Notes under the pieces: generated by a model
Databases searched by the model: none
What the model was told of the DNA's origin: nothing
The model's input: the letters and a program-made list of their open reading frames with translations, nothing else
In this document: in pieces, positions 1 through 64,000 of the stretch
Layout: each line of letters begins with the position of its first letter
How positions within the stretch are numbered: the stretch's first letter is position 1
Origin: Escherichia coli
GTDB taxonomy: Bacteria > Pseudomonadota > Gammaproteobacteria > Enterobacterales > Enterobacteriaceae
DNA: 64,000 bases
NCBI RefSeq assembly: GCF_048403405.1
Contig: NZ_CP183129.1
Direction: 5' to 3' (one strand)
Made by a program: the position numbers and the translations under genes

Positions 1-920
1 TGTACGCATCTTTGATCCTCGCTGAGAATGTTTCACGCCGGGAATAGGCTCTCGCTCAGGCGGGATGGTCCACATCGACGTGTCGAAATCTATCTCCGAC
101 CAGCGAGCAAAACGCAGCTCACTGGATCGAATAAAGATAAGCAGAGTAAGTTCAGTTGCCCAGCGGGTTAGTGGCCTGCCGGTGTATTCATCGATTTTCT
201 GGAGTAATTCCGGGATACGCTTTAACTCCAGCGCCGGACGATGCTGTCGATTACTGGAAGCAACCGCCCCCGCCATCTCTTGCGCCGGATTGTAATCAAT
301 TAACCCGCTTTGCACTGCATAACGCATGATGGCCGTAGTGCGCTGTTGAAGGCGGGAAGCCACTTCAAGACGTCCGGACTTCTCCACGGCTTTAATAGGA
401 ATTAACAGATCGCGGGTGCCTAGTTCAGCAATGTTGCGAGTACCAATTGCCGGGAAGATATTCTCCTCCAAGCTCTTTTTAGACGATTAGCATGATATTC
501 CGACCATTTTTGGTTGGTCACGAGCCACTATTTGGCAACCTTCTCGAAAGTAATAATCTCTTTCGCCTGCTCTTCTTTCACAGCACGTTTATGCTCACGA
601 GGATCGATACCAGCAGCTACCAGCTTTCTGGCCTCTTCCCTTTTCTTCCGCGCATCCGCCAGCGAAACATCCGGGTAAACGCCGAACGCCATCAAATGTT
701 GTTTACCACCAGAACGGAAACGAAATCACCAATACTTTGAACCGCCAGGTTTTACAAGTAAAGACATGCCGTCGCCGTCAACAAGTGAATACTCTTTCTC
801 CTCTGACTTCACAGAACGAACTTTAGTATCCGTTAGGGCAATAATGGTCTTCCTTCCATTGGTATCTCGTGAGTATACAAGCAATATCGAATCGGCAAAT
901 ATGCTTATTAGTATACTCAC
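1..920 (-). pseudogene. intB: Degraded P4-type (tyrosine) integrase adjacent to leuX; runs off the left window edge
   Basis: Minus-strand translation gives ALTDTKVRSVKSEEKEYSLVDGDGMSLLVKPGGSKYW, then in-frame TGA (726-728), FRFRSGGKQHLMAFGVYPDVSLADARKKREEARKL..FEKVAK, in-frame TAG (528-530), then a frame change in a T-run near 474-481, after which NIFPAIGTRNIAELGTRDLLIPIKAVEKSGRLEV continues in another frame to position 1. Integrase-like throughout but not one intact ORF. Confidence 0.75.
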
Positions 921-1042
921 AAGCCTGTTGATGTGGGTTGAGTCAGGTTGACTTCAGTTGAGGAGAAAAGCTGGAAAAGCCTTGCGTGGTGCGGATTTCA
1001 GGCATAAAAAAAGACCTCAGTTGAGGTCTATTTACATACTTT

Positions 1043-1127
1043 TGGTGCCGAAGGCCGGACTCGAACCGGCACGTATTTCTACGGTTGATTTTGAATCAAC
1101 TGCGTCTACCGATTTCGCCACTTCGGC
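1043..1127 (-). tRNA. leuX: tRNA-Leu (anticodon CAA)
   Basis: Reverse complement reads GCCGAAGTGGCGAAATCGGTAGACGCAGTTGATTCAAAATCAACCGTAGAAATACGTGCCGGTTCGAGTCCGGCCTTCGGCACCA: long variable arm, CAA anticodon loop, T-loop GGTTCGAGTCC, encoded CCA end. Confidence 0.95.
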
Positions 1128-1322
1128 ACTGAAGAGGTATGCGGAAAACGTTGTGGATTATACCTGTCGCACGCCACCATGCAAGCGCCAGCTTGCTCGC
1201 ACCTCGCTAAGTGCTGAAATTTTCAGCATTGCATACAGCGATGTGTAACCTTTGTCACACTCCAGGCACCCCGCCCTGCCATGCTCTACACTTCCCAGAC
1301 AACACCAGAGAAGGACCAAAAA

Positions 1323-2342
1323 ATGTCGATGATAAAAAGCTACGCCGCAAAAGAGGCTGGCGGCGAACTGGAACTTTATGAGTACGATCCCGGTGAACTG
1401 AAGCCACAAGATGTTGAAGTGCAGGTGGATTACTGCGGGATCTGCCATTCCGATCTGTCGATGATCGACAACGAATGGGGATTTTCACAGTATCCGCTGG
1501 TTGCCGGGCATGAGGTGATTGGGCGCGTGGTGGCACTCGGGAGCGCCGCGCAGGATAAAGGTTTGCAGGTCGGTCAGCGTGTCGGGATTGGCTGGACGGC
1601 GCGTAGCTGTGGTCACTGCGATGCCTGTATTAGCGGTAATCAGATCAACTGCGAGCAAGGCGCGGTGCCAACAATTATGAATCGCGGCGGCTTTGCCAAG
1701 AAGTTGCGTGCGGACTGGCAATGGGTGATCCCACTGCCAGAAAATATTGATATCGAGTCCGCCGGGCCGCTGTTGTGCGGCGGTATCACGGTCTTTAAAC
1801 CACTGTTGATGCACCATATCACTGCTACCAGCCGCGTTGGGGTAATTGGTATTGGCGGGCTGGGGCATATCGCTATAAAACTTCTGCACGCAATGGGATG
1901 CGAGGTGACAGCCTTTAGTTCAAATCCGGCGAAAGAGCAGGAAGTACTGGCGATGGGTGCCGATAAAGTGGTGAATAGCCGCGATCCACAGGCACTGAAA
2001 ACTCTGGCGGGGCAGTTTGATCTCATTATCAATACTGTGAACGTCAGCCTCGACTGGCAGCCTTATTTTGAGGCGCTGACGTATGGCGGTAATTTCCACA
2101 CCGTCGGTGCGGTTCTCACGCCGTTGCCGGTTCCGGCCTTTACGCTGATTGCGGGCGATCGCAGTGTCTCTGGCTCTGCTACCGGTACACCTTATGAGTT
2201 GCGTAAGCTGATGCGCTTTGCCGCCCGCAGCAAGGTTGCGCCGACTACCGAACTGTTCCCGATGTCGAAAATTAACGACGCCATCCAGCATGTGCGCGAC
2301 GGTAAGGCGCGTTACCGCGTGGTGTTGAAAGCCGATTTTTGA
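1323..2342 (+). CDS. ahr: NADPH-dependent aldehyde reductase, Zn-dependent alcohol dehydrogenase family
   Basis: ORF 1281-2342; start set at [11 protein letters not shown] (339 aa). Zn-ADH motifs GHEVIGRVV and CGHCDAC, and GIGGLGH dinucleotide fold. Confidence 0.9.
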
Positions 2343-2345
2343 AAA

Positions 2346-2909
2346 TCATTCGCAGCGCTGATCTGAGGCGCTGCCCTCTTTCGCACATATTCTGTTTTGT
2401 CGTATCGCCAGCACAGCCTGCCGACATTGTTCGGTGACATTGGCAATATCATGGTTGATATCAATGCGCACAATATCCTGCTCATCTTCTTGTGGACGCT
2501 CCAGTGCCTCAAACTGACTTTTTAGTAACGCTACCGGCATAAAATGCCCAGCCCGACGCTGCATTCGCGCGAGAATAGTTTCATAGTCGCCATCTAACCA
2601 GAGGAAATGAACATGGGGGCTACCCTTGCGTAAAATATCACGATACTGTTTTTTTAATGATGAACAGACAATAAATCCTGTTTCATTCTTTTTATAAAGA
2701 CTGTATGAAGCATCATTTAAGCGTTCCAGCCAGGGAAGTCGATCTTCATCAGATAATGGAATACCCTGCGACATTTTATCTATATTTTTGGCTGGATGAA
2801 GATCGTCACCATCAATAAATTTAGCAGATAATAACGCGGCAACCTTGCTACCAATTAATGTTTTACCACTCCCTGAAACGCCCATCAAAATAAAGCTTTC
2901 ACCCGCCAT
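2346..2909 (-). CDS. idnK: Gluconate kinase (thermosensitive, GntII system)
   Basis: 187-aa ORF with P-loop GVSGSGKT near the N-terminus; divergent from idnD. Confidence 0.9.
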   Translation of the reverse strand: MAGESFILMGVSGSGKTLIGSKVAALLSAKFIDGDDLHPAKNIDKMSQGIPLSDEDRLPWLERLNDASYSLYKKNETGFIVCSSLKKQYRDILRKGSPHVHFLWLDGDYETILARMQRRAGHFMPVALLKSQFEALERPQEDEQDIVRIDINHDIANVTEQCRQAVLAIRQNRICAKEGSASDQRCE

Positions 2910-3010
2910 TTAAAATCTCCTGAATCATCTTACCTGCTGTGATACTACGCCTGGTGGCATAATAATTTCACGTTTTTTTATTTCTGCTGATAAGAATTAC
3001 AAGGCACATC

Positions 3011-3026
3011 ACGTTATGCGTAACAT
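3011..3026. promoter_or_regulatory. Candidate GntR/IdnR operator in the idnK-idnD divergent promoter region
   Basis: ACGTTATGCGTAACAT is a near-perfect 16-bp palindrome resembling the ATGTTAC-N2-GTAACAT operator class of GntR/IdnR (LacI family). Confidence 0.4.
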
Positions 3027-3125
3027 AGTAATGTAACAATTTTCTAACGTGATCTTCATCACAAATAATGACAATTAAAACCGCTTAAATGCTTCCGAGG
3101 TGTCTACCTGACCAGTGAGAAATTT

Positions 3126-4157
3126 ATGCAAGTGAAAACACAGTCCTGCGTTGTTGCAGGCAAGAAAACTGTTGCCGTTACCGAGCAGACGATAGATTGG
3201 AATAATAATGGAACATTAGTACAAATAACCCGAGGTGGAATTTGCGGTTCCGATTTACATTATTATCAGGAAGGAAAAGTAGGTAATTTCATGATAAAGG
3301 CACCGATGGTGTTAGGTCATGAAGTTATCGGTAAAGTTATTCATAGCGACTCATCAGAATTACATGAAGGGCAAACGGTAGCCATTAATCCGTCTAAACC
3401 GTGCGGTCACTGCAAATACTGCATTGAACATAACGAGAATCAGTGTACAGATATGCGTTTTTTTGGCAGTGCCATGTATTTCCCTCATGTTGATGGTGGT
3501 TTTACCCGTTATAAAATGGTCGAAACGTCGCAATGTGTCCCTTATCCGGCCAAAGCTGACGAAAAGGTTATGGCTTTTGCCGAACCTTTAGCCGTCGCGA
3601 TTCATGCCGCACATCAGGCCGGCGAGTTACAGGGCAAGCGAGTATTTATTTCTGGTGTTGGGCCCATTGGCTGCCTGATTGTCAGTGCTGTGAAAACACT
3701 GGGGGCCGCGGAAATTGTCTGTGCCGATGTGAGTCCCCGTTCCCTTTCGCTGGGCAAAGAGATGGGGGCGGAGGTGCTCGTAAACCCACAAAACGACGAC
3801 ATGGATCACTGGAAAGCGGAAAAAGGCTATTTCGATGTCAGCTTTGAAGTGTCCGGTCATCCTTCATCAGTGAATACCTGTCTGGAGGTCACTCGTGCAC
3901 GCGGCGTAATGGTGCAGGTAGGTATGGGAGGCGCGATGGCAGAATTCCCAATGATGACATTGATTGGTAAGGAGATTTCACTCAAAGGCTCTTTCCGTTT
4001 TACCAGCGAATTTAATACCGCAGTGTCATGGCTGGCGAATGGCGTTATCAATCCACTGCCTTTACTGAGTGCTGAATATCCCTTCACTGACCTGGAAGAG
4101 GCGCTACGTTTCGCCGGTGATAAAACCCAGGCAGCAAAAGTCCAGCTTGTTTTCTAA
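3126..4157 (+). CDS. idnD: L-idonate 5-dehydrogenase (Zn-dependent dehydrogenase)
   Basis: 343-aa ORF; GICGSDLHYY and GHEVIGKV Zn-ADH motifs; first gene of idnDOTR. Confidence 0.9.
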   Translation: MQVKTQSCVVAGKKTVAVTEQTIDWNNNGTLVQITRGGICGSDLHYYQEGKVGNFMIKAPMVLGHEVIGKVIHSDSSELHEGQTVAINPSKPCGHCKYCIEHNENQCTDMRFFGSAMYFPHVDGGFTRYKMVETSQCVPYPAKADEKVMAFAEPLAVAIHAAHQAGELQGKRVFISGVGPIGCLIVSAVKTLGAAEIVCADVSPRSLSLGKEMGAEVLVNPQNDDMDHWKAEKGYFDVSFEVSGHPSSVNTCLEVTRARGVMVQVGMGGAMAEFPMMTLIGKEISLKGSFRFTSEFNTAVSWLANGVINPLPLLSAEYPFTDLEEALRFAGDKTQAAKVQLVF

Positions 4158-4180
4158 GAGATAAATAAAGGAATAATACA

Positions 4181-4945
4181 ATGAACGATCTATTTTCACT
4201 GGCAGGAAAAAATATCTTGATTACCGGTTCAGCACAGGGCATTGGCTTTTTACTGGCAACCGGCCTGGGTAAATATGGCGCACAAATAATTATTAATGAT
4301 ATTACTGCCGAACGCGCAGAACTTGCTGTAGAAAAACTCCACCAGGAGGGTATTCAGGCCGTTGCCGCACCTTTTAATGTTACTCATAAACATGAAATTG
4401 ATGCCGCCGTTGAACATATCGAAAAGAACATCGGCCCCATTGATGTGCTGGTGAATAACGCCGGTATCCAGCGCCGTCATCCTTTTACTGAGTTCCCTGA
4501 ACAAGAGTGGAATGATGTGATCGCAGTAAACCAGACCGCCGTGTTCCTGGTATCGCAAGCGGTAACTCGTCACATGGTTGAACGCAAGGCAGGTAAAGTT
4601 ATTAATATTTGCTCGATGCAAAGCGAACTGGGACGTGACACCATCACCCCTTATGCCGCATCGAAAGGGGCGGTAAAAATGCTCACCCGCGGCATGTGCG
4701 TCGAGCTGGCGCGCCACAATATTCAGGTCAACGGTATTGCGCCGGGCTATTTCAAAACAGAAATGACTAAAGCACTGGTTGAGGACGAAGCCTTCACCGC
4801 CTGGTTGTGCAAACGGACCCCCGCCGCACGCTGGGGAGATCCGCAGGAACTGATTGGTGCTGCGGTGTTCCTTTCTTCAAAAGCCTCTGATTTCGTAAAC
4901 GGCCACCTGTTGTTTGTTGATGGCGGCATGTTAGTGGCTGTTTAA
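4181..4945 (+). CDS. idnO: 5-keto-D-gluconate 5-reductase (short-chain dehydrogenase/reductase)
   Basis: 254-aa ORF; TGSAQGIG Rossmann motif and YAASKGAV (YxxxK) catalytic motif. Confidence 0.9.
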   Translation: MNDLFSLAGKNILITGSAQGIGFLLATGLGKYGAQIIINDITAERAELAVEKLHQEGIQAVAAPFNVTHKHEIDAAVEHIEKNIGPIDVLVNNAGIQRRHPFTEFPEQEWNDVIAVNQTAVFLVSQAVTRHMVERKAGKVINICSMQSELGRDTITPYAASKGAVKMLTRGMCVELARHNIQVNGIAPGYFKTEMTKALVEDEAFTAWLCKRTPAARWGDPQELIGAAVFLSSKASDFVNGHLLFVDGGMLVAV

Positions 4946-5009
4946 CAGCCACCACCCTACGTGCAGCGCGAAAGCGCTGCTTTTCTGGCACTAATAAGAG
5001 ATAAAGACT

Positions 5010-6329
5010 ATGCCATTAATCATTATTGCGGCAGGCGTCGCGCTGCTTCTTATCCTGATGATCGGCTTTAAAGTTAACGGCTTTATTGCCCTCGTTCTGG
5101 TAGCTGCCGTCGTCGGATTTGCCGAAGGGATGGATGCACAGGCCGTCCTGCACTCTATACAAAATGGTATCGGCAGCACGCTCGGCGGGCTGGCAATGAT
5201 CCTCGGTTTCGGGGCCATGTTAGGCAAGCTGATTTCTGATACGGGCGCGGCACAACGTATCGCCACTACGCTGATTGCTACTTTTGGTAAAAAACGCGTG
5301 CAATGGGCGCTAGTGATCACCGGTCTGGTTGTGGGCCTCGCCATGTTTTTTGAAGTGGGTTTTGTCCTGCTGTTGCCGTTGGTATTTACCATCGTGGCAT
5401 CATCTGGATTACCCCTGTTGTATGTTGGCGTACCGATGGTAGCAGCGCTCTCTGTAACCCACTGTTTTCTGCCGCCACATCCAGGGCCTACTGCCATCGC
5501 GACTATCTTTGAGGCTAATCTCGGAACGACTTTACTGTATGGATTTATCATTACCATTCCGACAGTTATTGTCGCAGGACCGCTGTTTTCTAAACTGCTA
5601 ACTCGCTTTGAGAAAGCACCACCGGAAGGCTTATTTAATCCTCATCTGTTTAGCGAAGAGGAGATGCCCTCCTTCTGGAACAGTATTTTCGCTGCCGTGA
5701 TCCCGGTCATCCTGATGGCTATCGCCGCCGTTTGTGAAATTACGTTACCGAAAACTAACGCCGTGCGCCTCTTCTTTGAATTTGTCGGTAACCCTGCCGT
5801 TGCGCTGTTTATTGCCATTGTTATTGCGATTTTCACACTGGGCCGACGTAATGGACGCACCATCGAGCAAATCATGGATATCATTGGGGATTCTATAGGC
5901 GCTATCGCGATGATTGTGTTTATTATCGCTGGCGGCGGCGCGTTTAAGCAGGTATTAGTAGATAGCGGTGTCGGGCAGTATATTTCACACTTAATGACCG
6001 GAACTACACTTTCGCCGTTATTGATGTGCTGGACTGTTGCGGCGCTGTTGCGTATCGCTCTGGGCTCTGCCACCGTCGCGGCCATTACCACCGCGGGTGT
6101 GGTGTTGCCGATTATCAACGTTACCCATACCGATCCCGCTTTAATGGTACTGGCAACCGGTGCGGGCAGCGTGATCGCATCACACGTAAACGACCCTGGC
6201 TTCTGGCTATTTAAAGGGTATTTTAATCTGACGGTTGGTGAAACGTTGCGTACCTGGACGGTGATGGAAACCCTTATTTCTATTATGGGTTTGCTGGGCG
6301 TGTTAGCCATTAACGCCGTATTGCACTGA
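5010..6329 (+). CDS. idnT: L-idonate/5-ketogluconate/gluconate transporter (GntP family permease)
   Basis: 439-aa highly hydrophobic ORF; position in the idn operon. Confidence 0.9.
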   Translation: MPLIIIAAGVALLLILMIGFKVNGFIALVLVAAVVGFAEGMDAQAVLHSIQNGIGSTLGGLAMILGFGAMLGKLISDTGAAQRIATTLIATFGKKRVQWALVITGLVVGLAMFFEVGFVLLLPLVFTIVASSGLPLLYVGVPMVAALSVTHCFLPPHPGPTAIATIFEANLGTTLLYGFIITIPTVIVAGPLFSKLLTRFEKAPPEGLFNPHLFSEEEMPSFWNSIFAAVIPVILMAIAAVCEITLPKTNAVRLFFEFVGNPAVALFIAIVIAIFTLGRRNGRTIEQIMDIIGDSIGAIAMIVFIIAGGGAFKQVLVDSGVGQYISHLMTGTTLSPLLMCWTVAALLRIALGSATVAAITTAGVVLPIINVTHTDPALMVLATGAGSVIASHVNDPGFWLFKGYFNLTVGETLRTWTVMETLISIMGLLGVLAINAVLH

Positions 6330-6394
6330 AAGAATAAAATATTGTGATGTAGTTTCGGGGGAAGATTGAAGATTCCCCGACGTTGGGAGAAGTT

Positions 6395-7393
6395 ATGCGC
6401 AATCACAGAATTTCTTTACAGGATATCGCTACGCTGGCTGGCGTAACAAAAATGACCGTGAGTCGTTATATCCGCTCGCCGAAAAAGGTGGCAAAGGAAA
6501 CAGGCGAGCGCATCGCCAAAATTATGGAAGAGATCAATTATATCCCTAATCGCGCTCCCGGCATGTTGTTGAATGCACAAAGTTATACCCTCGGTATCTT
6601 GATTCCGTCATTTCAAAATCAACTCTTCGCTGACATTCTCGCGGGAATAGAATCCGTCACCTCTGAGCATAATTATCAGACCCTTATTGCTAATTACAAT
6701 TACGATCGCGATTCCGAAGAAGAGTCGGTGATTAACCTGCTCTCTTATAACATTGACGGGATTATACTTTCGGAAAAATATCACACCATCAGGACGGTGA
6801 AATTTCTGCGTTCAGCCACCATTCCGGTCGTGGAATTGATGGATGTACAGGGAGAACGGCTGGATATGGAGGTCGGTTTTGATAATCGGCAGGCCGCTTT
6901 TGACATGGTGTGTACCATGCTGGAGAAGCGAGTCAGGCACAAAATTCTGTATCTCGGTTCCAAAGATGACACCCGCGATGAACAGCGTTATCAGGGGTAT
7001 TGCGATGCGATGATGCTGCATAATCTTTCCCCATTACGCATGAATCCACGCGCCATCTCATCCATTCATTTAGGAATGCAGTTAATGCGTGATGCCCTTA
7101 GCGCAAACCCGGATTTAGACGGTGTATTTTGCACCAATGACGATATTGCGATGGGTGCGCTTCTGCTGTGCCGCGAGCGAAACCTCGCCGTGCCAGAACA
7201 AATTTCCATTGCGGGTTTTCATGGGCTGGAGATTGGCAGGCAAATGATCCCAAGCCTCGCCAGCGTAATTACTCCCCGTTTTGATATTGGTCGGATGGCC
7301 GCCCAAATGTTGCTGAGCAAAATTAAGAATAACGATCACAACCACAACACTGTTGACCTCGGGTATCAGATTTATCACGGTAACACGCTTTAG
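6395..7393 (+). CDS. idnR: LacI-family transcriptional regulator of the idn operon
   Basis: ORF 6383-7393; start chosen at MRNHR (332 aa). N-terminal [24 protein letters not shown]. Confidence 0.85.
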
Positions 7394-7470
7394 GTTATTT
7401 TCTCTGCATTACACATATTCTCTTTGCCGGACGTTGCCTATACTCCAGGCAGGAAACTGGAGGAAATCTC

Positions 7471-8973
7471 ATGAGCGAACCCCTGTTAATTGCCCGCACG
7501 TCGGATACAGAACTGTTTTTATTGCCGAGAATGGCGAATCGTCACGGGCTGATTACTGGCGCAACGGGGACGGGTAAAACCGTTACGCTGCAAAAACTGG
7601 CAGAGTCATTGTCGGAAATCGGTGTTCCGGTGTTTATGGCCGATGTGAAAGGCGATCTGACCGGCATCGCGCAGGCAGGAACGGCGTCGGAAAAACTGCT
7701 CGCAAGGCTTAAAAATATCGGCGTAAATGACTGGCAACCTCATGTTAATCCGGTGGTGGTGTGGGATATCTTTGGCGAGAAAGGCCACCCGGTGCGGGCG
7801 ACGGTTTCGGATCTGGGGCCGCTGTTGCTGGCACGACTGTTGAATCTCAACGATGTGCAATCTGGCGTGCTGAATATCATCTTCCGCATTGCTGATGATC
7901 AGGGGCTGTTACTGCTCGACTTTAAAGATTTGCGGGCGATTACCCAGTACATCGGCGATAACGCCAAATCCTTCCAGAATCAGTATGGTAATATCAGTAG
8001 CGCATCGGTTGGTGCCATCCAGCGCGGGCTGTTATCGCTGGAACAGCAAGGCGCGGCGCACTTTTTTGGTGAGCCGATGCTGGATATCAAAGACTGGATG
8101 CGTACCGATGCCAACGGTAAAGGCGTTATCAATATCCTCAGCGCCGAGAAGCTTTATCAGATGCCGAAACTGTACGCCGCCAGCCTGCTGTGGATGCTTT
8201 CAGAATTGTATGAACAATTGCCTGAAGCGGGCGATCTGGAGAAACCAAAACTGGTGTTTTTCTTCGACGAAGCACATCTGCTGTTTAACGATGCACCGCA
8301 GGTACTGCTGGATAAGATTGAGCAGGTGATAAGGCTTATCCGCTCGAAAGGCGTGGGCGTCTGGTTCGTTTCGCAAAACCCGTCAGATATTCCGGATAAC
8401 GTGCTCGGGCAGCTCGGTAATCGCGTTCAACACGCTTTGCGTGCTTTTACGCCTAAAGATCAGAAAGCAGTGAAGGCAGCGGCGCAAACCATGCGCCCCA
8501 ACCCTGCATTTGATACGGAAAAGGCGATTCAGGAACTGGGCACCGGCGAGGCGTTGATCTCTTTTCTGGATGCGAAAGGAAGCCCTTCTGTGGTGGAACA
8601 GGCGATGGTGATTGCGCCTTGTTCGCGGATGGGACCGGTGACGGAAGATGAGCGTAATGGCTTGATTAATCACTCTCCGGTGTATGGCAAGTACGAGGAT
8701 GACGTGGACCGGGAATCCGCCTATGAGATGTTGCAAAAAGGCTTTCAGGCCAGTACCGAGCAGCAAAATAATCCTCCCGCGAAAGGGAAAGAGGTGGCGG
8801 TGGATGACGGTATTCTCGGTGGATTGAAGGATATTTTGTTTGGCACTACCGGACCACGCGGCGGGAAGAAAGATGGTGTGGTGCAAACAATGGCGAAAAG
8901 CGCCGCCCGCCAGGTGACGAATCAGATTGTGCGTGGTGTGCTGGGGAGTTTGCTGGGGGGGAGAAAAAGATAA
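7471..8973 (+). CDS. yjgR: Uncharacterised P-loop NTPase (DUF853-type)
   Basis: 500-aa ORF; Walker A GATGTGKT near residue 30 and Walker-B-like [12 protein letters not shown]. Confidence 0.85.
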
Positions 8974-8990
8974 GTCAGACGTGATCTGTG

Positions 8991-9032
8991 CCCCTCACCC
9001 TAACCCTCTCCCCAAAGGGGCGAGGGGACCGT
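8991..9032. repeat. GC-rich palindromic intergenic repeat, copy 1 of 3
   Basis: CCCTCACCCTAACCCTCTCCCC-AAA-GGGGCGAGGGGACC; shares the 20-nt core CCTCACCCTAACCCTCTCCC with the copies at 13064 and 36705. Confidence 0.8.
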
Positions 9033-9091
9033 TCGAACTCGTATTTGACTTTGTCAACAATAATAAAGGGAGCTTTCGCTCCCTTGTTAGA

Positions 9092-10174
9092 TTACGATTT
9101 TCTCATTAACAGCCACAGGCTGATTAAGAAGAAGCTGGCGCTTGGCAACAGTGCGCCGATAATCGGCGGGATGCCGTAAACCAACGTCAGCGGGCCGAAG
9201 ATCTGGTCCAGTACGTAGAAGACAAAACCGAAGCTGATACCGGTGACCACACGCACGCCCATCGGTACGCTACGCAGTGGGCCAAAGATAAACGACAGCG
9301 CCATCAGCATCATCACCGCCACGGATAGCGGCTGGAAGATTTTGCTCCACATGTTGAGCTGATAACGTCCAGCGTCCTGACCACTCGACTTCAGATACTT
9401 CACATAGTTGTGCAAACCACTGATGGAGAGTGCATCCGGGTCCAGCGCCACCACGCCCAGTTTGTCTGGCGTGAGGTTGGTTTTCCAGGTGCCGCTCACC
9501 GTCTGCGAACCGGTAATCTGTTTCGGATTGGTCAAATCAGATTCATCAACCTGCGACAGACGCCAGACTTTATGTTCAGGGTCAAACTTCGCGGTAGCGG
9601 CATAGCGTACGGATTGCAGACGACGATTCTCGTTAAAGGCATAAATACTGATGCCACCTAACTCTTCGTCACCTTTAACCCGCTCAATGTAGACGAAGTT
9701 GTTGCCATCTTTCGCCCATAAACCTTGCTGGGTAGAGAGCAACGAGCCGCCGTACATCGCCTGCGCACGGTAGTTACGCGCCATCTGCTCGCCCTGCGGC
9801 GCGACCCATTCACCAATCGCCATCGTCAGCAAGACCAGCGGAATGGCGGTTTTCATCACCGACAGCGCCACCTGCATACGGGTAAAACCAGAAGCCTGCA
9901 TGACTACCAGTTCGCTGCGCTGCGCCAGCATCCCAAGACCAAGCAACGCCCCAAGCAGAGCCGCCATCGGGAAGAAGATTTGCACATCTTTCGGCACGCT
10001 CAGCAAGGTATACATTCCTGCGCCTAACGCGTCGTAACTCCCCTGCCCGGCTTTTTTCAGCTGATCGACAAACTTGATAATGCCCGACAGCGACACCAGC
10101 ATGAACAGCGTCATCATGATGGTGGTGAAAATAGTTTTACCGATATAGCGGTCAAGTACGCCAAAAGGTTGCAT
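9092..10174 (-). CDS. lptG: Lipopolysaccharide export ABC permease
   Basis: ORF 9092-10177; start at the second Met gives 360 aa; multi-pass membrane protein; start overlaps the lptF stop. Confidence 0.85.
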   Translation of the reverse strand: MQPFGVLDRYIGKTIFTTIMMTLFMLVSLSGIIKFVDQLKKAGQGSYDALGAGMYTLLSVPKDVQIFFPMAALLGALLGLGMLAQRSELVVMQASGFTRMQVALSVMKTAIPLVLLTMAIGEWVAPQGEQMARNYRAQAMYGGSLLSTQQGLWAKDGNNFVYIERVKGDEELGGISIYAFNENRRLQSVRYAATAKFDPEHKVWRLSQVDESDLTNPKQITGSQTVSGTWKTNLTPDKLGVVALDPDALSISGLHNYVKYLKSSGQDAGRYQLNMWSKIFQPLSVAVMMLMALSFIFGPLRSVPMGVRVVTGISFGFVFYVLDQIFGPLTLVYGIPPIIGALLPSASFFLISLWLLMRKS

Positions 10175-23168: not shown

Positions 23169-23882
23169 ATGGGCGCTTTTACAGGTAAGACAGTTCTCAT
23201 CCTCGGTGGTAGCCGTGGAATCGGTGCCGCTATCGTACGTCGTTTCGTCACCGATGGGGCCAATGTACGATTCACCTATGCGGGGTCGAAAGATGCCGCT
23301 GAACGCCTGGCACAAGAGACTGGAGCGACAGCAGTATTCACAGATAGTGCTGACAGAGACGCTGTTATTGATGTCGTTCGTAAGAGCGGCGCATTGGATA
23401 TCCTGGTGGTAAATGCAGGTATTGGCGTCTTTGGCGATGCCCTGGAATTAAATGCCGACGATATTGATCGCCTTTTCAAAATCAATATTCATGCTCCTTA
23501 TCATGCCTCTGTTGAAGCCGCCCGGCAGATGCCCGAAGGCGGGCGCATCTTAATCATCGGCTCCGTGAATGGCGATCGTATGCCTGTTGCAGGCATGGCT
23601 GCTTATGCCGCCAGTAAATCTGCCCTGCAAGGCATGGCGCGCGGGCTGGCCCGTGATTTTGGACCGCGAGGGATCACCATTAACGTCGTCCAGCCTGGGC
23701 CAATAGATACCGACGCTAATCCCGCCAACGGGCCAATGCGCGATATGTTGCATGGTTTTATGGCTATCAAAAGACATGGGCAACCGGAAGAGGTCGCTGG
23801 AATGGTCGCATGGTTAGCAGGGCCAGAAGCCAGTTTTGTAACCGGCGCGATGCATACCATTGATGGCGCGTTTGGCGCATAA
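23169..23882 (+). CDS. bdcA: Short-chain dehydrogenase/reductase (c-di-GMP-binding biofilm dispersal mediator)
   Basis: ORF 23091-23882; start chosen at MGAFTGKTV after an AAGGAG-like RBS (237 aa); GGSRGIG Rossmann motif and YAASK. Confidence 0.85.
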   Translation: MGAFTGKTVLILGGSRGIGAAIVRRFVTDGANVRFTYAGSKDAAERLAQETGATAVFTDSADRDAVIDVVRKSGALDILVVNAGIGVFGDALELNADDIDRLFKINIHAPYHASVEAARQMPEGGRILIIGSVNGDRMPVAGMAAYAASKSALQGMARGLARDFGPRGITINVVQPGPIDTDANPANGPMRDMLHGFMAIKRHGQPEEVAGMVAWLAGPEASFVTGAMHTIDGAFGA

Positions 23883-24013
23883 GCGACTACGCTCAATTAA
23901 GCCCAGCCATTATCCATGATGTCTGGGTTTTGTTTACTCACGTCGTCCCCCTAAAAGCGGCTCCCGGTAAATATAAATCTTCTGTTCATGTCGTAAATCT
24001 TGAGGATAACCAA

Positions 24014-24409
24014 ATGGTAGAAAGAACTCCTGTTTTCCCTGCTGGCCGACATTCACTGTATGCTGAGCATCGTTATTCTGCGGCTATTCGTTCCGGCGAT
24101 TTGCTGTTTGTTTCCGGGCAAGTAGGAAGTCGAGAGGACGGAACACCAGAACCCGATTTTCAGCAACAAGTCAGACTGGCATTTGATAATTTGCATGCGA
24201 CCCTGGCTGCCGCGGGATGCACTTTTGACGATATCATTGATGTTACGAGCTTTCATACCGATCCAGAAAAACAATTTGAAGACATCATGACGGTGAAAAA
24301 TGAAATATTTAGCGCCCCACCTTATCCAACCTGGACGGCGGTGGGCGTTACATGGCTGGCAGGCTTTGATTTTGAAATTAAAGTGATAGCGCGCATCCCT
24401 GAGCTATAA
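24014..24409 (+). CDS. yjgH: RidA/YjgF-family protein
   Basis: ORF 23930-24409; start chosen at MVERTPV (131 aa), assigned by position and by being a second YjgF/RidA-sized ORF in the cluster. Confidence 0.75.
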   Translation: MVERTPVFPAGRHSLYAEHRYSAAIRSGDLLFVSGQVGSREDGTPEPDFQQQVRLAFDNLHATLAAAGCTFDDIIDVTSFHTDPEKQFEDIMTVKNEIFSAPPYPTWTAVGVTWLAGFDFEIKVIARIPEL

Positions 24410-24689
24410 GCAATAGTGTTAGCCGTTCGTTTTCACCCTCCGCCCTATAAGTCGGATGAATGGAATAAAATGCATTTCTGATTGCGTGAAAATGAAAAAG
24501 AAAAAAGCAGGAAATGTCTGCAATTATTGATACCGAACGACACTTCCCCTCCAGAATCATAGAAAATAAAAATGCATATAGTTTGACTTTTAATTCAAAT
24601 AAACCGTTTGCGCCGACAAAATATTGCATCAAATGCTTGCGCTGCTTCTGACGATGAGTATAATGCCGGACAATTTGCCGGGAGGATGT

Positions 24690-24824
24690 ATGGTTCAGTG
24701 TGTTCGACATTTTGTCTTACCGCGTCTGAAAAAAGACGCTGGCCTGCCGTTTTTCTTCCCGTTGATCACCCATTCCCAGCCCCTCAATCGAGGGGCTTTT
24801 TTTTGCCCAGGCGTCAGGAGATAA
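24690..24824 (+). CDS. pyrL: pyrBI operon leader peptide
   Basis: 44-aa ORF MVQCVRHFVLPRLKKDAGLPFFFPLITHSQPLNRGAFFCPGVRR ending 3 nt before pyrB and spanning the attenuator. Confidence 0.85.
   Translation: MVQCVRHFVLPRLKKDAGLPFFFPLITHSQPLNRGAFFCPGVRR
24776..24804 (+). terminator. pyrBI attenuator (intrinsic terminator in the leader)
   Basis: AGCCCCTC-AATC-GAGGGGCT hairpin followed by an 8-T run, inside pyrL. Confidence 0.85.
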
Positions 24825-24827
24825 AAG

Positions 24828-25763
24828 ATGGCTAATCCGCTATATCAGAAACATATCATTTCCATAAACGACCTTAGTCGCGATGACCTTAATCTGGTGC
24901 TGGCGACAGCGGCGAAACTGAAAGCAAACCCGCAACCAGAGCTGTTGAAGCACAAAGTCATTGCCAGCTGTTTCTTCGAAGCCTCTACCCGTACCCGCCT
25001 CTCTTTCGAAACTTCCATGCACCGCCTGGGTGCCAGCGTGGTGGGCTTCTCCGACAGCGCCAATACATCACTGGGTAAAAAAGGCGAAACGCTGGCCGAT
25101 ACCATTTCGGTTATCAGCACTTACGTCGATGCGATAGTGATGCGTCATCCGCAGGAAGGGGCGGCGCGCCTGGCCACCGAATTTTCTGGCAATGTACCGG
25201 TACTGAATGCCGGTGATGGCTCCAACCAACATCCGACGCAAACCTTGCTGGACTTATTCACCATTCAGGAAACCCAGGGGCGTCTGGACAATCTCCACGT
25301 CGCAATGGTTGGTGACCTGAAATATGGCCGCACCGTTCACTCCCTGACTCAGGCGTTAGCGAAGTTCGACGGCAACCGTTTTTACTTCATCGCGCCGGAC
25401 GCGCTGGCAATGCCGCAATACATCCTTGATATGCTCGATGAAAAAGGGATCGCCTGGAGTCTGCACAGCTCTATTGAAGAAGTGATGGCGGAAGTAGACA
25501 TCCTGTACATGACCCGCGTGCAAAAAGAGCGTCTGGACCCGTCCGAGTACGCCAACGTGAAAGCGCAGTTTGTTCTTCGCGCCAGCGATCTTCACAACGC
25601 CAAAGCCAATATGAAAGTGCTGCATCCGCTGCCGCGTGTTGATGAGATTGCGACGGATGTTGATAAAACGCCACACGCCTGGTACTTCCAGCAGGCAGGC
25701 AACGGGATTTTCGCTCGCCAGGCGTTACTGGCACTGGTTCTGAATCGCGATCTGGTACTGTAA
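24828..25763 (+). CDS. pyrB: Aspartate carbamoyltransferase catalytic subunit
   Basis: 311-aa [12 protein letters not shown] and HPLPRV motifs. Confidence 0.97.
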
Positions 25764-25775
25764 GGGGGAATAGAG

Positions 25776-26237
25776 ATGACACACGATAATAAATTGCAGG
25801 TTGAAGCTATTAAACGCGGCACGGTAATTGACCATATCCCCGCCCAGATCGGTTTTAAGCTGTTGAGTTTGTTCAAGCTGACCGAAACGGATCAGCGCAT
25901 CACCATTGGTCTGAACCTGCCTTCTGGCGAGATGGGCCGCAAAGATCTGATCAAAATCGAAAATACCTTTTTGAGTGAAGATCAAGTAGACCAACTGGCA
26001 TTGTATGCACCGCAAGCCACGGTTAACCGTATCGACAACTATGAAGTGGTTGGCAAATCGCGCCCCAGTCTGCCGGAGCGCATCGACAATGTGCTGGTCT
26101 GCCCGAACAGCAACTGTATCAGCCATGCCGAACCGGTTTCTTCCAGCTTTGCCGTGCGAAAACGCGCCAATGACATCGCGCTCAAATGCAAATACTGTGA
26201 AAAAGAGTTTTCCCATAATGTGGTGCTGGCCAATTAA
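25776..26237 (+). CDS. pyrI: Aspartate carbamoyltransferase regulatory subunit
   Basis: 153-aa ORF; C-terminal zinc-binding cysteines CPNSNCISH and CKYCEK. Confidence 0.95.
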
Positions 26238-26251
26238 TTGCGGTTGGTAAT

Positions 26252-26286
26252 AAAAGTCTGGCTCCCTATAATGAGCCAGACTTTTT
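26252..26286 (+). terminator. Intrinsic terminator after pyrI
   Basis: AGTCTGGCTC-loop-GAGCCAGACT hairpin followed by TTTTT. Confidence 0.75.
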
Positions 26287-26309
26287 ACCGCTGTAATAAA
26301 GGAGAAATC

Positions 26310-26696
26310 ATGAGCAAAACTATCGCGACGGAAAATGCACCGGCAGCTATCGGTCCTTACGTACAGGGCGTTGATCTGGGCAATATGATCATCACCTCCG
26401 GTCAGATCCCGGTAAATCCGAAAACGGGCGAAGTACCGGCAGACGTCGCTGCACAGGCTCGTCAGTCGCTGGATAACGTAAAAGCGATCGTCGAAGCCGC
26501 AGGCCTGAAAGTGGGCGACATCGTTAAAACCACCGTGTTTGTGAAAGATCTGAACGACTTCGCAACCGTTAATGCTACCTACGAAGCCTTCTTCACCGAA
26601 CACAACGCCACCTTCCCGGCACGTTCTTGCGTTGAAGTTGCCCGTCTGCCGAAAGACGTGAAGATTGAGATCGAAGCGATCGCTGTTCGTCGCTAA
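26310..26696 (+). CDS. ridA: Enamine/imine deaminase (YjgF/RidA)
   Basis: ORF 26238-26696; start chosen at MSKTIATENAPAAIGPYVQG (128 aa). Confidence 0.9.
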   Translation: MSKTIATENAPAAIGPYVQGVDLGNMIITSGQIPVNPKTGEVPADVAAQARQSLDNVKAIVEAAGLKVGDIVKTTVFVKDLNDFATVNATYEAFFTEHNATFPARSCVEVARLPKDVKIEIEAIAVRR

Positions 26697-26699
26697 TCT

Positions 26700-26880
26700 T
26701 GATGGAAATCCGGGCTATCATGCCCGGATTAAGTCTGATGACAAACGCAAAATCGCCTGATGCGCTACGCTTATCAGGCCTACGTGATTCCTGCAATTTA
26801 TTGAATTTGTAGGCCGGATTGGGCGTTTACGCCGCATCCGGCATGAACAAAGCTCACTTTGTCTGCAATCTGAATCCGGG
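26700..26880. repeat. REP/BIME cluster between ridA and mgtA
   Basis: Several inverted REP units, e.g. GCCTGATGCGCTACGCTTATCAGGCCTAC and GTAGGCCGGATTGGGCGTTTACGCCGCATCCGGCA. Confidence 0.85.
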
Positions 26881-26901
26881 CCACCATGCCCAGTTTATTC
26901 T

Positions 26902-29598
26902 TTACTGCCAGCCGTAACGACGGCTATAGAACCCTTTCACCAACTGGGTTAACGTCATATACCCTGCCAGAATCGCAACCAGCCACGGGAAATAGCTTAA
27001 CGGCAGCGCCTGCAGCTGCAGATAACTGGCCAGCGGTGAAAACGGCAATGCGATCCCGACAATCATCACGATCACGGTCATGATCATTAACGGCCACGAT
27101 GCACAGCTCTGAATAAACGGTACACGACGGGTGCGGATCATATGCACAATCAGCGTTTGCGACAGTAAGCCCACCACAAACCAGCCCGACTGGAACAGCG
27201 TTTGCGTTTCCGGCGTGTTGGCATGGAATACCCACCACATCAGGCAAAACGTCAGAATATCGAAGATCGAGCTGATCGGTCCGAAGAAGATCATAAAGCG
27301 CCCCAGATCCGCCGGATTCCAACGCTGCGGCTTTTGAATTTGCTCGTCGTCGACGTTATCAAACGGGATCGCCACCTGTGACACATCGTACAGCAGGTTC
27401 TGAATAAGCAAGTGTAACGGCAACATCGGCAGGAAGGGCAAGAAAGCACTCGCCACCAGCACGCTGAACACATTACCGAAGTTAGAACTCGCCGTCATTT
27501 TGATGTATTTCAGCATGTTGGCGAAAGTGCGACGTCCCTCAATAACCCCCTCTTCCAGCACCATCAGGCTTTTTTCCAGCAGGATGATATCAGCCGCTTC
27601 ACGGGCAATATCTACCGCGCCGTCCACAGAAATGCCGATATCCGCAGCACGTAAGGCGGGCGCATCATTAATACCATCGCCCATAAAGCCAACCACATGC
27701 CCTTCGCGCTTCAGTAAGGTCACAATGCGTTCTTTATGCATCGGCGTCAGGCGAGCAAACAGCGTGGTGCGCTGTGCGAGATTTGCCAGTTCATCGTCAG
27801 ATAGCGTTTCAATATCACTACCAATGACCACCTCTCCCGCGTCCAGCCCCACTTCATGGCACACTTTCGCTGCAACTAACTCACTGTCGCCAGTAAGGAT
27901 TTTTACGGTAATGCCACTCGCTTTTAATGCCTTCAGTGCCGGAGCAGTTGTCTCTTTTGGCGGATCAAGGAAAGCAATATATCCTTCGAGGATCAGGTCG
28001 GATTCATCCGCTCGCTGGTAATCGCCTTCACGCGCTGGCAGGTATTTCGTCGCCACCGCAACCACGCGCAGCCCCTGACGATTCAGCGTATCAGTAACCC
28101 GCTTAATCTTACGCAGCATGGTGTCATCGAGCGGCACAATCTCGCCATTGTGACGCACCTGCGAACACACATTGAGGATTTCCTGCAATGCGCCTTTGCA
28201 AACCAGCTGATGGTGCTCGGTATTTTCTGCCACTACCACCGACATCCGGCGACGCTCGAAATCAAACGGAATCTCATCAATTTTTTGCCAACGGCTGGCC
28301 AGCGAGCGCGCTGACTCTTCATCCGTACCTTCGAGCACCGCGGTATCAAGCAGGTTTTTAAGTCCGGTCTGGTAATGACTGTTCAACCACGCGCTATGCA
28401 GCACGCGTTCGCTGGTTTTACCGGAGATATCGGTATGATTCTCCAGCACAATTTTGTCCTGCGTCAGGGTGCCGGTTTTATCAGTGCACAGAATATCCAT
28501 TGCGCCAAAGTTCTGAATGGCATCCAGATGCTTGACGATCACTTTCTGTTTCGACAGCTTTACTGCGCCGCGCGCCAGCGTCGAGGTAACAATCATCGGC
28601 AACATTTCTGGCGTTAAGCCTACCGCGACCGAAAGCGCAAACAGTGCCGCTTCCCACCAGTCACCTTTGGTGTAACCGTTGATAAGCAACACCACCGGAG
28701 CCATCACCAGCATAAAGCGAATCAGCAGCATACTGACGCGGCTGATCCCTTGCTGAAAGGCATTCGGCTCGCTTTCCTGCTCACTAACACGCCCCGCCAG
28801 TTGACCAAACCAAGTGTTGGCTCCTGTAGCAATCACCATTGCTTGTGCCGTGCCGCTCACCACGGTGGTGCCCATAAAACACAGGGTGTCGCACTCCAGC
28901 GGATTGCTGTGCTCCGGCTGGCGAGTAGTAGCGGCTTTTTCCACGGGCAGAGACTCACCGGTTAACGACGCCTGAGCGACGAACAGATCCCGCGCCTGCA
29001 AGATACGTAAATCTGCCGGGATCATATCCCCTGCCGCCAGTTTTATAATATCGCCGGGCACCAGCTGGTCGATCGGGATCTCCAGCCAGCCATTTTCGCC
29101 TTTGTCGTTAATTACGCGCAGCACCGTCGCAGTATTGCTGACCATCGCTTTCAGGGCATCTGCCGCTTTAGTGGAACGTGCTTCCTGAATAAAGTTCAGC
29201 AACGTAGAAATAGCGACCATTAGCGCGATAACGCCCGCGGCAAATAAATCTTCCGTGGCGTAAGAAATAGCGCCGAGAATGGTGAGTAAAATATTAAAGG
29301 GGTTGCGATAGCAGACCCATAAATGTACCCACCACGGCGACGGTTGTTGTGCGGGTAATTTATTTTCACCATGTTGTTCGCGGGCAGATTCCACTTCCGC
29401 CTGATTTAATCCCTCCGGATGGGTGTCGAACGTTTTCCACAATTCTTCTTCGGGCATCACCGCCATTTTCAGGCAATGCGCACTTAAGGACGGCGGGACC
29501 GCCGTATTCACTGTCTGCTGCGCGCCAGGCAATGGATCGCGATGAACCAGACGGGAAGGTAAATGGCGAATGAACCGGGTAAAAATTTCTTTAAACAT
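26902..29598 (-). CDS. mgtA: Mg2+-importing P-type ATPase
   Basis: 898-aa ORF; phosphorylation motif CTDKTGTLT and hinge motif GDGINDAPAL. Confidence 0.97.
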   Translation of the reverse strand: MFKEIFTRFIRHLPSRLVHRDPLPGAQQTVNTAVPPSLSAHCLKMAVMPEEELWKTFDTHPEGLNQAEVESAREQHGENKLPAQQPSPWWVHLWVCYRNPFNILLTILGAISYATEDLFAAGVIALMVAISTLLNFIQEARSTKAADALKAMVSNTATVLRVINDKGENGWLEIPIDQLVPGDIIKLAAGDMIPADLRILQARDLFVAQASLTGESLPVEKAATTRQPEHSNPLECDTLCFMGTTVVSGTAQAMVIATGANTWFGQLAGRVSEQESEPNAFQQGISRVSMLLIRFMLVMAPVVLLINGYTKGDWWEAALFALSVAVGLTPEMLPMIVTSTLARGAVKLSKQKVIVKHLDAIQNFGAMDILCTDKTGTLTQDKIVLENHTDISGKTSERVLHSAWLNSHYQTGLKNLLDTAVLEGTDEESARSLASRWQKIDEIPFDFERRRMSVVVAENTEHHQLVCKGALQEILNVCSQVRHNGEIVPLDDTMLRKIKRVTDTLNRQGLRVVAVATKYLPAREGDYQRADESDLILEGYIAFLDPPKETTAPALKALKASGITVKILTGDSELVAAKVCHEVGLDAGEVVIGSDIETLSDDELANLAQRTTLFARLTPMHKERIVTLLKREGHVVGFMGDGINDAPALRAADIGISVDGAVDIAREAADIILLEKSLMVLEEGVIEGRRTFANMLKYIKMTASSNFGNVFSVLVASAFLPFLPMLPLHLLIQNLLYDVSQVAIPFDNVDDEQIQKPQRWNPADLGRFMIFFGPISSIFDILTFCLMWWVFHANTPETQTLFQSGWFVVGLLSQTLIVHMIRTRRVPFIQSCASWPLMIMTVIVMIVGIALPFSPLASYLQLQALPLSYFPWLVAILAGYMTLTQLVKGFYSRRYGWQ

Positions 29599-29738
29599 AA
29601 GGAGTCCCTCCGCACTGTCTGAAACAGTACAGAAATGTCTTCAGGCGTGGCGAAGCCTTACCTGAAGGTAATAAAGCTGAGCTGGGACGTTAAAACGTCA
29701 CGGCCTTACGCATCCGGTAACGCCGTGAAAAGACGGGC

Positions 29739-29792
29739 TTACCGGAAAAGTTTTAATCTCCGTCGAGGGAGAGGCGTGGGATCAGGTTCCAT
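29739..29792 (-). CDS. mgtL: mgtA leader peptide (proline-rich)
   Basis: 17-codon [20 protein letters not shown] in the leader upstream of mgtA. Confidence 0.8.
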
Positions 29793-29976
29793 ATAACCTC
29801 CGGTAAGTGAAAAAAGCGCCGCAAATAATAAGGAGAATCCAATAATATTCGTAGCATCTATGGCGATATAATACCTGCTGGCAACTAAACCAACGATAAA
29901 CCAGACTTTACCCATTGCTGAATGCACGGGTAAAGTTAGGCTCAAATAATTAAACAACACGTTACGGGACAACAGG

Positions 29977-30924
29977 ATGCAAAATCGGCTGACCATCAAA
30001 GACATCGCGCGCTTAAGCGGCGTGGGGAAATCTACGGTTTCCCGGGTGCTGAATAACGAAAGCGGCGTGAGCCAGCGCACGCGCGAGCGTGTTGAAGCAG
30101 TGATGAATCAGCATGGATTTTCCCCTTCCCGCTCTGCGCGCGCTATGCGTGGTCAAAGCGATAAAGTGGTCGCCATCATTGTTACCCGTCTGGATTCGTT
30201 GTCAGAAAATCTCGCCGTTCAAACCATGCTGCCAGCGTTCTATGAACAAGGTTACGACCCAATCATGATGGAAAGTCAGTTTTCCCCGCAATTAGTTGCC
30301 GAACATTTGGGGGTGCTGAAACGGCGTAATATCGACGGCGTAGTGCTGTTCGGTTTTACCGGCATAACAGAAGAAATGTTAGCCCACTGGCAGTCATCGC
30401 TGGTTCTGCTGGCGCGTGACGCAAAAGGCTTTGCTTCGGTCTGTTATGACGACGAAGGGGCAATCAAGATCCTGATGCAACGGCTGTATGACCAGGGACA
30501 TCGTAATATCAGTTATCTCGGCGTGCCGCATAGTGACGTGACGACCGGTAAGCGACGTCACGAAGCCTACCTGGCGTTCTGCAAAGCGCATAAATTGCAT
30601 CCCGTTGCCGCTCTGCCAGGGCTTGCTATGAAGCAAGGCTATGAAAACGTAGCAAAAGTGATTACGCCTGAAACTACCGCGTTACTGTGCGCAACCGACA
30701 CGCTGGCACTTGGCGCAAGTAAATACCTGCAAGAGCAACGCATCGACACCTTGCAACTGGCGAGCGTCGGTAATACACCGTTAATGAAATTCCTCCATCC
30801 GGAGATCGTCACCGTTGATCCCGGTTACGCCGAAGCTGGACGCCAGGCGGCCTGCCAGTTGATCGCGCAGGTAACCGGGCGCAGCGAACCGCAACAAATC
30901 ATCATCCCCGCCACCCTGTCCTGA
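29977..30924 (+). CDS. treR: Trehalose operon repressor (LacI family)
   Basis: 315-aa ORF; N-terminal HTH TIKDIARLSGVGKSTVSRVLNN. Confidence 0.9.
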   Translation: MQNRLTIKDIARLSGVGKSTVSRVLNNESGVSQRTRERVEAVMNQHGFSPSRSARAMRGQSDKVVAIIVTRLDSLSENLAVQTMLPAFYEQGYDPIMMESQFSPQLVAEHLGVLKRRNIDGVVLFGFTGITEEMLAHWQSSLVLLARDAKGFASVCYDDEGAIKILMQRLYDQGHRNISYLGVPHSDVTTGKRRHEAYLAFCKAHKLHPVAALPGLAMKQGYENVAKVITPETTALLCATDTLALGASKYLQEQRIDTLQLASVGNTPLMKFLHPEIVTVDPGYAEAGRQAACQLIAQVTGRSEPQQIIIPATLS

Positions 30925-30963
30925 TCGTTTCCTGAACGATAAATTGTGATCTTCGCTGCGTTT

Positions 30964-30977
30964 CGGGAACGTTCCCG
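30964..30977. promoter_or_regulatory. Candidate TreR operator in the treB promoter
   Basis: Perfect 14-bp palindrome CGGGAACGTTCCCG; a second inverted repeat ATCGTT-N5-AACGAT lies at 30924-30940. Confidence 0.5.
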
Positions 30978-31042
30978 TTTTTAAATTTTTCCGCGCAATA
31001 TATTCTGCAGCCAACCAAAAATGTCATCTGCCATGGGGCTTT

Positions 31043-32464
31043 ATGATGAGCAAAATAAACCAAACGGATATCGATCGGTTGATTGAACTGGTCGGCGGGC
31101 GCGGCAATATTGCGACAGTGAGCCACTGTATAACTCGCCTGCGCTTTGTCCTCAACCAACCGGCCAATGCCAGACCGAAAGAAATTGAGCAACTCCCCAT
31201 GGTGAAAGGCTGTTTCACCAATGCCGGGCAATTTCAGGTGGTAATTGGCACCAACGTGGGTGATTACTATCAAGCACTGATAGCGTCAACCGGACAGGCG
31301 CAGGTTGATAAAGAGCAGGTAAAAAAAGCCGCACGGCAGAATATGAAATGGCATGAGCAGTTGATCTCTCATTTCGCGGAGATCTTCTTCCCGTTGCTGC
31401 CCGCGTTGATTAGTGGTGGTTTGATCCTCGGTTTTCGCAATGTGATCGGCGATTTGCCCATGAGCAACGGTCAGACGCTGGCGCAAATGTACCCTTCCCT
31501 GCAAACGATCTACGATTTTCTGTGGTTGATCGGTGAAGCGATCTTCTTCTACCTACCGGTCGGGATTTGCTGGTCAGCGGTGAAAAAAATGGGCGGTACA
31601 CCGATCCTCGGTATCGTGCTTGGCGTAACGCTGGTTTCTCCACAGCTGATGAACGCTTATCTGCTCGGGCAGCAGCTGCCGGAAGTATGGGACTTTGGCA
31701 TGTTCAGCATCGCCAAAGTGGGCTATCAGGCGCAGGTGATCCCGGCACTGTTAGCCGGGCTGGCGCTGGGCGTTATTGAAACTCGTCTTAAGCGCATCGT
31801 GCCGGATTACCTCTATCTGGTGGTGGTGCCCGTCTGTTCGCTGATCCTCGCGGTGTTCCTCGCCCATGCGCTGATTGGTCCGTTTGGTCGCATGATTGGC
31901 AATGGCGTTGCCTTTGCGGTACGTCACCTGATGACCGGCAGCTTTGCTCCGATTGGCGCGGCATTGTTTGGCTTCCTGTACGCCCCGCTGGTGATCACCG
32001 GCGTACATCAGACCACGCTTGCTATTGATTTGCAGATGATTCAAAGCATGGGTGGTACGCCAGTGTGGCCGCTGATTGCGCTGTCGAATATCGCTCAGGG
32101 CTCCGCCGTGATAGGTATTATCATTTCCAGCCGCAAGCACAATGAACGCGAGATCTCCGTGCCTGCCGCTATCTCCGCCTGGCTTGGAGTCACTGAGCCT
32201 GCTATGTACGGCATCAACCTGAAATATCGCTTCCCGATGCTGTGCGCGATGATTGGTTCTGGTCTGGCAGGATTGCTATGCGGCCTGAACGGCGTTATGG
32301 CGAATGGCATCGGCGTAGGCGGCCTGCCGGGAATTCTCTCGATTCAACCGAGCTACTGGCAGGTGTTTGCGCTGGCAATGGCTATCGCCATCATCATCCC
32401 GATTGTACTCACCTCGTTTATCTATCAGCGGAAATACCGCCTGGGCACGCTGGACATTGTTTAA
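31043..32464 (+). CDS. treB: PTS trehalose-specific EIIBC component
   Basis: 473-aa ORF; N-terminal EIIB phospho-cysteine motif SHCITRLRF followed by the membrane EIIC domain. Confidence 0.95.
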   Translation: MMSKINQTDIDRLIELVGGRGNIATVSHCITRLRFVLNQPANARPKEIEQLPMVKGCFTNAGQFQVVIGTNVGDYYQALIASTGQAQVDKEQVKKAARQNMKWHEQLISHFAEIFFPLLPALISGGLILGFRNVIGDLPMSNGQTLAQMYPSLQTIYDFLWLIGEAIFFYLPVGICWSAVKKMGGTPILGIVLGVTLVSPQLMNAYLLGQQLPEVWDFGMFSIAKVGYQAQVIPALLAGLALGVIETRLKRIVPDYLYLVVVPVCSLILAVFLAHALIGPFGRMIGNGVAFAVRHLMTGSFAPIGAALFGFLYAPLVITGVHQTTLAIDLQMIQSMGGTPVWPLIALSNIAQGSAVIGIIISSRKHNEREISVPAAISAWLGVTEPAMYGINLKYRFPMLCAMIGSGLAGLLCGLNGVMANGIGVGGLPGILSIQPSYWQVFALAMAIAIIIPIVLTSFIYQRKYRLGTLDIV

Positions 32465-32513
32465 TTTTCTTCGGGGCGCAATTGCGCCCCCTCGCATTTG
32501 CAGGAATAACGTA

Positions 32514-34169
32514 ATGACTCATCTTCCCCACTGGTGGCAAAACGGCGTTATCTACCAGATTTATCCAAAGAGTTTTCAGGACACCACGGGTAGCGGCACC
32601 GGCGATTTACGTGGCGTTATCCAACGCCTGGACTATCTGCATAAACTGGGCGTTGATGCCATCTGGCTAACCCCCTTTTATGTCTCTCCCCAGGTCGATA
32701 ACGGTTACGACGTAGCGAATTATACGGCGATTGATCCCACCTATGGCACGCTGGACGATTTTGACGAACTGGTGACGCAGGCAAAATCTCGCGGGATTCG
32801 TATCATTCTCGATATGGTGTTTAACCATACCTCTACCCAACATGCCTGGTTTCGCGAGGCGCTGAACAAAGCAAGCCCTTACCGCCAGTTTTATATCTGG
32901 CGCGATGGAGAACCAGAAACGCCACCGAACAACTGGCGTTCAAAATTCGGTGGTAGTGCGTGGCACTGGCATGCAGAAAGCGAACAGTACTATTTGCATC
33001 TCTTTGCACCAGAACAGGCGGATCTCAACTGGGAGAATCCAGCGGTACGCGCAGAGCTGAAAAAAGTCTGTGAGTTCTGGGCCGATCGTGGGGTCGACGG
33101 GTTGCGCCTGGATGTGGTGAATCTGATCTCCAAAGATCCGCGTTACCCTGAAGACCAGGATGGCGACGGGCGTCGCTTCTACACCGACGGGCCACGAGCA
33201 CACGAGTTTTTGCACGAGATGAACCGCGATGTGTTTACGCCACGCGGGTTAATGACCGTAGGTGAAATGTCCTCCACCAGCCTTGAGCATTGCCAGCGAT
33301 ACGCGGCTCTGACAGGCAGTGAATTGTCGATGACCTTTAATTTTCATCACCTGAAAGTCGATTATCCCGGTGGTGAAAAATGGACGCTGGCTAAACCTGA
33401 CTTTGTGGCGTTGAAAACATTGTTCCGCCACTGGCAACAAGGAATGCACAACGTGGCATGGAATGCCTTGTTCTGGTGTAACCACGATCAGCCGCGCATT
33501 GTTTCTCGCTTTGGTGATGAAGGTGAATACCGCGTGCCTGCGGCAAAAATGCTGGCGATGGTGCTGCATGGCATGCAGGGAACGCCGTATATCTACCAGG
33601 GCGAAGAGATTGGCATGACCAACCCGCATTTCACGCGCATTACTGACTATCGCGACGTGGAGAGCCTCAATATGTTTGCCGAACAGCGCAACAATGGGCG
33701 TGATGCCGACGAGTTATTGGCAATCCTCGCCAGTAAATCCCGTGACAACAGTCGCACACCCATGCAATGGAGCAACGGCGATAATGCCGGGTTTACGGCT
33801 GGCGAACCGTGGATTGGTCTGGGCGATAACTATCAGGAAATCAACGTAGAAGCCGCGCTGACCGATGAGTCCTCGGTGTTTTACACCTACCAAAAGTTAA
33901 TCGCACTGCGTAAGCAAGAAGCCGTTCTGACATGGGGCGATTACCAGGATCTGCTGCCAAACAGCCCTGTATTGTGGTGCTATCGCCGTGAATGGAAGGG
34001 GCAAACCTTGTTGGTCATTGCCAACCTTAGCCGTGAGATCCAACCCTGGCAACCAGGGCAAATGCGCGGCAACTGGCAGCTTGTGATGCATAACTACGAA
34101 GAAGCCTCACCACAACCCTGCGCCATGACTTTACGGCCTTTTGAGGCTGTCTGGTGGTTACAAAAGTAA
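32514..34169 (+). CDS. treC: Trehalose-6-phosphate hydrolase (GH13)
   Basis: ORF 32367-34169; start chosen at MTHLPHWWQNGVIYQIYPKSF (551 aa); GH13 motifs GVDGLRLDVVN and FWCNHDQPR. Confidence 0.9.
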   Translation: MTHLPHWWQNGVIYQIYPKSFQDTTGSGTGDLRGVIQRLDYLHKLGVDAIWLTPFYVSPQVDNGYDVANYTAIDPTYGTLDDFDELVTQAKSRGIRIILDMVFNHTSTQHAWFREALNKASPYRQFYIWRDGEPETPPNNWRSKFGGSAWHWHAESEQYYLHLFAPEQADLNWENPAVRAELKKVCEFWADRGVDGLRLDVVNLISKDPRYPEDQDGDGRRFYTDGPRAHEFLHEMNRDVFTPRGLMTVGEMSSTSLEHCQRYAALTGSELSMTFNFHHLKVDYPGGEKWTLAKPDFVALKTLFRHWQQGMHNVAWNALFWCNHDQPRIVSRFGDEGEYRVPAAKMLAMVLHGMQGTPYIYQGEEIGMTNPHFTRITDYRDVESLNMFAEQRNNGRDADELLAILASKSRDNSRTPMQWSNGDNAGFTAGEPWIGLGDNYQEINVEAALTDESSVFYTYQKLIALRKQEAVLTWGDYQDLLPNSPVLWCYRREWKGQTLLVIANLSREIQPWQPGQMRGNWQLVMHNYEEASPQPCAMTLRPFEAVWWLQK

Positions 34170-34180
34170 ATCTTCGCTAA

Positions 34181-34212
34181 GCCCCGGTAATGCCGGTCAT
34201 TCCGGGGTTTTG
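34181..34212 (+). terminator. Intrinsic terminator after treC
   Basis: GCCCCGG-loop-CCGGGGTTTT. Confidence 0.6.
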
Positions 34213-34354
34213 CCTGTCAGCATGTTGTTTTTGTTGATTTTATAATCAAAAAATTCATTAAAAAATTTACATATCGCTGTAGCGCCCGTCATCCGTACGC
34301 TCTGCTTTTTACTTTGAGCTACATCAAAAAAAGTTCAAACATCCTTGATGCAAA

Positions 34355-34402
34355 GCACTATATATAGACTTTAAAATGCGTCCCAACCCAATATGTTGTA
34401 TT
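34355..34402. promoter_or_regulatory. Two candidate NrdR boxes upstream of nrdDG
   Basis: GCACTATATATAGACT (34355-34370) and CCCAATATGTTGTATT (34387-34402), AT-rich 16-bp imperfect palindromes about 32 bp apart, resembling the acaCwAtATaTwGtgt NrdR-box pattern. Confidence 0.45.
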
Positions 34403-34562
34403 AATCGACTATAATTGCTACTACAGCTCCCCACGAAAAAGGTGCGGCGTTGTGGATAAGCGGATGGTGATTGCGGAAAGCACCGGAAAACGAAACAAAA
34501 AAACCGGAAAACGCCTTTCCCAATTTCTGTGGATAACCTGTTCTTAAAAATATGGAGCGATC

Positions 34563-36701
34563 ATGACACCGCATGTGATGAAACGAGACGGCTGCAAAGT
34601 GCCGTTTAAATCAGAGCGCATCAAAGAAGCGATTCTGCGTGCAGCTAAAGCAGCGGAAGTCGATGATGCCGATTATTGCGCCACTGTTGCCGCGGTTGTC
34701 AGCGAGCAGATGCAGGGCCGCAACCAGGTGGATATCAATGAGATCCAGACCGCAGTTGAAAACCAGCTGATGTCGGGTCCATACAAACAACTGGCTCGTG
34801 CTTACATCGAGTACCGTCACGATCGCGACATTGAACGTGAAAAACGCGGTCGCCTGAACCAGGAGATCCGTGGTCTGGTCGAGCAGACCAACTCCTCGTT
34901 ACTCAACGAAAACGCCAACAAAGACAGCAAGGTGATTCCAACCCAGCGCGATCTGCTGGCCGGGATCGTGGCTAAACACTATGCACGCCAGCACCTGCTG
35001 CCGCGTGACGTGGTGCAGGCACATGAACGTGGTGATATTCACTATCACGATCTCGATTACTCGCCGTTCTTCCCGATGTTCAACTGCATGTTGATCGACC
35101 TGAAAGGCATGCTGACCCAGGGCTTTAAAATGGGGAACGCCGAGATTGAACCGCCGAAGTCGATCTCTACGGCAACCGCGGTAACTGCGCAGATTATTGC
35201 CCAGGTCGCCAGCCATATTTATGGCGGCACCACCATTAACCGTATCGATGAAGTGCTGGCACCGTTTGTCACCGCCAGCTACAACAAACATCGCAAGACC
35301 GCAGAAGAGTGGAACATCCCGGACGCCGAAGGCTACGCTAACTCTCGTACCATCAAAGAGTGCTACGATGCCTTCCAGTCGCTGGAGTACGAAGTAAACA
35401 CCCTGCACACCGCCAACGGTCAAACGCCGTTTGTGACCTTTGGTTTTGGTCTGGGCACCAGCTGGGAATCGCGCCTGATTCAGGAATCTATCCTGCGTAA
35501 TCGTATCGCAGGCCTCGGTAAAAACCGTAAAACTGCGGTGTTCCCGAAACTGGTGTTTGCGATTCGCGATGGCCTGAACCATAAAAAAGGCGATCCGAAC
35601 TACGACATCAAACAGCTGGCGCTGGAGTGCGCAAGCAAGCGCATGTATCCGGATATCCTGAACTACGATCAGGTAGTGAAAGTCACCGGTTCGTTTAAAA
35701 CCCCGATGGGCTGCCGCAGCTTCCTCGGCGTGTGGGAAAATGAAAACGGCGAGCAGATCCACGATGGTCGTAACAACCTCGGCGTGATCAGCCTGAACCT
35801 GCCGCGTATTGCTCTGGAGGCAAAAGGCGATGAAGCCACCTTCTGGAAGCTGCTGGATGAACGTCTGGTGCTGGCACGTAAGGCGCTGATGACCCGTATC
35901 GCTCGTCTCGAAGGCGTGAAAGCGCGCGTAGCCCCGATCCTCTATATGGAAGGCGCTTGTGGCGTGCGTCTGAATGCTGACGACGACGTTTCTGAAATCT
36001 TCAAAAACGGTCGTGCGTCTATTTCGCTGGGTTACATCGGCATCCACGAAACCATTAACGCGCTGTTCGGCGGCGAGCATGTTTACGACAACGAGCAGCT
36101 GCGCGCGAAAGGTATTGCGATTGTTGAACGTCTGCGTCAGGCAGTGGATCAGTGGAAAGAAGAAACGGGTTATGGCTTCAGTCTCTACAGCACGCCGAGT
36201 GAAAACCTGTGCGACCGCTTCTGCCGTCTCGATACCGCTGAGTTTGGCGTGGTGCCGGGCGTGACCGATAAAGGTTACTACACCAACAGTTTCCACCTTG
36301 ATGTGGAGAAAAAGGTGAACCCGTATGACAAGATCGACTTTGAAGCGCCTTACCCGCCGCTGGCGAACGGTGGTTTCATTTGCTACGGCGAGTATCCAAA
36401 CATTCAGCACAACCTGAAGGCGCTGGAAGATGTCTGGGATTACAGCTATCAGCATGTACCGTATTACGGCACCAATACGCCGATCGATGAGTGCTACGAG
36501 TGTGGCTTTACTGGCGAGTTCGAGTGCACCAGCAAAGGCTTCACTTGCCCGAAATGTGGTAACCATGACGCCTCCCGTGTGTCGGTGACTCGCCGCGTGT
36601 GCGGATATTTAGGTAGCCCGGATGCACGTCCGTTTAACGCCGGTAAGCAGGAAGAAGTTAAGCGCCGCGTTAAACATTTGGGGAATGGGCAGATAGGTTA
36701 A
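34563..36701 (+). CDS. nrdD: Anaerobic ribonucleoside-triphosphate reductase (class III)
   Basis: 712-aa ORF; C-terminal glycyl-radical motif RVCGYLGS and cysteine cluster CYECG...CPKCG. Confidence 0.97.
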   Translation: MTPHVMKRDGCKVPFKSERIKEAILRAAKAAEVDDADYCATVAAVVSEQMQGRNQVDINEIQTAVENQLMSGPYKQLARAYIEYRHDRDIEREKRGRLNQEIRGLVEQTNSSLLNENANKDSKVIPTQRDLLAGIVAKHYARQHLLPRDVVQAHERGDIHYHDLDYSPFFPMFNCMLIDLKGMLTQGFKMGNAEIEPPKSISTATAVTAQIIAQVASHIYGGTTINRIDEVLAPFVTASYNKHRKTAEEWNIPDAEGYANSRTIKECYDAFQSLEYEVNTLHTANGQTPFVTFGFGLGTSWESRLIQESILRNRIAGLGKNRKTAVFPKLVFAIRDGLNHKKGDPNYDIKQLALECASKRMYPDILNYDQVVKVTGSFKTPMGCRSFLGVWENENGEQIHDGRNNLGVISLNLPRIALEAKGDEATFWKLLDERLVLARKALMTRIARLEGVKARVAPILYMEGACGVRLNADDDVSEIFKNGRASISLGYIGIHETINALFGGEHVYDNEQLRAKGIAIVERLRQAVDQWKEETGYGFSLYSTPSENLCDRFCRLDTAEFGVVPGVTDKGYYTNSFHLDVEKKVNPYDKIDFEAPYPPLANGGFICYGEYPNIQHNLKALEDVWDYSYQHVPYYGTNTPIDECYECGFTGEFECTSKGFTCPKCGNHDASRVSVTRRVCGYLGSPDARPFNAGKQEEVKRRVKHLGNGQIG

Positions 36702-36704
36702 TCC

Positions 36705-36750
36705 TTCCCCCTCACCCTAACCCTCTCCCTCAAGGGAGAGGGTACCGTTC
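36705..36750. repeat. GC-rich palindromic intergenic repeat, copy 3 of 3
   Basis: CCCTCACCCTAACCCTCTCCCTCAAGGGAGAGGGTACCG immediately after the nrdD stop. Confidence 0.8.
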
Positions 36751-36885
36751 CGTGCCCCTTCCTGATTCCCGACATAATGAATTGCCTCTGGCCAGTTGGT
36801 GTCGTCGCAAGGTGGCAAATGCGTAGCATCGGGGGACTTCGCCCGTACGCACCAGAGCAGTCATGGCGTCAATTGAGAATCGAAA

Positions 36886-37350
36886 ATGAACTTTCATCAG
36901 TACTATCCTGTCGACATCGTCAACGGCCCCGGCACTCGCTGCACCCTGTTTGTCTCCGGGTGTGTTCATGAATGCCCCGGTTGCTATAACAAAAGCACAT
37001 GGCGGGTAAATTCCGGTCAGCCATTTACCAAAGCAATGGAAGACCAGATCATTAACGATCTAAATGACACTCGCATCAAACGCCAGGGGATTTCCCTCTC
37101 CGGCGGCGATCCGCTGCATCCGCAAAACGTGCCGGATATTCTGAAACTGGTACAACGAATCCGCGCCGAATGTCCGGGTAAAGACATTTGGGTGTGGACA
37201 GGCTATAAACTCGACGAACTCAACGCTGCGCAAATGCAGGTTGTTGATTTGATTAACGTACTGGTCGACGGCAAATTTGTGCAGGATTTAAAAGACCCTT
37301 CCCTGATCTGGCGCGGCAGCAGCAATCAGGTGGTGCATCATTTGCGATGA
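36886..37350 (+). CDS. nrdG: Anaerobic ribonucleotide reductase activating protein (radical SAM)
   Basis: 154-aa ORF; CxxxCxxC cluster GCVHECPGCYN. Confidence 0.95.
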   Translation: MNFHQYYPVDIVNGPGTRCTLFVSGCVHECPGCYNKSTWRVNSGQPFTKAMEDQIINDLNDTRIKRQGISLSGGDPLHPQNVPDILKLVQRIRAECPGKDIWVWTGYKLDELNAAQMQVVDLINVLVDGKFVQDLKDPSLIWRGSSNQVVHHLR

Positions 37351-37394
37351 TAAGTTCCCTGTTACCTGAGTGCAGGCAACAGGGAAATAAGGAA

Positions 37395-37784
<390 letters not shown>

Positions 37785-37963
37785 TCACTTCCTTTTTTAT
37801 TTACACTTCATCCTTCACACTGCCTCATCGACGGCTACGCTCATTCGCCCGAGTCACGTACTGCGAGTACGCTCCCCGGCCCTCATTCACTTTCCGTCTC
37901 GATGCAGTGCGAATGATTTTGTGTAATTTTTTAGTTTATAGCGCGGCAGGTCGCGCCAGTTTT

Positions 37964-39316
37964 TTACTGCCCGGCGATTTTCATCTCCGGCAACAGCACA
38001 GAACCACACTGTATATTACTGCGTGTTTCAATATCGTTACCGACGGTGACAATATTGCGCCACATATCTTTTAAATTACCTGCGATGGTGATTTCGCTCA
38101 CCGGATACTGAATTTCGCCATTCTCTACCCAGAAGCCCGCCGCACCACGGGAATAATCACCGGTAATGGCACTCACGCCCTGACCCATCAGCTCCGTCAC
38201 CACCAGCCCGGTGCCCATCTCTTTAAGCATTTGTTCGAAGCTTAGCCCTTGTCCGGCAATCCGCCAGTTGTGAATACCGCCCGCATGTCCGGTGCTTTTC
38301 AGCCCCAGTTTCCGCGCCGAGTAGCTGGTCAGCAGCCACTGAGTCAGGATGCCATCTTTGACGATATCGCGGCGCTCGGTGCGCACACCTTCGCTGTCGA
38401 ATGGCGTAGAGGCCAGCCCTTTCAGCAGATGCGGATGCTCTTCAATGGTCAGCCAGTCCGGCAGAATTTGTTTACCCAGCGAATCCAGCAGGAAGGTAGA
38501 TTTACGGTAAACCGATCCACCCGCTATCGCCCCCACCAGATGCCCAAAAAGCCCGGTTGCCACTTCATTGGCAAAAATCACCGGCGCTTTCATGGTAGAA
38601 AGTTTACGCGGTGACAGGCGCGATAAGGTACGGCGAGCACAGTCGGCCCCAACCCACTCTGGCGTTTGCAGATCGCTCATCGCACGACCAATGGTGTAGG
38701 CGTAATCACGCTCCATATCGCCATTTTCTTCGGCAATTACACAGCTGGAGAGCGAATGACGCGTTGAGCAGTAACCCTGCAACATGCCGTGGCTGTTGCC
38801 AAAAACTTTGACACCGTAGTGGCTGTTAAAGCTGCCACCTTCGGTATTGGTGATGCGTTTATCCGCCTGCAATGCCGCCTGTTCAGCGCGGGCCGCCAGT
38901 TCAATGGCTTCATCCGGGGAAACTTCCGCAGGGTGGAACAAGTCGAGATCCGGTGCGTCAAAAGCCAGCAGCTCTTTGTCTGCCACGCCTGCATACGGAT
39001 CTGGCGAGGTATAACGGGCAATATCTAGCGCCGCCTGTACGGTGCGAGCAATGGCCTGCGGGCTTAAATCGGTAGACGATGCGCTACCTTTGCGGTTCTG
39101 GTGATAAACAGTGATCCCCAGCGCGCCATCGCTATTGAATTCAACATTCTCCACTTCACCATAACGCGTGCTAACGCTAATGCCGGTGGTCTTGCTGACG
39201 GCAACTTCCGCACCGTCCGATTTGCCTGAGGCCAACTCCAGCGCAGTCGAAACTGCTTCTTCCAGAATCTTGCGCTGCGCTTCAACTTGAGAGATTACTT
39301 TCATTGCAAGTGCCAT
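37964..39316 (-). CDS. pmbA: Metalloprotease PmbA (TldE)
   Basis: 450-aa ORF, recognised from sequence and position. Confidence 0.9.
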
Positions 39317-39409
39317 AATGTAGAGAGTTTCTCTGAAGTCTAACAGAGAACCGTTTTTCAGTGCGCATCTTAACTGGTAACATTAGCCTCTTTTTTTAAG
39401 GAGCCTGAG

Positions 39410-39961
39410 ATGACTAAGCAGCCCGAAGACTGGCTCGACGACGTTCCCGGTGATGACATCGAAGACGAAGACGATGAAATTATCTGGGTCAGTAAAAGTG
39501 AAATTAAACGCGATGCCGAGGAGCTAAAACGCCTTGGCGCGGAAATTGTTGATCTGGGGAAAAACGCGCTGGATAAGATCCCGTTAGATGCGGATCTGCG
39601 CGCGGCTATTGAGCTCGCCCAGCGTATTAAGATGGAAGGTCGCCGCCGCCAGTTGCAGCTCATCGGTAAGATGCTGCGCCAGCGCGACGTAGAGCCTATT
39701 CGTCAGGCGCTGGATAAGCTGAAAAACCGCCACAACCAGCAGGTGGTGTTGTTCCATAAACTGGAAAACCTGCGCGATCGTCTGATCGACCAGGGTGATG
39801 ACGCCATCGCTGAAGTATTGAATCTGTGGCCCGATGCCGATCGTCAGCAACTGCGTACTCTGATCCGTAACGCGAAGAAAGAGAAAGAAGGGAATAAGCC
39901 GCCGAAATCCGCACGCCAGATTTTCCAGTATCTGCGCGAGTTAGCGGAGAATGAAGGGTAA
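39410..39961 (+). CDS. yjgA: Ribosome-associated protein YjgA (DarP)
   Basis: 183-aa ORF with an acidic N-terminus and basic C-terminus. Confidence 0.85.
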
Positions 39962-39988
39962 TTTTCGTTGTTGATGTGAGTATGGTTT

Positions 39989-40018
39989 GCCGGATGCGGC
40001 GTAAACGCCTTATCCGGC
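39989..40018. repeat. REP element between yjgA and mpl
   Basis: GCCGGATGCGGCGTAAACGCCTTATCCGGC. Confidence 0.9.
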
Positions 40019-40043
40019 AATGCTATATCATGCTGAAGCCGAA

Positions 40044-41417
40044 TTACTGCGCAGCTTCCGCTTTCTTCGCCAGACCATCCAGCAGTTTCTGATGGATCCC
40101 ACCAAAACCGCCGTTGCTCATCACCAGAATATGGTCGCCAGGCTGAGCGGTTTTCACCACCATATCTGCCAGCGTATCCACATCGCCACTCCAGTGAGCA
40201 GGCTGAACGCAGGCTTCTGCCACTTCTGCCACCTGCCACGGAATATGCGCCGGTTGCAGCAGGAAGACTTCATCGGCACGACCTAATGAAGGTGCCAGAT
40301 CGTCTTTGCAGATCCCCATTTTCATGGTATTCGAACGCGGCTCCAGCACGGCAATAATGCGCGCCGTACCGCCAACTTTGCCACGCAGCGCCGCCAGCGT
40401 TGCCAGAATCGCAGTCGGGTGATGGGCGAAATCGTCATATACCGTCACGCCATTGGCTTCACCACGCAACTCCAGACGGCGACGAGCATTAATAAACGAA
40501 CCCAGCGCGTTAGCGGCATCTGCCGGCGCTACGCCAACATGGCGGGCCGCCGCAATCGCCATCAGGCCATTATGCATATTATGTTCGCCTACCAGCGACC
40601 ATTTCACTTCGCCCACTTTTTCGCCATCCAGCAAGACTTCCCATTCGGAAGCATCGGTGGTCAGCTTTTTCGCCTGCCAGTGACCCTGCTCGCCCACCAG
40701 CTCCTGCTCGCTCCAGCAGCCCATCGCCATGGTCTGTTTCAGGTTGATGTCGTTTTCCGGCCAGATAATACGGCCCTGCCCCGGAACGATACGCACCAGA
40801 TGGTGGAACTGTTTCTGGATCGCTTTCAGGTCGTCAAAGATATCGGCGTGATCGAACTCAAGGTTGTTGAGGATCAGCGTACGCGGGCAGTAATGGACAA
40901 ATTTAGAGCGTTTGTCGAAGAAGGCGCAGTCATACTCATCCGCTTCGATAACAAAGAAGTCGCTTTCGCCCAGACGCGCCGAAACCTCAAAGTTCCCCGG
41001 CACACCGCCGATCACAAATCCCGGTTTGTAACCGCACTGTTCCAGAATCCAGGTCGCCATTCCCGCGGTGGTAGTTTTGCCGTGTGTACCGGCAACGGCC
41101 AGCACCCAGCGGTCGCGCAGCACAAAATCGTGCAGCCACTGTGGACCTGACATATAAGGGATGTTTTTTTCCAGTACCGCTTCCACACACGGATTTCCAC
41201 GGGTCATGGCGTTGCCAATAATCACCAGATCCGGCTGCGGTTCGAGCTGGCTGGCATCGTAACCCTGAATCAGTTCAATGCCTTGCTTCTCAAGTAAGGT
41301 GCTCATCGGCGGATACACATTGGCGTCCGACCCCGTTACTTCATGGCCTAACTGGCGCGCCAGCATCGCCAGACCGCCCATAAACGTGCCACAAATTCCT
41401 AAAATATGAATGCGCAT
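40044..41417 (-). CDS. mpl: UDP-N-acetylmuramate:L-alanyl-gamma-D-glutamyl-meso-diaminopimelate ligase
   Basis: 457-aa ORF; Mur-ligase P-loop AGTHGKTTT. Confidence 0.95.
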   Translation of the reverse strand: MRIHILGICGTFMGGLAMLARQLGHEVTGSDANVYPPMSTLLEKQGIELIQGYDASQLEPQPDLVIIGNAMTRGNPCVEAVLEKNIPYMSGPQWLHDFVLRDRWVLAVAGTHGKTTTAGMATWILEQCGYKPGFVIGGVPGNFEVSARLGESDFFVIEADEYDCAFFDKRSKFVHYCPRTLILNNLEFDHADIFDDLKAIQKQFHHLVRIVPGQGRIIWPENDINLKQTMAMGCWSEQELVGEQGHWQAKKLTTDASEWEVLLDGEKVGEVKWSLVGEHNMHNGLMAIAAARHVGVAPADAANALGSFINARRRLELRGEANGVTVYDDFAHHPTAILATLAALRGKVGGTARIIAVLEPRSNTMKMGICKDDLAPSLGRADEVFLLQPAHIPWQVAEVAEACVQPAHWSGDVDTLADMVVKTAQPGDHILVMSNGGFGGIHQKLLDGLAKKAEAAQ

Positions 41418-41592
41418 ACGTCACTATCCTTTTTTAATCTGCCGCTCATTTTACGCATATGTCGGGCAAGTGAGAAACGCATTTCAGGATAATCCGTAAT
41501 TTGCTGGCGCGATTCACCTGAGCGCAACATTGAGATTATTTGTTAAGATTGTTGCGGTCGCTTTACTCCATAAACATTGCAGGGAAAGTTTT

Positions 41593-42591
41593 ATGAAAAC
41601 GTTAGGTGAATTTATTGTCGAAAAGCAGCACGAGTTTTCTCATGCTACCGGTGAGCTCACTGCTTTGCTGTCGGCAATAAAACTGGGCGCCAAGATTATC
41701 CATCGCGATATCAACAAAGCAGGACTGGTTGATATCCTGGGTGCCAGCGGTGCTGAGAATGTGCAGGGCGAGGTTCAGCAGAAACTCGACTTGTTCGCTA
41801 ATGAAAAACTGAAAGCCGCACTGAAAGCACGCGATATCGTTGCAGGCATTGCCTCTGAAGAAGAAGATGAGATTGTCGTCTTTGAAGGCTGTGAACACGC
41901 AAAATACGTGGTGCTGATGGACCCCCTGGATGGCTCGTCCAACATCGATGTTAACGTCTCTGTCGGTACCATTTTCTCCATCTACCGCCGCGTTACGCCT
42001 GTTGGCACGCCGGTAACGGAAGAAGATTTCCTCCAGCCTGGTAACAAACAGGTTGCGGCAGGTTACGTGGTATACGGCTCCTCTACCATGCTGGTTTACA
42101 CCACCGGATGCGGTGTTCACGCCTTTACTTACGATCCTTCGCTCGGCGTTTTCTGCCTGTGCCAGGAACGGATGCGCTTCCCGGAGAAAGGCAAAACCTA
42201 CTCCATCAACGAAGGAAACTACATTAAGTTTCCGAACGGGGTGAAGAAGTACATTAAATTCTGCCAGGAAGAAGATAAGTCCACCAATCGCCCGTATACC
42301 TCACGTTATATCGGTTCACTGGTCGCGGATTTCCACCGTAACCTGCTGAAAGGTGGGATTTATCTCTACCCAAGCACCGCCAGCCACCCGGACGGTAAAC
42401 TGCGTTTGCTGTATGAGTGCAACCCGATGGCATTCCTGGCGGAACAAGCGGGCGGTAAAGCGAGCGATGGCAAAGAGCGTATTCTGGATATCATCCCGGA
42501 AACCCTGCACCAGCGCCGTTCGTTCTTTGTCGGCAACGACCATATGGTTGAAGATGTCGAACGCTTTATCCGTGAATTCCCGGACGCGTAA
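41593..42591 (+). CDS. fbp: Fructose-1,6-bisphosphatase class 1
   Basis: ORF 41530-42591; start chosen at MKTLGEFIV (332 aa). Confidence 0.9.
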
Positions 42592-42597
42592 TCTCCT

Positions 42598-42626
42598 GCG
42601 CCTCTCCACACGGAGAGGCGTTTTTA
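42598..42626. terminator. Bidirectional intrinsic terminator between convergent fbp and yjfF
   Basis: GCGCCTCTCC-ACAC-GGAGAGGCG hairpin followed by TTTTT. Confidence 0.75.
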
Positions 42627-43619
42627 TCGCTGCGCAATATTGACTCTTGTCACAGGCGAACTCTGACGATTCTCCCACAGCACCGTTAATCCACGCTGTA
42701 ATGCTATAAAAATAAACAACAAAATACCGATGGCGATTTTCGTCCACCATGAGCTCAGCGTGCCATCAAAGTTTATGTAAGTCTGAATCAGTCCCTGAAT
42801 CGCCACGCCAAAAAGCGTCCCTAATACCGTTCCAACGCCACCGCTCAAAAGCGTACCGCCAATCACCACTGAGGCGATAGCGTCCAGTTCCACACCTACG
42901 CCCGCCAGCGCATATCCGGCCTGGGTATAAATCGAGAAGACAATACCCGCCAGCGTTGCCAGTCCGGTGGAGAGCATATAAATGCGAATAGTGGTGCTGC
43001 GCGTGGAAATCCCCATCAGGTTCGCCGACGTTGTGTTGCCGCCAATGGCGTACACCTGATTACCAAAACGGGTACGATGCGCGAGGAATATGCCGATAAC
43101 CACCACCGCCAGCATCAGCAGCCCCATCGCACTTAAGCGACCGCCGCCAGGGATTTTCCATGCAAGGCTTGAGAGCGTGTCATAAACAGGATGATTTATC
43201 GGGATCGACTCTTCCGAAACGAGATAGCTGACGCCACGCAAAAAGAACATTCCTGCCAGAGTAATGATAAACGCCGGGATCTTCAGGGCGTCGATCAAAA
43301 GCCCCATAAATGCGCCAAAGGCACAGCCCATCACCAGCACCAGTGGAAACGCCAGCAGCGGCGAGAGGCCGAAATCGCCAATCACTTTTGCCAGAAACAC
43401 GCCGGTAAAGGCGATCACCGAACCGACGGAGAGATCGATCCCACCGGAGAGGATCACAAAGGTCATGCCAACAGCGATGATCCCCAGAAAAGCGTTATCG
43501 GTCAGGATATTGCAGATCACTCTTGTGGAAGCAAAACCGGGAAACTGGGTCAGGCAGTAGAAATAACCCAGCACAAAGACGCCGATGGTGATCATCAGTG
43601 GCAAATTACGTTTTATCAC
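42624..43619 (-). CDS. yjfF: Galactofuranose ABC transporter permease
   Basis: 331-aa polytopic membrane ORF; last gene of ytfQRT-yjfF. Confidence 0.9.
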   Translation of the reverse strand: MIKRNLPLMITIGVFVLGYFYCLTQFPGFASTRVICNILTDNAFLGIIAVGMTFVILSGGIDLSVGSVIAFTGVFLAKVIGDFGLSPLLAFPLVLVMGCAFGAFMGLLIDALKIPAFIITLAGMFFLRGVSYLVSEESIPINHPVYDTLSSLAWKIPGGGRLSAMGLLMLAVVVIGIFLAHRTRFGNQVYAIGGNTTSANLMGISTRSTTIRIYMLSTGLATLAGIVFSIYTQAGYALAGVGVELDAIASVVIGGTLLSGGVGTVLGTLFGVAIQGLIQTYINFDGTLSSWWTKIAIGILLFIFIALQRGLTVLWENRQSSPVTRVNIAQR

Positions 43620-44631
43620 GGCTACGCACTCCTTTAATCAGACTGATAAAGCGTTGCGACTGGACAATCAGCACGCAAAGCACCACCACCGCTTTCACCA
43701 CCTGGTTCATCTCCGGCGGAAAGCCCGAAAGCAAAATTCCGGTGTTCATCCCCTGAATAATCAGCGCCCCTACCACTGAGAGCAGCAGGTTAAAACGCCC
43801 GCCCATCAGCGATCCGCCGCCAATCACCACCGCGAGAATGGCGTCCAGCTCCAGCCATAATCCGGCGTTGTTGGCATCGGCACCGCGAATATCCGCCGCC
43901 ACGATAATGCCCGCAATCGCCGCACACAGCCCGCTCAACACGTAGGTGAGCATGACGATGAATCGCGTGTTGACTCCGGCATTTTTTGCCGCCCGAATGT
44001 TGATACCAACGGCTTCGATAAACATCCCCAGCGCCGTTTTGCGGGTCAACAGCCAGAACAGGAGAAGCGTCAGCAACGCGATAATGACCGGCGTTGGCAG
44101 GAACAATAGCGATCCGCTGCCAAACCATGAGAGATCCGGCGAGTTAAACGTGACGATCTGTCCGGAGGTGATCAGTTGCGCCACGCCGCGCCCGGCGACC
44201 ATCAGGATCAGGGTGGCAACAAACGGCTGAATTTTGAGGATCGCTACCAGTATGCCGTTCCACAATCCTGCCAGGATGCCAGTGCCCAGGGCGCTTAACA
44301 AAACAATCGGCAGGCTGAATCCCGCGACCGTCATCGCAGCCGTTGTGGCTCCGGCGATAGCCATCACCGCCCCTACGGAGAGATCAATCCCACCAGTGGC
44401 GATAACCAGCGTCATGCCAATCGCCAGTAGCGCAACGGGGGCCGCACGGTTAAGAATGTCGATAGGGCTACCGAACAAACGCCCATCCTGAAGCACCACC
44501 TGCCAGAAATGCGGGGCCACCAGGCTATCGACCAGCAGCACCAGCAACAGTGCCGCCAGCTGCGGCATTCCTGTTGGCCAGCGAAAACGCCTTTTCGGCG
44601 GCGTAGTGTCCGGGAGAGATTGAGGCATCAC
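43606..44631 (-). CDS. ytfT: Galactofuranose ABC transporter permease
   Basis: ORF 43606-44652; start uncertain, set at the GTG after an AAGGAG RBS (341 aa); the ATG at 44652 or at 44628 are alternatives. Confidence 0.8.
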   Translation of the reverse strand: MMPQSLPDTTPPKRRFRWPTGMPQLAALLLVLLVDSLVAPHFWQVVLQDGRLFGSPIDILNRAAPVALLAIGMTLVIATGGIDLSVGAVMAIAGATTAAMTVAGFSLPIVLLSALGTGILAGLWNGILVAILKIQPFVATLILMVAGRGVAQLITSGQIVTFNSPDLSWFGSGSLLFLPTPVIIALLTLLLFWLLTRKTALGMFIEAVGINIRAAKNAGVNTRFIVMLTYVLSGLCAAIAGIIVAADIRGADANNAGLWLELDAILAVVIGGGSLMGGRFNLLLSVVGALIIQGMNTGILLSGFPPEMNQVVKAVVVLCVLIVQSQRFISLIKGVRSRDKT

Positions 44632-44641
44632 ACTGTTCTCC

Positions 44642-46144
44642 TTACGCCGCAATGGCGTTCATGATCGCCGGAACGGAAAGCTCTGCCAGCGGGATCTCCG
44701 CCACCTGTTTGCGATCGCGCATGATAATCACCCGATCGGCATAGCCCACCAGCTCTTCCAGTTCGGAGGAGATCACCAGCAGCGCCAGACCATCAGCGCA
44801 CAGCGTTTCAATCAGGCGGATGATCTCGGCATGCGCACCAACATCAATGCCGCGGGTTGGCTCGTCGAGGATCAGAAATTGCGGTCGGGTCAGTAGCCAA
44901 CGTGAAAGCAACACTTTTTGCTGATTGCCGCCGGAGAGAAATTCAATCGGTTGTTCAGTTGAAGGTGTGCGAATGCCAAGCTGGCGGATAAAGCGTTGGG
45001 CAATCTCTTGCTGTTCTTTGCGGGAAATCGGTCGTAGCCAGCCGCGCTGGGCCTGGAGAGCGAGGATGATATTTTCCCGCACCGAGGCGGCGGCGATGAT
45101 GCCATCGGTTTTCCTGTCTTCCGGGCAGAAGCCGATACCCAGTACCGAAGCCTGATGTGGCGATCGCAGGGTTTGCTGTTTGCCTTTGATCAACGCCGTG
45201 CCGCTGTCAGCAGGTTTGATCCCGAAGATCACTTCGGCGGTTTCGGTACGTCCTGATCCCAGCAAGCCTGCCAGGCCAACGATCTCGCCGGGGCGTACTT
45301 CGAGATCAAACGGTGCGATCGTTCCTTTTTTGCCGTAATTTTTGAACGCGGCAACGGGTTTGTCGCTCAGCAATGTTCGTCCGGCACGCTGTAGCGCGTG
45401 GGTGTCCAGCTCACGCCCCAGCATCATTTTTACCAGTTCGATCTGCGGTAGCTCGCGGGTTTCCCGACAGCCTACGAAACTGCCGTTGCGTAAGACGGTG
45501 ATCCGATCGCTGACCTGATAGACCTGATCGAGAAAGTGAGTGACAAAGATCAGGCTGACGCCGCGATCGCGCAACTGACGCATCAGGCCAAACAGTAACT
45601 CTACTTCCTGAGTGTCGAGACTGGCAGTGGGTTCATCGAGGATCAGCACTTTGGCGGAGAGATCGATAGCCCGGCAAATGGCGACGATTTGCTGCATCGC
45701 GACTGAAAAGCGGTTGAGCGGTTCGCGCACGTCGAGGGAGAAACCGTAAGATGCCATCAGTTCGGTGGCGCGCTTTTCCATCTCTTTACGGCGTAGAAGG
45801 CCGAAACGTTTGGGTTCGCGACCTATGAATAGATTATCAGCGACCGACATATTGGGTAGCAGGTTGACTTCCTGATAGACGGTGCCGATGCCGAGTTGTT
45901 GTGCGTGGGCGGTATTTTTCGGTGAGATAGTCTGGCCTTCCAGCCAGATGGTGCCACGATCGGCGTGGTAGACACCGGTTAAGGCTTTGATTAGCGTTGA
46001 TTTTCCCGCCCCGTTTTCACCGAGCAGCGCCATGATTTCACCACGGCGCAGGCTGAAATTAACGTTATCTAACGCTTTGACGCCGGGGAAAAATTTACTT
46101 AATCCTTCGGTGCGGAGGATTTCCTGGTGTTGGTTAGTATTCAT
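44642..46144 (-). CDS. ytfR: Galactofuranose ABC transporter ATP-binding protein (duplicated ABC domains)
   Basis: ORF 44642-46204; start chosen at MNTNQHQEILRTEG (500 aa); Walker A GENGAGKST and second-domain GLLGSGRTE. Confidence 0.9.
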   Translation of the reverse strand: MNTNQHQEILRTEGLSKFFPGVKALDNVNFSLRRGEIMALLGENGAGKSTLIKALTGVYHADRGTIWLEGQTISPKNTAHAQQLGIGTVYQEVNLLPNMSVADNLFIGREPKRFGLLRRKEMEKRATELMASYGFSLDVREPLNRFSVAMQQIVAICRAIDLSAKVLILDEPTASLDTQEVELLFGLMRQLRDRGVSLIFVTHFLDQVYQVSDRITVLRNGSFVGCRETRELPQIELVKMMLGRELDTHALQRAGRTLLSDKPVAAFKNYGKKGTIAPFDLEVRPGEIVGLAGLLGSGRTETAEVIFGIKPADSGTALIKGKQQTLRSPHQASVLGIGFCPEDRKTDGIIAAASVRENIILALQAQRGWLRPISRKEQQEIAQRFIRQLGIRTPSTEQPIEFLSGGNQQKVLLSRWLLTRPQFLILDEPTRGIDVGAHAEIIRLIETLCADGLALLVISSELEELVGYADRVIIMRDRKQVAEIPLAELSVPAIMNAIAA

Positions 46145-46189
46145 AGTTTCCCCCGGTGAAAAGCGTGCGCCCGGTAAGCCAGATAAGAC

Positions 46190-46285
46190 ACAACAGCGTC
46201 GCATCAGGCATCTCGCACAATCGCCGGATGCGGCATAAACACCTTATCCGGCGGCGTACAAGTCGGCATCAGGCATTGATGCCCC
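46190..46285. repeat. REP elements between ytfR and ytfQ
   Basis: CGCCGGATGCGGCATAAACACCTTATCCGGCGGCGTACA and CGGCATCAGGCATTGATGCC. Confidence 0.8.
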
Positions 46286-47242
46286 TCAATACCCCATATT
46301 TTTCTTTTTCTCTAACTCTTCTTTTGCGGTATCAGGCAGATAAAGGGTGGATTTGGTCAGTGTTAGCTTTTCAGGCATGGTGCCGTCTTTTTTGTATTTC
46401 TCCAGCGCGTCGAAAGCAGGACCTGCCATGTTCGGCGTCAGTTCAACACTGGCGTTCGCTTCGCCATCAATCATCGCTTTGTAGATATCCGGTACGCCAT
46501 CAATGGAACCCGTGAGGATATCTTTACCCGGCTTCAGGCCCGCTTCTTTAATTGCCTGAATTGCGCCAATCACCATGTCATCGTTATGGGCGTAAACCAT
46601 GCAGATGTTTTTGCCGTTGTTTTCTGCTTTGATAAAGCTCTCCATCACTTCTTTGCCTTTGCTGCGGGTGAAGTCACCTGACTGCGAGCGGATAATTTTG
46701 ATATTTGGCGCATTCTTAATGGCTTCGGCAAAGCCTTTCTTACGGTCAATGGCGACGCTGGCCCCAACGGTGCCCTGCAGCTCCACCACGTTGCATGGTT
46801 TGCCATTCACTTCTTTTACCAGCCAGTCACCAATCAACTTGCCTTCGAGGATGTTGTCGGCGGTGACAGTGGTCATATAGAGAGATTTGTCTTTCACATC
46901 GATGGAACGGTCAAGCAAGAAGACCGGGATTTCGGCATCTTTCGCCTCTTTTAATACCGGCTCCCAACCGGTCGCTACCACTGGAGCGATAAAGATCGCA
47001 TCCACCCCTTGCGCGACGAAGGAACGTACCGCTTTAATCTGGTTTTCCTGCTTTTGCTGACCATCGGCAATTTTCAACGTAATTCCGCGCTTTTCGGCTT
47101 CACTTTTCGCCACATTGGTTTCTGCGGCGCGCCAGCCGGATTCCGATCCGACCTGCGAAAATCCAACGGTTAATGGAGCGGCCAACGCCATAGACGACAT
47201 GGCTGCCGAGACTGCAGAGACTACAAGTAAGCGTTTCCACAT
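46286..47242 (-). CDS. ytfQ: Galactofuranose-binding periplasmic protein of the ABC transporter
   Basis: 318-aa ORF with an N-terminal signal peptide (MWKRLLVVSAVSAAMSSMALA). Confidence 0.9.
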   Translation of the reverse strand: MWKRLLVVSAVSAAMSSMALAAPLTVGFSQVGSESGWRAAETNVAKSEAEKRGITLKIADGQQKQENQIKAVRSFVAQGVDAIFIAPVVATGWEPVLKEAKDAEIPVFLLDRSIDVKDKSLYMTTVTADNILEGKLIGDWLVKEVNGKPCNVVELQGTVGASVAIDRKKGFAEAIKNAPNIKIIRSQSGDFTRSKGKEVMESFIKAENNGKNICMVYAHNDDMVIGAIQAIKEAGLKPGKDILTGSIDGVPDIYKAMIDGEANASVELTPNMAGPAFDALEKYKKDGTMPEKLTLTKSTLYLPDTAKEELEKKKNMGY

Positions 47243-47312
47243 AGGGTTGTCCTCGTCGGGGTAATTATTATTGGTGAAAAGATGTTCGCGAAAAAACTAT
47301 AGACAATTCGTT

Positions 47313-47333
47313 ATGTAACGGATTGCGTTACAT
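47313..47333. promoter_or_regulatory. Palindromic candidate operator in the ytfQ-ppa divergent promoter region
   Basis: ATGTAACG-GATTG-CGTTACAT, perfect 8-bp arms around a 5-bp spacer. Confidence 0.4.
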
Positions 47334-47551
47334 CACACTTCAAAAAAGTAAATAAAACGTTAATCACAAGTTTGTAATCGCTTTCATCTCACTATGAAAA
47401 ATGCGGCTACGGTTATGGATTTTCCTGCTCTTTAAACCATCTTAAAACTGGCTAAAAAGGAAAATGAAGAAGAAAACAAGCGAAGACATTCGGCGCGAGT
47501 TGGCTATAATACTCGGCACTTGTTTGCCACATATTTTTAAAGGAAACAGAC

Positions 47552-48082
47552 ATGAGCTTACTCAACGTCCCTGCGGGTAAAGATCTGCCGGAAGACATCT
47601 ACGTTGTTATTGAGATCCCGGCTAACGCAGATCCGATCAAATACGAAATCGACAAAGAGAGCGGCGCACTGTTCGTTGACCGCTTCATGTCCACCGCGAT
47701 GTTCTATCCGTGCAACTACGGTTACATCAACCACACCCTGTCTCTGGACGGTGACCCGGTTGACGTACTGGTCCCGACTCCGTACCCGCTGCAGCCGGGT
47801 TCTGTGATCCGTTGCCGTCCTGTTGGCGTTCTGAAAATGACCGACGAAGCCGGTGAAGATGCGAAACTGGTTGCGGTTCCGCACAGCAAGCTGAGCAAAG
47901 AATACGATCACATTAAAGACGTTAACGATCTGCCTGAACTGCTGAAAGCACAGATCGCTCACTTCTTCGAGCACTACAAAGACCTCGAAAAAGGCAAGTG
48001 GGTGAAAGTTGAAGGCTGGGAAAACGCAGAAGCCGCTAAAGCTGAAATCGTTGCCTCCTTCGAGCGCGCAAAGAATAAATAA
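47552..48082 (+). CDS. ppa: Inorganic pyrophosphatase
   Basis: 176-aa ORF; consensus -10 TATAAT about 45 bp upstream. Confidence 0.95.
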
Positions 48083-48160
48083 GTTCTTCTAGCGTAATAA
48101 CCCTGAACGCCGGGCTTCGGTTAGTAGGGGTTTTTTATGCCCGCGATAAATAAACACACC

Positions 48161-48511
48161 TTATTCCACCACCGCCTGCAAACGTAATAACGCCTCTTCC
48201 ACCACCTCACCCGCAGCCAGACCAATACGCTTTGCCAGCCGGGCGCGTAGATCCATCATCCGCACCTGATTCACCAGCACCACGCCGTGTACATCGCCTT
48301 CTTCGCAATGTAAAGGAACGCTAAATCCGGCATAACGGGCAAAATTTCCGCCCTGCGTAATGGGGGCCACCAGCGTCATTCCCAGTTGATTAAAGGCTTG
48401 AACGGAGAGCACAAGCGCAGGTCGACCAGCACCTTGCTGTTCATGGCCGCTTGCTGGATCAAAGCCAACCAGCACAATGTCTCCCCGTTCAAATTCACTT
48501 TTCTTTACCAT
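48161..48511 (-). CDS. chpB: Toxin ChpB (MazF/PemK-family endoribonuclease)
   Basis: 116-aa ORF starting MVKKSEFERGDIVLVGFDPASGHEQ; overlaps the upstream antitoxin gene. Confidence 0.9.
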   Translation of the reverse strand: MVKKSEFERGDIVLVGFDPASGHEQQGAGRPALVLSVQAFNQLGMTLVAPITQGGNFARYAGFSVPLHCEEGDVHGVVLVNQVRMMDLRARLAKRIGLAAGEVVEEALLRLQAVVE

Positions 48512-48756
48512 ATTTCGTCACCCGCAGGGGTGGATTTACCCCAGACATCCTGCTCGCTAAGTTCCGTGGCGTTCATGTCACACTGTGCCAGCAGTTCATC
48601 AAGCGAGTAGCGCCTGGAGATGGGTGTCAGAATCAGTTGATTGTTGCTCACTTGCGCCTCCACGCTCTGCCCCGGCCGTAAGTTAAGTTCTTTCATCACA
48701 ACATTAGGAATGACCATACCTGAACTGTTCCCCCATTTTTTTATGGTAATACGCAT
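48505..48756 (-). CDS. chpS: Antitoxin ChpS (PemI/MazE-like)
   Basis: ORF 48505-48762; start chosen at MRITIKKWGNS (83 aa). Confidence 0.85.
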   Translation of the reverse strand: MRITIKKWGNSSGMVIPNVVMKELNLRPGQSVEAQVSNNQLILTPISRRYSLDELLAQCDMNATELSEQDVWGKSTPAGDEIW

Positions 48757-48770
48757 CTGCACCTCCTTAA

Positions 48771-48787
48771 GTTATACAAAGTATAAC
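48771..48787. promoter_or_regulatory. Candidate autoregulatory operator of chpSB
   Basis: GTTATAC-AAA-GTATAAC, perfect 7-bp inverted repeat about 15 bp upstream of the chpS start codon. Confidence 0.55.
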
Positions 48788-48928
48788 TCACGGTGCTACA
48801 GGAAACGTTTTACCCCTGCGCATTTGTGAACGCCAGCAGAGTTTTTTATGCGTTAACAGATATGGAAAGCGGCTCGGAGAGAAAAGCAAAAGGTGAGGGA
48901 ATTACAAAACAGAATGCGAGTCGTCTCG

Positions 48929-48956
48929 CAAAAAACAACGCCACCCGAAGGTGGCG
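48929..48956 (-). terminator. Intrinsic terminator downstream of ytfP (end of the tamA-tamB-ytfP transcript)
   Basis: Minus strand reads CGCCACC-TTCG-GGTGGCG followed by TTGTTTTTTG. Confidence 0.7.
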
Positions 48957-48967
48957 TATGCGTATGG

Positions 48968-49309
48968 TTACTTATCCCTGTCTAACCAGTCGCCGCTTTC
49001 AATTAGCTTTAATCCATCGACGGGTCGTTGATAAACGTACATCCATGCACTCCCGTACGGCGTCTGAATCAACTGGCGCGCGTATTCACCGCCCCTGGTG
49101 CGCAAGGCATCAAGTTCGGCCAGCGTGGCGTTGTCAATACGATAAACTTCACCGTGTACTGTTCCGTTCCCCGGAACTGCGCCTGGATAGTGGCCCAGGC
49201 TATACAACTGGTAGTTATCGATACTGAAATCGCCCAGTAACTGGGCATTGGTCATCCAGTGACTGTTGCCTTGTTTGTGGCGTAAACTGCCGTAGACAAA
49301 TATTCGCAT
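48968..49309 (-). CDS. ytfP: Gamma-glutamylcyclotransferase-like protein
   Basis: 113-aa ORF beginning MRIFVYGSLRHKQGNSHWM (GGCT-like YGSL motif); 2 nt downstream of tamB. Confidence 0.85.
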   Translation of the reverse strand: MRIFVYGSLRHKQGNSHWMTNAQLLGDFSIDNYQLYSLGHYPGAVPGNGTVHGEVYRIDNATLAELDALRTRGGEYARQLIQTPYGSAWMYVYQRPVDGLKLIESGDWLDRDK

Positions 49310-49311
49310 TG

Positions 49312-54863
<5,552 letters not shown>

Positions 54864-55026
54864 TTAAACGGCTTAACAAAAATCCAGTAATATGGATTAA
54901 AAAGCAGACTAAACCCCAAATATTTCTTATGTTTTACTTTAGACCTATTCACAGCGGTTATTGTGTGCAAATACGCCTCTTGTTACAACCTTAACCCCAA
55001 TGACCGATTTTCGGGAGAGCGACACC

Positions 55027-55665
55027 ATGAGTTTATTTGATAAAAAGCATCTGGTTTCCCCCGCCGATGCCCTGCCTGGACGTAACACCCCGATGCCCGT
55101 AGCCACACTGCATGCGGTCAACGGTCACTCAATGACCAATGTACCTGACGGAATGGAGATTGCCATTTTTGCGATGGGTTGTTTCTGGGGTGTGGAGCGA
55201 CTGTTCTGGCAGTTACCCGGCGTTTACAGCACCGCCGCAGGCTATACCGGCGGCTATACGCCAAATCCGACTTATCGGGAAGTGTGTTCCGGTGATACTG
55301 GTCATGCCGAAGCGGTACGCATTGTTTACGATCCTTCCGTCATCAGCTATGAGCAGTTGCTACAGGTATTTTGGGAGAATCACGATCCCGCCCAGGGAAT
55401 GCGTCAGGGCAATGACCACGGCACGCAGTATCGTTCAGCGATTTATCCGCTGACCCCAGAACAGGATGCCGCAGCTCGCGCCAGTCTGGAACGTTTTCAG
55501 GCGGCGATGCTTGCCACCGATGACGATCGTCGCATCACCACGGAAATCGCGAACGCCACACCGTTTTATTATGCCGAAGATGACCACCAGCAATATCTGC
55601 ATAAAAACCCGTATGGTTACTGTGGAATTGGCGGAATTGGCGTCTGTCTGCCGCCGGAAGCATAG
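55027..55665 (+). CDS. msrA: Peptide methionine sulfoxide reductase A
   Basis: ORF 54961-55665; start chosen at [11 protein letters not shown] (212 aa); active-site motif GCFWG. Confidence 0.9.
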
Positions 55666-55710
55666 CGTTACGGGTACAAATGTAGATTGTTGATAAAGTG
55701 CTATTTGTCT

Positions 55711-55810
55711 ATGCCGGATGCGGCGTAAACGCCTTGCCAGGCCTACAAAATCGTCCAAAATCAATATATTGTGGGGACTGCGTAGGCCTGATCGGCATAG
55801 CGCATCAGCC
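55711..55810. repeat. REP/BIME elements between msrA and ytfL
   Basis: ATGCCGGATGCGGCGTAAACGCCTTGCCAGGCCTAC and the inverted copy GTAGGCCTGATCGGCATAGCGCATCAGCC. Confidence 0.85.
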
Positions 55811-55987
55811 AGTTTTTCATTTATCAGCAGTCTGAATTTTAACCCTCTGGCGGCTTTACAGTACCTTACGCTATACTAGCCACTGAAAATGCCGGTTCAC
55901 TTTCTTCGAATCGGCTTTCAATGTGTATTTCACACAAATTAATCAACTTCCCCTTCCGAGGATCTGGCCTGAAAGGTCGGATAAGAT

Positions 55988-57331
55988 ATGTTAAACAGTA
56001 TTTTAGTCATACTCTGCTTGATCGCTGTAAGTGCGTTCTTCTCGATGTCTGAGATCTCACTTGCCGCCTCACGCAAAATCAAACTTAAACTGCTGGCTGA
56101 TGAAGGCAATATAAATGCCCAACGCGTTCTGAATATGCAGGAAAATCCCGGCATGTTCTTTACCGTGGTCCAAATCGGTCTGAACGCAGTGGCGATTCTC
56201 GGCGGTATCGTCGGTGATGCGGCATTTTCTCCAGCTTTTCACAGCCTGTTCTCCCGCTATATGTCGGCAGAACTCTCTGAGCAACTGAGCTTTATTCTCT
56301 CTTTCTCGTTAGTGACTGGCATGTTTATCCTGTTTGCGGATTTAACCCCGAAACGCATCGGTATGATTGCGCCAGAAGCAGTGGCTTTGCGTATCATCAA
56401 CCCGATGCGCTTCTGCCTGTACGTTTGCACCCCGCTGGTGTGGTTCTTCAACGGCCTGGCGAACATGATCTTCCGTATTTTCAAACTGCCAATGGTACGT
56501 AAAGATGACATCACTTCTGATGACATCTACGCGGTAGTGGAAGCCGGTGCGCTGGCGGGCGTGTTACGTAAACAGGAACACGAGCTGATTGAAAACGTCT
56601 TTGAGCTGGAATCCCGTACCGTTCCGTCGTCAATGACACCGCGTGAAAACGTGATTTGGTTTGATCTCCACGAAGATGAGCAAAGTCTGAAGAATAAGGT
56701 GGCGGAACATCCGCACTCTAAGTTCCTCGTCTGTAATGAAGATATTGACCACATCATCGGCTATGTCGATTCTAAAGACCTGCTGAACCGCGTGCTGGCT
56801 AACCAAAGCCTGGCACTGAACAGCGGCGTACAAATTCGCAACACGCTGATTGTGCCGGATACGTTAACCCTTTCAGAGGCGTTGGAAAGTTTTAAAACCG
56901 CAGGTGAAGACTTCGCGGTGATCATGAACGAGTACGCGCTGGTGGTGGGGATCATCACCCTCAACGACGTGATGACCACGCTGATGGGCGATCTGGTCGG
57001 TCAGGGGCTGGAAGAGCAGATTGTCGCCCGTGATGAGAACTCATGGCTGATTGACGGCGGCACTCCGATTGACGACGTCATGCGCGTGCTGGATATTGAC
57101 GAGTTCCCGCAGTCGGGCAACTACGAAACCATCGGCGGCTTTATGATGTTTATGCTGCGTAAGATCCCGAAACGCACCGATTCGGTGAAATTCGCCGGCT
57201 ACAAATTTGAAGTGGTGGATATCGATAACTACCGCATCGACCAGCTGCTGGTGACCCGGATCGACAGCAAGGCCACCGCCCTTTCGCCAAAACTGCCTGA
57301 CGCTAAAGATAAAGAAGAAAGCGTCGCGTAA
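55988..57331 (+). CDS. ytfL: CNNM/CorC-family membrane protein (DUF21 + CBS pair + CorC/HlyC domain)
   Basis: 447-aa ORF with an N-terminal membrane domain and soluble C-terminal half. Confidence 0.85.
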   Translation: MLNSILVILCLIAVSAFFSMSEISLAASRKIKLKLLADEGNINAQRVLNMQENPGMFFTVVQIGLNAVAILGGIVGDAAFSPAFHSLFSRYMSAELSEQLSFILSFSLVTGMFILFADLTPKRIGMIAPEAVALRIINPMRFCLYVCTPLVWFFNGLANMIFRIFKLPMVRKDDITSDDIYAVVEAGALAGVLRKQEHELIENVFELESRTVPSSMTPRENVIWFDLHEDEQSLKNKVAEHPHSKFLVCNEDIDHIIGYVDSKDLLNRVLANQSLALNSGVQIRNTLIVPDTLTLSEALESFKTAGEDFAVIMNEYALVVGIITLNDVMTTLMGDLVGQGLEEQIVARDENSWLIDGGTPIDDVMRVLDIDEFPQSGNYETIGGFMMFMLRKIPKRTDSVKFAGYKFEVVDIDNYRIDQLLVTRIDSKATALSPKLPDAKDKEESVA

Positions 57332-57346
57332 CCCCCAGAAACATCA

Positions 57347-57376
57347 ACGGCTCCTGAATCAGGAGCCGTCTTATTA
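57347..57376. terminator. Bidirectional intrinsic terminator between convergent ytfL and ytfK
   Basis: ACGGCTCCTGA-ATC-AGGAGCCGT hairpin followed by CTTATT. Confidence 0.7.
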
Positions 57377-57392
57377 CTGCATAGCACTTTGG

Positions 57393-57599
57393 TTAAGCCA
57401 TCTCTGTTTGCAGACGCATAACCTGACGGTTAACTTCGGACATCACTGACAAATGCAGCTTATCCTTCACTTTTGGGATAAGAATCTTACCCTTATCAAA
57501 TTCAAAAGCGCCAACGTCCTTGATGTATAACCGTCCACGGAACAGGATCTTTACGTACTTCGCCACCTGAAGTGGGTTGTACCGTTGGAAAATTTTCAT
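57393..57599 (-). CDS. ytfK: Small protein YtfK (DUF1107)
   Basis: ORF 57393-57665; start chosen at [16 protein letters not shown] (68 aa). Confidence 0.75.
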
Positions 57600-57923
57600 T
57601 GTTATCTCCTGCTGAGTATTACGCCTGTGCGGTGCCACAATCGGCCCAACTATTATGAGGCGCAAATTTTAATGCTTAGTGACTATAGACTATCCGGGCA
57701 ATGTTTCCACCGCGTATAACTTTTTTTACCTAAAGGTTACAATTATTCAGAATTATCTTTTTACCGAAGCGCGGTCTTCAGTATAAGCATTCATTTTTCA
57801 TATGATTTGTGCGCTTGACCGCAAACTGGCATCACACTTGCGGGAAATTCGATAAATAGCACATATGATTAAAACTCAGACCCAAGTGGTCGGATCACCT
57901 GCATATCATAAGAAGGAAACACC

Positions 57924-58478
57924 ATGACCCTACGCAAGATTCTGGCACTCACCTGCCTGCTGTTGCCGATGATGGCTTCCGCACATCAGTTCGAAACCGG
58001 TCAGCGAGTGCCGCCGATTGGCATTACCGATCGTGGCGAGTTGGTGCTTGATAAAGATCAGTTTAGCTACAAAACCTGGAACAGCGCGCAGTTAGTGGGA
58101 AAAGTGCGAGTACTGCAACATATTGCTGGTCGCACCTCTGCAAAAGAGAAAAACGCGACGCTGATTGAAGCGATTAAATCAGCAAAGTTACCGCACGATC
58201 GTTACCAGACCACCACCATTGTTAACACCGACGACGCAATTCCGGGTTCCGGCATGTTTGTGCGCAGCAGTCTGGAAAGTAATAAAAAGCTTTATCCCTG
58301 GTCGCAGTTTATTGTCGATAGCAATGGCGTCGCGCGCGGTGCCTGGCAGCTGGATGAAGAAAGTTCCGCTGTAGTGGTGCTGGATAAAGACGGTCGCGTG
58401 CAATGGGCCAAAGACGGGGCGCTCACACAGGAAGAGGTGCAGCAAGTGATGGACCTGCTGCAAAAGTTGCTCAAATAA
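57924..58478 (+). CDS. ytfJ: Periplasmic protein YtfJ
   Basis: 184-aa ORF with an N-terminal signal peptide (MTLRKILALTCLLLPMMASA). Confidence 0.85.
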   Translation: MTLRKILALTCLLLPMMASAHQFETGQRVPPIGITDRGELVLDKDQFSYKTWNSAQLVGKVRVLQHIAGRTSAKEKNATLIEAIKSAKLPHDRYQTTTIVNTDDAIPGSGMFVRSSLESNKKLYPWSQFIVDSNGVARGAWQLDEESSAVVVLDKDGRVQWAKDGALTQEEVQQVMDLLQKLLK

Positions 58479-58566
58479 TGGCAATAACATAAATTCTGCA
58501 AAATAATTTTCCCCTATCGTTATCTATGGGATAGGGGAATTAAGCCTCTGAGTTCTTACGCCGAAC

Positions 58567-64000: not shown

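Follow-up and report, generated by a model that had tools for sequence, protein, structure and literature searches.

The 64-kb stretch of Escherichia coli DNA analysed here (the window) begins inside an integrase gene that is visibly inactivated and lies next to a tRNA gene. The question raised by this locus is whether the integrase died in place, as part of the element whose cargo adjoins it, or whether integrase and cargo have separate histories. The preliminary description of the window had favoured the former, i.e. an old, decaying integrative element at a tRNA insertion hotspot, with any cargo situated beyond position 1. Taken as a whole, the evidence is best explained by positions 1–1127 being the junction (attL) at which an E. 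coli genomic island meets leuX, which we regard as very probable. The features concerned are listed in Table 1.

Table 1. Coordinates of features at the leuX-proximal end of the window, with strand and supporting evidence.
Feature	Position	Strand	Evidence
P4-type tyrosine integrase pseudogene, codons 1-281 of 422	1-842	-	PGAP, tblastn to P4 Int; ~426 nt more past the left edge
Lesion-free 3'-type integrase segment, part of the 298-codon open frame from TTG 471 (MS 69-1 segment L001 19575-20471)	1-441	-	NCBIfam integrase domain, E = 4.6e-47
Recombination crossover interval inside the integrase gene, as placed by allele alignment	442-462	.	Last MEI003-distinguishing site 441, first 2014C-3338-distinguishing site 463
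Lesion 4: 1-bp deletion in codon 121 (GTA>C-), frame -2 to frame -1	481-482	-	Allele alignment, tblastn
Lesion 3: codon 105 GAG>TAG (base 530)	528-530	-	SMS-3-5 without this lesion
Lesion 2: codon 39 CGA>TGA (base 728)	726-728	-	Common to SMS-3-5, where PGAP flags 'internal stop'
Lesion 1: start codon ATG>ATT (base 840)	840-842	-	G in all five other alleles; common to SMS-3-5
13-nt inverted repeat CTCGTGAGTATAC / GTATACTCACAAG in the leuX-integrase spacer	866-923	.	Repeat search, 92% complementary
Terminator-like hairpin and T-run just downstream of leuX, in island-side DNA	1006-1029	-	7-bp stem AGACCTCAACTGAGGTCT, then TTTTTTT; inverted repeat; consensus match only
Attachment-site core GAGTCCGGCCTTCGGCACCA, attL side of the island, leuX 3' end	1043-1062	-	Exact match to the annotated P4 attP core
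tRNA-Leu(CAA) leuX, intact	1043-1127	-	ARAGORN; Rfam RF00005, 59.4 bits

Beyond its first kilobase the window consists of unremarkable core chromosome that extends from ahr to qorB. It includes an idnK-idnD-idnO-idnT-idnR block (2346–7393) that is absent in strain 2014C-3338, where yjgR directly follows ahr. Five Rfam matches scored above the gathering threshold, namely Ysr276 (12099–12293, antisense, within pepA), a Mg riboswitch upstream of mgtA (29692–29807), naRNA4 (46177–46253), STnc450 (55869–55926) and ES239 (60498–60620), all of which are expected for an E. coli core chromosome.

ARAGORN returned a single tRNA in the 64 kb, with a CAA-anticodon cloverleaf. All 85 of its bases are identical to those of K-12 leuX (b4270), so that the identification as tRNA-Leu(CAA) made from the letters holds. 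The gene order idnK-ahr-leuX-integrase is likewise common to both. The final 20 nt of leuX constitute the 20-bp core of the P4 attP site, which occurs once in the window when up to three mismatches are permitted (0 copies expected by chance). Where the island begins is marked by strain 4621 of the same clone, in which homology with the window extends from the integrase to position 1066 and stops at a degenerate core, TGGTGC-GAAGGCCGGACTCAAAC. Here, a second, CP4-like island has been wedged between leuX and the dead integrase. This tandem insertion delimits the island and shows that other elements continue to use leuX. Islands of this type (CbtA/YeeU, RadC, antirestriction protein, DUF957) occupy the same position in strain 4621 (segment L005 3923–9001) and in SMS-3-5 (segment L013 3389–6547); in both, a degenerate copy of the att core parts them from the integrase, an arrangement of tandem accretion at leuX. 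The locus is among the standard island hotspots of E. coli (PMC11537424), and the earlier view of leuX as an insertion hotspot is borne out, the site being a variable one.

The DNA between leuX and the integrase contains two structures of possible regulatory relevance. The hairpin just downstream of the tRNA would act as the leuX terminator. A 14-nt direct repeat, GACYTCAGTTGAGG, is found at 950–963 and 1013–1026, the second copy lying within this hairpin. The 13-nt inverted repeat is also present upstream of the intact integrase of a plasmid-borne copy of the module (see below) and possibly represents an integrase promoter/operator or an arm-type site. The P4 arm-type repeats themselves (GGGGGCAT family, six annotated) found no match at up to two mismatches in positions 1–1140, as is to be expected with an integrase only 58% identical to P4 Int. 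A scan of positions 800–1330 for the sigma-70 consensus returned no promoter-like site; the stretch just upstream of TTG 471 lies outside the region scanned.

The gene had been described as integrase-like along its whole visible length, and tblastn agrees. When the minus strand is translated, integrase-like protein appears in one frame between 842 and about 474 and in a second frame between about 480 and position 1. P4 Int gave two matches to positions 1–1200 (E = 2.9e-73), one at 842–474 in frame -2 and the other at 471–4 in frame -1. With the closest intact allele, a 422-residue protein of strain 2014C-3338, the same search gave E = 4.7e-156, again in two frames, at 91–99% identity. The intact allele contains the domains Arm-DNA-bind_3 (PF13356, 9e-29), Phage_int_M (PF22022, 3.6e-28) and Phage_integrase (PF00589, 1.2e-19) and aligns end to end with P4 Int (57.9% identity, 97% of the length, E = 6e-155). 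The stretches FxRSSELR, GxKM, HGFR, SH and AAYIH are kept in this pairwise alignment, the catalytic residues R-K-H-R-H-Y being assigned by motif reading and not from a structure. The same gene is annotated in MS 69-1 (4563336–4564603) as a PGAP pseudogene, 'frameshifted; internal stop', and strain 4621 carries the same flag.

Base-by-base alignment with the intact 2014C-3338 allele and four other alleles revealed four lesions. The two in-frame stops lie exactly where they had been placed, and the frame change suspected near 474–481 is a 1-bp deletion at 481/482; alignment to P4-type integrases thus confirmed these positions. The earlier inventory was incomplete in that the loss of the start codon at base 840 had been overlooked. 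The true start also corrects the spacing: it lies at 842–840, 200 bp from the tRNA 3' end at 1043, and the gap of about 120 bp given previously can be traced to a fortuitous GTG at 920. With no start, stops at codons 39 and 105 and a -1 frameshift in codon 121, the integrase gene cannot make a recombinase. All four lesions fall within the first 363 nt of the gene, while the other ~890 nt form an open frame of 298 codons.

Were the stops and the frameshift sequencing or assembly errors, the integrase would in truth be intact. Beyond the short A/T-rich stretch surrounding the deletion at 481, nothing speaks for this. Three of the four lesions are substitutions, two recur in SMS-3-5, and positions 455–1000 (546 bp) show 100% identity across ten complete genomes that were assembled independently and that differ in laboratory, host and country of origin. 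Hence, the lesions are not errors of sequencing or assembly, and we give the idea hardly any chance of being correct.

The confinement of the lesions to one end of the gene is accounted for by comparison with three further genomes. Against strain MEI003, only four differences were seen over window 442–8538, but 40 over window 56–441. Strain Res13-Lact-PER13-34 (Res13) shows a single difference (at 3120) over window 442–5245 and diverges from 5246 onwards. The pattern is opposite against 2014C-3338, which has an intact integrase and a BREX island: four differences were found in the 961 nt of window -499..462, only one of them inside the window (base 24), as against 21 in window 463–990, and ahr is strongly divergent. 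In Fisher tests the contrast with MEI003 reached p = 2e-40 and that with 2014C-3338 p = 7e-7. These opposite patterns place a crossover at 442–462. The pseudogene is thereby shown to be a chimera formed by homologous recombination. Either a BREX island entered an MEI003-like chromosome, or an 8-kb MEI003-like tract entered a BREX-bearing chromosome. For the core region to the right, all genomes with 100% identity belong to the same clone, and the next best reaches 99.2%. One of the relatives found with this region, NRZ14408, has an intact nanS followed by an HNH gene. A copy of the integrase and BREX genes on the plasmid pX14-3-NDM was considered as donor and rejected, as it shows numerous differences from the window to the left as well as to the right of the crossover.

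The order of events follows from the truncated alleles. In MEI003 and Res13 the dead integrase ends after ~777 nt. Adjoining it there, as in SMS-3-5, are an IS remnant, a WYL gene and a cluster containing a JetD-domain gene; in MEI003 and Res13 it is not BREX that follows. In SMS-3-5 the same gene, likewise truncated, has lost its start codon and carries the TGA but neither the TAG nor the frameshift, both of which occur only in the ten genomes. This nested subset of lesions implies that decay ran on a gene already truncated and that the TAG and the frameshift postdate the loss of the 3' end. Consequently, the full-length, lesion-free 3' part must have been joined later, from an allele intact or very recently so. 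Moreover, since MEI003 and Res13 have the lesion-bearing segment beside a different island, the lesions arose before the dead integrase became linked to its present cargo. To the left of the truncated integrase, MEI003 (segments L012/L014) and Res13 (L011) carry a WYL regulator and a four-gene cluster that includes a 1478-residue protein and the JetD-domain (Wadjet-type) protein.

These observations bear directly on the model of the preliminary description, in which a single old integrative element decayed in place, the integrase lesions having arisen on the same element as the present cargo. Four inactivating lesions, a lost distal attachment site with a truncated nanS at the far end, and IS remnants inside the island are what such an element might display. 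However, decay in place should leave neutral changes spread along the gene. Instead, 17 of the 18 lineage-unique substitutions in the integrase gene and its upstream region are located within the 528 bp of window 463–990, and one in the other ~890 nt. Nor is the model reconciled with a 3' part nearly identical to an intact allele, or with the same lesion segment on a truncated gene beside another island in MEI003 and Res13. We therefore consider it unlikely. What survives of it is the dead P4-type integrase and the variable island site; what does not is the notion of one element decaying in situ, the pseudogene being recombinant. Integrase decay at leuX is a recurrent event as judged from a further allele: the leuX integrase of CFT073 (segment L010 179–1443) is independently dead, with two stops and a frameshift near its 3' end, and is followed by a type III restriction-modification gene, i.e. 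it met the same fate beside a different cargo.

What is said about the DNA left of position 1 comes from near-identical proxy genomes rather than from the assembly to which the window belongs. Over 64 kb, the window and the E. coli MS 69-1 chromosome share 99.997% identity, with one mismatch and one homopolymer indel. The one of these two differences that was located is a C4 versus C5 homopolymer at 6376–6380, just upstream of idnR, which may be a sequencing artefact in one assembly. Four genomes match window 1–1300 at 100%, and the 20 kb to the left are also 100% identical among all four.

Leftward from the integrase, the proxies contain brxA, brxB, brxC, pglX, two extra genes, pglZ, brxL, an IS3 remnant and a GIY-YIG gene. 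PADLOC models match brxA, brxB, brxC, pglX, pglZ and brxL with E-values from 1.6e-94 to 0, and the PGAP names agree. By these matches the cargo operon is a BREX type 1 system, for which site-specific adenine methylation and phage exclusion are the predicted functions. The pair between pglX and pglZ corresponds end to end to HEC-01A and HEC-01B (PADLOC, E = 1e-181 and 5e-100). It is situated at MS 69-1 segment L001 8774–10458 (about window -11226..-9542) and encodes an ABC ATPase and a TOPRIM-like protein. HEC-01 (Hma-embedded candidate 01) has been published as a defence candidate, and the only reported assay showed no protection. Its name in PADLOC-DB derives from embedding in Hma; in the present case it is embedded in BREX, outside the window. 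Within pglX, about 1.2 kb (L001 ~11200–12400, about window -8793..-7592) have a G+C content of 0.37 and gave no megablast alignment between MS 69-1 and 2014C-3338, the rest of the operon being ~98% identical; this stretch is likely a swapped target-recognition region.

Further left, WYL and GTPase genes, IS2, a CP4-type backbone (DUF932, RadC, YeeU/CbtA, DUF4942) and AbiEii follow. Next come part of a phosphorothioate-dependent restriction enzyme, an HNH gene and, by the far end, the truncated nanS. The island measures ~32–34 kb in near-identical genomes, with a patchy G+C content of 0.37 to 0.53. The expectation of cargo beyond position 1 has thus proved correct, the DNA being accessory, of patchy low G+C and with genes annotated in the proxies. 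Any novelty suspected there has given way to a known system, BREX type 1 with the HEC-01 candidate. The module of integrase, BREX, HEC-01 and IS3 remnant also occurs on E. coli plasmids of 225–280 kb, e.g. pX14-3-NDM (NZ_CP084057.1, segment L015 4469–22883). The plasmid module has an intact integrase and includes 43 nt from the 3' end of leuX.

A second copy of the tRNA 3' end was sought leftwards on both strands, over 70 kb in MS 69-1 and 48 kb in 2014C-3338, and none was found. Exact 11-mers and probes of 16–30 nt were used, which detect sites with at least 11 exact bases or up to four mismatches in 20, so that a more degenerate site could escape. The absence of a core copy in 2014C-3338 indicates that attR is gone even where the integrase survives. 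Of the two signs of an integrative element proposed for the DNA to the left, a tRNA-derived direct repeat and foreign DNA, only the latter is present, no repeat having appeared over 70 kb. Lacking both an integrase and a distal attachment repeat, the island would no longer be able to excise and would be fixed in the chromosome, immobilised.

This view would need to be modified if the 298-codon frame, which spans the central and catalytic domains from TTG 471 to the normal stop, still produced an active recombinase. Such a truncated protein, devoid of the arm-binding domain, might act on core sites. The frame is open up to the usual stop, its integrase-domain score is high (E = 4.6e-47) and the motifs of the catalytic region align with those of P4 Int. 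The recent origin of the segment by recombination, however, fully suffices to explain why the frame is open. No promoter-like site emerged from the 800–1330 scan, the sole purine-rich stretch, as judged by eye, directly abuts TTG 471, and a lineage-specific A348V exchange sits beside the HGFR box. Integrases of the lambda family require the arm-binding domain for full recombination, and no attR partner was found on which the protein could act. An active truncated enzyme is accordingly very unlikely, more so than decay in place, and we maintain the reading of an immobilised island.

Among known systems, the leuX-intB locus of K-12 (KpLE2, or 'cryptic prophage PR-Y') resembles the window in its layout of idnK, ahr, leuX and an integrase pseudogene, with an identical leuX. 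It differs in that intB is another allele, with ~75% nucleotide identity, directly followed by IS2 and not by BREX. With P4 the locus shares, through the intact allele, 57.9% identity to Int and the same domain architecture, as well as the identical 20-bp core at the leuX 3' end, whereas the window is devoid of the P4 arm repeats, the island has no annotated P4 replication or capsid-hijack genes, and the integrase is dead. PAI II536 of the uropathogenic E. coli 536 is likewise integrated at leuX; its P4-like integrase targets this gene specifically, and insertion leaves the tRNA restored (PMC3202238). It is, however, an island with flanking direct repeats and an active integrase, excisable and loaded with virulence genes; the window island has neither the repeats nor the active integrase, and its cargo is defence.

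Closest in cargo is StySA of Salmonella Typhimurium, a BREX type 1 system in a variable leuX island with a P4-family integrase and an added gene pair containing an ATPase (PMC9009780). The likeness, BREX type 1 at leuX plus an extra gene pair, is drawn from the description and concerns another species. The BREX system of E. coli HS has been placed at thrW (PMC9009780), so that BREX at leuX in E. coli represents another placement of the same kind of module. The locus as such is of a known kind, a textbook tRNA-linked island junction, and its exact sequence is already recorded as a pseudogene in RefSeq.

The following history emerges from these data. The 5' 380 nt of the integrase gene together with leuX, ahr and idn, up to about window 8538, stem from a haplotype whose 3'-truncated integrase had decayed stepwise. 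The 3' ~890 nt come from a recently intact integrase travelling with a type 1 BREX operon. Island content at this site may now turn over in two ways: the conserved integrase/leuX flank would serve for homologous recombination, and the leuX site, which is still perfect, would admit further P4-type elements, of which strain 4621 offers an example. The island's own site-specific recombination would no longer contribute to the turnover.

In this clone, BREX type 1 with the embedded HEC-01 pair appears to be fixed at leuX, which could provide a handy native context for tests of HEC-01. As to the wider meaning, we tentatively suggest, at somewhat less than even odds, that dead integrase stubs at tRNA genes persist as homology anchors for the exchange of whole defence islands, in the present case BREX with HEC-01 versus the island with the JetD cluster, the cargo at leuX being younger than the integrase lesions and unrelated to them. 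Because the lesions had arisen before integrase and present cargo came together, their number can mislead on the age of the cargo. If the suggestion is true, the decay of an integrase would tell nothing about how old the cargo beside it is.

Follow-up and report, generated by a model that had tools for sequence, protein, structure and literature searches.

Introduction

Overlapping transcripts of convergent genes have been catalogued in Escherichia coli MG1655 with ExcludonFinder, which lists 165 convergent excludons including the pair idnK-ahr (Sanmartin et al., NAR 2025, PMC12288877). The listing (Table 1 of that study) covers pairs called in at least 50% of 58 MG1655 RNA-seq sets, and excludon pairs were reported to have shorter spacers than other pairs, with a mean excludon spacer of 95 nt (PMC12288877). 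A related class is that of the overlapping bidirectional terminators (Ju et al. 2019, as presented by Wang et al. 2022, bioRxiv 10.1101/2022.10.23.513370), which are described as Rho-independent and located between gene boundaries. Termination by Rho also frequently concerns antisense transcription, as 51.5% of the 1078 Rho regions reported by Adams et al. (eLife 2021, PMC7815308) are antisense to genes. The idn genes have already been reported to be accessory in E. coli (PMC8545132).

Here the convergent junction of ahr and idnK was analyzed in a window of 64,000 nucleotides from E. coli (contig NZ_CP183129.1). Several features of this junction are already known, namely the 3-bp spacing in the K-12 annotation, the catalogued overlap and the Rho-sensitive ahr read-through in a public table. 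The modest added value of the present work is an evolutionary reading of the 3-bp gap, the finding itself being ordinary.

Results

Layout of the junction

The + strand ORF 1281/1323..2342 closes with the TGA at 2340-2342 and corresponds to ahr (1323-2342, + strand, annotated start at 1323), encoding a NADPH-dependent aldehyde reductase of 339 aa. The - strand ORF 2909..2346 corresponds to idnK (2346-2909), encoding a gluconokinase of 187 aa, and ends in a TGA at 2348-2346 that reads TCA on the + strand. These assignments were based on the ORFs and on the RefSeq annotation of a genome 100% identical over 1200-3200, in which ahr and idnK are likewise annotated with a 3-bp gap, and agreed with NCBIfam profile matches to the Ahr equivalog (553.6 bits against a cut-off of 470) and to gluconokinase PRK09825 (394.8 bits against a cut-off of 304). 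The spacer between the two stop codons is AAA (2343-2345), the + strand reading GATTTT TGA AAA TCA TTC over 2334-2351 and GCC GAT TTT TGA AAA TCA TTC GCA GCG C over 2328-2358. The same 3-bp spacer is found in K-12 MG1655 (idnK 4494623-4495186, ahr 4495190-4496209), whose sequence equals that of the window between positions -95 and +138 relative to the ahr stop; K-12 coordinates (x) were converted to window positions as 2342 + (4495190 - x). The original prediction that the ahr stop (2340-2342) and the idnK stop (2346-2348, - strand) lie 3 bp apart thus agrees with the sequence, the identical RefSeq genome and K-12. Inverted-repeat and fold analysis further revealed an A/T palindrome, GATTTT-TG-AAAATC (2334-2347), lying across both stop codons.

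The ahr-idnK gap is unusually small for its neighbourhood, the spacers of the 10 convergent pairs in the 50 kb matching window positions 1-50000 being 78, 32, 82, 44, 205, 57, 45, 55, 118 and 3 bp. It is also fixed within E. coli: the junction aligned without indels in all 2050 genomes covering it, and the 3-bp gap is also annotated in the most divergent E. coli alleles sampled. Within Escherichia, 45 nt around the junction are invariant despite several synonymous differences in the flanking ahr codons.

Transcript overlap and Rho-sensitive read-through

With a spacer of 3 bp each mRNA must run into the opposing gene, and the overlap of the convergent transcripts into the opposite genes, which had been proposed from the sequence, is in accord with both the published excludome (PMC12288877) and a published Rho region (PMC7815308). 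The genes are convergent, as in an excludon, and the transcript overlap is taken from the published listing; with a 3-bp spacer the ExcludonFinder call follows almost automatically once reads cover both genes. The Rho termination region 4495079(-) is classed as antisense to idnK (Adams et al., PMC7815308, Supplementary file 2) and maps to about position 2453 of the window on the ahr strand, approximately 111 nt past the ahr stop. Upstream/downstream reads are 55/53 without bicyclomycin (BCM) and 68/181 with it, giving a Rho score of 2.76 (p 3.2e-5), so that by this published table read-through increases under Rho inhibition. The call was made in 800-nt windows at low read counts and the downstream window reaches the promoter and 5' end of idnD, from which part of the bicyclomycin effect could stem.

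The read-through segment that leads from the end of the hairpin described below to the Rho region (2375-2453, + strand) is untranslated and antisense to idnK. The ~75 nt that follow the ahr stop (2343-2417, + strand) contain more C than G; the bias is modest, C:G being 16:10 in the first 50-nt window, 17:10 in the second and about 1:1 thereafter.

The curated Term-seq lists of PMC7815308 contain no 3' end for ahr or idnK, which leaves a role of the hairpin in 3'-end formation without direct support. There was also no idnK/ahr entry in the supplements of the SMRT-Cappable-seq (PMC6131387) and nanopore direct-RNA (PMC11347139) studies, and the names idnK, ahr and yjgB were absent from the 10 supplementary files of the p19 dsRNA-capture study (PMC7373196), which low expression could explain, both genes having low read counts in LB. 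A full-text literature search for idnK with terminator, antisense or yjgB returned only the ExcludonFinder paper as relevant.

A GC-rich hairpin at the end of idnK

A GC-rich inverted repeat (GCAGCGC-N9-GCGCTGC, 2352-2374), predicted to fold as GCAGCGC(T)-loop-(G)GCGCTGC, starts 10 nt past the ahr stop and lies within idnK codons 179-186, among the last 10 codons of the gene. The predicted RNA fold has an energy of -14.9 kcal/mol on the + (ahr) strand, with 8 pairs including one G-U and a loop of 7 nt, and of -13.3 kcal/mol on the - (idnK) strand, with a loop of 9 nt. With z-scores of -1.4 to -2.15 against shuffles (-2.15 for the ahr strand and -1.63 for the idnK strand), the E. coli hairpin exceeds shuffled sequence by a modest margin only. 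No second copy occurs in the window even with 3 mismatches allowed, and a REP-type repeated element was rejected on this basis. Rfam, searched over the whole window at gathering thresholds, gave no RNA family at the junction, the nearest match being tRNA leuX.

A consensus terminator and promoter scan of 1000-3400 found nothing at the ahr-idnK junction on either strand. On the + strand the hairpin has a canonical stem (at least 5 GC-rich bp with a loop of 3-8 nt), whereas the 9-nt loop of the - strand falls outside this range. A U-tract of at least 5 U in 8 nt, beginning 0-2 nt after the stem, does not accompany the hairpin: the + strand tail CCCTCTTT (CCCUCUUU when given in fuller form) has 4 T/U in 8, and the - strand reaches 5/8 U only from offset 2, where the loop is out of range. 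On the idnK strand the A/T palindrome supplies a UUUU run 6 nt past the hairpin. As in an overlapping bidirectional terminator, the hairpin lies in the region common to both convergent transcripts. The original prediction had argued that the stop codons leave no room for a terminator on either strand; the AAA spacer is indeed too small, but a conserved GC hairpin adjoins it within idnK.

Conservation of the hairpin in related genera

An IdnK scan using one genome per species yielded 20 loci. Escherichia sp. MOD1-EC7003, 13 Citrobacter loci and Salmonella arizonae had ahr and idnK as adjacent convergent genes, and the Phytobacter and Kosakonia loci encode an IdnK of 174 aa next to other neighbour genes. 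In the Citrobacter freundii group, IdnK has 173 aa and the spacer 30-31 bp (10 loci), the idnK stop preceding a single 10-bp GC hairpin (GCTCAGCCCC-N4-GGGACTGAGC) that makes up essentially the entire spacer. The idnK stop falls in the hairpin loop in both Citrobacter amalonaticus (IdnK of 180 aa, spacer of 24 bp) and S. arizonae (176 aa, 27 bp), and in Escherichia (187 aa, 3 bp) it lies past the entire hairpin.

In a MAFFT alignment the arms of the E. coli hairpin aligned on the CTCAGCGC/GCGCTGAG arms of C. amalonaticus, with an E. coli loop 9 nt shorter. The codons AGC GCC TCA (S-A-S) occur in the same frame in both species and are followed by CTA TGA in C. amalonaticus versus GAT CAG CGC TGC GAA TGA in E. 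coli, and in each of them 48 nt separate codon 173 from the ahr stop. RNAalifold, applied to 16 sequences from three genera (Escherichia, Citrobacter and Salmonella), predicted one common helix of 8 pairs, three of which show compensatory changes on both sides (e.g. CG in 10 sequences and GC in 6). Within this helix 93.8% of cells are paired, compared with 20-40% when partners are slid by 1-3 columns, and the covariation score of 0.244 (0.087 ± 0.024 in shuffles) was attained in 0 of 500 shuffles. The covariation is supportive of a conserved RNA structure, if short of conclusive given the few independent lineages. In Escherichia sp. MOD1-EC7003 the sole stem difference turns the G-U pair into G-C and the tail residue from Q to R. 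On the basis of these alignments the E. coli hairpin is homologous to that occupying the 24-31 bp between ahr and idnK in Citrobacter and S. arizonae. Unlike the helix, the U-runs flanking it are not conserved among genera, which argues against a canonical intrinsic terminator and favours an element consisting of the hairpin only, which would pause polymerases, mark a site of collision or protect the 3' end. The statement that there is no room for a terminator is therefore misleading, as E. coli retains an element that other genera carry between the two genes.

Comparison of IdnK lengths across genera defines an Escherichia-specific C-terminal extension of 14 codons (residues 174-187, ICAKEGSASDQRCE; 2349-2390, - strand). 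This tail appears to have arisen by translation of what was once spacer and hairpin, and the 176 positions of the NCBIfam IdnK profile reach only as far as residue 176, as would be expected of an appended tail.

Presence and absence of the idn genes

Of 5426 complete E. coli genomes, 5284 contain ahr and 2051-2052 contain idnK. The segment idnK-idnD-idnO-idnT-idnR (2343-7418) is missing in about 59% of genomes, its left breakpoint being the first base after the ahr stop, and a 92-bp probe from the idn-less ahr-yjgR spacer was single-copy in 3223/5426 genomes. In idn-less genomes homology extends precisely to the ahr stop, and a 129-bp spacer and yjgR come next. This allele reads TGA|TCTCTTTGCCGG, then 77 bp containing a 9-bp hairpin, then GTTGCCTATACTCC; in idn+ genomes TCTCTTTGCCGG is located 25 bp past idnR (window 7419-7430). 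Citrobacter shows the full order lptFG-yjgR-idnRTOD/idnK/ahr and a short idnR-yjgR spacer containing ATATTCTCTTT, and this synteny together with the spacer match indicates that the idn+ state is ancestral. S. arizonae retains the idn synteny in decaying form. The idn-less state thus results from a clean deletion of 5.08 kb (2343-7418) that begins directly after the ahr stop, together with a 77-bp insertion. The 77-bp insert is single-copy per genome, is restricted to idn-less genomes and had no match in the window or in the outgroup loci, and no convincing microhomology was detected at the deletion breakpoints. Of the features expected of an island, the locus shows variable presence within the species (2052 idn+ and 3223 idn-less of 5426); absence from the syntenic site in related genera, att repeats and integrase flanks were not found. 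The description of the site as the junction of a core gene and the GntII cluster calls for qualification. The site is the exact boundary of the idn presence/absence polymorphism, but Citrobacter has the whole synteny and S. arizonae the ahr-idnK junction, so that the order is ancestral and was not created by insertion; the island junction implied by the description is not supported.

Discussion

Origin of the 3-bp gap and fate of the transcripts

We consider it likely that ahr and idnK form an ordinary, very compact convergent pair, in which the 3-bp gap arose by drift of a reading frame and not by loss of a terminator. The ancestor of Escherichia, Citrobacter and Salmonella would have carried ahr and idnK in convergent orientation around a spacer of ~24-31 bp made up of a single GC-rich hairpin. 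The Escherichia lineage would then have lost the in-frame stop codon within the loop, apparently while the loop became shorter, so that translation of idnK now runs across the entire hairpin as far as a TGA located 3 bp from that of ahr, and IdnK gained 14 residues (187 versus 173 aa). The DNA distance from the conserved IdnK core to ahr would have remained unchanged (48 bp), the end of the frame having moved and the DNA not having been compacted. A near-zero convergent spacer may therefore come about without DNA compaction, by frame extension through a shared hairpin, and in such a case a lack of intergenic room does not mean a lack of a termination element.

At the present-day junction the two mRNAs overlap at their 3' ends. 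Transcription of ahr proceeds beyond the hairpin and continues antisense into idnK, with a Rho termination region ~110 nt past the ahr stop. Based on the collision model of Wang et al. and the processing caveat of Adams et al. (PMC7815308), the hairpin may serve as a pause site or as a structure protecting the 3' end, presumably after trimming, rather than as a canonical intrinsic terminator. In idnK transcripts it would form only when free of ribosome cover, as ribosomes reach the stop 3 nt past the stem; with ribosomes keeping the hairpin unfolded, idnK transcripts may end within the 3' end of ahr, at the weak distal U-run, through Rho or by polymerase collision. Such an overlap could be tolerated because both genes are weakly expressed, and would not be a dedicated regulatory device. 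We found no evidence that the overlap regulates ahr or idnK or has a special function.

Alternative explanations

One alternative account would be that the hairpin is a functionless relic, inherited and now kept by the coding constraint on the IdnK tail, with two-way read-through as noise cleared by Rho. The modest fold z-scores, the lack of listed 3' ends at the hairpin together with the Rho region downstream (PMC7815308) and the decay of idnK and idnD in some lineages (a frameshifted idnK in one C. amalonaticus locus, L020, and a fragmented idnD in the S. arizonae locus L018) are in its favour, but in Citrobacter the helix is intergenic and was nevertheless kept, with compensatory changes, and the G-U to G-C change of MOD1-EC7003, with its Q to R replacement, fits selection on structure more than on the peptide; this account therefore seems rather unlikely. 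It is also unlikely that the pair is a regulatory excludon, in which ahr and idnK would repress each other through polymerase collision or RNase III cleavage of the duplex. The pair belongs to the published convergent excludome (PMC12288877), its overlap is structurally unavoidable, and idn-less genomes provide ahr with a hairpin of its own in the 129-bp spacer so that the 3' context differs between alleles. Against this stand the almost automatic nature of the excludome call at such a spacer, the low LB read counts of both genes, the absence of their names from the p19 dsRNA supplements (PMC7373196, 10 files) and the origin of the 3-bp state in the loss of a stop codon at unchanged DNA spacing, and anticorrelated expression has not been reported for ahr/idnK. 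Mutual repression of this kind would imply that induction of the idonate pathway lowers Ahr, and the reverse. A further proposal, that the hairpin in the idnK end acts as a translation-gated, collision-type bidirectional stop, we regard as very improbable. If it were true, induction and translation of idnK would lead ribosomes to open the hairpin, polymerases would enter ahr and Ahr would be lowered; in the ~59% of E. coli that deleted idn and acquired a separate ahr hairpin, aldehyde reduction would no longer be coupled to idonate/gluconate catabolism, and the idn polymorphism across the species would also be a regulatory polymorphism of a core gene.

Two further explanations concern termination and the origin of the gap. 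That the hairpin (2352-2374) and its U-runs stop both genes without Rho, as a canonical bidirectional intrinsic terminator limiting the overlap to ~35 nt, is suggested by the stem of 7-8 GC-rich pairs, by 5/8 U beginning 2 nt past the stem on the idnK strand, by the CCUCUUUC that follows the stem on the ahr strand and by the UUAUUG that follows the ahr-sense hairpin in the C. freundii group. However, the consensus scan flags neither strand (4 U in 8 on the + strand, loop of 9 nt on the - strand), the helix is conserved among genera but the U-tracts are not, and PMC7815308 lists no Term-seq end at the hairpin and places a bicyclomycin-sensitive region downstream of it. On the idnK strand the hairpin moreover lies in translated sequence, 3 nt before the stop, where ribosomes should hinder its folding, and overall a canonical terminator appears quite improbable. 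The gap could also be the scar of a GntII (idn) island inserted directly after the core gene ahr, as idnK is found in only 2051-2052 of the 5426 complete genomes, homology in the others breaks off precisely at the ahr stop, and the neighbourhood contains the tRNA-Leu gene leuX and an integrase pseudogene. But leuX and the integrase are found beyond the opposite end of ahr, no repeats flank 2343-7418, and the Citrobacter gene order is identical with an idnR-yjgR spacer that matches idn+ E. coli. S. arizonae also has ahr and idnK convergent around a homologous hairpin, and the idn-less allele retains the E. coli-specific TCTCTTTGCCGG of the idnR-yjgR spacer, pointing to an idn+ ancestor. An island-insertion origin is largely refuted by outgroup synteny and was rejected, an insertion scar being extremely improbable. 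The clean idn deletion flush with the ahr stop provides a natural allele pair for testing the expression effects of such overlaps.

Comparison with known systems

Like a canonical intrinsic terminator, the junction has a GC-rich stem of 7-8 bp shortly past the ahr stop, but the ahr strand has no adequate adjoining U-tract, and the idnK strand has too large a loop and a distal U-run; the scan does not call the hairpin. The locus also resembles the overlapping bidirectional terminators, which as described (Ju et al. 2019; Wang et al. 2022) likewise feature a hairpin without canonical U-tracts at convergent genes, and as in the model presented there the hairpin could pause polymerases and position head-on collisions. 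It differs from them in that the hairpin belongs to the idnK reading frame and that bicyclomycin sensitivity is seen for the ahr strand; this sensitivity, in a region 111 nt beyond the ahr stop, would be compatible with some Rho-independent termination at the hairpin. The collision model, as given there, also needs trailing polymerases, whereas ahr and idnK are weakly expressed. Among the Rho regions of Adams et al., 4495079(-) is likewise antisense and is a weak example, its p of 3.2e-5 being near the cut-off of 1e-4. With respect to the convergent excludons of MG1655 (PMC12288877), idnK-ahr is itself a listed pair with RNA-seq-defined overlapping transcripts; mutually exclusive expression, the functional hallmark of excludons, is hypothetical for ahr-idnK. 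Its spacer of 3 nt, compared with the excludon mean of 95 nt, places the overlap in coding sequence and not just in the 3' UTRs.

Presence and absence of the idn segment in E. coli

The idnK-idnR segment (window 2343-7418) was found to be a two-allele polymorphism in E. coli, being present in 2052 of 5426 genomes (idn+) and missing from 3223 of the 5426 (idn-less). In the idn-less allele, the deletion runs from the base directly following the ahr stop codon to a point 25 bp past idnR, and a single-copy 77-bp insert is also present, as seen at the junction in comparison loci L002 and L003 (5141-5272 in each). The insert contains a 9-bp hairpin of its own (TGCCGGGTG-N5-CGCCCGGCA); a source for the insert was sought by comparison with the window and the outgroup loci and was not found. 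Among the matches listed, the DNA identity of ahr to the window (1200-2342) was 95.0-96.7% in idn-less E. coli genomes versus 96.2-100% in idn+ genomes, and the final two ahr codons also distinguished the alleles (GAC TTC versus GAT TTT). This suggests linkage between the ahr allele of a genome and whether that genome carries idn, through either an old polymorphism or recombination.

Features of ahr and the rest of the window

A near-perfect palindrome without a U-tract (CGGTAAGGC/GCGTTACCG, 2300-2317) lies within the 3' end of ahr; on the idnK strand, transcripts reading through would reach this hairpin before any other. At the other end of the gene, the mechanical ORF starts with an ATG at 1281, 14 codons upstream of the annotated start at 1323 (window 1281-1322); the start of the NCBIfam Ahr profile coincides with the annotated one. 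The tRNA-Leu gene leuX (1043-1127, minus strand) is the usual island attachment site, and the integrases and cargo found there differ between strains (L002, L003 and L028-L030). A frameshifted tyrosine-recombinase pseudogene was observed past leuX (window 1-1127). Elsewhere in the window, gathering-level Rfam matches were obtained for Ysr276 (12099-12293, minus; antisense to pepA as judged by position), the Mg riboswitch of the mgtA leader (29692-29807, minus), naRNA4 (46177-46253, minus), STnc450 (55869-55926, plus) and ES239 (60498-60620, minus).

Decay of idn in other lineages

The idn region is decaying in some lineages outside E. coli. One C. amalonaticus genome carries a frameshifted idnK with a stop after 75 codons (L020 3001-3520). 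In S. arizonae (L018 2278-2773), idnD is reduced to fragments between idnK and yjgR, but idnK persists at the locus, as does the 3' end of idnR.

Follow-up and report, generated by a model that had tools for sequence, protein, structure and literature searches.

The idnK and idnDOTR genes of this Escherichia coli strain lie next to leuX, an integration hotspot, and the initial annotation took their apparent AT-richness to indicate an older horizontally acquired island rather than ancestral core. This raises the question of whether the cluster owes its presence to the neighbouring tRNA gene, to foreign import of another kind, or to a different history. The whole stretch of DNA that was analyzed, 64,000 nucleotides in length, is referred to below as the window.

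Gene content of the cluster

Gene names and coordinates in the window were obtained from an ORF map and from the RefSeq annotation of strain MS 69-1, to which the window is essentially identical, and they agree with those first assigned to idnK/idnDOTR (GntII). Segment 2346-7393 is the GntII/L-idonate cluster. All five proteins of this system are present, the five idn ORFs are all intact, and idnK is divergent from an idnD-idnO-idnT-idnR operon with ahr (yjgB) to the left and yjgR to the right, a layout identical to that of K-12 MG1655. The features of the locus are as follows:

1043..1127, minus strand: leuX, tRNA-Leu(CAA) (ARAGORN and RefSeq annotation of MS 69-1)
1323..2342, plus strand: ahr (yjgB), NADPH-dependent aldehyde reductase (NCBIfam NF047908, 553.6 vs cut-off 470)
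2346..2909, minus strand: idnK (gntV), gluconokinase (NF007336, 394.8 vs cut-off 304)
2910..3125, no strand: divergent idnK/idnDOTR regulatory region, 216 bp, 35% GC (from composition)
3126..4157, plus strand: idnD, L-idonate 5-dehydrogenase (NF007375, 683.8 vs cut-off 469)
4181..4945, plus strand: idnO, gluconate 5-dehydrogenase (5-keto-D-gluconate 5-reductase) (NF005983, 537.7 vs cut-off 408)
5010..6329, plus strand: idnT, GntP-type transporter (TIGR00791, 660 vs cut-off 293; RefSeq name)
6395..7393, plus strand: idnR, LacI-family regulator (NF047913, 596.4 vs cut-off 500)
7394..7432, no strand: 39-nt spacer found only in the occupied allele, its place being taken by an unrelated ~90-nt spacer in the empty allele (homologous 39-nt spacer in Citrobacter; junction comparison)
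7433..7470, plus strand: sequence common to both alleles 5' of yjgR (GTTGCCTATACTCC...GGAGGAAATCTC), the right-hand presence/absence breakpoint
7471..8973, plus strand: yjgR, HerA-like ATPase, core right flank (annotation)

IdnK, IdnD, IdnO and IdnR passed the cut-offs of equivalog NCBIfam models, whereas IdnT passed the gntP subfamily model TIGR00791 but did not reach the cut-off of NF011560, an equivalog model described as 'gluconate transporter' (645 vs 744). The predicted role of the cluster is growth on L-idonate and 5-ketogluconate with IdnR-mediated induction.

The GntII (subsidiary gluconate) or L-idonate system of E. coli K-12 was reportedly described by Bausch et al. in J Bacteriol in 1998. 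The segment matches the K-12 cluster in all five genes and their order, in the divergent layout and in the position between ahr and yjgR, with 99.4% nucleotide identity over 5 kb, and nothing of substance differs. A one-base difference from the nearest genomes was observed in a C-run between idnT and idnR. The biology of the idn cluster is already well established, and the chromosomal 'idnK idnDOTR' pathway is cited in PMC3251573.

Base composition of the cluster

The segment has a GC content of 47.3%, compared with 50.7% for the window and 55.1% for both ahr and valS. Length-weighted GC3 is 0.49 for the idn genes, whereas the 48 remaining genes in the window have a value of 0.58 (ahr 0.61). 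Relative to 139 genes of the same genome (mean 0.556, sd 0.070), the individual genes gave the following values:

idnK: GC3 0.367, z -2.7, 1st percentile
idnD: GC3 0.448, z -1.55, 8th percentile
idnO: GC3 0.490, z -0.94, 14th percentile
idnT: GC3 0.545, z -0.15, 35th percentile
idnR: GC3 0.532, z -0.35, 29th percentile

Only idnK lies more than 2 sd from the mean, and no other gene in the cluster is as rich in AT (GC 43.4%). The AT shift noticed at first sight is thus present, but it is modest, and it is idnK that is extreme, not idnD, which had been singled out and is only mildly low. Windowed GC gave a similarly divided answer: while idnK is outside the genomic norm and idnO, idnT and idnR are normal in GC3, the GC content of the 5,048-bp idn block ranks no lower than the 13th percentile when compared with stretches of the same size across 164 kb of the genome (18th percentile within the 64-kb window alone). 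Far stronger AT outliers are found elsewhere in the window, at 16.5-21.8 kb (minimum 40.3% GC). Codon usage was mid-range for idnD, idnO, idnT and idnR (ranks 24-43 of 53) and ranked 11 for idnK, and the dinucleotide signature (delta*) of the segment was at the 90th percentile. The total GC content of idnR, 47%, is low through codon positions 1 and 2. An AT-rich core of 38-40% GC was located at approximately 2500-3500, comprising the 5' part of idnK, the 216-bp intergenic region and the 5' third of idnD; GC3 is 0.36 in this third and ~0.49 in the remainder of idnD.

The cassette in other genera

The gene order in Salmonella is leuX-ahr-idnK-idnDOTR-lptG, and three Citrobacter species have the order ahr-idnK-idnDOTR-yjgR (sp. 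FP75, one C. werkmanii strain, and the contig that encodes an IdnD sequence labelled C. amalonaticus by NCBI). Between E. coli and Salmonella/Citrobacter, dN is 0.02-0.11 for idn and 0.01-0.05 for the flanks; dS between the genera is above 1, i.e., saturated, so that the case for co-divergence draws chiefly on dN and nucleotide identity. The relative distances of idnD, idnR and ahr are as expected with E. coli as the outgroup to Salmonella and Citrobacter, and between the Citrobacter species divergence is 6.4-15.3% for idnDOTR, 6.5-11.8% for ahr and 8.9-15.3% for yjgR. Salmonella and the three Citrobacter species accordingly show what is expected of a vertically inherited locus, namely a shared site and a divergence that tracks ahr, yjgR and lptG. 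According to the initial annotation, two observations together would speak against acquisition: the distribution across genera does fit descent with the backbone, but the composition is not wholly within the norm, as idnK GC3 is still atypical.

In Kluyvera/Phytobacter the cassette occupies a different chromosomal site, in Erwinia, Serratia and Pasteurellaceae it occurs with differing gene sets or neighbours, and one conjugative Klebsiella IncF plasmid carries it between IS1 and IS110. These varied contexts and the plasmid copy demonstrate that the module does move horizontally. IdnD identity to the E. coli protein is 71-85% within Enterobacteriaceae (mostly 78-85%), 61-69% in Erwiniaceae and Pectobacteriaceae, 64-65% in Serratia, 62% in Yersinia and 60-64% in Pasteurellaceae.

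In all four genera compared (Escherichia, Salmonella, Citrobacter and Kluyvera), idnK has the lowest and idnD the second lowest GC3; the values for idnO, idnT and idnR are higher, and all idn genes are at or below their flanks, except idnR of FP75. In every genus compared, GC3 is 0.31-0.44 in the 5' third of idnK and in that of idnD, and in Citrobacter the remainder of the two genes reaches 0.6-0.73 in spite of these low 5' thirds. As the low-GC3 pattern is common to four genera, it is an inherited property of the cassette and does not signal that E. coli imported it. The E. coli cassette lies approximately 0.1 GC3 further below its own flanks than the Citrobacter cassette, and this additional deficit, together with the outlying idnK, makes some extra AT drift or foreign history possible. 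The AT shift is intrinsic to the cassette, and its centre is the divergent promoter together with the adjoining 5' portions of idnK and idnD. As its most likely cause, we infer AT-biased drift under weak selection on codon usage in an optional operon that would seldom be expressed, with a possible contribution from selection that keeps the regulatory region AT-rich.

The same data bear on an ancient acquisition, in which the ancestor of Escherichia, Salmonella and Citrobacter obtained the cluster from a donor of lower GC content and the GC3 of idnK and idnD was never ameliorated. Such an event would fit the z scores of these two genes (-2.7 and -1.55), and their low GC3 in all four genera is as expected for an inherited donor signature. 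It would also fit the patchy distribution, the occurrence of the module in unrelated contexts (Kluyvera, Erwinia, Serratia, Pasteurellaceae and one plasmid) and the conservation of the divergent idnK/idnD core out to Pasteurellaceae, whose GC content is ~40%. However, IdnD identity drops with taxonomic distance, there is no close foreign relative, with a gap between 85% and the E. coli cluster of sequences, and four of the genes (idnD, idnO, idnT and idnR) use codons in a manner typical of E. coli. The idnO, idnT and idnR genes of Citrobacter are at the GC3 level of the flanks (0.68-0.72) while the 5' thirds of idnK and idnD are at 0.33-0.44, a contrast that looks locally maintained, unlike a donor composition that is the same throughout. 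In the flanking core genes, moreover, local GC3 profiles are similarly conserved (r = 0.4-0.6). An acquisition of this kind is in our view unlikely.

Occupied and empty alleles

The cluster was present in 2054 of 5426 complete E. coli genomes (38%) and was never found on an E. coli plasmid among them. With ahr in 5423 and yjgR in 5425 of these genomes (>99.9%), the view that idn is not universal core is borne out. In the six empty E. coli loci examined, ahr and yjgR are separated by 129 bp with a clean junction, and this interval differs on average at ~1.4% of positions. Approximately 90 nt of the empty-allele spacer have no homologue in occupied loci and are conserved in C. werkmanii and in E. 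albertii, the only other Escherichia species among the matches listed, so that few outgroups are represented. On the occupied side, the 39-nt right spacer is likewise conserved between E. coli and the three Citrobacter species. C. werkmanii itself is polymorphic: the cassette is absent from the type strain and present in a second strain, and the flanks of the two are 1.8-4.1% apart.

If idn had been fixed in ancestral E. coli, each empty site would be an independent recent deletion. The cassette is indeed dispensable, an IS4-family insertion in KO11FL and an IS1 insertion in 2015C-3121 lie within it, and idnR is frameshifted in an O166:H15 strain. Nevertheless, all six empty E. coli loci have one common 129-bp interval, and the ~90 nt that lack a counterpart in occupied loci are homologous to the empty sites of E. 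albertii and C. werkmanii, and a stretch homologous across species cannot be created by deletion. Independent losses are thus very improbable.

Recombination around the locus

Nucleotide diversity (pi) across nine idn-positive genomes was 4.0% for ahr, 0.82% for idn, 4.6% for yjgR and 2.2% for lptGF, and both ahr and yjgR are hyper-diverse within E. coli. The diversity of idn, ~0.38 times that of the neighbouring core, is what a carrier frequency of 38% in the population would be expected to give. Flank alleles were not sorted by idn state. K-12 and AUSMDU00002545 have near-identical backbones (0.5% apart in lptGF) and opposite idn states, and two ST131-labelled genomes with flanks ~4% apart also differ in idn state. 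Within ST131, idnK is present in H41 and absent in H30 and H22 (PMC5369007). A hotspot of phylogenetic incongruence of ~200 kb has been described around leuX (Touchon et al. 2009, PMC2617782).

Relation to the leuX hotspot

As leuX is on the minus strand, its 3' end (position 1043) faces left, away from idn. The 3' end of a tRNA gene is the usual attachment side of islands, and an integrase pseudogene and variable cargo are found on this side, to the left of leuX. The idn cluster is on the 5' side and is separated from leuX by the near-universal core gene ahr. No att-type repeats or mobility genes bound the cluster; the sole bracketing repeat is 14 nt long with a 13/14 match, unrelated to leuX, and we estimate from sequence length that ~5 such pairs are expected by chance. 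The proposed link to the hotspot is therefore not sustained, and leuX site-specific integration has no part in idn history. A recent island insertion, with idn within or alongside a tRNA-integrated island, would explain the distance of <1.3 kb from leuX, the occurrence in just 38% of genomes and the low diversity within E. coli (pi 0.8%), but it is effectively refuted by the position of idn 5' of leuX behind ahr with integrases and variable cargo all on the 3' side, by the lack of an integrase and tRNA-derived repeats, and by the Salmonella and Citrobacter cassettes at the same site with ~20% nucleotide divergence, while a carrier frequency of 38% would itself yield low diversity.

The leuX islands (KpLE2 in K-12, leuX pathogenicity islands and the BREX-carrying island of this genome) have proximity to leuX, variable presence among strains (2054/5426 genomes for idn) and some AT shift in common with idn. 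Unlike them, idn is not inserted at the tRNA 3' end but lies on the wrong side with a core gene between, carries no integrase, tRNA-derived direct repeats (att) or mobility genes, and is conserved at one site across three genera. Accessory operons swapped via conserved flanks (Touchon et al. 2009, PMC2617782) share with idn the two alternative alleles, the shuffling of flank alleles relative to the cargo and the hyper-diverse flanking core. In contrast to such operons, both ahr/yjgR alleles have junctions common to several genera, indicating a polymorphism far older than most strain-specific segments.

Proposed history of the cluster

From the composition, presence/absence frequencies, junction sequences, synteny and divergence, which were all observed directly, we infer an ancestral polymorphism: idn is probably an old optional cassette, whose presence and absence are reshuffled by homologous recombination in the leuX-fim hot region. 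The cassette would have resided between ahr and yjgR/lptG since before the Escherichia-Salmonella-Citrobacter split and co-diverged with the backbone. It would be dispensable, and the empty allele (ahr, 129-bp spacer, yjgR) would be old as well, both alleles now segregating in E. coli (38% occupied) and in C. werkmanii. The idn state would switch through homologous recombination that replaces the entire ahr-yjgR stretch, and such replacement would be frequent because the locus is within the leuX-fim recombination hot region. A polymorphism of this kind that outlives genus splits is, however, unusual, and later exchange between genera is an alternative. The initial reading as an older horizontally acquired island thus survives in part: the cluster is accessory, mildly AT-shifted and old, but the shared site and co-divergence do not agree with import through leuX.

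More tentatively, the ahr/yjgR junction might be a trans-species polymorphism, in which both alleles are older than the separation of Escherichia and Citrobacter and persist because balancing selection favours or disfavours idonate/5-ketogluconate use according to the niche. Selection, e.g., for binding of nucleoid-associated proteins, would then also maintain the AT-rich idnK/idnD promoter valley, which would not be a foreign relic. We regard this extension as possible, albeit on the improbable side.

Implications

A gene cluster that is mildly AT-rich and close to a tRNA hotspot is easily mistaken for a tRNA-borne island, but the two properties together do not establish that it is one. For idn, the direction in which leuX points, the core gene in between and the gene order shared across genera speak instead for an old, optional metabolic cassette that homologous recombination reshuffles. 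The idn genes have been reported to vary between ST131 subclones and to be enriched in pks+ lineages and HUS-associated STEC. In practice, whether a strain has them can serve as a marker, albeit one prone to recombination, and should not be taken to show that foreign genes were recently imported.

Organization of the idn segment

Window positions 1-9000 are approximately 100% identical to the chromosome of E. coli strain MS 69-1, and the RefSeq annotation of this strain was transferable. It placed the idnK-idnDOTR (idn) cluster at exactly the coordinates proposed in the initial annotation (2346-7393). All five Idn proteins passed curated NCBIfam cut-offs (for IdnT, that of a gntP subfamily model), and the cluster is 99.4% identical to its K-12 counterpart. 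The segment is the classical GntII, or L-idonate, cluster. The features of the locus, from the MS 69-1 annotation except for leuX (ARAGORN), are:

1043-1127, minus strand: leuX, tRNA-Leu(CAA)
1323-2342, plus strand: ahr
2346-2909, minus strand: idnK
3126-4157, plus strand: idnD
4181-4945, plus strand: idnO
5010-6329, plus strand: idnT
6395-7393, plus strand: idnR
7471-8973, plus strand: yjgR

Several small differences between genomes were observed. IdnK has 187 aa in E. coli (stop end at window 2346-2390) and 173-176 aa in Salmonella, Citrobacter and Kluyvera, the extra length being 11-14 C-terminal residues. The E. coli idnK stop codon is 3 nt from that of ahr, where the other genera have a 27-34 nt spacer, which folds as a hairpin in the Citrobacter sequences. 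One C is missing from the C-run at 6375-6379 relative to MS 69-1 and apparently also to the rest of the nearest genomes, where the matched stretch exceeds the window query by one base; this run is the 3' arm of an idnT/idnR intergenic hairpin, GGGGGAAGATTGAAGATTCCCC(C). The yjgR-lptG spacer (8842-9182) measures 118 bp in the window and 160 bp in K-12, an indel of ~42 bp between strains.

Relation to the leuX hotspot

P4-type integrases insert islands at the 3' end of tRNA genes. As leuX lies on the minus strand, its 3' end, and hence the side of island insertion, faces left. On this side a frameshifted P4-type integrase was found (window 1-842), with a BREX type 1 system (pglX, brxC and others) farther left, outside the window (1-9000 of comparison locus L001). 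The other E. coli loci compared carried differing cargo left of leuX, nearly always beside an integrase gene or remnant; this cargo includes a MobH relaxase element, a Kiwa-like gene and phosphoethanolamine transferase remnants. To the right of leuX, ahr came first in every E. coli locus compared, and it was present in 5423 of 5426 complete E. coli genomes. No integrase, transposase or tRNA-derived repeat bounding idn was found. Given the orientation of leuX, the intervening ahr and these missing boundaries, the adjacency to the hotspot is not mechanistic in the way first proposed: idn lies on the other side and is not a leuX-borne island.

A 14-nt direct repeat, CACATATTCT(G/C)TTT, brackets the cassette at 2384-2397 (within the idnK 3' end) and 7412-7425, with a spacing of 5028 bp. 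It was rejected as a deletion or insertion scar, since it is missing from loci without idn and, by our own estimate, chance alone would produce ~5 pairs of this kind in 8.3 kb.

Nucleotide composition

The initial annotation had described the cluster as AT-shifted, especially in idnD. The shift is real, and the GC/GC3, codon-usage and dinucleotide results show that it is modest. GC content is 47.3% in the segment and 50.7% in the window, with 55.1% in both ahr and valS, and as a 5-kb block the cluster falls at the 13th percentile of GC. Codon usage is ordinary in four of the five genes, and the dinucleotide signature ranks at the 90th percentile. Relative to 139 genes of the same genome (48 in the window and 91 in two distant 50-kb regions; mean GC3 0.556, sd 0.070), the extreme gene is idnK (GC3 0.367, z -2.7) rather than idnD (0.448, z -1.55), followed by idnO (0.490, z -0.94), idnR (0.532, z -0.35) and idnT (0.545, z -0.15). 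An AT-rich core at ~2500-3500 (38-40% GC) comprises the idnK 5' part, the divergent intergenic region (35% GC) and the idnD 5' third. The mild AT shift thus stems from idnK together with the promoter region.

The argF-tabA interval (16540-21785) deviates towards AT far more strongly than idn does; it holds yjgN (GC 37.6%, GC3 0.37) and a hypothetical 555-aa ORF (20118-21785, minus strand; GC 32%, GC3 0.29); the lowest 5-kb GC of the window, 40.3%, starts at 16801. An isolated AT-rich gene is ytfI (58567-59478; GC 36%, GC3 0.35).

GC3 of idn genes in four genera, and of flanking genes in three of them
E. coli: idnK.37, idnD.45, idnO.49, idnT.55, idnR.53; flanks.60-.68
Salmonella: idnK.46, idnD.51, idnO.58, idnT.58, idnR.58; flanks.63-.72
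Citrobacter sp. FP75: idnK.53, idnD.63, idnO.69, idnT.68, idnR.72; flanks.69-.73
Kluyvera: idnK.46, idnD.50, idnO.58, idnT.67, idnR.59

Each of the four genera has its GC3 minimum in idnK and its second-lowest value in idnD, with idnO, idnT and idnR above both; in the three genera with flank values, the idn genes do not exceed their own flanks except for FP75 idnR. Within the 5' thirds of idnK and idnD, GC3 is 0.31-0.44 in each genus, even where the rest of the gene reaches 0.6-0.73. As this pattern is common to all four genera, the AT bias is long-standing and belongs to the cassette itself, with its centre at the idnK/idnD divergent promoter. Conservation of the local GC3 profile between genera (idn, r = 0.58-0.67) was rejected as a sign of special constraint on idn, because the flanks are also correlated (r = 0.40-0.61) and the idn correlation alone is not specific.

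Presence and absence in E. coli

The idn cluster was found in 2054 of 5426 complete E. coli genomes, always on the chromosome; it is accessory, in partial support of the initial annotation. The cluster and its accessory status were already known: carriage of idn genes is 83% among pks+ genomes and 31% among pks- genomes (PMC8545132), idnK is present in ST131 H41 and absent in H30 and H22 (PMC5369007), and HUS-associated STEC show an enrichment of L-idonate GO terms (PMC4216125). No E. coli plasmid with the cluster was found. Two PLSDB "plasmids" carrying it, of 4.9 Mb, look by their size like mislabelled chromosomes, and "idnD" matches on E. coli plasmids belong to another pathway (46% identical; PMC3251573).

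In six idn-less loci, ahr is followed by a 129-bp spacer and then yjgR. Occupied loci contain nothing that corresponds to about 90 nt of this empty spacer, a stretch that includes a hairpin immediately downstream of the ahr stop; they have their own 39-nt spacer ahead of the yjgR upstream sequence common to both alleles. Because of this unmatched spacer, the two states are related by replacement rather than by simple insertion or deletion.

Distribution and divergence beyond E. coli

Outgroups came from a genome scan with YjgR as query (at least seven enterobacterial loci among 80 listed) and from an IdnD protein search with the contigs encoding its matches. Salmonella enterica has the order leuX-ahr-idnK-idnDOTR-lptG, without yjgR; in one locus (L087 8341-10627) idnR is followed by a 205-bp spacer, with putative REP-type palindromic repeats by appearance, and then lptG. 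The order ahr-idnK-idnDOTR-yjgR-lptG was found in three Citrobacter genomes: sp. FP75, one C. werkmanii strain and the contig of an IdnD labelled C. amalonaticus by NCBI. The empty allele occurs in E. albertii and the C. werkmanii type strain, with a spacer homologous to that of E. coli. Within C. werkmanii this same site is thus polymorphic, between two strains whose flanks are only 1.8-4.1% apart. In Enterobacter cloacae and Enterobacter sp. Ag1 the junction holds an ATP-dependent glycerone (dihydroxyacetone) kinase gene (L008 8217-9863; L010 8224-9930), so that the cargo between ahr and yjgR varies between genera.

Sequence divergence was compared between idn and its surroundings. When E. 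coli is compared with Salmonella or Citrobacter, the idn genes show a dN of 0.02-0.11, and ahr, yjgR, lptG, lptF and pepA one of 0.01-0.05. Relative distances of idnD, idnR and ahr all fit E. coli as outgroup to Salmonella and Citrobacter, with synonymous sites saturated. Among the three Citrobacter species, idnDOTR divergence (6.4-15.3%) tracks that of ahr (6.5-11.8%), yjgR (8.9-15.3%) and lptG (9.9-12.1%). IdnD identity declines with taxonomic distance, from 71-85% (mostly 78-85%) in Enterobacteriaceae to 61-69% in Erwiniaceae and Pectobacteriaceae, 62-65% in Yersiniaceae and 60-64% in Pasteurellaceae. In the protein search, no protein fills the gap from 85% identity up to the E. coli cluster; two candidates for a donor lineage were rejected, P0002 (92%) as a truncated gene on a short metagenome contig and P0019 (88%) as a truncated ORF from an assembly in which pepA and integrase genes are split as well. 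At genus and family level, these comparisons point to descent with the backbone, not recent import. Of the older horizontal island initially suggested, the accessory nature and the age hold, while the leuX-borne origin does not and the genus-level distribution in Salmonella and Citrobacter is congruent with the backbone.

Diversity and recombination within E. coli

Nine idn+ genomes, selected to cover the identity range, gave a nucleotide diversity (pi) of 4.0% in ahr, 0.82% in idn, 4.6% in yjgR and 2.2% in lptGF, and the switch from high to low diversity lies within 200 bp of the cassette edges. Across the population, an identity of at least 99% to the window is reached by 1979 of 2054 idn copies, and by only 11 genomes for a pepA-valS control segment. 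Low idn diversity was considered as a sign of a recent sweep or introduction and was not decisive: carriage of 38% predicts proportionally lower diversity, and the leuX hot region makes the flanks abnormally diverse. The value is about what is expected for a segment present in 38% of the population and is not taken as a recent sweep. The flanks are just as diverse in six idn- genomes, and their hyper-diversity fits the published leuX-fim hotspot of phylogenetic incongruence (PMC2617782). Both ahr (1323-2342) and yjgR (7471-8973) are unusually polymorphic relative to neighbouring lptGF (pi ~2%), with dS up to 0.24.

The idn state does not partition flank alleles. It can differ between backbones only 0.5-0.9% apart in lptGF, and two ST131-labelled genomes have opposite states with flanks ~4% apart. 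These pairs indicate that the idn state changes by homologous replacement of the whole stretch.

Origin of the two alleles

The idn module may have a still older horizontal origin, with some support from its presence in other genomic contexts. Kluyvera/Phytobacter carry the whole cassette at a different chromosomal site, idnR, idnK and idnDOT occur on a Pasteurellaceae contig that keeps the divergent idnK/idnD core, Erwinia has idnDOTR without idnK, and Serratia has idnO-idnD only. The Klebsiella pneumoniae conjugative IncFIB/FII plasmid pRHB39-C10_3, the sole such plasmid among 72,556 PLSDB records, carries a complete Citrobacter-type idnK-idnDOTR (L108 6237-11257) flanked by IS1 and IS110 transposase genes. 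For the ahr-yjgR site itself, the best-supported reading is that idn would be an ancient optional catabolic cassette with an equally old empty allele, both of which segregate in at least two species and would be reshuffled by homologous recombination in a known hot region.

Follow-up and report, generated by a model that had tools for sequence, protein, structure and literature searches.

The window analysed here is a stretch of 64,000 nucleotides from Escherichia coli (NCBI RefSeq assembly GCF_048403405.1, contig NZ_CP183129.1), in which an earlier note had singled out an orphan P-loop NTPase of 500 residues. We found an intact open reading frame of 500 codons with an ATG start at positions 7471-8973 on the + strand (ORF list and translation). 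The gene and the elements that surround it are as follows:

7471..8973, + strand: yjgR coding sequence, 500 amino acids plus stop (ORF list, translation, RefSeq, PF05872, PDB 11kk_A)
7459..7463, + strand: Shine-Dalgarno sequence GGAGG, 7 nt 5' of the yjgR ATG (read from the sequence)
8990..9029, no strand assigned: GC-rich repeat forming an imperfect palindrome between yjgR and lptG, outside the gene and in a single copy in the window
9066..9085, - strand: terminator-like hairpin with T-run, common to the convergent lptG and yjgR (terminator scan)

The terminator-like hairpin consists of an 8-bp stem with 5 GC pairs, followed by TATTATTGTT on the - strand. E. coli genomes are matched at 1 place by yjgR alone but at a median of 5 places once its flanks are included, indicating that the palindromic element is a dispersed repeat. 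A promoter scan of positions 7200-9300 gave no sigma-70 consensus promoter.

Several RefSeq E. coli chromosomes are 100% identical to the window over the 1.9-kb yjgR region, and in these genomes the gene is labelled yjgR, "helicase HerA-like C-terminal domain-containing protein". The Pfam model PF05872 (HerA_C, formerly DUF853) matches the protein end to end (query 5-500 against model 3-502 of 502, E=1.3e-253, 842.6 bits), bearing out the P-loop NTPase that had been noted, and the DUF87, TrwB, FtsK and AAA models of Pfam reach the P-loop or short stretches only. The PDB already contains a structure, 11kk ("HerA like helicase YjgR"), with six chains whose sequence is about 98% identical to that of the window protein; the entry is newer than the structure library behind our fold search. 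The end-to-end PF05872 match, the RefSeq annotation, the species-wide occurrence and a low dN/dS indicate that the ORF is not a chance one. Window 7471-8973 is thus the known E. coli core gene yjgR, and its product is the founding member and namesake of the YjgR/DUF853 family (PF05872), with which it shares a full-length HMM match and the layout of motor core, variable linker and basic amphipathic tail, with no difference.

The family has been cited in the literature as the 'YjgR family of the HerA clade', and a 2022 paper describes DUF853 as without reported function. In the literature that we searched, there was no paper with YjgR in its title or abstract and no report of a function for it. 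In HT-PELSA, a proteome-wide stability assay applied to E. coli lysate, YjgR was "strongly stabilized by ATP", and the peptides that gained stability map to the P-loop or its immediate vicinity. Since gene, family, deposited structure and measured ATP binding were all known before, yjgR is no discovery. The description of the gene as a candidate of uncharacterised function is correct insofar as no function was found in the literature, but it overlooks that gene, family and structure are already known.

We examined the conservation of yjgR within and beyond the species. Of 5426 complete E. coli genomes, 5424 carry the CDS, which is single-copy (the median genome has it at one place). The window allele is 94-95% identical in DNA and 98% in protein to that of most E. 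coli genomes, and 10 of the 500 residues differ from the K-12-like allele. Values of dN/dS (Nei-Gojobori) against K-12-like, E. albertii, Citrobacter and Enterobacter alleles are 0.04-0.06, and those for the C-terminal 28 codons are equally low (0.04-0.07). These results establish yjgR as a core gene under strong purifying selection. A search of representatives at 50% identity, from which the diverse homologues used below were drawn, recovered more diverged relatives in 1673 clusters (E up to 1e-30); homologues number 7863 in all.

Both nucleotide-binding motifs named in the earlier note, a Walker A near the N-terminus and a hydrophobic-DE segment resembling Walker B, are present, and the following motor features were mapped:

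7558..7581, + strand: Walker A (P-loop) GATGTGKT, residues 30-37 (regular expression)
8254..8271, + strand: Walker B VFFFDE, residues 262-267, with E267 as the catalytic glutamate (regular expression)
8341..8343, + strand: R291, candidate trans-acting arginine finger (alignment to S. solfataricus HerA R381)
8374..8388, + strand: SQNPS, residues 302-306, counterpart of the HerA 'SQRPS' without its arginine (alignments to HerA chains)
7804..8220, + strand: mostly helical insertion in the ATPase core, about residues 112-250 (AlphaFold2, pLDDT >95)
8644..8769, + strand: C-terminal helices of the folded part, residues 392-433 (helices 392-400 and 417-433, pLDDT 87-98)

Among 47 diverse YjgR homologues, G30, G33, G35 and K36 of the P-loop are each conserved to at least 95%, and in Walker B the family keeps D266 in 91% and E267 in 93%. 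HMMER alignment pairs E267 with E356 of Sulfolobus HerA and R291 with R381 of the S. solfataricus protein, a trans-acting arginine finger whose replacement in R381K kills ATPase activity (PMC4351679). Position 291 is K or R in 89% of homologues, and K293 is found in 100%. Conservation is also high at Q302 (87%), P304 (91%) and D306 (93%), and further family-wide conserved sites are D58-x-K60-G61-D62, R288, R318, H321 and R324. As judged from sequence, the catalytic set is intact (K36, D266/E267 and R291 at the HerA finger position). YjgR thereby displays the features of the HerA/VirB4/TrwB branch, namely Walker A, the Walker B glutamate, Q302 at the end of the sensor strand and a preceding candidate arginine finger. 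The arginine of the HerA 'SQRPS' motif, in contrast, is absent; its place is taken by N303, a position that is K or R in merely 6% of the family. Because of this absence, the mechanism of YjgR may depart from that of HerA in detail.

AlphaFold2, supplied with an alignment of 47 representatives that are 38-59% identical, gave a monomer model with pLDDT 89.8 and pTM 0.85. Residues 1-433 are confidently folded in it and comprise a RecA-type core, a helical insertion and two C-terminal helices. The helices of the insertion (112-123, 128-143, 151-163, 165-172, 177-192 and 232-249) would, going by the fold matches, resemble the helical bundle in HerA and the all-alpha domain in TrwB, and the helices of residues 392-433 possibly play a brace-like role by analogy with the C-terminal brace of HerA. 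A mere 29 residues precede the P-loop, and they form two short strands (5-9 and 14-17) and no barrel.

Comparison with HerA/FtsK/VirB4-type ATPases, as the earlier note had proposed, placed YjgR by fold among solved members of the FtsK-HerA superfamily, on the HerA/VirB4/TrwB branch, with HerA, VirB4 and TrwB among the best matches. The fold-match table reads Sulfolobus HerA 28.0, DptH/DndH C-domain 26.7, VirB4 25.6, Deinococcus HerA 23.1, TrwB 20.7 and FtsK 14.9. DNA-end-processing HerA proteins are the nearest folds. This proximity suits an explanation in which YjgR is a soluble cytoplasmic DNA helicase or translocase of HerA type, acting in repair or recombination, whose C-terminal tail binds DNA, RNA or a partner or serves as an autoinhibitory plug; the depositors of 11kk likewise chose the name 'HerA like helicase'. 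The likeness to HerA has limits, however. Solved HerA structures (4d2i, 7f6d, 9x1l) possess an N-terminal HAS barrel, for which the 29 residues before the P-loop of YjgR leave too little room: the P-loop begins at residue 30 in YjgR, whereas the corresponding lysine of Sulfolobus HerA is K154. The missing barrel counts against the helicase explanation. Identity to HerA chains is 15-19%, and YjgR carries a linker and an amphipathic tail in addition. The NCBIfam HerA equivalogs score far below their cut-offs (NF040937, 37.9 bits against 800; NF040819, 29 bits against 970).

FtsK and SpoIIIE belong to the same superfamily and resemble YjgR in joining a ring motor to a membrane anchor through a long low-complexity linker, the anchor of YjgR being a proposed one. 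YjgR does not show the FtsK/SpoIIIE combination of an FtsK_SpoIIIE motor match, an N-terminal transmembrane domain and a gamma domain. It differs from VirB4, TrwB and VirD4 in having neither an N-terminal transmembrane segment nor type IV secretion genes nearby, and the corresponding models give 19.8 bits (TIGR00929, cut-off 643) and 14.8 bits (TIGR02759, cut-off 521).

Next to yjgR in the window lie idnR, upstream on the same strand and ending at 7393, and the convergent lptG/lptF downstream, followed by pepA, holC and valS. HerA-NurA systems, by contrast, have an adjacent nurA and usually mre11/rad50. The earlier note had seen no cognate nuclease, helicase or transporter gene nearby. The neighbours agree with what that note implied: no nuclease or helicase gene adjoins yjgR. 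The adjacent lptGF do encode a transporter, the lipopolysaccharide export permease, but they are its neighbours in a few enteric genera only.

We collected 80 loci from Enterobacterales, many Betaproteobacteria, other Gamma- and Alphaproteobacteria, Acidobacteriota, Verrucomicrobiota, Planctomycetota, Spirochaetes and Clostridia, and flanking ORFs were clustered over 89 loci with a YjgR homologue. Neither in E. coli nor in about 100 homologous loci from other taxa did we find a recurrent partner gene, and the 89 loci yielded no nuclease cluster, of NurA or any other kind. The absence of NurA or another nuclease from the vicinity in every sampled lineage argues against the soluble HerA-type helicase. 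The sole large flank clusters were YebC, PurD, RsfS, RlmH, Maf and RNase G. We rejected yebC (divergent), followed by purD, rsfS-rlmH-maf and rng, as partners: all 35 of the 35 loci concerned are from Burkholderiales or other betaproteobacteria, indicating lineage synteny of housekeeping genes. Maf was also rejected on its own, as it adjoins the homologue in two unrelated contigs and otherwise lies about 5 kb away in the same betaproteobacterial block, and so was DUF2780, adjacent in only 2 of 89 loci.

In the other lineages that were annotated the immediate neighbours are unrelated and include PpiA, CbiB-like, ArgC, PrxQ, MetC, flavohaemoprotein, M20 peptidase and GGDEF-EAL proteins. Homologues in 20 diverse genomes are flanked by unrelated metabolic genes, and twelve metagenomic contexts with Pfam-annotated neighbours are heterogeneous. 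Sporadic observations near homologues include Tad-like genes (twice), one tandem duplicate and one TerD fusion. A survey of 72,556 plasmid records gave 31 with a homologue, of which the majority are Mb-sized replicons and a single one is conjugative; conjugative plasmids essentially lack the family. Phage records with a homologue number 31 out of 50,697. With no recurrent neighbour in about 100 loci and this near absence from conjugative plasmids, the reading of yjgR as a stand-alone, orphan gene holds. The earlier note had named two findings that together would undo its proposal, namely homologues never having conserved neighbours and a known housekeeping role. Conserved neighbours are indeed absent, but no housekeeping role is known.

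The gene downstream and the fold matches raise the question of whether YjgR is a detached motor of secretion, conjugation or envelope transport, for instance for the LptFG lipopolysaccharide exporter or a Tad or type IV secretion apparatus. VirB4 and TrwB are among the top fold matches, lptGF lies directly downstream in E. coli, one distant homologue is near lptB-rpoN-hpf, and two are near Tad-like genes. However, lptGF is convergent to yjgR and adjoins it only in Escherichia, Citrobacter and one Enterobacter (Enterobacter Ag1), and the lptB-rpoN adjacency was seen in 1 of 104 loci, on a metagenomic contig. We therefore rejected an Lpt link, seen as it is in no more than a few enteric genera and a single metagenomic contig. 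LptFG, moreover, already has LptB as its ATPase, which counts against a motor role for YjgR in lipopolysaccharide export. The NCBIfam VirB4, TraC and TraD models reach 15-32 bits against cut-offs above 500, and conjugative plasmids are almost devoid of the family; the conjugation reading was rejected on this plasmid survey (31 of 72,556 records, one of them conjugative). A detached transport motor of any of these kinds is, in our judgement, highly improbable.

An equally faint prospect is that YjgR is an anti-phage defence ATPase, similar to Mad8 of the MADS system or to the HerA partners of SIR2 or DUF4297 effectors. The PADLOC mad8 model matches residues 23-366 (E=1.4e-19), other HerA defence models match weakly, a YjgR domain has been reported in the literature beside a UG12 reverse transcriptase, and 6 kb upstream of yjgR lies the leuX island, the site of BREX in an identical strain. 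Yet the mad8 match amounts to 68.8 bits over part of the protein, compared with 843 bits for PF05872, and NCBIfam NF042943 and NF042944, with cut-offs of 800-850, yield 17-20 bits. The gene sits in a fixed idnR-lptG locus in 5424 of 5426 E. coli genomes and is no island gene, and an effector (SIR2, DUF4297 or other mad genes) is adjacent in none of the sampled lineages. Core-gene status and sub-threshold model scores led us to reject the defence-system reading.

The remaining part of the protein, beyond the motor, was divided into two segments:

8770..8886, + strand: flexible linker, residues 434-472 (pLDDT down to 76, then about 45)
8887..8970, + strand: conserved amphipathic basic tail, residues 473-500, a proposed membrane-targeting helix

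Model confidence falls beyond residue 433, and from residue 458 to the end pLDDT stays under 50, so the tail is unplaced in the monomer model. Among 34 homologues the linker varies from 0 to 96 residues (median 39) and is rich in A, K, E, R and S, with an unconserved sequence. The tail, aligned on an invariant arginine, follows the consensus R-S-h-G / R-x-V-G / R-E-L-x / R-G-(I/L)-L-G-S-L-K-K, where h is hydrophobic. It has a four-residue period, and its hydrophobic moment peaks at 90 degrees (0.59, as against 0.43 at 100). In 86 full-length representatives, the strict motif is present in 43 and another basic amphipathic end in 20; hydrophobic ends resembling a transmembrane segment are clear in 5 and borderline in a further 2. 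The statement of the earlier note that YjgR has no obvious membrane anchor is accurate for transmembrane helices, as none was found in the protein (top Kyte-Doolittle 19-residue mean 1.14), but it misses this conserved amphipathic tail and its transmembrane-like counterpart in some homologues.

When a larger set of 104 sequences was considered, 12 had transmembrane-like C-termini instead of the motif. They fall in at least 8 clades of a rough neighbour-joining tree, and most have nearest neighbours of the non-transmembrane type. Several cellular lineages and four phage lineages are involved, the latter represented by homologues from complete phage genomes with Kyte-Doolittle 19-residue means of 1.8-2.8 (RcZahn gp71, Klebsiella phage N133 gp059, Rhizobium phage RHph_X2_30 and the RcSalem group); the amphipathic motif is retained in three further copies from phages or prophages. 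Some of the transmembrane-like tails are encoded on short metagenomic contigs, where a frameshift could have produced them artefactually.

Localisation records and lipid-binding predictions were also consulted. STEPdb lists YjgR both as a peripheral inner-membrane protein (class F1) and as cytoplasmic, and the protein is not among the entries of three membrane-proteome supplements. A Heliquest-type lipid-binding discriminant for residues 483-500 is 1.64 against a threshold of 1.34, a value that some windows of the core equal, so it shows compatibility of the tail with a membrane and is non-specific. The C-terminal peptide of FtsA gives a comparable 1.57 in the same calculation. Like MinD and FtsA, YjgR would be a cytoplasmic ATPase with a short basic amphipathic helix at its extreme C-terminus. 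Unlike theirs, its tail is longer, unrelated in sequence, built on a strict four-residue period of arginine, hydrophobic residue and glycine, and placed on a long disordered linker, with membrane binding predicted.

These observations bear on the choice between a membrane-tethered motor and the soluble HerA-type helicase. The cytoplasmic listing in STEPdb agrees with the helicase, the peripheral-membrane class with a tether. An arginine at every fourth residue suits contacts with a phosphate backbone, and nucleic acid or a partner protein would be an equally possible ligand of the arginine stripe. The surroundings of phage homologues, with Cas4, RuvC and ligase in RcZahn and SNF2 and HNH at a second phage locus, are of a replication and recombination kind, which favours the helicase. 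The repeated exchange of the tail for transmembrane-like segments is, by contrast, hard to square with a tail that binds nucleic acid. We regard the soluble helicase as unlikely. The conserved tail of YjgR probably tethers the protein to the inner membrane, and the comparative evidence suggests that a C-terminal membrane anchor is a trait of the YjgR family.

We therefore lean, with modest confidence, towards YjgR being a stand-alone ATPase of the HerA/VirB4/TrwB branch that works as a hexameric translocase tethered to the inner membrane by its tail. A hexameric ring with ATP sites between subunits would be expected by analogy with its structural relatives, from the six chains in 11kk and from the conserved trans-arginine position. 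In such a ring, hydrolysis of ATP would take place between neighbouring subunits, with R291 contributed in trans, and would drive a polymer through the central pore. Up to six arginine-rich amphipathic tails (residues about 473-500), linked to the ring by disordered stretches of about 40 residues, would hold the motor at the cytoplasmic face of the inner membrane. The resulting order of motor, linker and anchor would be that of FtsK (anchor, linker, motor) reversed. DNA may serve as a first guess for the polymer, by analogy with HerA, FtsK, TrwB, CedB and TdtA and from some of the phage contexts; this substrate is the weakest step of the explanation.

More tentatively, and with considerable doubt, the family as a whole might constitute a widespread, partner-less 'inverted FtsK', a minimal HerA-clade ring motor with a C-terminal anchor that translocates DNA or another polymer close to the membrane in bacteria and several phage lineages. 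Its anchor may be either a so far undescribed R-x-hydrophobic-G amphipathic helix of four-residue period or a tail-anchor transmembrane helix, and its activity may be a housekeeping one that genetics has so far missed.

Cumulatively, this analysis adds the following to what was known of YjgR: 1) a systematic negative result for partner genes; 2) the mapping of a candidate arginine finger, together with the finding that the HAS barrel and the SQRPS arginine are missing; and 3) comparative evidence for a C-terminal membrane anchor as a family trait. Because nearly every other motor of the HerA/FtsK clade takes its definition from a partner, which may be a nuclease, a defence effector or the channel of a secretion system, the partner-less YjgR represents a real gap in knowledge, and it concerns a protein that is universal in E. 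coli, strongly constrained and accompanied by well over a thousand diverged relatives. The membrane-tether reading, if correct, would narrow the search for its substrate.

Hydrophobic, transmembrane (TM)-like C-terminal segments replace the amphipathic tail, the conserved basic C-terminal motif of the YjgR family, in several phage-encoded YjgR-family ATPases. TM-tailed homologues of this kind were found in Rhodobacter phage RcZahn, the Rhodobacter phages of the RcSalem group, Klebsiella phage N133 and Rhizobium phage RHph_X2_30. The TM-tailed phage genes, each in its own locus coordinates, are the following:

L095, 3956-5305, TM-tailed phage YjgR-family gene
L096, 3959-5455, TM-tailed phage YjgR-family gene
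L098, 1456-2709, TM-tailed phage YjgR-family gene
L099, 1453-2664, TM-tailed phage YjgR-family gene

Two variants of family architecture were also observed: in L094 (123-2042) the YjgR core carries a TerD domain fused at its C-terminus, and in L086 (2194-4268) two HerA_C genes lie in tandem. The TerD fusion is homologue P0142, and a similar sequence also ends homologue P0152.

Distant homologues in two loci adjoin a gene for a small Gly-rich DUF2780 (PF11075) protein:

L082, 2256-2651, + strand, DUF2780 gene
L087, 53-454, - strand, DUF2780 gene

The orientation of this gene differs between the two loci, and DUF2780 was not found in the remaining 87 loci checked. Genes of LPS export adjoin the family twice: E. 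coli yjgR lies next to lptGF (window 9092-11274), and in L104 (756-5351) a distant homologue is followed, after some 0.8 kb, by the gene of an lptB-like ABC ATPase, by rpoN and by hpf. The two arrangements are unrelated to each other, were absent from about 100 further loci, and probably reflect chance.

Around yjgR itself, the window contains the following further features:

1043-1127, - strand, leuX-type tRNA-Leu(CAA) gene, 6 kb upstream of yjgR
8990-9029, 40-bp GC-rich imperfect palindrome GCCCCTCACCCTAACCCTCTCCCCAAAGGGGCGAGGGGAC in the yjgR-lptG spacer
about 11337-11387 (16038-16088 in the RefSeq E. coli locus L001), RefSeq-annotated 16-codon gene of the small protein YtgA, between lptF and pepA
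12099-12293, - strand, match to Rfam RF02850 'Ysr276' inside pepA, antisense to its coding sequence

RF02850, a Yersinia antisense sRNA, was matched with 184.6 bits against a gathering score of 100. The palindrome, which may resemble a BoxC-type element, behaves as a dispersed intergenic repeat, because adding the yjgR flanks to the query raised the E. coli matches from one to a median of five places per genome. Strain TUM14771, 100% identical to the window over the 1.9-kb yjgR query, has a BREX system and an integrase gene with a frameshift directly past the leuX-type tRNA gene; the start of the window therefore lies at the edge of an integration hotspot.

In published work, yjgR increased during a growth transition of E. 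coli O157:H7 (log2 2.24), it was among the genes hit by mutations that accompanied larger colonies when lines evolved under range expansion, it appears in a list of the MazF regulon, and genomic SELEX has located RpoH and RpoE holoenzyme binding inside it.

The yjgR DNA of this strain (7471-8973) shares only 94-95% identity with most E. coli, and 3224 E. coli records fall in the 90-95% band, with 6 at 99% or above. By comparison, the neighbouring pepA (11541-13052) shares about 97% identity with the copy in most genomes, and yjgR has a dS of 0.185 against a K-12-like allele. These values place the host in a minority lineage and show that synonymous differences are abundant in yjgR.

Follow-up and report, generated by a model that had tools for sequence, protein, structure and literature searches.

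A leader region identical to that of K-12 pyrL, with its attenuator, upstream of pyrBI in Escherichia coli

What does the short stretch of DNA immediately upstream of pyrB encode, and how might it tie expression of pyrBI to the supply of UTP? We addressed this question in a window of 64,000 nucleotides from Escherichia coli (contig NZ_CP183129.1), the window being the whole stretch of DNA that was analysed. A preliminary description made from the sequence alone had assigned positions 24690-24824 to the pyrL leader peptide and an attenuator preceding pyrBI. The locus is almost certainly the pyrL leader and attenuator of the E. coli pyrLBI operon, UTP-sensitive and dependent on the coupling of ribosome and polymerase. 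This identification follows from identity with K-12, from the annotation of pyrL, pyrB and pyrI, from the Pfam assignment, from the fold of the terminator and from the pattern of the open reading frame (ORF) across species. The system is already known and fully described; the copy in the window is identical to the reference and holds no surprise, and as far as sequence can tell nothing in it speaks against this reading. It is a textbook case of control that needs no repressor, the UTP level being sensed by RNA polymerase itself. The outcome in pyrimidine metabolism is more aspartate transcarbamoylase when UTP is low.

Direct reading of the plus strand gives an ATG at 24690-24692, 44 sense codons and a TAA at 24822-24824, a span of 135 nt encoding the peptide MVQCVRHFVLPRLKKDAGLPFFFPLITHSQPLNRGAFFCPGVRR. 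The triplet AAG (24825-24827) separates the pyrL stop codon from the ATG of pyrB (24828-24830), and the leader ORF thus ends 3 nt before the pyrB start. The program-made ORF list contains the same frame with the same end from an upstream TTG (24624-24824); the internal ATG with its Shine-Dalgarno sequence opens the 44-codon form, which equals the 135-nt pyrL CDS of RefSeq. Length and position of the ORF are therefore as first described. The Shine-Dalgarno sequence GGGAGG (24680-24685, plus strand) lies 4 nt 5' of the ATG, and 69 of the 94 unique leader segments taken from other species have this motif. By itself, an ORF of 44 codons is within chance expectation. The pyrL ORF is regarded as real because the peptide matches Pfam PF08052 (PyrBI_leader) over its full length (positions 1-44 of 44, 117.1 bits against a cut-off of 25, E = 3.1e-34) and because it is conserved across genera. 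Its translation signals, GGGAGG and ATG ahead of an ORF that spans the attenuator hairpin, are read from the sequence, and translation has been published for the identical K-12 sequence. On the minus strand, a 110-aa ORF (24378-24710) overlaps the promoter region and carries no annotation in any E. coli record.

The leader is followed by pyrB (24828-25763, plus strand), encoding the catalytic chain of aspartate carbamoyltransferase (311 aa, Pfam OTCace_N and OTCace; annotated by RefSeq at an identical locus), and by pyrI (25776-26237, plus strand), encoding the regulatory chain (153 aa, Pfam PyrI and PyrI_C; RefSeq). These domains, together with PF08052 and the RefSeq annotation, bear out the placement of a pyrL attenuator before pyrBI. 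The probable pyrB Shine-Dalgarno sequence AGGAG (24816-24820, plus strand) lies inside the last pyrL codons and is assigned from its 7-nt spacing to the pyrB ATG. Upstream of pyrL lies yjgH, with its stop at 24409, and pyrB, pyrI and ridA lie 3' of it; the ORFs flanking pyrL-pyrB-pyrI encode RidA-family proteins according to Pfam. In a RefSeq locus of 100% identity the gene order is tabA, bdcR, bdcA, yjgH, pyrL, pyrB, pyrI, ridA, mgtA, and it is likewise so in K-12 MG1655. The K-12 pyrL/pyrBI attenuator (b4246; PF08052) has the same 44-aa peptide and the same order yjgH-pyrL-pyrB-pyrI-ridA with opposing mgtA. Between 24645 and 24835 every base of the window is that of the K-12 MG1655 pyrL-pyrB region. 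The comparison with the published pyrBI leader that had been proposed as a check thus yields base-for-base identity from the -10 box to the pyrB start. Scattered substitutions occur only in the intergenic yjgH-pyrL DNA upstream of approximately 24645 (98% identity over 426 nt), and the functional parts are all alike. With an intact leader identical to that of K-12, pyrBI would be expected to be regulated in the standard way in this strain.

The attenuator (24778-24804, plus strand), located inside the pyrL ORF by terminator scan and folding, consists of an intrinsic terminator hairpin, AGCCCCTC-AATC-GAGGGGCT (24778-24797), and a run of eight T residues (24797-24804). Both the GC-rich hairpin within the ORF and the T run that follows it had been noticed before. 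The terminator scan gives the stem 8 pairs, 6 of them G-C. The hairpin has a predicted folding energy of -15.9 kcal/mol as compared to -5.65 +/- 2.06 for shuffled sequences (z = -4.98), and none of 200 shuffles was as good. Folding of the full leader and of growing prefixes yielded no helix competing for the 5' arm of the terminator, which forms unopposed in these folds. Such folds are as expected if termination is blocked by the ribosome itself and not by an antiterminator hairpin. According to published work the pyrL terminator forms unless a ribosome closely trails the polymerase; insertion of the hairpin reduced a reporter about 18-fold, and a slower ribosome led to still more termination (PMC5021804). 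In the short pyrBI leader it is through pause sites that translation and transcription are coupled (PMC4824070). The scan reported two terminator sites, with 0.7 expected from shuffles. The other is a weak terminator-like site at 24507-24521 on the plus strand, a 5-bp stem GCAGGAAATGTCTGC followed by AATTATTGAT, about 100 nt past the yjgH stop; it could be the terminator of yjgH or a chance occurrence.

Upstream of the attenuator, and still within pyrL, lies a region to which pausing of the polymerase has been attributed. The hairpin GCGTCT-GAAAAA-AGACGC (24722-24739, plus strand), called the pause hairpin in the literature, is located just 5' of a U-rich tract. Its predicted energy is -10.0 kcal/mol (z = -4.91, 0 of 200 shuffles as good). 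The RNAalifold consensus retains it, and at one of its pairs 42 leaders have U-A, 19 U-G and 8 C-G. The U-rich tract TTTTTCTTCCC (24750-24760, plus strand) is read as the codons Phe-Phe-Phe-Pro, and UTP-sensitive pausing is attributed to it in the published model. A T-rich, pyrimidine-rich tract is present at the matching place in most of the 94 unique leaders. In an in vitro study of 2022 the polymerase paused in pyrL about 24 nt 5' of the site assigned earlier, and the pause depended on neither NusA nor a hairpin; mutations that restored the hairpin had no effect on the pause (PMC9291695). The role of the hairpin at 24722-24739 is uncertain for this reason.

A second layer of control is located at the start of transcription. 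The -10 hexamer TATAAT of the pyrBI promoter (24659-24664, plus strand) is a perfect consensus and identical in K-12. It is followed directly by a G+C-rich discriminator, GCCGG (24665-24669), and pyrBI is counted among the stringent promoters with a G+C-rich discriminator (PMC6524683). The probable -35 hexamer TTGCGC (24637-24642, plus strand), assigned from its spacing to the -10 box, agrees with the consensus at three of six positions and is separated from TATAAT by a 16-nt spacer. A consensus promoter scan reported no promoter at pyrL because this hexamer is weak; the location given here relies on the perfect -10 box together with the published start sequence. Seven nucleotides after TATAAT lies AATTTG (24672-24677, plus strand; identical in K-12), which matches exactly the published initially transcribed region of pyrBI, 5'-AATTTG (PMC7039003; PMC6524683), the site of the transcription start and of UTP-sensitive reiterative transcription (stuttering). 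At high UTP the nascent AAUUU slips, gains U residues and is released, and productive initiation is reduced about 7-fold (PMC6524683; PMC7039003). The same kind of control is known from codBA, upp-uraA and pyrG, where a T (or G) run just past the start likewise allows the nucleoside triphosphate level to govern slippage (PMC7039003). Stuttered transcripts are released as non-productive at pyrBI, whereas at pyrG they return to normal elongation. Unlike in this comparison set, reiterative control at pyrBI works alongside an attenuator. The claim of UTP-sensitive attenuation thus stands, supported by K-12 identity and the literature, but as first put it was incomplete, since it left out the promoter, the pause region and the stuttering at AATTTG; these parts lie just upstream of 24690-24824 or in its 5' part.

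Of the mechanism proposed here, the present analysis supplies the anatomy, the K-12 identity, the conservation and the compensatory changes; the UTP-sensitive pausing, the stuttering and the dependence of read-through on the ribosome are taken from published work on the identical sequence. Transcription would begin at the A of AATTTG (24672). At high UTP, slippage on the start-region TTT would lead many initiating polymerases to add extra U residues and let go of the RNA, and those that escape would cross the U-rich tract (24750-24760) without stalling. Hairpin and T run (24778-24804) would then be made before the ribosome on pyrL catches up, the hairpin would form, and transcription would terminate about 25 nt short of pyrB. 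At low UTP the polymerase would stall in the U-rich tract and the ribosome would close the gap behind it. Sitting on the 5' arm of the terminator, the ribosome would keep the hairpin from forming, and the polymerase would read through into pyrB and pyrI. An alternative antiterminator hairpin would be unnecessary. Given the identity of the sequence with that of K-12, we infer that read-through rises under UTP limitation in this strain as well.

The arrangement resembles the attenuators trpL, hisL, pheL and leuL, which like pyrL consist of a short translated leader and an intrinsic terminator before the first structural gene and rely on the coupling of ribosome and polymerase. The signal differs: at pyrL it is the polymerase that slows for lack of UTP, whereas at trpL, hisL, pheL and leuL the ribosome stalls for lack of charged tRNA. 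Moreover, in contrast to these four leaders, the folds of pyrL contain no alternative antiterminator hairpin, and the ribosome masks the terminator.

Folding suggested one further element. A long-range helix is predicted between CGGGAGGA (24679-24686), in the Shine-Dalgarno region of pyrL, and UCUUCCCG (24754-24761), the 3' end of the U-tract. In prefix folding it is the minimum-energy state once about 90 nt have been transcribed. Across 68 distinct leaders, 97.4% of cells keep the potential to pair, solely by way of G-C to G-U changes; among these 68 leaders no double change was found, and RNAalifold dropped the helix. It is conceivable, if rather doubtful, that the leader RNA carries in this helix a timing device that shuts late ribosome loading. 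In that case only an early-initiating ribosome would rescue the transcript, and mRNAs that had been read through would not be translated again at pyrL. Function and coincidence are not separable here, because the changes are of the G-U type only and both partners are conserved for other reasons. Without double changes, we do not claim the helix as an established element.

How far the arrangement extends beyond E. coli was examined by a DNA-pattern scan for the pyrB N-terminus MANPLY[QH]KHIIS, which returned 120 loci, mostly from Enterobacterales. At least 260 nt upstream of pyrB were available for 114 of the 120, which together with the window gives 115 upstream regions. A hairpin with a T run occurs within 130 nt of pyrB in 107 of them (about 93%). 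The leader ORF stops in the loop of the hairpin in 61 loci (Salmonella, Citrobacter, Klebsiella, Raoultella, Buttiauxella, Yersinia, Serratia and others) and past the T run in 28 (Escherichia and some others). It continues beyond the pyrB ATG in about 15-16 loci, mostly to end at the TAA of ATGGCTAA, and stops 5' of the hairpin in only 2. That the ORF nearly always reaches the hairpin is the pattern needed by a mechanism of masking by the ribosome, and the positions of the stop codons fit a model where a ribosome reaching the terminator is what counts. In Salmonella and Citrobacter the leader has about 33 aa and its stop codon lies inside the attenuator loop, whereas in E. coli it has 44 aa and ends 3 nt before pyrB. 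Common to both are the promoter-proximal sequence, the Shine-Dalgarno sequence, the N-terminal peptide, the upstream hairpin, the U-tract, the GCCCCTC/GAGGGGC stem, the T run and a distance of about 30 nt to pyrB. A single base of the loop sets them apart, AATT (TGA) in Salmonella and Citrobacter as compared to AATC (CGA) in E. coli (window 24786-24792). With TGA in place of CGA, the Salmonella and Citrobacter leader ends inside the hairpin.

Pluralibacter and Yersinia depart from the usual frame or spacing. In Pluralibacter gergoviae (L017, 260 nt upstream of pyrB) leader ORF and pyrB share one frame with no stop between them, so that translation of the leader would run into pyrB; the terminator hairpin has 19 nt rather than 18, and the fused frame could be real or an assembly error. 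In Yersinia species (L005, L011, L027, L028, L066, L085, L092, L103, L104 and L122) hairpin and T run lie 95 to about 210 nt upstream of pyrB rather than about 31 nt, which suggests that extra sequence was inserted between attenuator and pyrB.

The frame across the hairpin varies by genus (QPLNRGAFF, SPSIEGLFF) while the nucleotides GCCCCTC...GAGGGGC are kept; it is thus the RNA and not the peptide that is constrained there. All 94 unique homologous terminator stems are fully paired, with a standard pair at every position upon per-sequence folding. Next to the loop, 69 of the 94 have a C-G pair and 19 a U-A pair, a compensatory change of C-G to U-A, and outgroups show further double changes. 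Over the whole structure 32 double-change cells were counted, above all 500 shuffles of a control that leaves phylogenetic relatedness in. The support from covariation is real but thin, because most stem pairs never vary. Terminator covariation was taken from per-sequence folding instead of the MAFFT alignment, in which leaders with 3-nt loops and those with 4-nt loops are out of register in the terminator's 5' arm, which lowers the figures for helix 4. The alignment of 69 leaders was selected on TTTGCC..GGAGG, and the invariance of those columns is circular and not evidence.

These comparisons bear on the possibility that regulation is exerted by the PyrL peptide as such, either in cis at the ribosome, in the manner of TnaC, or in trans. 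The N-terminal two-thirds of the peptide, MVQCVRH.VLPRLK.DAGLPFFFP, are indeed well conserved in Enterobacteriaceae, as such a role would lead one to expect. Yet the stretch of conserved N-terminal codons shares its bases in part with the upstream hairpin and the U-tract, both of them constrained as nucleic acid, and the C-terminal part varies by genus in length, frame and stop position while the RNA hairpin is kept. The leader peptides of Yersinia, Serratia and Erwinia are unrelated in sequence, yet they too end in the hairpin. Moreover, the dependence of the terminator on the ribosome has been reproduced with the leader fused behind foreign sequence (PMC5021804). A peptide effector is very improbable on these grounds.

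Within E. coli, attenuation by the pyrL leader can be weighed against a simpler origin of the hairpin and T run as the terminator of yjgH, with the 44-codon ORF as a chance frame. A 341-nt leader query matched 5424 of 5426 complete E. coli genomes, which annotate it, beside pyrB, as "pyrL: pyr operon leader peptide". Over the 176-nt segment between the -10 box and the pyrB ATG, identity is 99% or more in 5416 of the 5424. When the upstream spacer is included, most genomes match at 95-99%, and in about 600 the match does not start until the -10 box; the DNA just 5' of the leader is far more variable or wholly replaced. Terminator and yjgH do lie on the same strand, and chance frames of 44 codons in 135 nt are not uncommon. 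The terminator, however, is located about 370 nt past the yjgH stop (24409), 3' of a perfect TATAAT and the published start region, and in the roughly 600 E. coli genomes in which yjgH is replaced leader and terminator are unchanged. In addition, an ORF with Shine-Dalgarno sequence and ATG recurs across genera, nearly always reaching the hairpin, and matches a Pfam family. That the structure merely ends yjgH is hardly credible. In the genomes concerned (about 600 of 5424) the place of yjgH, bdcA and bdcR upstream of pyrL is taken by an arginine-repressor paralogue and a YfcC-family gene. These genomes diverge sharply just 5' of TGAGTATAAT with the leader itself unchanged, and their -35 region reads TTGATC as compared to TTGCGC in the window (window 24560-24658 compared with L003:1436-1500 and L004:1436-1500).

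Control by an RNA-binding protein or riboswitch-like element, as with PyrR of Bacillus, or amino-acid-sensing attenuation at Phe-Phe-Phe can be dismissed with near certainty: the three successive Phe codons (24750-24758) superficially resemble a control run of the pheL type, but they are the U-tract itself, and relatives keep T/C-rich DNA there in different contexts, and the weak, sub-threshold match to the Rfam family Trp_leader reaches 19.7 bits against a gathering score of 41, with no antiterminator helix on the 5' arm of the terminator in full or prefix folds.

No PyrR element was found with Rfam, either at the gathering score in the window or at E values up to 1 in 24400-24900. The permissive matches in 24400-24900 (Chlorobi-1, Hrs1, Trp_leader, suhB and STnc100) all fall on the terminator hairpin and were rejected as chance. 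At the gathering score no Rfam family covers the pyrBI leader in the whole window. Elsewhere in the window, matches above the gathering score are a tRNA, Ysr276, naRNA4, STnc450 and ES239, located at 1046-1127 (minus strand), 12099-12293 (minus), 46177-46253 (minus), 55869-55926 (plus) and 60498-60620 (minus). A Magnesium-II riboswitch aptamer (125.8 bits) at 29692-29807 on the minus strand lies in the leader of mgtA, which encodes an 898-aa P-type ATPase (26902-29598, minus strand); this aptamer is the known Mg2+-sensing leader of mgtA.

Follow-up and report, generated by a model that had tools for sequence, protein, structure and literature searches.

The locus considered here raises the question of whether the short reading frame lying between mgtA and the divergent treR gene is the regulatory leader peptide gene mgtL, and of how the RNA that carries it could decide whether mgtA is transcribed. 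The locus occupies positions 29599-29976 of the window, i.e. of the whole 64,000-nucleotide stretch of Escherichia coli DNA that was analysed, and corresponds to the entire mgtA-treR intergenic region.

Genes of the locus and identity of mgtL

The following features define the locus:

26902..29598, minus strand: mgtA, the regulated gene, coding for the Mg2+-importing P-type ATPase of 898 aa (TIGR01524 and RefSeq annotation)
29606..29611, minus strand: mgtA Shine-Dalgarno sequence GGAGGG (from the sequence)
29692..29807, minus strand: match to Rfam family RF01056, Magnesium-II, spanning stem-loops A and B (Rfam)
29739..29792, minus strand: mgtL leader peptide gene including the TAA stop codon (RefSeq mgtL annotation; identical to K-12 b4702)
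29797..29801, minus strand: mgtL Shine-Dalgarno sequence GGAGG, 4 nt upstream of the ATG and within the 5′ arm of stem-loop A (from the sequence)
29977..30924, plus strand: treR, the divergent gene for the trehalose operon repressor of 315 aa, outside the element and given for context (TIGR02405)

The two flanking genes are identified by equivalog HMMs. The mgtA product, whose ATG start codon is at 29598, matches the Mg-translocating P-type ATPase model TIGR01524 with 1609.7 bits (cutoff 610.75), and TreR matches TIGR02405 with 590.7 bits (cutoff 357.35), the next gene after treR being treB (31043..32464). Between them, the initial annotation had placed a 17-codon mgtL on the minus strand at 29739-29792, and this proved exact to the base, as re-reading of the sequence gave an ATG at 29792..29790 and a TAA at 29741..29739 enclosing 17 codons plus the stop.

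The Rfam scan of the whole window returned RF01056, the mgtA leader family, at 29807..29692 on the minus strand with a score of 125.8 bits (E = 5.5e-25, gathering score 40), with model positions 1-115 of 115 matched, and the element is situated in the 5′ leader of the Mg2+-translocating P-type ATPase gene mgtA. The reading frame has all the attributes of MgtL, namely a length within 16-17 codons, a location inside stem-loop A, a Shine-Dalgarno sequence of its own, an N-terminus of the form M-[ED]-P-D-P-T-P and a stop codon in the 3′ arm of A, and its proline codons are found at positions 3, 5, 7 and 9. On DNA that is 100% identical, RefSeq annotates WP_001387276.1, 'mgtA regulatory leader peptide MgtL', and it places mgtL, mgtA and treR at the matched region. 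Taken with the mutually exclusive RNA structures described below, the full-length Rfam match, the RefSeq annotation and the proline codons bear out the identity of the mgtA leader and mgtL that had been assigned from the letters.

A 601-nt query found the region in 5,425 of 5,426 complete E. coli genomes, with at least 80% of the query covered in 5,423. The remaining genome has no match to the region at all. Of the 5,428 places at which the treR-mgtL-mgtA region was matched, three are on records typed as plasmids, not chromosomes.

Promoter and predicted transcript start

The features assigned upstream of mgtL, together with the transcript that would result from them, are:

29886..29902, minus strand: PhoP box, direct repeat GGTTTA-TCGTT-GGTTTA, with flanks TGGTTTATCGTTGGTTTAG (motif search)
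29868..29873, minus strand: TATTAT, putative -10 hexamer for PhoP-dependent transcription of mgtA (sequence reading)
29861..29862, minus strand: inferred transcription start, +1 (Salmonella geometry)
29599..29862, minus strand: mgtA 5′ leader RNA of about 264 nt (folding and K-12 comparison)

A search of the 64 kb for KGTTTA-N5-KGTTTA gave this PhoP box alone, where 0.01 matches would be expected, and with its flanks the box agrees at 18 of 19 bases with the box TGGTTTATCGTTGGTTTAA listed for Salmonella mgtA (PMC3335776). The putative -10 hexamer lies 12 nt downstream of the box, which is the spacing of architecture I, and PhoP is predicted to bind there. The Salmonella mgtA promoter has been described as belonging to the same architecture, with the PhoP box 12 nt from the -10, a distance of 7 from the -10 to +1 and a 264-nt leader (PMC3335776). 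A scan of 29500-30100 for a consensus sigma-70 promoter with -35 and -10 elements detected none, as is expected of an activator-dependent (PhoP) promoter lacking a -35 element. By the Salmonella geometry (PMC3335776; PMC6460261), transcription would start at 29861 or 29862 and give a leader of about 264 nt, numbered here with 29862 as position 1.

This geometry narrows the interval that had been offered as the leader. Of 29599-29976, the part from about 29599 to 29861/29862 does correspond to the leader, and the remaining ~114 bp are the PhoP-dependent promoter and the treR upstream region.

A break close to the predicted start was seen in E. coli GCU-H1, a dolphin isolate (NZ_CP178558.1, 4001-5242), in which the match ends at window position 29857, about at the predicted mgtA transcription start, and is followed by an IS1 transposase gene, a truncated Rid-family gene and bdcA. 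In this strain mgtL, mgtA and their neighbours are deleted beside IS1.

Structures of the leader RNA

Folding of the leader in search of alternative stem-loops, which had been proposed as a check on the assignment, revealed two mutually exclusive and conserved arrangements, A plus B on the one hand and C on the other:

29738..29807, minus strand: stem-loop A, leader positions 56-125 (MFE fold and Rfam consensus)
29698..29728, minus strand: stem-loop B, leader positions 135-165, the 'attenuator' hairpin of the high-Mg2+ conformation (MFE fold and Rfam)
29713..29746, minus strand: alternative stem-loop C, leader positions 117-150 (constrained folding)

The leader folds with a minimum free energy (MFE) of -88.5 kcal/mol (z = -4.06), and none of 200 shuffled sequences folds as well. 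A and B make up the MFE structure. Stem-loop A consists of an 11-bp outer helix around mgtL with two small inner hairpins, its 5′ arm holding the mgtL Shine-Dalgarno sequence and its 3′ arm the mgtL stop codon. The 3′ arm is also the strand common to A and C, since in C the 3′ arm of A (UCCGGUAA) is paired with the 5′ arm and loop of B (UUACCGGA, 29720..29713). Stem-loop C appears once pairing of the 5′ arm of A is forbidden, at -83.7 versus -88.5 kcal/mol. When a 30-nt ribosome footprint was instead placed on the proline codons, the outer helix of A was still closed in silico, in a fold that ignores sterics, and this footprint model was superseded by the blocking of the 5′ arm.

A scan of the minus strand over 29599-29862 for intrinsic terminators gave no site, and the sole terminator-like site of the scanned region (30082..30065) lies inside treR in the antisense orientation. 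The reading of the leader as an attenuator of the trp/his type was therefore rejected, as there is no terminator-like site in it and the intrinsic terminator score published for the E. coli leader, 1.46, is below the threshold of 3 (PMC7815308). The Mg2+- and proline-sensing arrangement claimed for the locus is supported, with two refinements: it is not a classical attenuator, and in E. coli the sensing motif is described as the acidic and proline-containing EPDP, which destabilises the ribosome at low Mg2+, rather than the proline codons alone. Composition (C minus G) singles out C-rich, G-poor windows at leader positions 81-120 and 161-220; an assignment of rut sites to these windows was dropped as the signal is too weak.

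Conservation in the Enterobacteriaceae

Homologs were collected by searching contigs of one genome per species with a degenerate DNA pattern built from conserved Rfam positions, which yielded 62 loci from Escherichia, Citrobacter, Enterobacter, Kluyvera, Raoultella, Klebsiella, Kosakonia, Leclercia, Pluralibacter and others. The pattern missed Salmonella, Klebsiella pneumoniae and more distant genera, so the set is biased towards sequences that match it. It also partly forces the conservation of codons 1-6, of the CCGG cores and of the outer helix of A, and codons 1-6 and the CCGG cores are not counted as evidence in what follows.

Downstream DNA was long enough to look for mgtA in 61 of the 62 loci, and in every one of these the gene is found 200-325 nt downstream. 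The reading frame is always 16 or 17 codons long across the 62 species, and the matches are 65 or 68 nt in length and no other, meaning that the frame varies in length by entire codons. In every case the stop codon occupies the free NNN of CCGG-NNN-GCC in the 3′ arm of A (TAA 62, TAG 1). At codons left free by the pattern, 56 of 60 distinct reading frames retain Pro7 and 39 retain Pro9; all four synonymous third bases are used at the Thr6 codon, and the C-terminal half of MgtL is variable except for the final F-R. All the homologs have CCGGAGG or CCGGAGA in the region of the mgtL Shine-Dalgarno sequence.

Pairing is conserved in both arrangements. In the homolog alignment A and B are 95.9% paired, a figure that falls to 37-50% on sliding the 3′ partners by 1-3 columns. 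The outer helix of A, partly fixed by the pattern, is 97.8% paired among 61 distinct homologs, and stem B, which lies outside the pattern, is paired in 96.6% of cells and shows compensatory changes on both sides in 7 of its 12 pairs. Stem-loop C is 87.6% paired versus 20-51% when slid, its core CCGGUAAG/CUUACCGG being 89.6% paired, and each pair of the eight-pair core reaches 89-100%.

When the 61 full homolog fragments were folded, A was part of the MFE structure in 57. With the 5′ arm of A blocked, C was reached at equilibrium in 21 of 61, the 3′ arm of A being left unpaired into C in 39, and this low number is explained by the greater stability of B. In nascent transcripts ending before the 3′ arm of B, again with the 5′ arm of A blocked, C was formed in 52 of 61, with truncation serving as a crude model of transcription order. 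In the other nine, CCGA, GCGG or CCGC variants remove one of the four pairs that the criterion for C required. A purely thermodynamic switch from A to C was rejected on the equilibrium figure, and the difference between 21 and 52 of 61 argues for a switch that, in these folding models, is kinetic and co-transcriptional, which agrees with the published coupling model (PMC6460261; PMC11552253).

The Rfam model does not cover the 3′ third of the leader (29599..29700), in which a comparison of 31 distinct homolog segments showed conserved blocks at about leader positions 174-182 and 213-222, and a Shine-Dalgarno sequence resembling G[AG]GGGA is kept ahead of the mgtA start.

All the homolog loci are labelled Enterobacteriaceae with the exception of one, CACSKA010000007.1, labelled Chryseobacterium sp. 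18061, which bears an enterobacterial mgtA leader with mgtL. This contig has 56% G+C and is 94% identical to a contig of Citrobacter sp. 18056 and 85% identical to a Pluralibacter contig, so the label is probably wrong or the assembly contaminated.

Proposed mechanism of regulation and the role of mgtL translation

With a probability of about 0.9, the region is the E. coli mgtLA regulatory region, in which a PhoP-driven leader governs read-through into mgtA. The identity and anatomy of the locus, both RNA structures with their conservation, the conservation of the frame and the absence of an intrinsic terminator were obtained in this analysis. That mgtL is translated in E. coli, with Mg2+-dependent abortion at EPDP, and that termination is Rho-dependent in Salmonella is taken from the literature. 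No observation speaks against the identification itself; the mechanism in its details is weakened by the conflicting data on Rho in E. coli, by the small share of homologs that reach C at equilibrium and by the footprint that left A closed.

The proposed sequence of events would begin at the PhoP-activated promoter, from which the ~264-nt leader would be made and would decide whether transcription continues into mgtA. A ribosome would load on mgtL while the RNA is being synthesized. When both Mg2+ and proline are sufficient, it would clear M-E-P-D-P-T-P-L-P and reach the stop codon in the strand common to A and C, where it would block C, so that A and B would form and transcription would end before mgtA. 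Early stalling or drop-off at EPDP, as may be caused by low Mg2+, low proline or the loss of EF-P, bL31 or EttA, would uncouple translation from transcription. The common strand would then pair downstream into C ahead of the synthesis of the 3′ arm of B, and the polymerase would enter mgtA.

Published experiments have shown the translation of mgtL, which had been named as a point to check, so that neither of the refuting conditions set beforehand, an untranslated ORF and a leader lacking alternative structures, applies. For the identical E. coli sequence, mgtL-yfp fusions are expressed and mgtL is translated in vitro; a toeprint with Pro3 in the P site was obtained, EttA counteracts drop-off, and the E2Q/D4N substitutions raise mgtL and abolish expression of an mgtA reporter (PMC11282234). 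The E. coli EPDP sequence was shown to cause intrinsic ribosome destabilisation with Pth-sensitive peptidyl-tRNA drop-off within MEPDPT (bioRxiv 10.1101/2021.02.02.429294). In Salmonella, deletion of efp raises mgtA mRNA about 12-fold, an effect that depends on the mgtL proline codons (PMC6460261). High Mg2+ lowers mgtA expression via the leader, with A and B present at high and C at low Mg2+, and the regulation has been attributed mainly to mgtL, where elongation is inefficient at low Mg2+ owing to the proline and acidic residues (PMC11552253).

An alternative is that the leader is mainly a direct Mg2+-sensing riboswitch, in which Mg2+ itself would favour A and B over C without translation of mgtL, leaving to mgtL a secondary input of proline or osmotic stress. 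Rfam does list the element among riboswitch aptamers, covariation accompanies the conservation of the RNA structures, and in vitro Mg2+-dependent folding of the RNA alone can modulate Rho termination on the Salmonella mgtA leader (PMC11552253). However, the frame, its length and the position of the stop codon in the stem are kept in 62 species with synonymous third-base variation, which would be needless for a pure RNA sensor, and in E. coli it is through the translation of mgtL that EPDP, bL31 and EttA set mgtA expression (PMC11552253; PMC11282234; bioRxiv 10.1101/2021.02.02.429294). We therefore consider it unlikely, at roughly one chance in five, that direct sensing predominates, the two readings being mutually compatible.

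The termination step in E. coli

How transcription would be stopped in the leader when A and B are formed is described differently for Salmonella and E. coli. In Salmonella, termination in the leader is Rho-dependent (PMC12360218), whereas for E. coli the conservation of the Rho step has been questioned (PMC11552253; the 2025 review PMC12360218). Two 3′ ends published for E. coli can be placed on the leader:

29647, minus strand: published Term-seq 3′ end 4467576, mapped to the window at about leader position 216
29733, minus strand: published Term-seq 3′ end 4467490 (supplementary file 1 of PMC7815308), mapped to the window at about leader position 130

The former was reported for MG1655 from Term-seq and DirectRNA-seq with and without bicyclomycin (supplementary file 3 of PMC7815308). 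It precedes the mgtA ATG by 49 nt and falls within a 'significant Rho termination region', flagged 'Yes', its Rho score being 1.56 and its intrinsic terminator score 1.46, below the 3.0 threshold (PMC7815308). Its position near leader 216 is close to the Rho sites at ~220 of Salmonella leaders (PMC11552253). The latter follows stem-loop A by 5 nt and the mgtL stop codon by 6 nt, directly before CUUUU. It could be the product expected from exonuclease trimming to a stable hairpin, the alternatives being a pause site and a primary or non-canonical stop.

These data bear on the possibility that the output of the E. coli leader is not Rho-dependent, and that its 3′ ends are produced by RNase decay or processing or by a non-canonical stop just past A. 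It is suggested by the Rho termination score of 1.0 obtained for E. coli mgtA by ChIP-qPCR with rho R66S, when polymerase occupancy still drops across mgtA (PMC5499598), and by the strong 3′ end at leader ~130 with the CUUUU next to it. On the other hand, R66S may spare some terminators according to the authors of the ChIP study (PMC5499598), the bicyclomycin data assign the end 49 nt upstream of mgtA to a significant Rho region (PMC7815308), the agreement of leader ~216 with the Salmonella sites at ~220 (PMC11552253) fits Rho, and the end at ~130 is explicable by trimming, no intrinsic terminator having been found in the leader. An output independent of Rho is regarded as unlikely. The missing intrinsic terminator is itself consistent with Rho without proving it, and we infer that Rho is the terminator in E. 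coli as well. A still more tentative idea is that E. coli, unlike Salmonella, executes the OFF state without Rho, with some other stop or decay mechanism acting on the same conserved A/B/C switch; were this so, the 3′ end at 29733 and the R66S-insensitive drop in occupancy would reflect that non-Rho stop or decay.

Other reading frames and features in the window

That the 17-codon frame is a chance intergenic ORF in a leader with no regulatory role, as might be argued from the frequency of short ORFs and from a second ORF of 34 codons (29857..29753) in the same leader, is practically refuted already by the Rfam match, the conservation in 62 species, the well-placed Shine-Dalgarno sequence, the curated annotation and the translation experiments in E. 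coli.

The 34-codon frame was rejected as a rival to mgtL, as it lacks a Shine-Dalgarno sequence and its start codon is only 5 nt away from the predicted 5′ end. An ORF of 113 aa in the mgtL frame (29739..30080, minus strand), with a GTG start at 30080 that is upstream of the promoter and antisense to the start of treR, was likewise set aside as having no apparent significance.

The treR gene of the window is intact, with an ORF of 315 aa, a full-length match to TIGR02405 and a length of 948 nt as in K-12 treR. For the base-for-base identical treR of E. coli strain 7/2, RefSeq gives a pseudogene 'missing N-terminus' that begins 3 bases ahead of the ATG, which looks like an annotation artefact.

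A tRNA-Leu gene with the anticodon CAA is located at 1043-1127 (minus strand), in the position relative to mgtA expected for leuX; leuX is a frequent integration site of genomic islands. The other Rfam matches above the gathering score are Ysr276 (12099-12293, minus strand, 184.6 bits), ES239 (60498-60620, minus strand, 157.4 bits), STnc450 (55869-55926, plus strand, 77.2 bits) and naRNA4 (46177-46253, minus strand, 68.6 bits).

Comparison with known systems

The same locus of K-12 MG1655 (mgtL b4702, mgtA b4242) differs from the window by 7 substitutions and no indels over the 501 nt compared. None of the substitutions falls in mgtL, the Rfam-matched region, the PhoP box or either start codon; one is in the leader (29683, leader ~180, downstream of B) and one in the promoter spacer (29881). 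No functional consequence of the substitutions is evident from the sequences.

The Salmonella enterica mgtA leader, by its published descriptions, is alike in having a PhoP box 12 nt from the -10, a leader of ~264 nt with A and B versus C, a 17-codon mgtL inside A with prolines at positions 3, 5, 7 and 9, and no intrinsic terminator. It differs in that Rho termination and a regulatory pause are established there, whereas the evidence for E. coli is conflicting.

The corA leader with corL, in Salmonella and E. coli, shares the OFF state of A and B versus the ON state of C, and the uORF inside A, whose translation is stimulated by Mg2+ and brings about termination in the leader near ~220 (PMC11552253). 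The gene it controls codes for the CorA channel, however, and its promoter is constitutive rather than PhoP-dependent. In CorL only one proline is conserved and acidic residues are fewer than in MgtL, and the E. coli Rho score is 3.3 for corA versus 1.0 for mgtA (PMC11552253).

In the trpL, hisL, pheL and leuL attenuators, as in the mgtA leader, it is the speed of leader peptide translation that picks the RNA hairpin and with it read-through. They differ in possessing an intrinsic terminator composed of a GC hairpin and a U run, which the mgtA leader does not have, and the sensing codons of mgtL are interspersed proline and acidic codons that also report Mg2+ via ribosome stability.

The M-box (ykoK) of Firmicutes is similarly a leader RNA that responds to Mg2+ and precedes a gene for a Mg2+ transporter. 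It belongs to an unrelated RNA family, with no match in the window at the gathering threshold, is not known to have a leader peptide and uses an intrinsic terminator.

Significance

The mgtL gene and the mgtA leader are already known, curated and experimentally dissected, and the copy in the window is essentially the K-12 sequence. As the element is present in essentially every E. coli genome, the value of the finding as a discovery is small, and a leader that is one position off K-12 contributes nothing new to the disagreement about Rho. Its value is that of a calibration point, at which the identification of a regulatory leader peptide gene from raw sequence turned out to be exact to the base.

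Follow-up and report, generated by a model that had tools for sequence, protein, structure and literature searches.

A predicted TreR operator between a putative CRP site and a weak -35 hexamer in the treB promoter of Escherichia coli

The treR-treB locus and the elements of its spacer

The window analyzed here, a stretch of 64,000 nucleotides, is E. coli chromosome and shows 100% identity to E. coli chromosomes. Annotated E. coli records give the gene order as mgtA, mgtL, treR, treB, treC, and nrdD. The open reading frame at 29977..30924 on the plus strand codes for a protein of 315 amino acids and is named treR in identical E. coli records; its product is the trehalose repressor, a member of the LacI/GalR family. 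Homologues of this protein carry the Pfam domains PF00356 (helix-turn-helix), PF00532, and PF13377, the latter two being periplasmic-binding-protein-like. The effector domain of TreR has been solved (4XXH); it was the only TreR entry among the solved structures searched in a copy of the PDB, and no TreR-DNA complex was found among them. The regulated gene, treB, occupies 31043..32464 on the plus strand as an open reading frame that identical records annotate as the PTS trehalose transporter IIBC, and the operon runs on into treC. The magnesium riboswitch of the mgtA leader (Rfam RF01056, 125.8 bits) was detected at 29692-29807 on the opposite (minus) strand, just upstream of treR, where it is expected. 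Among the 5433 E. coli matches to the treR-treB segment, 3 were on plasmid-labelled records, and a few genomes carried two copies.

The treR stop codon (TGA, 30922-30924) and the treB start codon (ATG, 31043) are separated by a spacer of 118 bp, in which no Rfam family was found. From the stop codon onwards, the order of its elements is TGA-TCGTT-TCCTG-AACGAT-AAAT-TGTGATCTTCGCTGCGTTT-CGGGAACGTTCCCG-TTTTTAAATTTTTCCGCGCAATATATTCTG. The predicted TreR operator is the 14-mer CGGGAACGTTCCCG at 30964..30977, to which no strand is assigned and which contains the conserved core GGGAACGTTCCC at 30965-30976. It is a perfect palindrome of two 7-nt arms (CGGGAAC and GTTCCCG) around a central C30970-G30971, and it thus belongs to the even palindromes described for the LacI/GalR family (PMC4052901). 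A gene for a regulator of the same family, treR, lies directly upstream of the spacer that holds it. The site is found 66-79 bp ahead of the treB start codon. Its downstream edge borders on the -35 position, and the conserved -10 follows at 24 nt. A sequence-only reading of this DNA had described a perfect 14-mer palindrome here with a central CG and its end 65 nt before treB, and all of this was confirmed.

Across the whole window there are 5 perfect palindromes of this length, compared with 5.0 +/- 2.3 in dinucleotide-preserving shuffles, so that one is unremarkable by itself; only 1.25% of the shuffles of the 142-nt region 30901-31042 contain one. Elsewhere in the window the 14-mer has no good second copy, its remaining matches having 3 mismatches and occurring at the number expected by chance. 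The sequence-only reading had also placed a second inverted repeat, ATCGTT-N5-AACGAT, immediately after the treR stop and 25 bp upstream of the 14-mer. This repeat does exist on the plus strand at 30924..30940 (arms 30924-30929 and 30935-30940); however, its first base coincides with the final A of that codon, and the gap to the 14-mer is 23 nt. Inverted repeats with 6-nt arms and a gap of 0-10 nt appeared in 31% of the shuffles of region 30901-31042, so the upstream repeat is at chance level as a pattern. Since symmetry alone is weak evidence for the 14-mer and none for the upstream repeat, function was judged from context and conservation, and it is by position and conservation, not by symmetry, that the 14-mer stands above chance.

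Between the two repeats lies a half-site for CRP (cAMP receptor protein), which the earlier reading had left unmentioned. The CRP consensus is TGTGA-N6-TCACA, and on this basis a CRP site, without an assigned strand, was predicted at 30942..30963. Its left half, TGTGA (30945-30949), is invariant. The right half, CTGCG, is degenerate: in E. coli it agrees with the consensus at 1 of 5 positions, and the complete 22-mer agrees at 14 of 22 (counted by hand). A consensus scan revealed no consensus sigma-70 promoter in the spacer, as is expected of an activator-dependent promoter. The -35-like hexamer TTTTTA (30978..30983, plus strand), which is a poor match, abuts the operator within a conserved T-tract and lies 17 bp upstream of the conserved -10; the TTTT at 30978-30981 is 90-100% conserved (n=72). 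In the -10 region (30999..31006, plus strand), TATTCT at 31001-31006 represents the conserved TAnnnT register, and TATATT at 30999-31004 is an overlapping alternative present in E. coli and Citrobacter. Judged from the -10, transcription would start near 31011-31014. The operator centre (30970.5) would then lie near -42.5 with the -10 at 31001-31006, in a range of -40.5 to -43.5, the inferred start carrying an uncertainty of about 3 nt. The centre of the CRP 22-mer (30952.5) would lie at -60.5 to -61.5 with a start at 31013-31014 and at -58.5 with the -10 at 30999-31004, a choice that moves every position by about 2-3 nt. The canonical class I position of CRP is near -61.5.

Conservation of the spacer and its recurrence beside TreR orthologues

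With an alignment of TreR proteins, 80 loci, one per species, were retrieved from Enterobacteriaceae genomes, and their treR-treB spacers were extracted and aligned. The aligned set comprised 72 distinct spacers, including that of the window, and identity at each position was scored against the E. coli sequence. The mean identity (n=72) was 0.72 at the treR coding end (30900-30921), 0.49 over the upstream repeat (30924-30940), and 0.45 both in the stretch downstream of the palindrome (30978-30998) and in that downstream of the -10 (31005-31030). It reached 1.00 over TGTGATC (30945-30951) and again over the 12-mer core (30965-30976), each of which was invariant in 72 of 72 spacers. These two stretches of the spacer stand out from a background of about 45%, with the upstream repeat counting as background. 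All 72 spacers have the core at an offset of 20 nt from TGTGA. In 69 of them a TAnnnT hexamer is found 24 nt past the core, as TATTCT in E. coli and as TAGGCT, TACTCT, TAGGAT, or TACGCT elsewhere. The treB leader, from the -10 to the ATG, is longer than that of E. coli by about 70 nt in Kluyvera and relatives (L075, L078, and L080) and by about 130 nt in L056.

The pair of bases that flanks the core is C..A in 60 of the 72 spacers, C..G in 10, T..A in 1, and C..T in 1. The outermost C-G pair is absent from the 60 spacers with C..A; the constrained unit is therefore the 12-mer core, and the perfect 14-mer is restricted to a few species, E. coli among them. As far as the alignment indicates, the functional unit is the core plus flanks and not the perfect 14-mer as such. 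Within E. coli, an identical operator segment was present in 5010 of 5419 genomes and an identical upstream-repeat segment in 4927 of 5419. Variation within the species thus does not tell the two segments apart.

More distant TreR orthologues, 41-49% identical, were obtained by searching the representatives of clusters at 50% identity and looking up their contigs; every one of them has a gene for a PTS EIIBC (treB) directly downstream. Two of their spacers (L083 and L088) contain TGGGAACGTTCCCA. In another lineage (L084/85), the spacer reads TGTGATATTGATCTCAACAC-GGGAACGTTCCC-ATTTTT, in which TGTGA-N15-GGGAACGTTCCC gives the same 20-nt offset as in E. coli; the CRP site there, TGTGA-N6-TCTCA, has a better right half than that of E. 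coli. In the L086/87 loci (2744-2896), beside a TreR orthologue of 45% identity, the operator is present as two imperfect copies, TGGGAACGATTCCA and TGGGAACGTTACCA, which are 49 bp apart. Judged by this arrangement, the locus has a version of the switch with two operators, and between the copies stands a further perfect palindrome, GATCGTACGATC. Among the orthologues, the recognition-helix residues K18-S19-T20-V21-S22-R23 are invariant at an overall identity that falls to 35-48%, and so are the hinge residues S53, A54, R55, M57, and R58. An invariant reading head together with an invariant DNA word is the picture expected of a cognate operator. A by-product of the analysis is the definition of the functional unit as a 12-mer core, with a constant offset of 20 nt to a CRP half-site and conserved far outside Enterobacteriaceae.

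Several loci are rearranged. In two Enterobacter species, about 1.8 kb with two minus-strand open reading frames (159 and 230 amino acids) separates treR from the treB promoter (L035, E. chuandaensis, 1614-3300; L046, E. quasihormaechei, 3949-5700). In both, the CRP half-site and the palindrome remain on the treB side of the insertion, and in L046 the palindrome is absent directly after treR. In Escherichia sp. E1V33 (L004) and E. whittamii (L005), an intact treR of 315 amino acids abuts nrdD (3001-6622), with no treB, treC, CRP site, or operator; judged at the treR locus, the repressor appears orphaned. These rearrangements indicate that the palindrome belongs to the treB promoter and not to the 3' end of treR. 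A remnant resembling the treR 3' end precedes the CRP site in L035, a sign that sequence may have been duplicated where the insertion took place.

One locus from a Logan assembly (L082) was discarded as a bisulfite-like artefact: it has nearly no C on the plus strand, reads TTTTGGGAATGTTTTT for TTTCGGGAACGTTCCC, and its translation differs from the query. An operator-like 12-mer inside treR (about 30071-30082, with 2-3 mismatches; GCGAACGCACCC in most relatives) was likewise rejected. Roughly 25 species have it at a distance of about 894 nt upstream from the operator, and it encodes the conserved SERTR segment of the helix-turn-helix DNA-binding domain, and its conservation is explained by coding.

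Alternative readings of the two repeats

The upstream repeat had been put forward as a second TreR operator, an assignment that the comparison does not bear out. Its arms stand 5 nt apart with no central CG, it matches the operator half-sites poorly, and it is conserved at about the background level (0.49 versus 0.45). A G-to-T change disrupts it in one E. coli strain (L002), and most genera have unrelated sequence in its place. The best 14-nt registers of the repeat agree with the operator at only 9 of 14 (30920-30933) and 7 of 14 (30931-30944) positions, counted by eye, and a uniform-base estimate gives about 0.26 chance matches at 9/14 per 120 nt. The reading in which both repeats are TreR operators, with the upstream repeat or the 9/14 pseudo-site at 30920-30933 as an auxiliary site that cooperates with the 14-mer and perhaps loops across the CRP site, can draw on the two treBC operator sites that RegulonDB lists according to PMC3505978, on a LacI-TreR chimera that behaves as if able to loop (PMC3505978), on the two operator-like sites 49 bp apart in the distant L086/87 lineage, and on GAACG and CGTTTCC in the upstream region, which resemble fragments of the operator half-site. 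We nevertheless consider it very improbable, as no second positionally conserved operator-like site was found between treR and treB in 77 core-carrying loci with up to 3 mismatches allowed, and RegPrecise gives one site per regulon. Weak, E. coli-specific TreR binding at the repeat is conceivable, but sequence comparison lends it no support, and on sequence grounds the repeat should stay unannotated as an operator. It could instead act in RNA, as a small hairpin at the 3' end of the treR mRNA that serves as a stabiliser or weak pause and is no DNA-binding site. The predicted fold (-5 kcal/mol, z -2.3) is in line with this, as are two pairs that change on both sides in Escherichia and Citrobacter (T-A to C-G and C-G to T-A) with G-U wobbles tolerated, 83% of cells paired in these genera versus 19-61% when the partners are slid, and unrelated strong hairpins (z -2.8 to -4.4) in the same place in Leclercia, Silvania, Kluyvera, and Yokenella. 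On the other hand, the median z across the 72 spacers is -0.2, with only 16 of them below -1.5; covariation as high was reached in 10 of 500 shuffles and is within the reach of related sequences that have no structure; no T-run follows the stem; and two members of the clade (L002 and L016) lack the hairpin. We consider the hairpin less likely than not. The repeat is therefore listed as a candidate weak hairpin, confined to Escherichia and Citrobacter, and not as a conserved operator; it is at most a weak, clade-specific RNA structure at the treR 3' end. A structure that joins both repeats was not significant in the 75-nt fold (-16 kcal/mol, z -1.3).

The 14-mer itself could be read, primarily or additionally, as the intrinsic terminator of treR or as a TreR roadblock that insulates treBC from constitutive treR read-through. 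The consensus scan marked CGGGAACGTTCCCG followed by TTTTTAAATT as terminator-like, with a 5-pair stem, a 4-nt loop, and a T-run; this is the first such element past the treR stop, and the TTTT right after the palindrome is the well-conserved one described above. The pattern of a Rho-independent terminator, a GC-rich stem-loop with a T-run, is thus present, but neither excess stability nor conservation of structure over sequence was found. The 5-bp stem (-7 kcal/mol, z -0.82) is no better than shuffles and lacks its closing C-G pair in 60 of 72 species. The rest of the stem and the ACGT that would form the loop never vary, and about 80 loci yielded no compensatory change. Moreover, in L046 no palindrome follows treR, in both L035 and L046 it stays with treB, and the conserved T-tract is explained equally well as a -35 region. 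A different behaviour is seen in the treB-treC spacer, where a perfect 18-mer palindrome, GGGGCGCAATTGCGCCCC (32473-32490, fold -16 kcal/mol), sits between the treB stop (32462-32464) and the treC ATG (32514). In about 70 Enterobacteriaceae its GC stem is kept, its loop occurs in about 20 variants, and a few stems are compensatory (GGGGTGC/GCACCCC and GGGGCCAA/TTGGCCCC). This palindrome looks like a conserved intercistronic RNA hairpin, which perhaps protects the treB 3' end or sets the treB:treC ratio. It varies as an RNA structure does and the operator does not, which argues against termination as the main function of the operator; the comparison offers a way to separate a protein-read palindrome from an RNA hairpin. 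We regard the terminator or roadblock reading as unlikely. Equally doubtful is a double duty of the E. coli palindrome, as TreR-binding DNA at the treB promoter and as an RNA hairpin with a U-run and/or a TreR roadblock that stops treR read-through. If it were true, treR's own transcription would be kept from leaking into treBC, and the E. coli-specific G at 30977 with the lengthened T-run would represent a lineage-specific strengthening of a terminator.

The predicted switch and its known counterparts

The assignment of the 14-mer to TreR, a LacI-family repressor, which the sequence-only reading had offered as a candidate, is strongly supported. The anatomy and position of the site, the invariance of its core (n=72), its fixed spacing from the CRP half-site, and its recurrence beside distant TreR orthologues were all observed, and they agree with the databases cited in the literature. 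With high confidence, CGGGAACGTTCCCG is predicted to be the TreR operator of the treBC promoter, placed between the CRP site and the weak -35. Horlacher and Boos, in 1997, reportedly footprinted TreR directly at the treBC operator and saw the binding relieved by trehalose-6-phosphate. Every sequence-level feature of a LacI-family operator (PMC4052901) is found in the 14-mer. The TreR operator of treBC is already known biology (RegulonDB, RegPrecise), and the TreR(1) regulog in RegPrecise comprises 8 regulons with 8 sites in Enterobacteriales. Trehalose-6-phosphate is listed as the effector of TreR (PMC3505978, Table 1, citing Horlacher & Boos 1997), and trehalose as its anti-inducer (bioRxiv 10.1101/2025.04.02.646877, citing Horlacher & Boos 1997).

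In the proposed mechanism, the helix-turn-helix motifs of a TreR dimer would read the two GGGAAC half-sites and the hinge helices the central CG. The CRP site, of class I type and centred at about -60, would activate the promoter, with the operator lying between it and the weak -35. Because the operator is centred at about -42, bound TreR would occupy the DNA needed by the alpha C-terminal domain and sigma region 4 of RNA polymerase. Occupancy by TreR would in this way block the CRP-dependent recruitment of RNA polymerase or its initiation, presumably by occlusion, and trehalose-6-phosphate would release the repressor. The upstream repeat would have no part in this switch. Beyond annotation the result has little importance: it describes a textbook-style switch by which trehalose uptake would respond to the sensing of trehalose-6-phosphate and to catabolite control.

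A literature text search with the operator or upstream-repeat sequence, and for the treB promoter or TreR operator, returned nothing relevant to E. coli. The closest known system is the E. coli treBC TreR operator itself (Horlacher & Boos 1997, J Biol Chem 272:13026), which is the same locus with the same sequence (the K-12-derived DH1 is identical over 30953-30988), and nothing substantive distinguishes it from the 14-mer site described here. Nearly identical, too, is the palindrome of the CebR/CelR box of actinomycetes (TGGGAGCGCTCCCA), although the regulator, the effector (cellobiose), and the phylum differ; the likeness is a resemblance only and implies no shared regulation. An occurrence of GGGAACGTTCCC in Streptomyces scabiei is presumably a variant of the CebR box. 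This exact string was found in the text available from one paper, which deals with the elicitor transporters of that species (PMC9953190).

With PurR-purF and the symmetric LacI operator, the predicted TreR site has in common a dimeric repressor, inverted half-sites, a central CG contacted by the hinge helices, and an allosteric small-molecule effector (PMC4052901). A difference is the half-site GGGAAC, which is specific to TreR. The hinge differs as well, as the translation of treR has Met57 at the position occupied by leucine in LacI and PurR. The hinge leucines in question are Leu56 of LacI and Leu54 of PurR. Finally, the TreR operator is placed upstream of the -35 and overlaps it, in the interval that separates activator from polymerase, whereas lac O1 is located downstream of the transcription start.

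Follow-up and report, generated by a model that had tools for sequence, protein, structure and literature searches.

Two 16-bp boxes upstream of nrdD were found to be, almost certainly, the NrdR operator of the FNR-activated nrdDG promoter of Escherichia coli. The boxes lie at 34355-34370 and 34386-34401 of the window, which is the whole stretch of E. coli DNA analyzed here (64,000 nucleotides). The operator is already known for exactly this sequence, and nothing about it is new. The nrdDG operator of E. coli K-12 was reportedly described by Rodionov and Gelfand in 2005 and by Torrents and colleagues in 2007. The case is best viewed as a positive control, in which a characterized repressor operator was located from raw sequence to within one base and then recovered unambiguously by the scans. 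Through this operator, the amount of anaerobic ribonucleotide reductase is adjusted to the dATP/ATP balance, and NrdR has been discussed as an antibacterial target.

Location of the operator

The gene order around the operator is treR-treB-treC-nrdD-nrdG, as assigned by full-length equivalog matches in NCBIfam. Both nrdD and nrdG carry the same annotation in the closest genome, and nrdD is also so named in K-12. The boxes and the genes that they precede are as follows.

34355-34370, no strand assigned: NrdR box 1, GCACTATATATAGACT; -30 to -15; 6 of 6 conserved positions
34386-34401, no strand assigned: NrdR box 2, ACCCAATATGTTGTAT; +2 to +17; 6 of 6 conserved positions
34387-34402: box 2 in the frame of the preliminary description, CCCAATATGTTGTATT; 1 of 6 conserved positions
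34563-36701, plus strand: nrdD, anaerobic (class III) ribonucleoside-triphosphate reductase; NCBIfam NF006732, 1220 bits, full length
36886-37350, plus strand: nrdG, activating radical-SAM enzyme, second gene of the operon; NCBIfam NF008335, 311.8 bits

The treC-nrdD intergenic spacer (34170-34562) is 393 bp long and has matches in 5425 of 5426 complete E. coli genomes. This spacer had been called a 390-bp leader in the preliminary description; the 5'UTR itself is only about 178 nt when +1 is placed by means of the published FNR positions. The distance to nrdD, given earlier as about 160-200 bp, agrees with our measurement, which puts the boxes 208 to 161 bp upstream of the ATG at 34563.

Strain JE86-ST05 has a spacer that is 100% identical to the one in the window. 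Outside the spacer, identity across treB-nrdD is about 99.2%, and the window does not contain the IS621 element of JE86-ST05 (BLAST); the source strain of the window differs from JE86-ST05. The nrdR gene is located outside the window. It was found in 5424 of the 5426 complete E. coli genomes and is annotated adjoining ribD in JE86-ST05, the genome with the identical spacer.

Register and spacing of the two boxes

The NrdR box is a 16-bp partial palindrome with conserved C4, A6, A8, T9, T11, and G13, with the C and G 8 bp apart, and paired boxes are separated by a linker of 15-16 bp, with both boxes being required for NrdR binding (bioRxiv 10.64898/2026.05.11.724285). The two strings quoted in the preliminary description were found at the positions given for them (GCACTATATATAGACT at 34355-34370 and CCCAATATGTTGTATT at 34387-34402). 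The frame of box 1 stood as described, but that of box 2 was one base too far downstream, the correct frame being 34386-34401. Since the register of box 2 shifts by one base, the spacing is 31 bp and not 32 bp. The estimate of about 32 bp between the boxes was, thus, replaced by a 15-bp linker (34371-34385) with box centers 31 bp apart. This distance is close to three helical turns, so that the two boxes face the same side of the helix. The 5+16+15+16+5 layout of a published 57-mer nrdDG probe agrees with 34386-34401 as the frame of box 2.

Scoring of the boxes against background

For a symmetrised position weight matrix (PWM), we combined 64 boxes that precede nrdD in distant genera with the four boxes of E. 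coli nrdAB and nrdHIEF, which were taken from published probes. Box 1 scored 16.2 bits and ranked first among 63,985 window positions, while box 2 (34386-34401) scored 14.3 bits and ranked third. Placed one base downstream, at 34387-34402, box 2 scored -40.3 bits (rank 47,429 of 63,985). The PWM scan proposed in the preliminary description, therefore, put both boxes far above background once box 2 had been reframed. As a pair at 31 bp, the boxes reached a score of 30.5. The next-best pair in the window had -2.2, and none of 200 shuffles scored above 15.9.

A comparison with the nrdAB and nrdHIEF promoters had also been proposed, and it was conducted with the K-12 promoters instead of those of the source strain. 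Using a PWM derived from non-Escherichia nrdD promoters only, the published pairs were recovered at 29.9 for K-12 nrdHIEF and 26.0 for K-12 nrdAB (box 1 + box 2), and the window pair scored 29.9.

The six-position core, CNANATNTNG, occurs 23 times in the window against 17.8 +/- 4.1 expected, which is the background frequency. Because of this count, the core alone is uninformative, and only the pair statistic discriminates. Core pairs at spacings of 25-49 bp were found once in the 64 kb, with 0.017 expected at the allowed 31-32 bp. No other NrdR candidate was detected in the spacer; in a scan of 34000-34700 the third-best site scored -0.9 bits and had no partner. Neither background PWM scores nor boxes elsewhere in the leader, the two outcomes named beforehand as speaking against the assignment, were observed. 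A third NrdR box 31 bp 3' of box 2 was considered and rejected, with a pair score of -3.6.

Two lone NrdR-like boxes were seen in other parts of the window. One, AATCAATATATTGTGG at 55759-55774, had the second-highest score of all window positions (15.6 bits). It is situated in the msrA-ytfL spacer, with a REP-like repeat on either side, and no second box is found 31-32 bp away. In JE86-ST05, IS621 (IS110 family) is inserted about 10 bp downstream of this box, at the equivalent of window position 55784; the insertion is not in the window. The other, at 20780, lies within a 555-aa open reading frame and is likewise without a partner.

Conservation of the operator

The comparative set consisted of 80 Enterobacterales loci from species-representative genomes, with NrdD identities of 85-99%. 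A pair matching all 12 of the 12 defining positions was present no more than 300 bp upstream of nrdD in all 80 species, with a spacing of 31 bp in 73 of them and 32 bp in seven. No such 12/12 pair was found elsewhere in the 566 kb retrieved around the 80 loci. The six defining positions were invariant in all 160 boxes, and the flanks and the linker varied. The linker part TTARAATGC is kept in all the Enterobacteriaceae aligned and the remaining linker is variable. An unrelated linker is found in Yersinia, Serratia, Pectobacterium, Dickeya, and others, in which the defining box positions are nevertheless kept. This is the pattern that would be expected if the boxes were the selected element and the linker carried only a local -10. 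Within the species, 4865 of 5426 complete E. coli genomes share exactly this 47-bp operator.

Identity to DNA bound by NrdR

The sequence features, statistics, and conservation come from the present analysis; for binding, its dependence on nucleotides, and repression, we rely on experiments published for the same sequence. Window positions 34350-34406 are letter-for-letter the same as the 57-bp Cy5-labeled nrdDG probe (PMC12176259). E. coli NrdR loaded with ATP and dATP binds this 57-mer with a KD of 160 +/- 37 nM (Rozman Grinberg et al., FEBS J 2025, PMC12176259). With ADP and dATP the KD is 152 nM, and with ATP alone there is no binding; the affinities of NrdR for the nrdDG, nrdHIEF, and nrdAB operators are similar, at 113-160 nM (PMC12176259). 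The E. coli nrdD promoter is repressed in vitro by dATP-loaded NrdR in reactions that did not include FNR, and a FIMO search of K-12 gave box pairs at nrdAB, nrdHIEF, and nrdDG only (bioRxiv 10.1101/2025.03.28.645925). In Salmonella, a mutation in either nrdDG box causes derepression to or above the level of a delta-nrdR strain (PMC2892513). The initial proposal that the boxes are NrdR sites upstream of nrdDG is, thus, borne out by the full agreement of each box at the conserved positions, the PWM, the conservation, and the identity to the NrdR-bound probe.

FNR sites and core promoter

The operator overlaps the core promoter, and two FNR sites lie at its upstream side. The features of this region are listed below.

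34314-34327, no strand assigned: FNR site 2, TTGAGctacATCAA; center -64.5; high-affinity activator site; 9 of 10 to TTGAT-N4-ATCAA
34345-34358, no strand assigned: FNR site 1, TTGATgcaaAGCAC; center -33.5; weaker auxiliary site; 8 of 10 to the consensus
34372-34377, plus strand: candidate -10 hexamer TAAAAT; -13 to -8, in the linker; 5 of 6 to TATAAT; putative assignment
34385, plus strand: nrdDG transcription start (+1), back-calculated by mapping the published centers -33.5 and -64.5 to 34351.5 and 34320.5

FNR binding and the positions -33.5 and -64.5 are taken from PMC10425943, which cites Roca et al. 2008. The 54-mer nrdDG probe of that study corresponds to window positions 34310-34363 with one difference, at 34334, outside both sites. 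The preliminary description had suspected FNR sites in the leader without pinpointing them, and they do exist at 34314-34327 and 34345-34358 (PMC10425943). Its statement that there is no perfect TTGAT-N4-ATCAA also holds, the best match being 9 of 10, TTGAGCTACATCAA at 34314-34327. One-mismatch FNR matches number five in the window against 2.6 expected, which is not significant by sequence alone, and FNR site 2 is the only one near nrdD.

Both FNR sites are strongly conserved in 48 Enterobacteriaceae species, in which the TTG and ATCAA of site 2 are invariant. At FNR site 1, TTGATGCAAA is nearly invariant in Enterobacteriaceae, and the complete site 1 string also occurs in a further locus of the set (L002). 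The centers of FNR sites 2 and 1 lie -42 and -11 bp from the center of box 1 in 41 and 46 loci, respectively. FNR site 1 shares 4 bp with NrdR box 1, namely the first four bases of the box. This overlap has been noted, and direct competition between FNR and NrdR there proposed, for nrdDG (PMC2892513).

Position 34355, which is position 1 of box 1 and position 11 of FNR site 1, is G in E. coli, E. albertii, and a few others and T in most Enterobacteriaceae. With the G, the right half-site of FNR site 1 reads AGCAC (8/10 for the whole site) instead of ATCAC (9/10), and the conserved NrdR positions are untouched. In loci outside the core Enterobacteriaceae (L050-L081), there is a single FNR-like site, TTGnTCTAnnTCAA, at -29, -40/-41, or -51 from the center of box 1. 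As these distances change in steps of about 10-11 bp, FNR and the NrdR operator may stay in the same helical phase at each of them. A TTGAT-N6-ATCAA inverted repeat at 34234-34249 was rejected as an FNR/CRP-like site; its spacing is wrong, it is not in K-12 (5 SNPs), and it is unconserved. It probably represents the stray FNR half-sites mentioned in the preliminary description. The five SNPs between K-12 and the window fall within 34242-34250, a dense 9-bp patch that is unusual in a spacer that is 97% identical overall.

With +1 at 34385, the operator covers -30 to +17 and, thus, lies across the core promoter. The candidate -10, TAAAAT, ends 7 nt ahead of the derived +1. A generic sigma-70 scan did not call the nrdDG promoter and returned only a minus-strand match. 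This miss was discounted because the promoter is activator-dependent and has no -35. A TATAAT is also found at 34410-34415 (+26 to +31), 9 bp 3' of box 2. It is kept as TAnnAT in most Enterobacteriaceae, as is the TAATCGnCTA before it. Two possible readings of this motif are a second -10 and a conserved stretch of the initial transcript.

Proposed mechanism

The layout leads to the following model. When dATP is high relative to ATP, NrdR forms a tetramer loaded with ATP and dATP, in which two pairs of Zn-ribbons each contact one box. A tetramer lying over -30 to +17 would cover 4 bp of FNR site 1, the -10 in the linker, and the start site. Judging from this geometry, repression of nrdDG most likely works by steric exclusion of RNA polymerase and probably also of FNR at site 1. 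With ATP alone, NrdR assembles into filaments or higher oligomers in which the DNA-binding faces are buried, and the promoter would be freed. Under anaerobic conditions, [4Fe-4S]-FNR at -64.5, helped by the site at -33.5, activates nrdDG. Expression therefore requires anaerobiosis and dNTP demand together. NrdR is a modulator over FNR control rather than the main switch.

DnaA boxes and leader RNA

The leader between the operator and nrdD contains the following DnaA boxes.

34451-34459, minus strand: distal DnaA box, TTATCCACA; +67 to +75, in the 5'UTR
34528-34547, minus strand: proximal double DnaA box, TTATCCACA (34528-34536) and a weak partner, TTAAGAACA (34539-34547)

The 64-kb window has two perfect DnaA boxes in all, both of them in the nrdD 5'UTR and both invariant across about 46 Enterobacteriaceae species. 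The proximal double box starts at +144 and ends 16 bp ahead of the nrdD ATG. A DnaA ChIP-seq peak has been reported upstream of nrdD, with the double box listed as tTTAAGAACAggTTATCCACAg (PMC11317965). The reverse complement of the proximal double box is tTTAAGAACAggTTATCCACAg, and the match spans window positions 34527-34548. The distal box is at least 90% conserved in 48 Enterobacteriaceae species, and the DNA between the two boxes varies freely. The proximal double box is perfectly conserved across Enterobacteriaceae. In two species, Escherichia sp. ESNIH1 and Enterobacteriaceae UBA7338, a whole leader segment of about 100 bp with both DnaA boxes is absent. The NrdR pair is at -103 in these two loci, not at about -205, and has a 16-bp linker, making them natural deletion variants of the DnaA-bound leader.

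One possible reading of this region is a DnaA layer, acting as a roadblock or by looping, that would couple anaerobic dNTP synthesis to the initiation of replication, together with a possible second start at TAnnAT that escapes NrdR. We consider this unlikely. If it were true, DnaA control would add to that by NrdR (dNTP pool) and FNR (oxygen).

The leader was also examined for RNA elements. An Rfam scan of 34100-34700 gave a single match, STnc410, whose 15.5 bits fall short of the gathering score of 50; it was rejected as a chance match. RNAalifold found no consensus structure in the 5'UTR of 47 species, the variable middle of which is poorly aligned. These models do not support a conserved leader RNA. 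In the minimum-free-energy fold of the E. coli sequence, GCGGAAAG pairs with CCUUUCC between the DnaA boxes (34475-34521). Other genera have GGGAAG...CTTCCC or GGGGAAA...TTTCCCC in the same place, and these variants hint at possible compensatory change.

Alternative explanations

The boxes could be chance palindromes, or part of a core promoter or of curved AT-rich DNA with -10-like TATA runs that serves as a target of H-NS or Fis, with no specific role for NrdR. The background-level count of the single core would fit this, as would the lone boxes of similar score at 55759 and 20780, which have no ribonucleotide reductase gene close by, and H-NS has been reported to act at nrdDG (PMC12176259). 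However, the 31-bp pair is unique in the window and scores above all shuffles, and the defining positions are invariant in 160 boxes of 80 species amid varying flanks and linker. Purified NrdR also binds this exact DNA in a nucleotide-dependent manner (PMC12176259), and we regard this explanation as extremely improbable. The same negligible probability is given to the idea that the real NrdR boxes are elsewhere in the 393-bp spacer and that these two are decoys. Nothing speaks for it except that box 2, when framed one base off, scored -40 bits, which resembled a refutation; shifting the frame by that base brings it to 14.3 bits, the next site in 34000-34700 has only -0.9, and the published probe covers exactly the two boxes (PMC12176259).

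Another possible explanation is that the promoter is mainly FNR-dependent and that the derepression of box mutants is caused by changed contacts of FNR or RNA polymerase and not by the loss of NrdR binding. Box 1 does overlap FNR site 1 by 4 bp, and the NrdR1-box mutant of Salmonella was expressed above the delta-nrdR level, for which its authors invoked FNR access (PMC2892513). Box 2, on the other hand, is 3' of +1 and off the FNR sites, yet mutating it alone gave the delta-nrdR level (PMC2892513). In addition, NrdR needs both boxes for binding (bioRxiv 10.64898/2026.05.11.724285), and repression was seen in vitro in reactions without FNR (bioRxiv 10.1101/2025.03.28.645925). As a replacement for NrdR binding this explanation is very unlikely, if a little less so than the preceding two. 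It is a complication layered over the main explanation, an NrdR operator at an FNR-activated promoter, rather than an alternative to it.

Comparison with known systems

The closest known system is the nrdDG operon of E. coli K-12. Its spacer differs from that of the window at 11 of 393 positions, which leaves the NrdR boxes, both FNR sites, the -10, and the DnaA boxes unchanged. One SNP is found between the FNR sites (34334, T in the window, C in K-12); others cluster far upstream, at 34242-34250. From these differences, the operator of the window is predicted to be functionally no different from that of K-12.

In the E. coli nrdHIEF and nrdAB promoters, as in that of nrdDG, a 15-bp linker separates two 16-bp boxes, and the PWM scores of the three pairs are comparable. 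The co-regulators differ among the three, being FNR and DnaA for nrdDG, Fur and IscR for nrdHIEF, and DnaA, Fis, and H-NS for nrdAB.

The nrdDG promoter of Salmonella Typhimurium (PMC2892513) has the orthologous architecture. In Salmonella enterica subsp. arizonae, box 1 is TCACTACATATAGACT, and box 2, the 31-bp spacing, and both FNR sites are as in E. coli. Box 1 of Salmonella differs from that of E. coli at positions 1 and 7, and FNR site 1 has ATCAC in Salmonella and most genera in contrast to AGCAC in E. coli.

Follow-up and report, generated by a model that had tools for sequence, protein, structure and literature searches.

Which protein, if any, reads the inverted repeat that lies in front of ytfQ in Escherichia coli? 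The ytfQ promoter drives the galactose/arabinose-furanose transporter, and the gal regulon counts among the textbook systems. Even so, the core of this promoter carries a conserved element for which the literature searched names no binder. The object itself, a probable operator, is an ordinary one within a textbook regulon, and it is its architecture that is unusual.

Conservation of the inverted repeat

In the 64-kb stretch of DNA that was analysed (the window), a spacer of 309 bp separates ytfQ (46286-47242, minus strand) from ppa (47552-48082, plus strand). A 401-bp ppa/ytfQ stretch, annotated as ppa and ytfQ, is present in 5,425 of 5,426 complete E. coli genomes. The plus strand reads ATGTAACGGATTGCGTTACAT at 47313-47333, that is ATGTAACG-GATTG-CGTTACAT, with perfect 8-bp arms and a 5-bp spacer, exactly as the initial annotation had described it. 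The distance of about 70 bp to the ytfQ start given there is also correct, the end of the palindrome being 71 bp from the ATG. In the ytfQ sense the sequence is ATGTAAC-GCAATCC-GTTACAT, and its place on the K-12 chromosome is 4449872-4449892. As a side remark on the neighbouring gene, the mechanical open reading frame of ytfR (44642-46204) has 520 aa and orthologous gene calls have 500 aa, so its first 20 codons are probably untranslated.

A single sequence, read without its conservation, gives weak and merely suggestive evidence for such a palindrome. In the window, 21 distinct perfect-arm palindromes (arms of at least 8 bp, spacers of at most 10 bp) were counted, many of them GC-rich and terminator-like, against 9.6 +/- 2.7 in dinucleotide shuffles. 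The probability of finding at least one such palindrome in a 309-bp spacer is 0.065, and 0.24 for 7-bp arms. Further copies of the palindrome with up to two mismatches were not found elsewhere in the window, and the heptamer ATGTAAC is not enriched in it (8 copies against 7.8 expected). Two other palindromes, at 13077-13097 and 36720-43, are near-identical and GC-rich (CCCTCTCCC..GGGAGAGGG), and are probably a repeated extragenic element or terminator hairpins.

Comparison across species is more informative. ytfQ loci were taken from one genome per species, plus Klebsiella, Cronobacter and Siccibacter, and 26 Enterobacteriaceae promoters were aligned. ATGTAAC-N7-GTTACAT is intact, with invariant spacing, in 24 of the 26, which represent at least 11 named genera; Klebsiella, Cronobacter and Siccibacter also carry the palindrome. 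One of the two exceptions is a strain of E. cloacae, where a single change breaks a pair, and the other is Pluralibacter gergoviae, where both arms have decayed, a joint decay that fits one single unit. The mean majority fraction is 0.978 in the arm columns against 0.796 in all columns. The 6 bp that follow the palindrome vary freely among the aligned promoters, and the spacer occurs in ten different versions, the CA at its positions 2-3 being the sole invariant part. The version of K-12 MG1655, ATGTAACGCAATCTGTTACAT, has 7-bp arms, and the eighth arm pair is complementary in just 9 of the 24 orthologous sites and unpaired in the other 15; the eighth pair therefore lies outside the conserved unit. 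Judged by the alignment, the conserved element is ATGTAAC-N7-GTTACAT, with 7-bp arms and a 7-bp spacer, so that the 8-5-8 description is right for the source strain and does not carry over to the family.

The palindrome is absent from Pantoea, Erwinia, Tatumella, Serratia, Pectobacterium, Yersinia, Budvicia, Aeromonas and Vibrio. From this absence and from the conservation pattern it is concluded that the element is real, selected and specific to Enterobacteriaceae sensu stricto, and the alignment supports its interpretation as a selected cis-acting element of the ytfQ promoter. In Enterobacteriaceae bacterium RIT691, about 110 bp containing an ERIC-like core (AAGTGACTGGG) are inserted after the conserved CTATAG and ahead of the ribosome-binding site; the palindrome of this strain, upstream of the insertion, is intact.

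The predicted promoter and its flanking operators

The elements of the region, all on the minus strand, are the following.

47393..47430, minus strand: tandem AraC-type half-sites GAGCAGGAAAATCCATA / TAGCCGCATTTTTCATA, with a 21-bp period, upstream of O_E
47372-47387, minus strand: upstream GalR/GalS operator O_E, ATGAAAGCGATTACAA (15.3 bits, second-best match in 64 kb)
47322..47337, minus strand: CRP-like core TGTGA-TGTAAC-GCAAT, with TGTGA at 47333-47337 and the left palindrome arm as the 6-bp spacer of the site
47313..47333, minus strand: the palindrome, with conserved arms at 47327-47333 (promoter-distal) and 47313-47319 (promoter-proximal); predicted position about -44 to -24
47296..47306, minus strand: TTGTC-TATAGT, with invariant TTGTC and the -10-like TATAGT at 47296-47301
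47225-47240, minus strand: downstream GalR/GalS operator O_I, GTGGAAACGCTTACTT (18.8 bits, best match in 64 kb)

The palindrome belongs to an invariant block that reads, in the ytfQ sense, TGTGA-ATGTAAC-(G/T)CA-N4-GTTACAT-N6-TTGTCTATAG. Its register is fixed, with the invariant TGTGA 1 nt in front of it and the invariant, -10-like TTGTCTATAGT (CTATAG) 30 bp further on, and TTGTCTATAG, which is 100% conserved, always begins 30 bp after the first arm. The TGTGA is invariant in 26 of 26 promoters and occupies the equivalent position in Pantoea/Erwinia, Aeromonas and Vibrio, all of which are without the palindrome; in the genera that do not have it, the full CRP-like site is TGTGA-N6-TCGAC. Conservation inside the palindrome spacer is asymmetric, and the invariant CA agrees with the right half, (T)CA(CA), that a CRP site would have.

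TATAGT is a good candidate for a -10 hexamer, and would place the start of a promoter ('P2') near 47289, which corresponds to about 4449915 in K-12. A consensus scan returned nothing on the minus strand, and no -35 match was found at the ytfQ promoter; the lack of a -35 match is usual for class II CRP promoters. The distance from the centre of the CRP core to the -10-like hexamer is 28 nt at ytfQ, compared with 29 nt at mglB, and this puts CRP at about -40.5, that is, in a class II position, with the palindrome at about -44 to -24. Compared with the class II arrangement (TGTGA-N6-TCACA near -41.5), the left half of the site agrees in 5 of 5 positions and the right half in 2-3 of 5, and the centre lies at -40.5 from the predicted -10. 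The palindrome thus probably overlaps the spacer and the right half of the CRP site, as well as the -35 region of a class II CRP promoter. In a delta-cya strain, ytfQ and ytfR have been reported to be 3.6- and 5.2-fold down (PMC4512719). A second TGTGA (TGTGATTAACGTTTTA, 47341-47365), 31 bp upstream of the conserved one, is confined to the Escherichia/Citrobacter/Enterobacter cloacae group, where it could act as a distal CRP site peculiar to that lineage.

Control by the galactose repressors is already documented for this region. The ChIP-chip sites of Qian et al. (2016), minus the own site of ytfQ, served to build a GalR matrix, which was scanned over the window. O_E, present in every member of the Enterobacteriaceae examined, is listed in Table S1 of that study (K-12 4449817-4449832), and O_I, at K-12 4449964-4449979, is the published ChIP-chip site with a ratio of 22 (PMC5110547 Tables 3 and 4). 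The 22-fold GalR enrichment at ppa/ytfQ ranks third after galP and galE, and this peak is too coarse to separate the palindrome from the operators, which lie 57 and 90 bp away. O_I overlaps the ytfQ start codon and codons 2-6, which belong to the signal peptide (MWKRLL). As a separate observation, O_I is conserved as DNA out to Pantoea/Erwinia, so that coding sequence there doubles as operator. With 147 bp between them, the two operators bracket the predicted promoter. The distance from the palindrome to O_I ranges from 84 to 89 bp among species, and no helical phasing constraint is evident between the two. Other matches to the matrix, of 14.5-14.8 bits, occur at 63532-63546, 17575-17589 and 1244-1258, the first of which (CTGGCATCGTTTACA) is the qorB site predicted by Qian et al. 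(2016).

The AraC-type half-sites have one mismatch each with respect to TAGC-N7-TCCATA. Their distance to the centre of O_E is fixed at 29.5 bp in all genera, and that to the palindrome goes from about 35 to 140 bp. From this rigid AraC-O_E module, and from the variation of about 100 bp that separates it from the palindrome block, we infer two promoters: an AraC-dependent one at the module, with a start predicted just downstream of O_E, and a second, CRP-dependent one at the palindrome. Control of the ytfQ operon by AraC and GalR/GalS has been cited before (PMC10191376). The initial annotation had treated the palindrome as the site of an unassigned regulator; this is adequate for the element itself, which is selected and has no assigned regulator, and must be amended for the region, where GalR/GalS, AraC and cAMP-CRP control have all been published.

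A proposed split GalR/GalS site and related heptamers

The reading that we favour, with a probability of roughly one in three, is that the palindrome is the operator of a cAMP-CRP-dependent ytfQ promoter, most likely for GalS/GalR (or a close relative of the LacI family) acting in a split mode. These proteins are proposed because the arms are GalR/GalS-type half-sites, with 7 bp between them where a canonical operator has 2. An occupant covering about -44 to -24 would keep out CRP and RNA polymerase, and would also obstruct transcripts coming from the upstream AraC-dependent promoter. The DNA-binding domains of GalS/GalR would grip the two half-sites without the canonical hinge-helix geometry, as a flexibly tethered 'split operator', and the palindrome would work as a weak auxiliary operator whose occupancy is aided by the two strong GalR operators that flank it. 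The transcription start, the repression and the identity of the binder are all predictions.

The resemblance of the arms to GalR half-sites is close. TGTAAC is the commonest outer hexamer among 18 ChIP-derived GalR sites, both ATGTAAC arms fit the half-site TGnAAn, and ATGTAAC-CG-GTTACAT would be a perfect GalR operator, from which the palindrome differs by 5 extra central bp. As a whole, the palindrome is not a canonical operator. The canonical GalR/GalS operator has been described as a 16-bp hyphenated dyad, GTGNAANC.GNTTNCAC, centred between positions 8 and 9 and with positions 3, 5, 9 and 15 (G, A, G, A) reported as essential. The best 15-mer of the palindrome reaches 7.2 bits, compared with 14.4-22.1 for the ChIP-derived sites; in its best register, ACGCAATCCGTTACAT, position 9 is occupied by C (T in K-12), and the central C.G is missing. 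The comparison with LacI/GalR matrices that had been recommended at the outset therefore recovers the half-sites, but not a canonical operator (7.2 bits against at least 14.4). That no regulator could be named is borne out: neither the literature nor the sequence search gave an assignment for the palindrome, and the 165 GalR operators of Qian et al. (2016), which contain both flanking sites, do not include it.

Other operators of the gal regulon (galE OE/OI, galP, mglB, galS) share with the palindrome arms their preferred half-site, as can be seen in OI of galE (...GGTTACAT) and in the mgl operator (ATGTAACCGC...). The arrangement at ytfQ also resembles that of gal in that two GalR operators enclose the promoter, and the regulated gene codes for a galactose transporter. 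By contrast, the palindrome spans 21 bp instead of 16 and has no central CpG. Precedents for LacI-family proteins on split repeats are provided by CytR and by the cre-var sites of CcpA in clostridia and bacilli. The cre-var site TGTAAA-Yx-TTTACA is a split inverted repeat whose first example has a 7-nt spacer (PMC5263246). There, as at ytfQ (TGTAAC/GTTACA), the hexamers of a LacI-family protein (TGTAAA/TTTACA) are split by a spacer; the organism and the protein are different, and the spacer of cre-var differs between sites whereas the palindrome keeps exactly 7 bp across genera. Another point of comparison is the lac O3-type pseudo-operator, which is likewise weak and suggests that the palindrome could need strong neighbours for its occupancy, although the spacing of lac O3 is canonical.

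In favour of a split GalR/GalS site, the two best GalR-matrix matches of the 64 kb are precisely those that flank the palindrome. Against it, a spacing of 7 bp puts the half-sites about half a helical turn out of phase, and the C at arm position 7 never varies, even though GalR accepts any base at that position. If GalR/GalS do occupy split or orphan half-sites, the definition of their operator and the genome-wide predictions made from it, which consider 16-bp dyads only, would be incomplete, and the 'flexible site' behaviour of CytR and CcpA would be extended to enteric bacteria.

The same heptamer is found, as an orphan, at the two other galactose uptake loci. In the mglB leader, TATGTAAC(A/G)G is invariant in all five genera compared (E. 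coli, Salmonella, Citrobacter, Enterobacter and Franconibacter), the leader sequence there being TGTAACCCGTATGTAAC. The heptamer follows the mglB -10 by about 26 nt and keeps a distance of 87-88 bp to the mgl operator dyad, and one helical turn upstream of it there is a TGTAAC or TGAAAC. In galP, the stretch that separates the two GalR operators is poorly conserved and contains a GTTACAT that is invariant in five of five genera. This heptamer lies about 206 bp upstream of the K-12 galP ATG and 65-67 and 116-118 bp from the operator dyads; its partner, (T/C)GAA(A/G), is 10-11 bp away. The conserved distances of the orphan heptamers to canonical operators at mglB and galP are also in agreement with a split GalR/GalS mode. 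As full GalR operators, these orphans reach just 0.5-2.5 bits, and they are in none of the published GalR site lists. The base that follows ATGTAAC at ytfQ, mglB and galP is never the C of the canonical operator and is usually a purine, a preference that could point to a different protein. What marks the copies of the heptamer at the three loci, as far as the alignments tell, is conservation alone and not abundance. Two further conserved sequences were noticed beside the orphans: a GTGA(A/T)TAATCAC palindrome after the mglB element in four of the five genera, and TTTC(A/G)GT..AGTC following the galP element.

We tentatively propose, with rather more doubt than confidence, that ATGTAAC(R) might be the recognition element of an input common to all three galactose-uptake systems of the Enterobacteriaceae, arranged as an inverted pair at ytfQ and as a tandem TGnAA-N5-TGTAAC at mglB and galP. 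Such an input could act through a spacing-tolerant (CytR-like) mode of GalR/GalS or through another transcription factor.

Other explanations

The second of these possibilities, an operator for a different transcription factor recognising ATGTAAC(R), perhaps also on the mglB/galP tandem TGnAA-N5-TGTAAC, is only slightly less probable than the favoured reading and accounts for several features. The heptamer, together with its invariant C and following purine, is tighter than a GalR half-site requires; at mglB and galP the partner repeats in the same orientation, with a period of 10-11 bp, an arrangement that a two-fold symmetric LacI dimer could not occupy in the canonical way; and the absence from published GalR site lists applies to the ytfQ element as it does to the other two. 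If a different factor binds, control of the three galactose transporters would gain a new common input. One possibility is a winged-helix response regulator; the consensus sequences of OmpR, CpxR and RstA resemble the ATGTAAC heptamer. However, a search of supplementary data from an OmpR ChIP study gave no entry for ytfQ, mglB or galP, no candidate protein emerged, and no regulator gene lies adjacent, ppa being the divergent neighbour in all genera examined. The exact match of the heptamer to a GalR half-site makes GalR the more economical choice. We take the spacing or the key bases of several other motifs to be incompatible with the palindrome, namely the TyrR box (TGTAAA-N6-TTTACA), the UvrY box, the LysR T-N11-A motif, the HexR site, the σ54 and σE promoter motifs, and the IHF and EcoKI sites.

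More improbable is an operator for CytR acting together with cAMP-CRP by anti-activation. CytR is a LacI-family member that accepts the octamers AATGYAAC / GTTRCATT in either orientation and with variable spacing next to CRP. The octamers of the palindrome, GATGTAAC and GTTACATA, each agree with this consensus in seven of eight positions, and the left arm plus spacer, ATGTAACGCA, is one base off the udp CytR half-site ATGCAACGCA. CytR/cAMP-CRP operators (udp, deoP2, nupG, tsx, cytR) likewise consist of octamer-like repeats with odd spacing that adjoin CRP sites. A CRP site within 5 bp, usually in tandem, is expected for CytR; at ytfQ a CRP half-site abuts or overlaps the palindrome, a situation for which nupG and tsx, where CytR half-sites overlapping the proximal CRP site have been reported, are precedents, and some genera have the second TGTGA 31 bp upstream. 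On the other hand, this distal TGTGA is missing in most genera that keep the palindrome, so that there are no conserved tandem CRP sites, and the palindrome lies on or downstream of the proximal site and not between two of them. The TGCA core of CytR, which is retained in designed probes, reads TGTA in both arms, and the spacing (7 bp in 24 of 24 intact sites) is out of phase and outside the classes that CytR favours (at most 4-5 bp, or 10-13 bp). Moreover, no functional tie is known to connect the nucleoside regulon with this transporter, and the literature search found no regulation of ytfQ by CytR.

It is slightly harder still to believe that no extra factor is involved, and that what CRP, RNA polymerase and DNA shape demand at a class II promoter explains the conservation in full. 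The left arm is inside the CRP site and the right arm in the -35-to--10 spacer, and in Pantoea and Erwinia the homologous promoter exists without the palindrome. But CRP is indifferent to its 6-bp spacer: at mglB this spacer changes between GTGATT and GTAAAT among genera, while TGTAAC is invariant at ytfQ. There is no known requirement for GTTACAT at -30 to -24, and both the dyad symmetry and the joint loss of the arms in one species would have to be coincidences.

Least credible is an RNA hairpin acting on stability, processing or attenuation in the 5' UTR of transcripts from the AraC promoter. The palindrome would be transcribed if a promoter lies next to the AraC sites, and a stem of 7-8 bp is possible (about -7 kcal/mol with DNA parameters) and is seen in the RNA centroid structure; nevertheless, the whole leader is no more stable than its shuffles (z = 0.01), no Rfam family matches, compensatory changes are missing (the arms are invariant, the E. 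cloacae change is unpaired and the eighth pair is open in 15 of 24 sites), and the fixed register to TGTGA and TATAGT favours a role as DNA. An intrinsic terminator is ruled out, the stem being AT-rich and without a U-tract, and none was found at the palindrome. In the 5' UTR itself (47243-47285), a conserved block, CCAA(C/T)AATAA...CCCTACGAGGA, is situated after the -10-like element and ahead of the ytfQ start codon, and might be a translational target, an sRNA target or an alternative -10.
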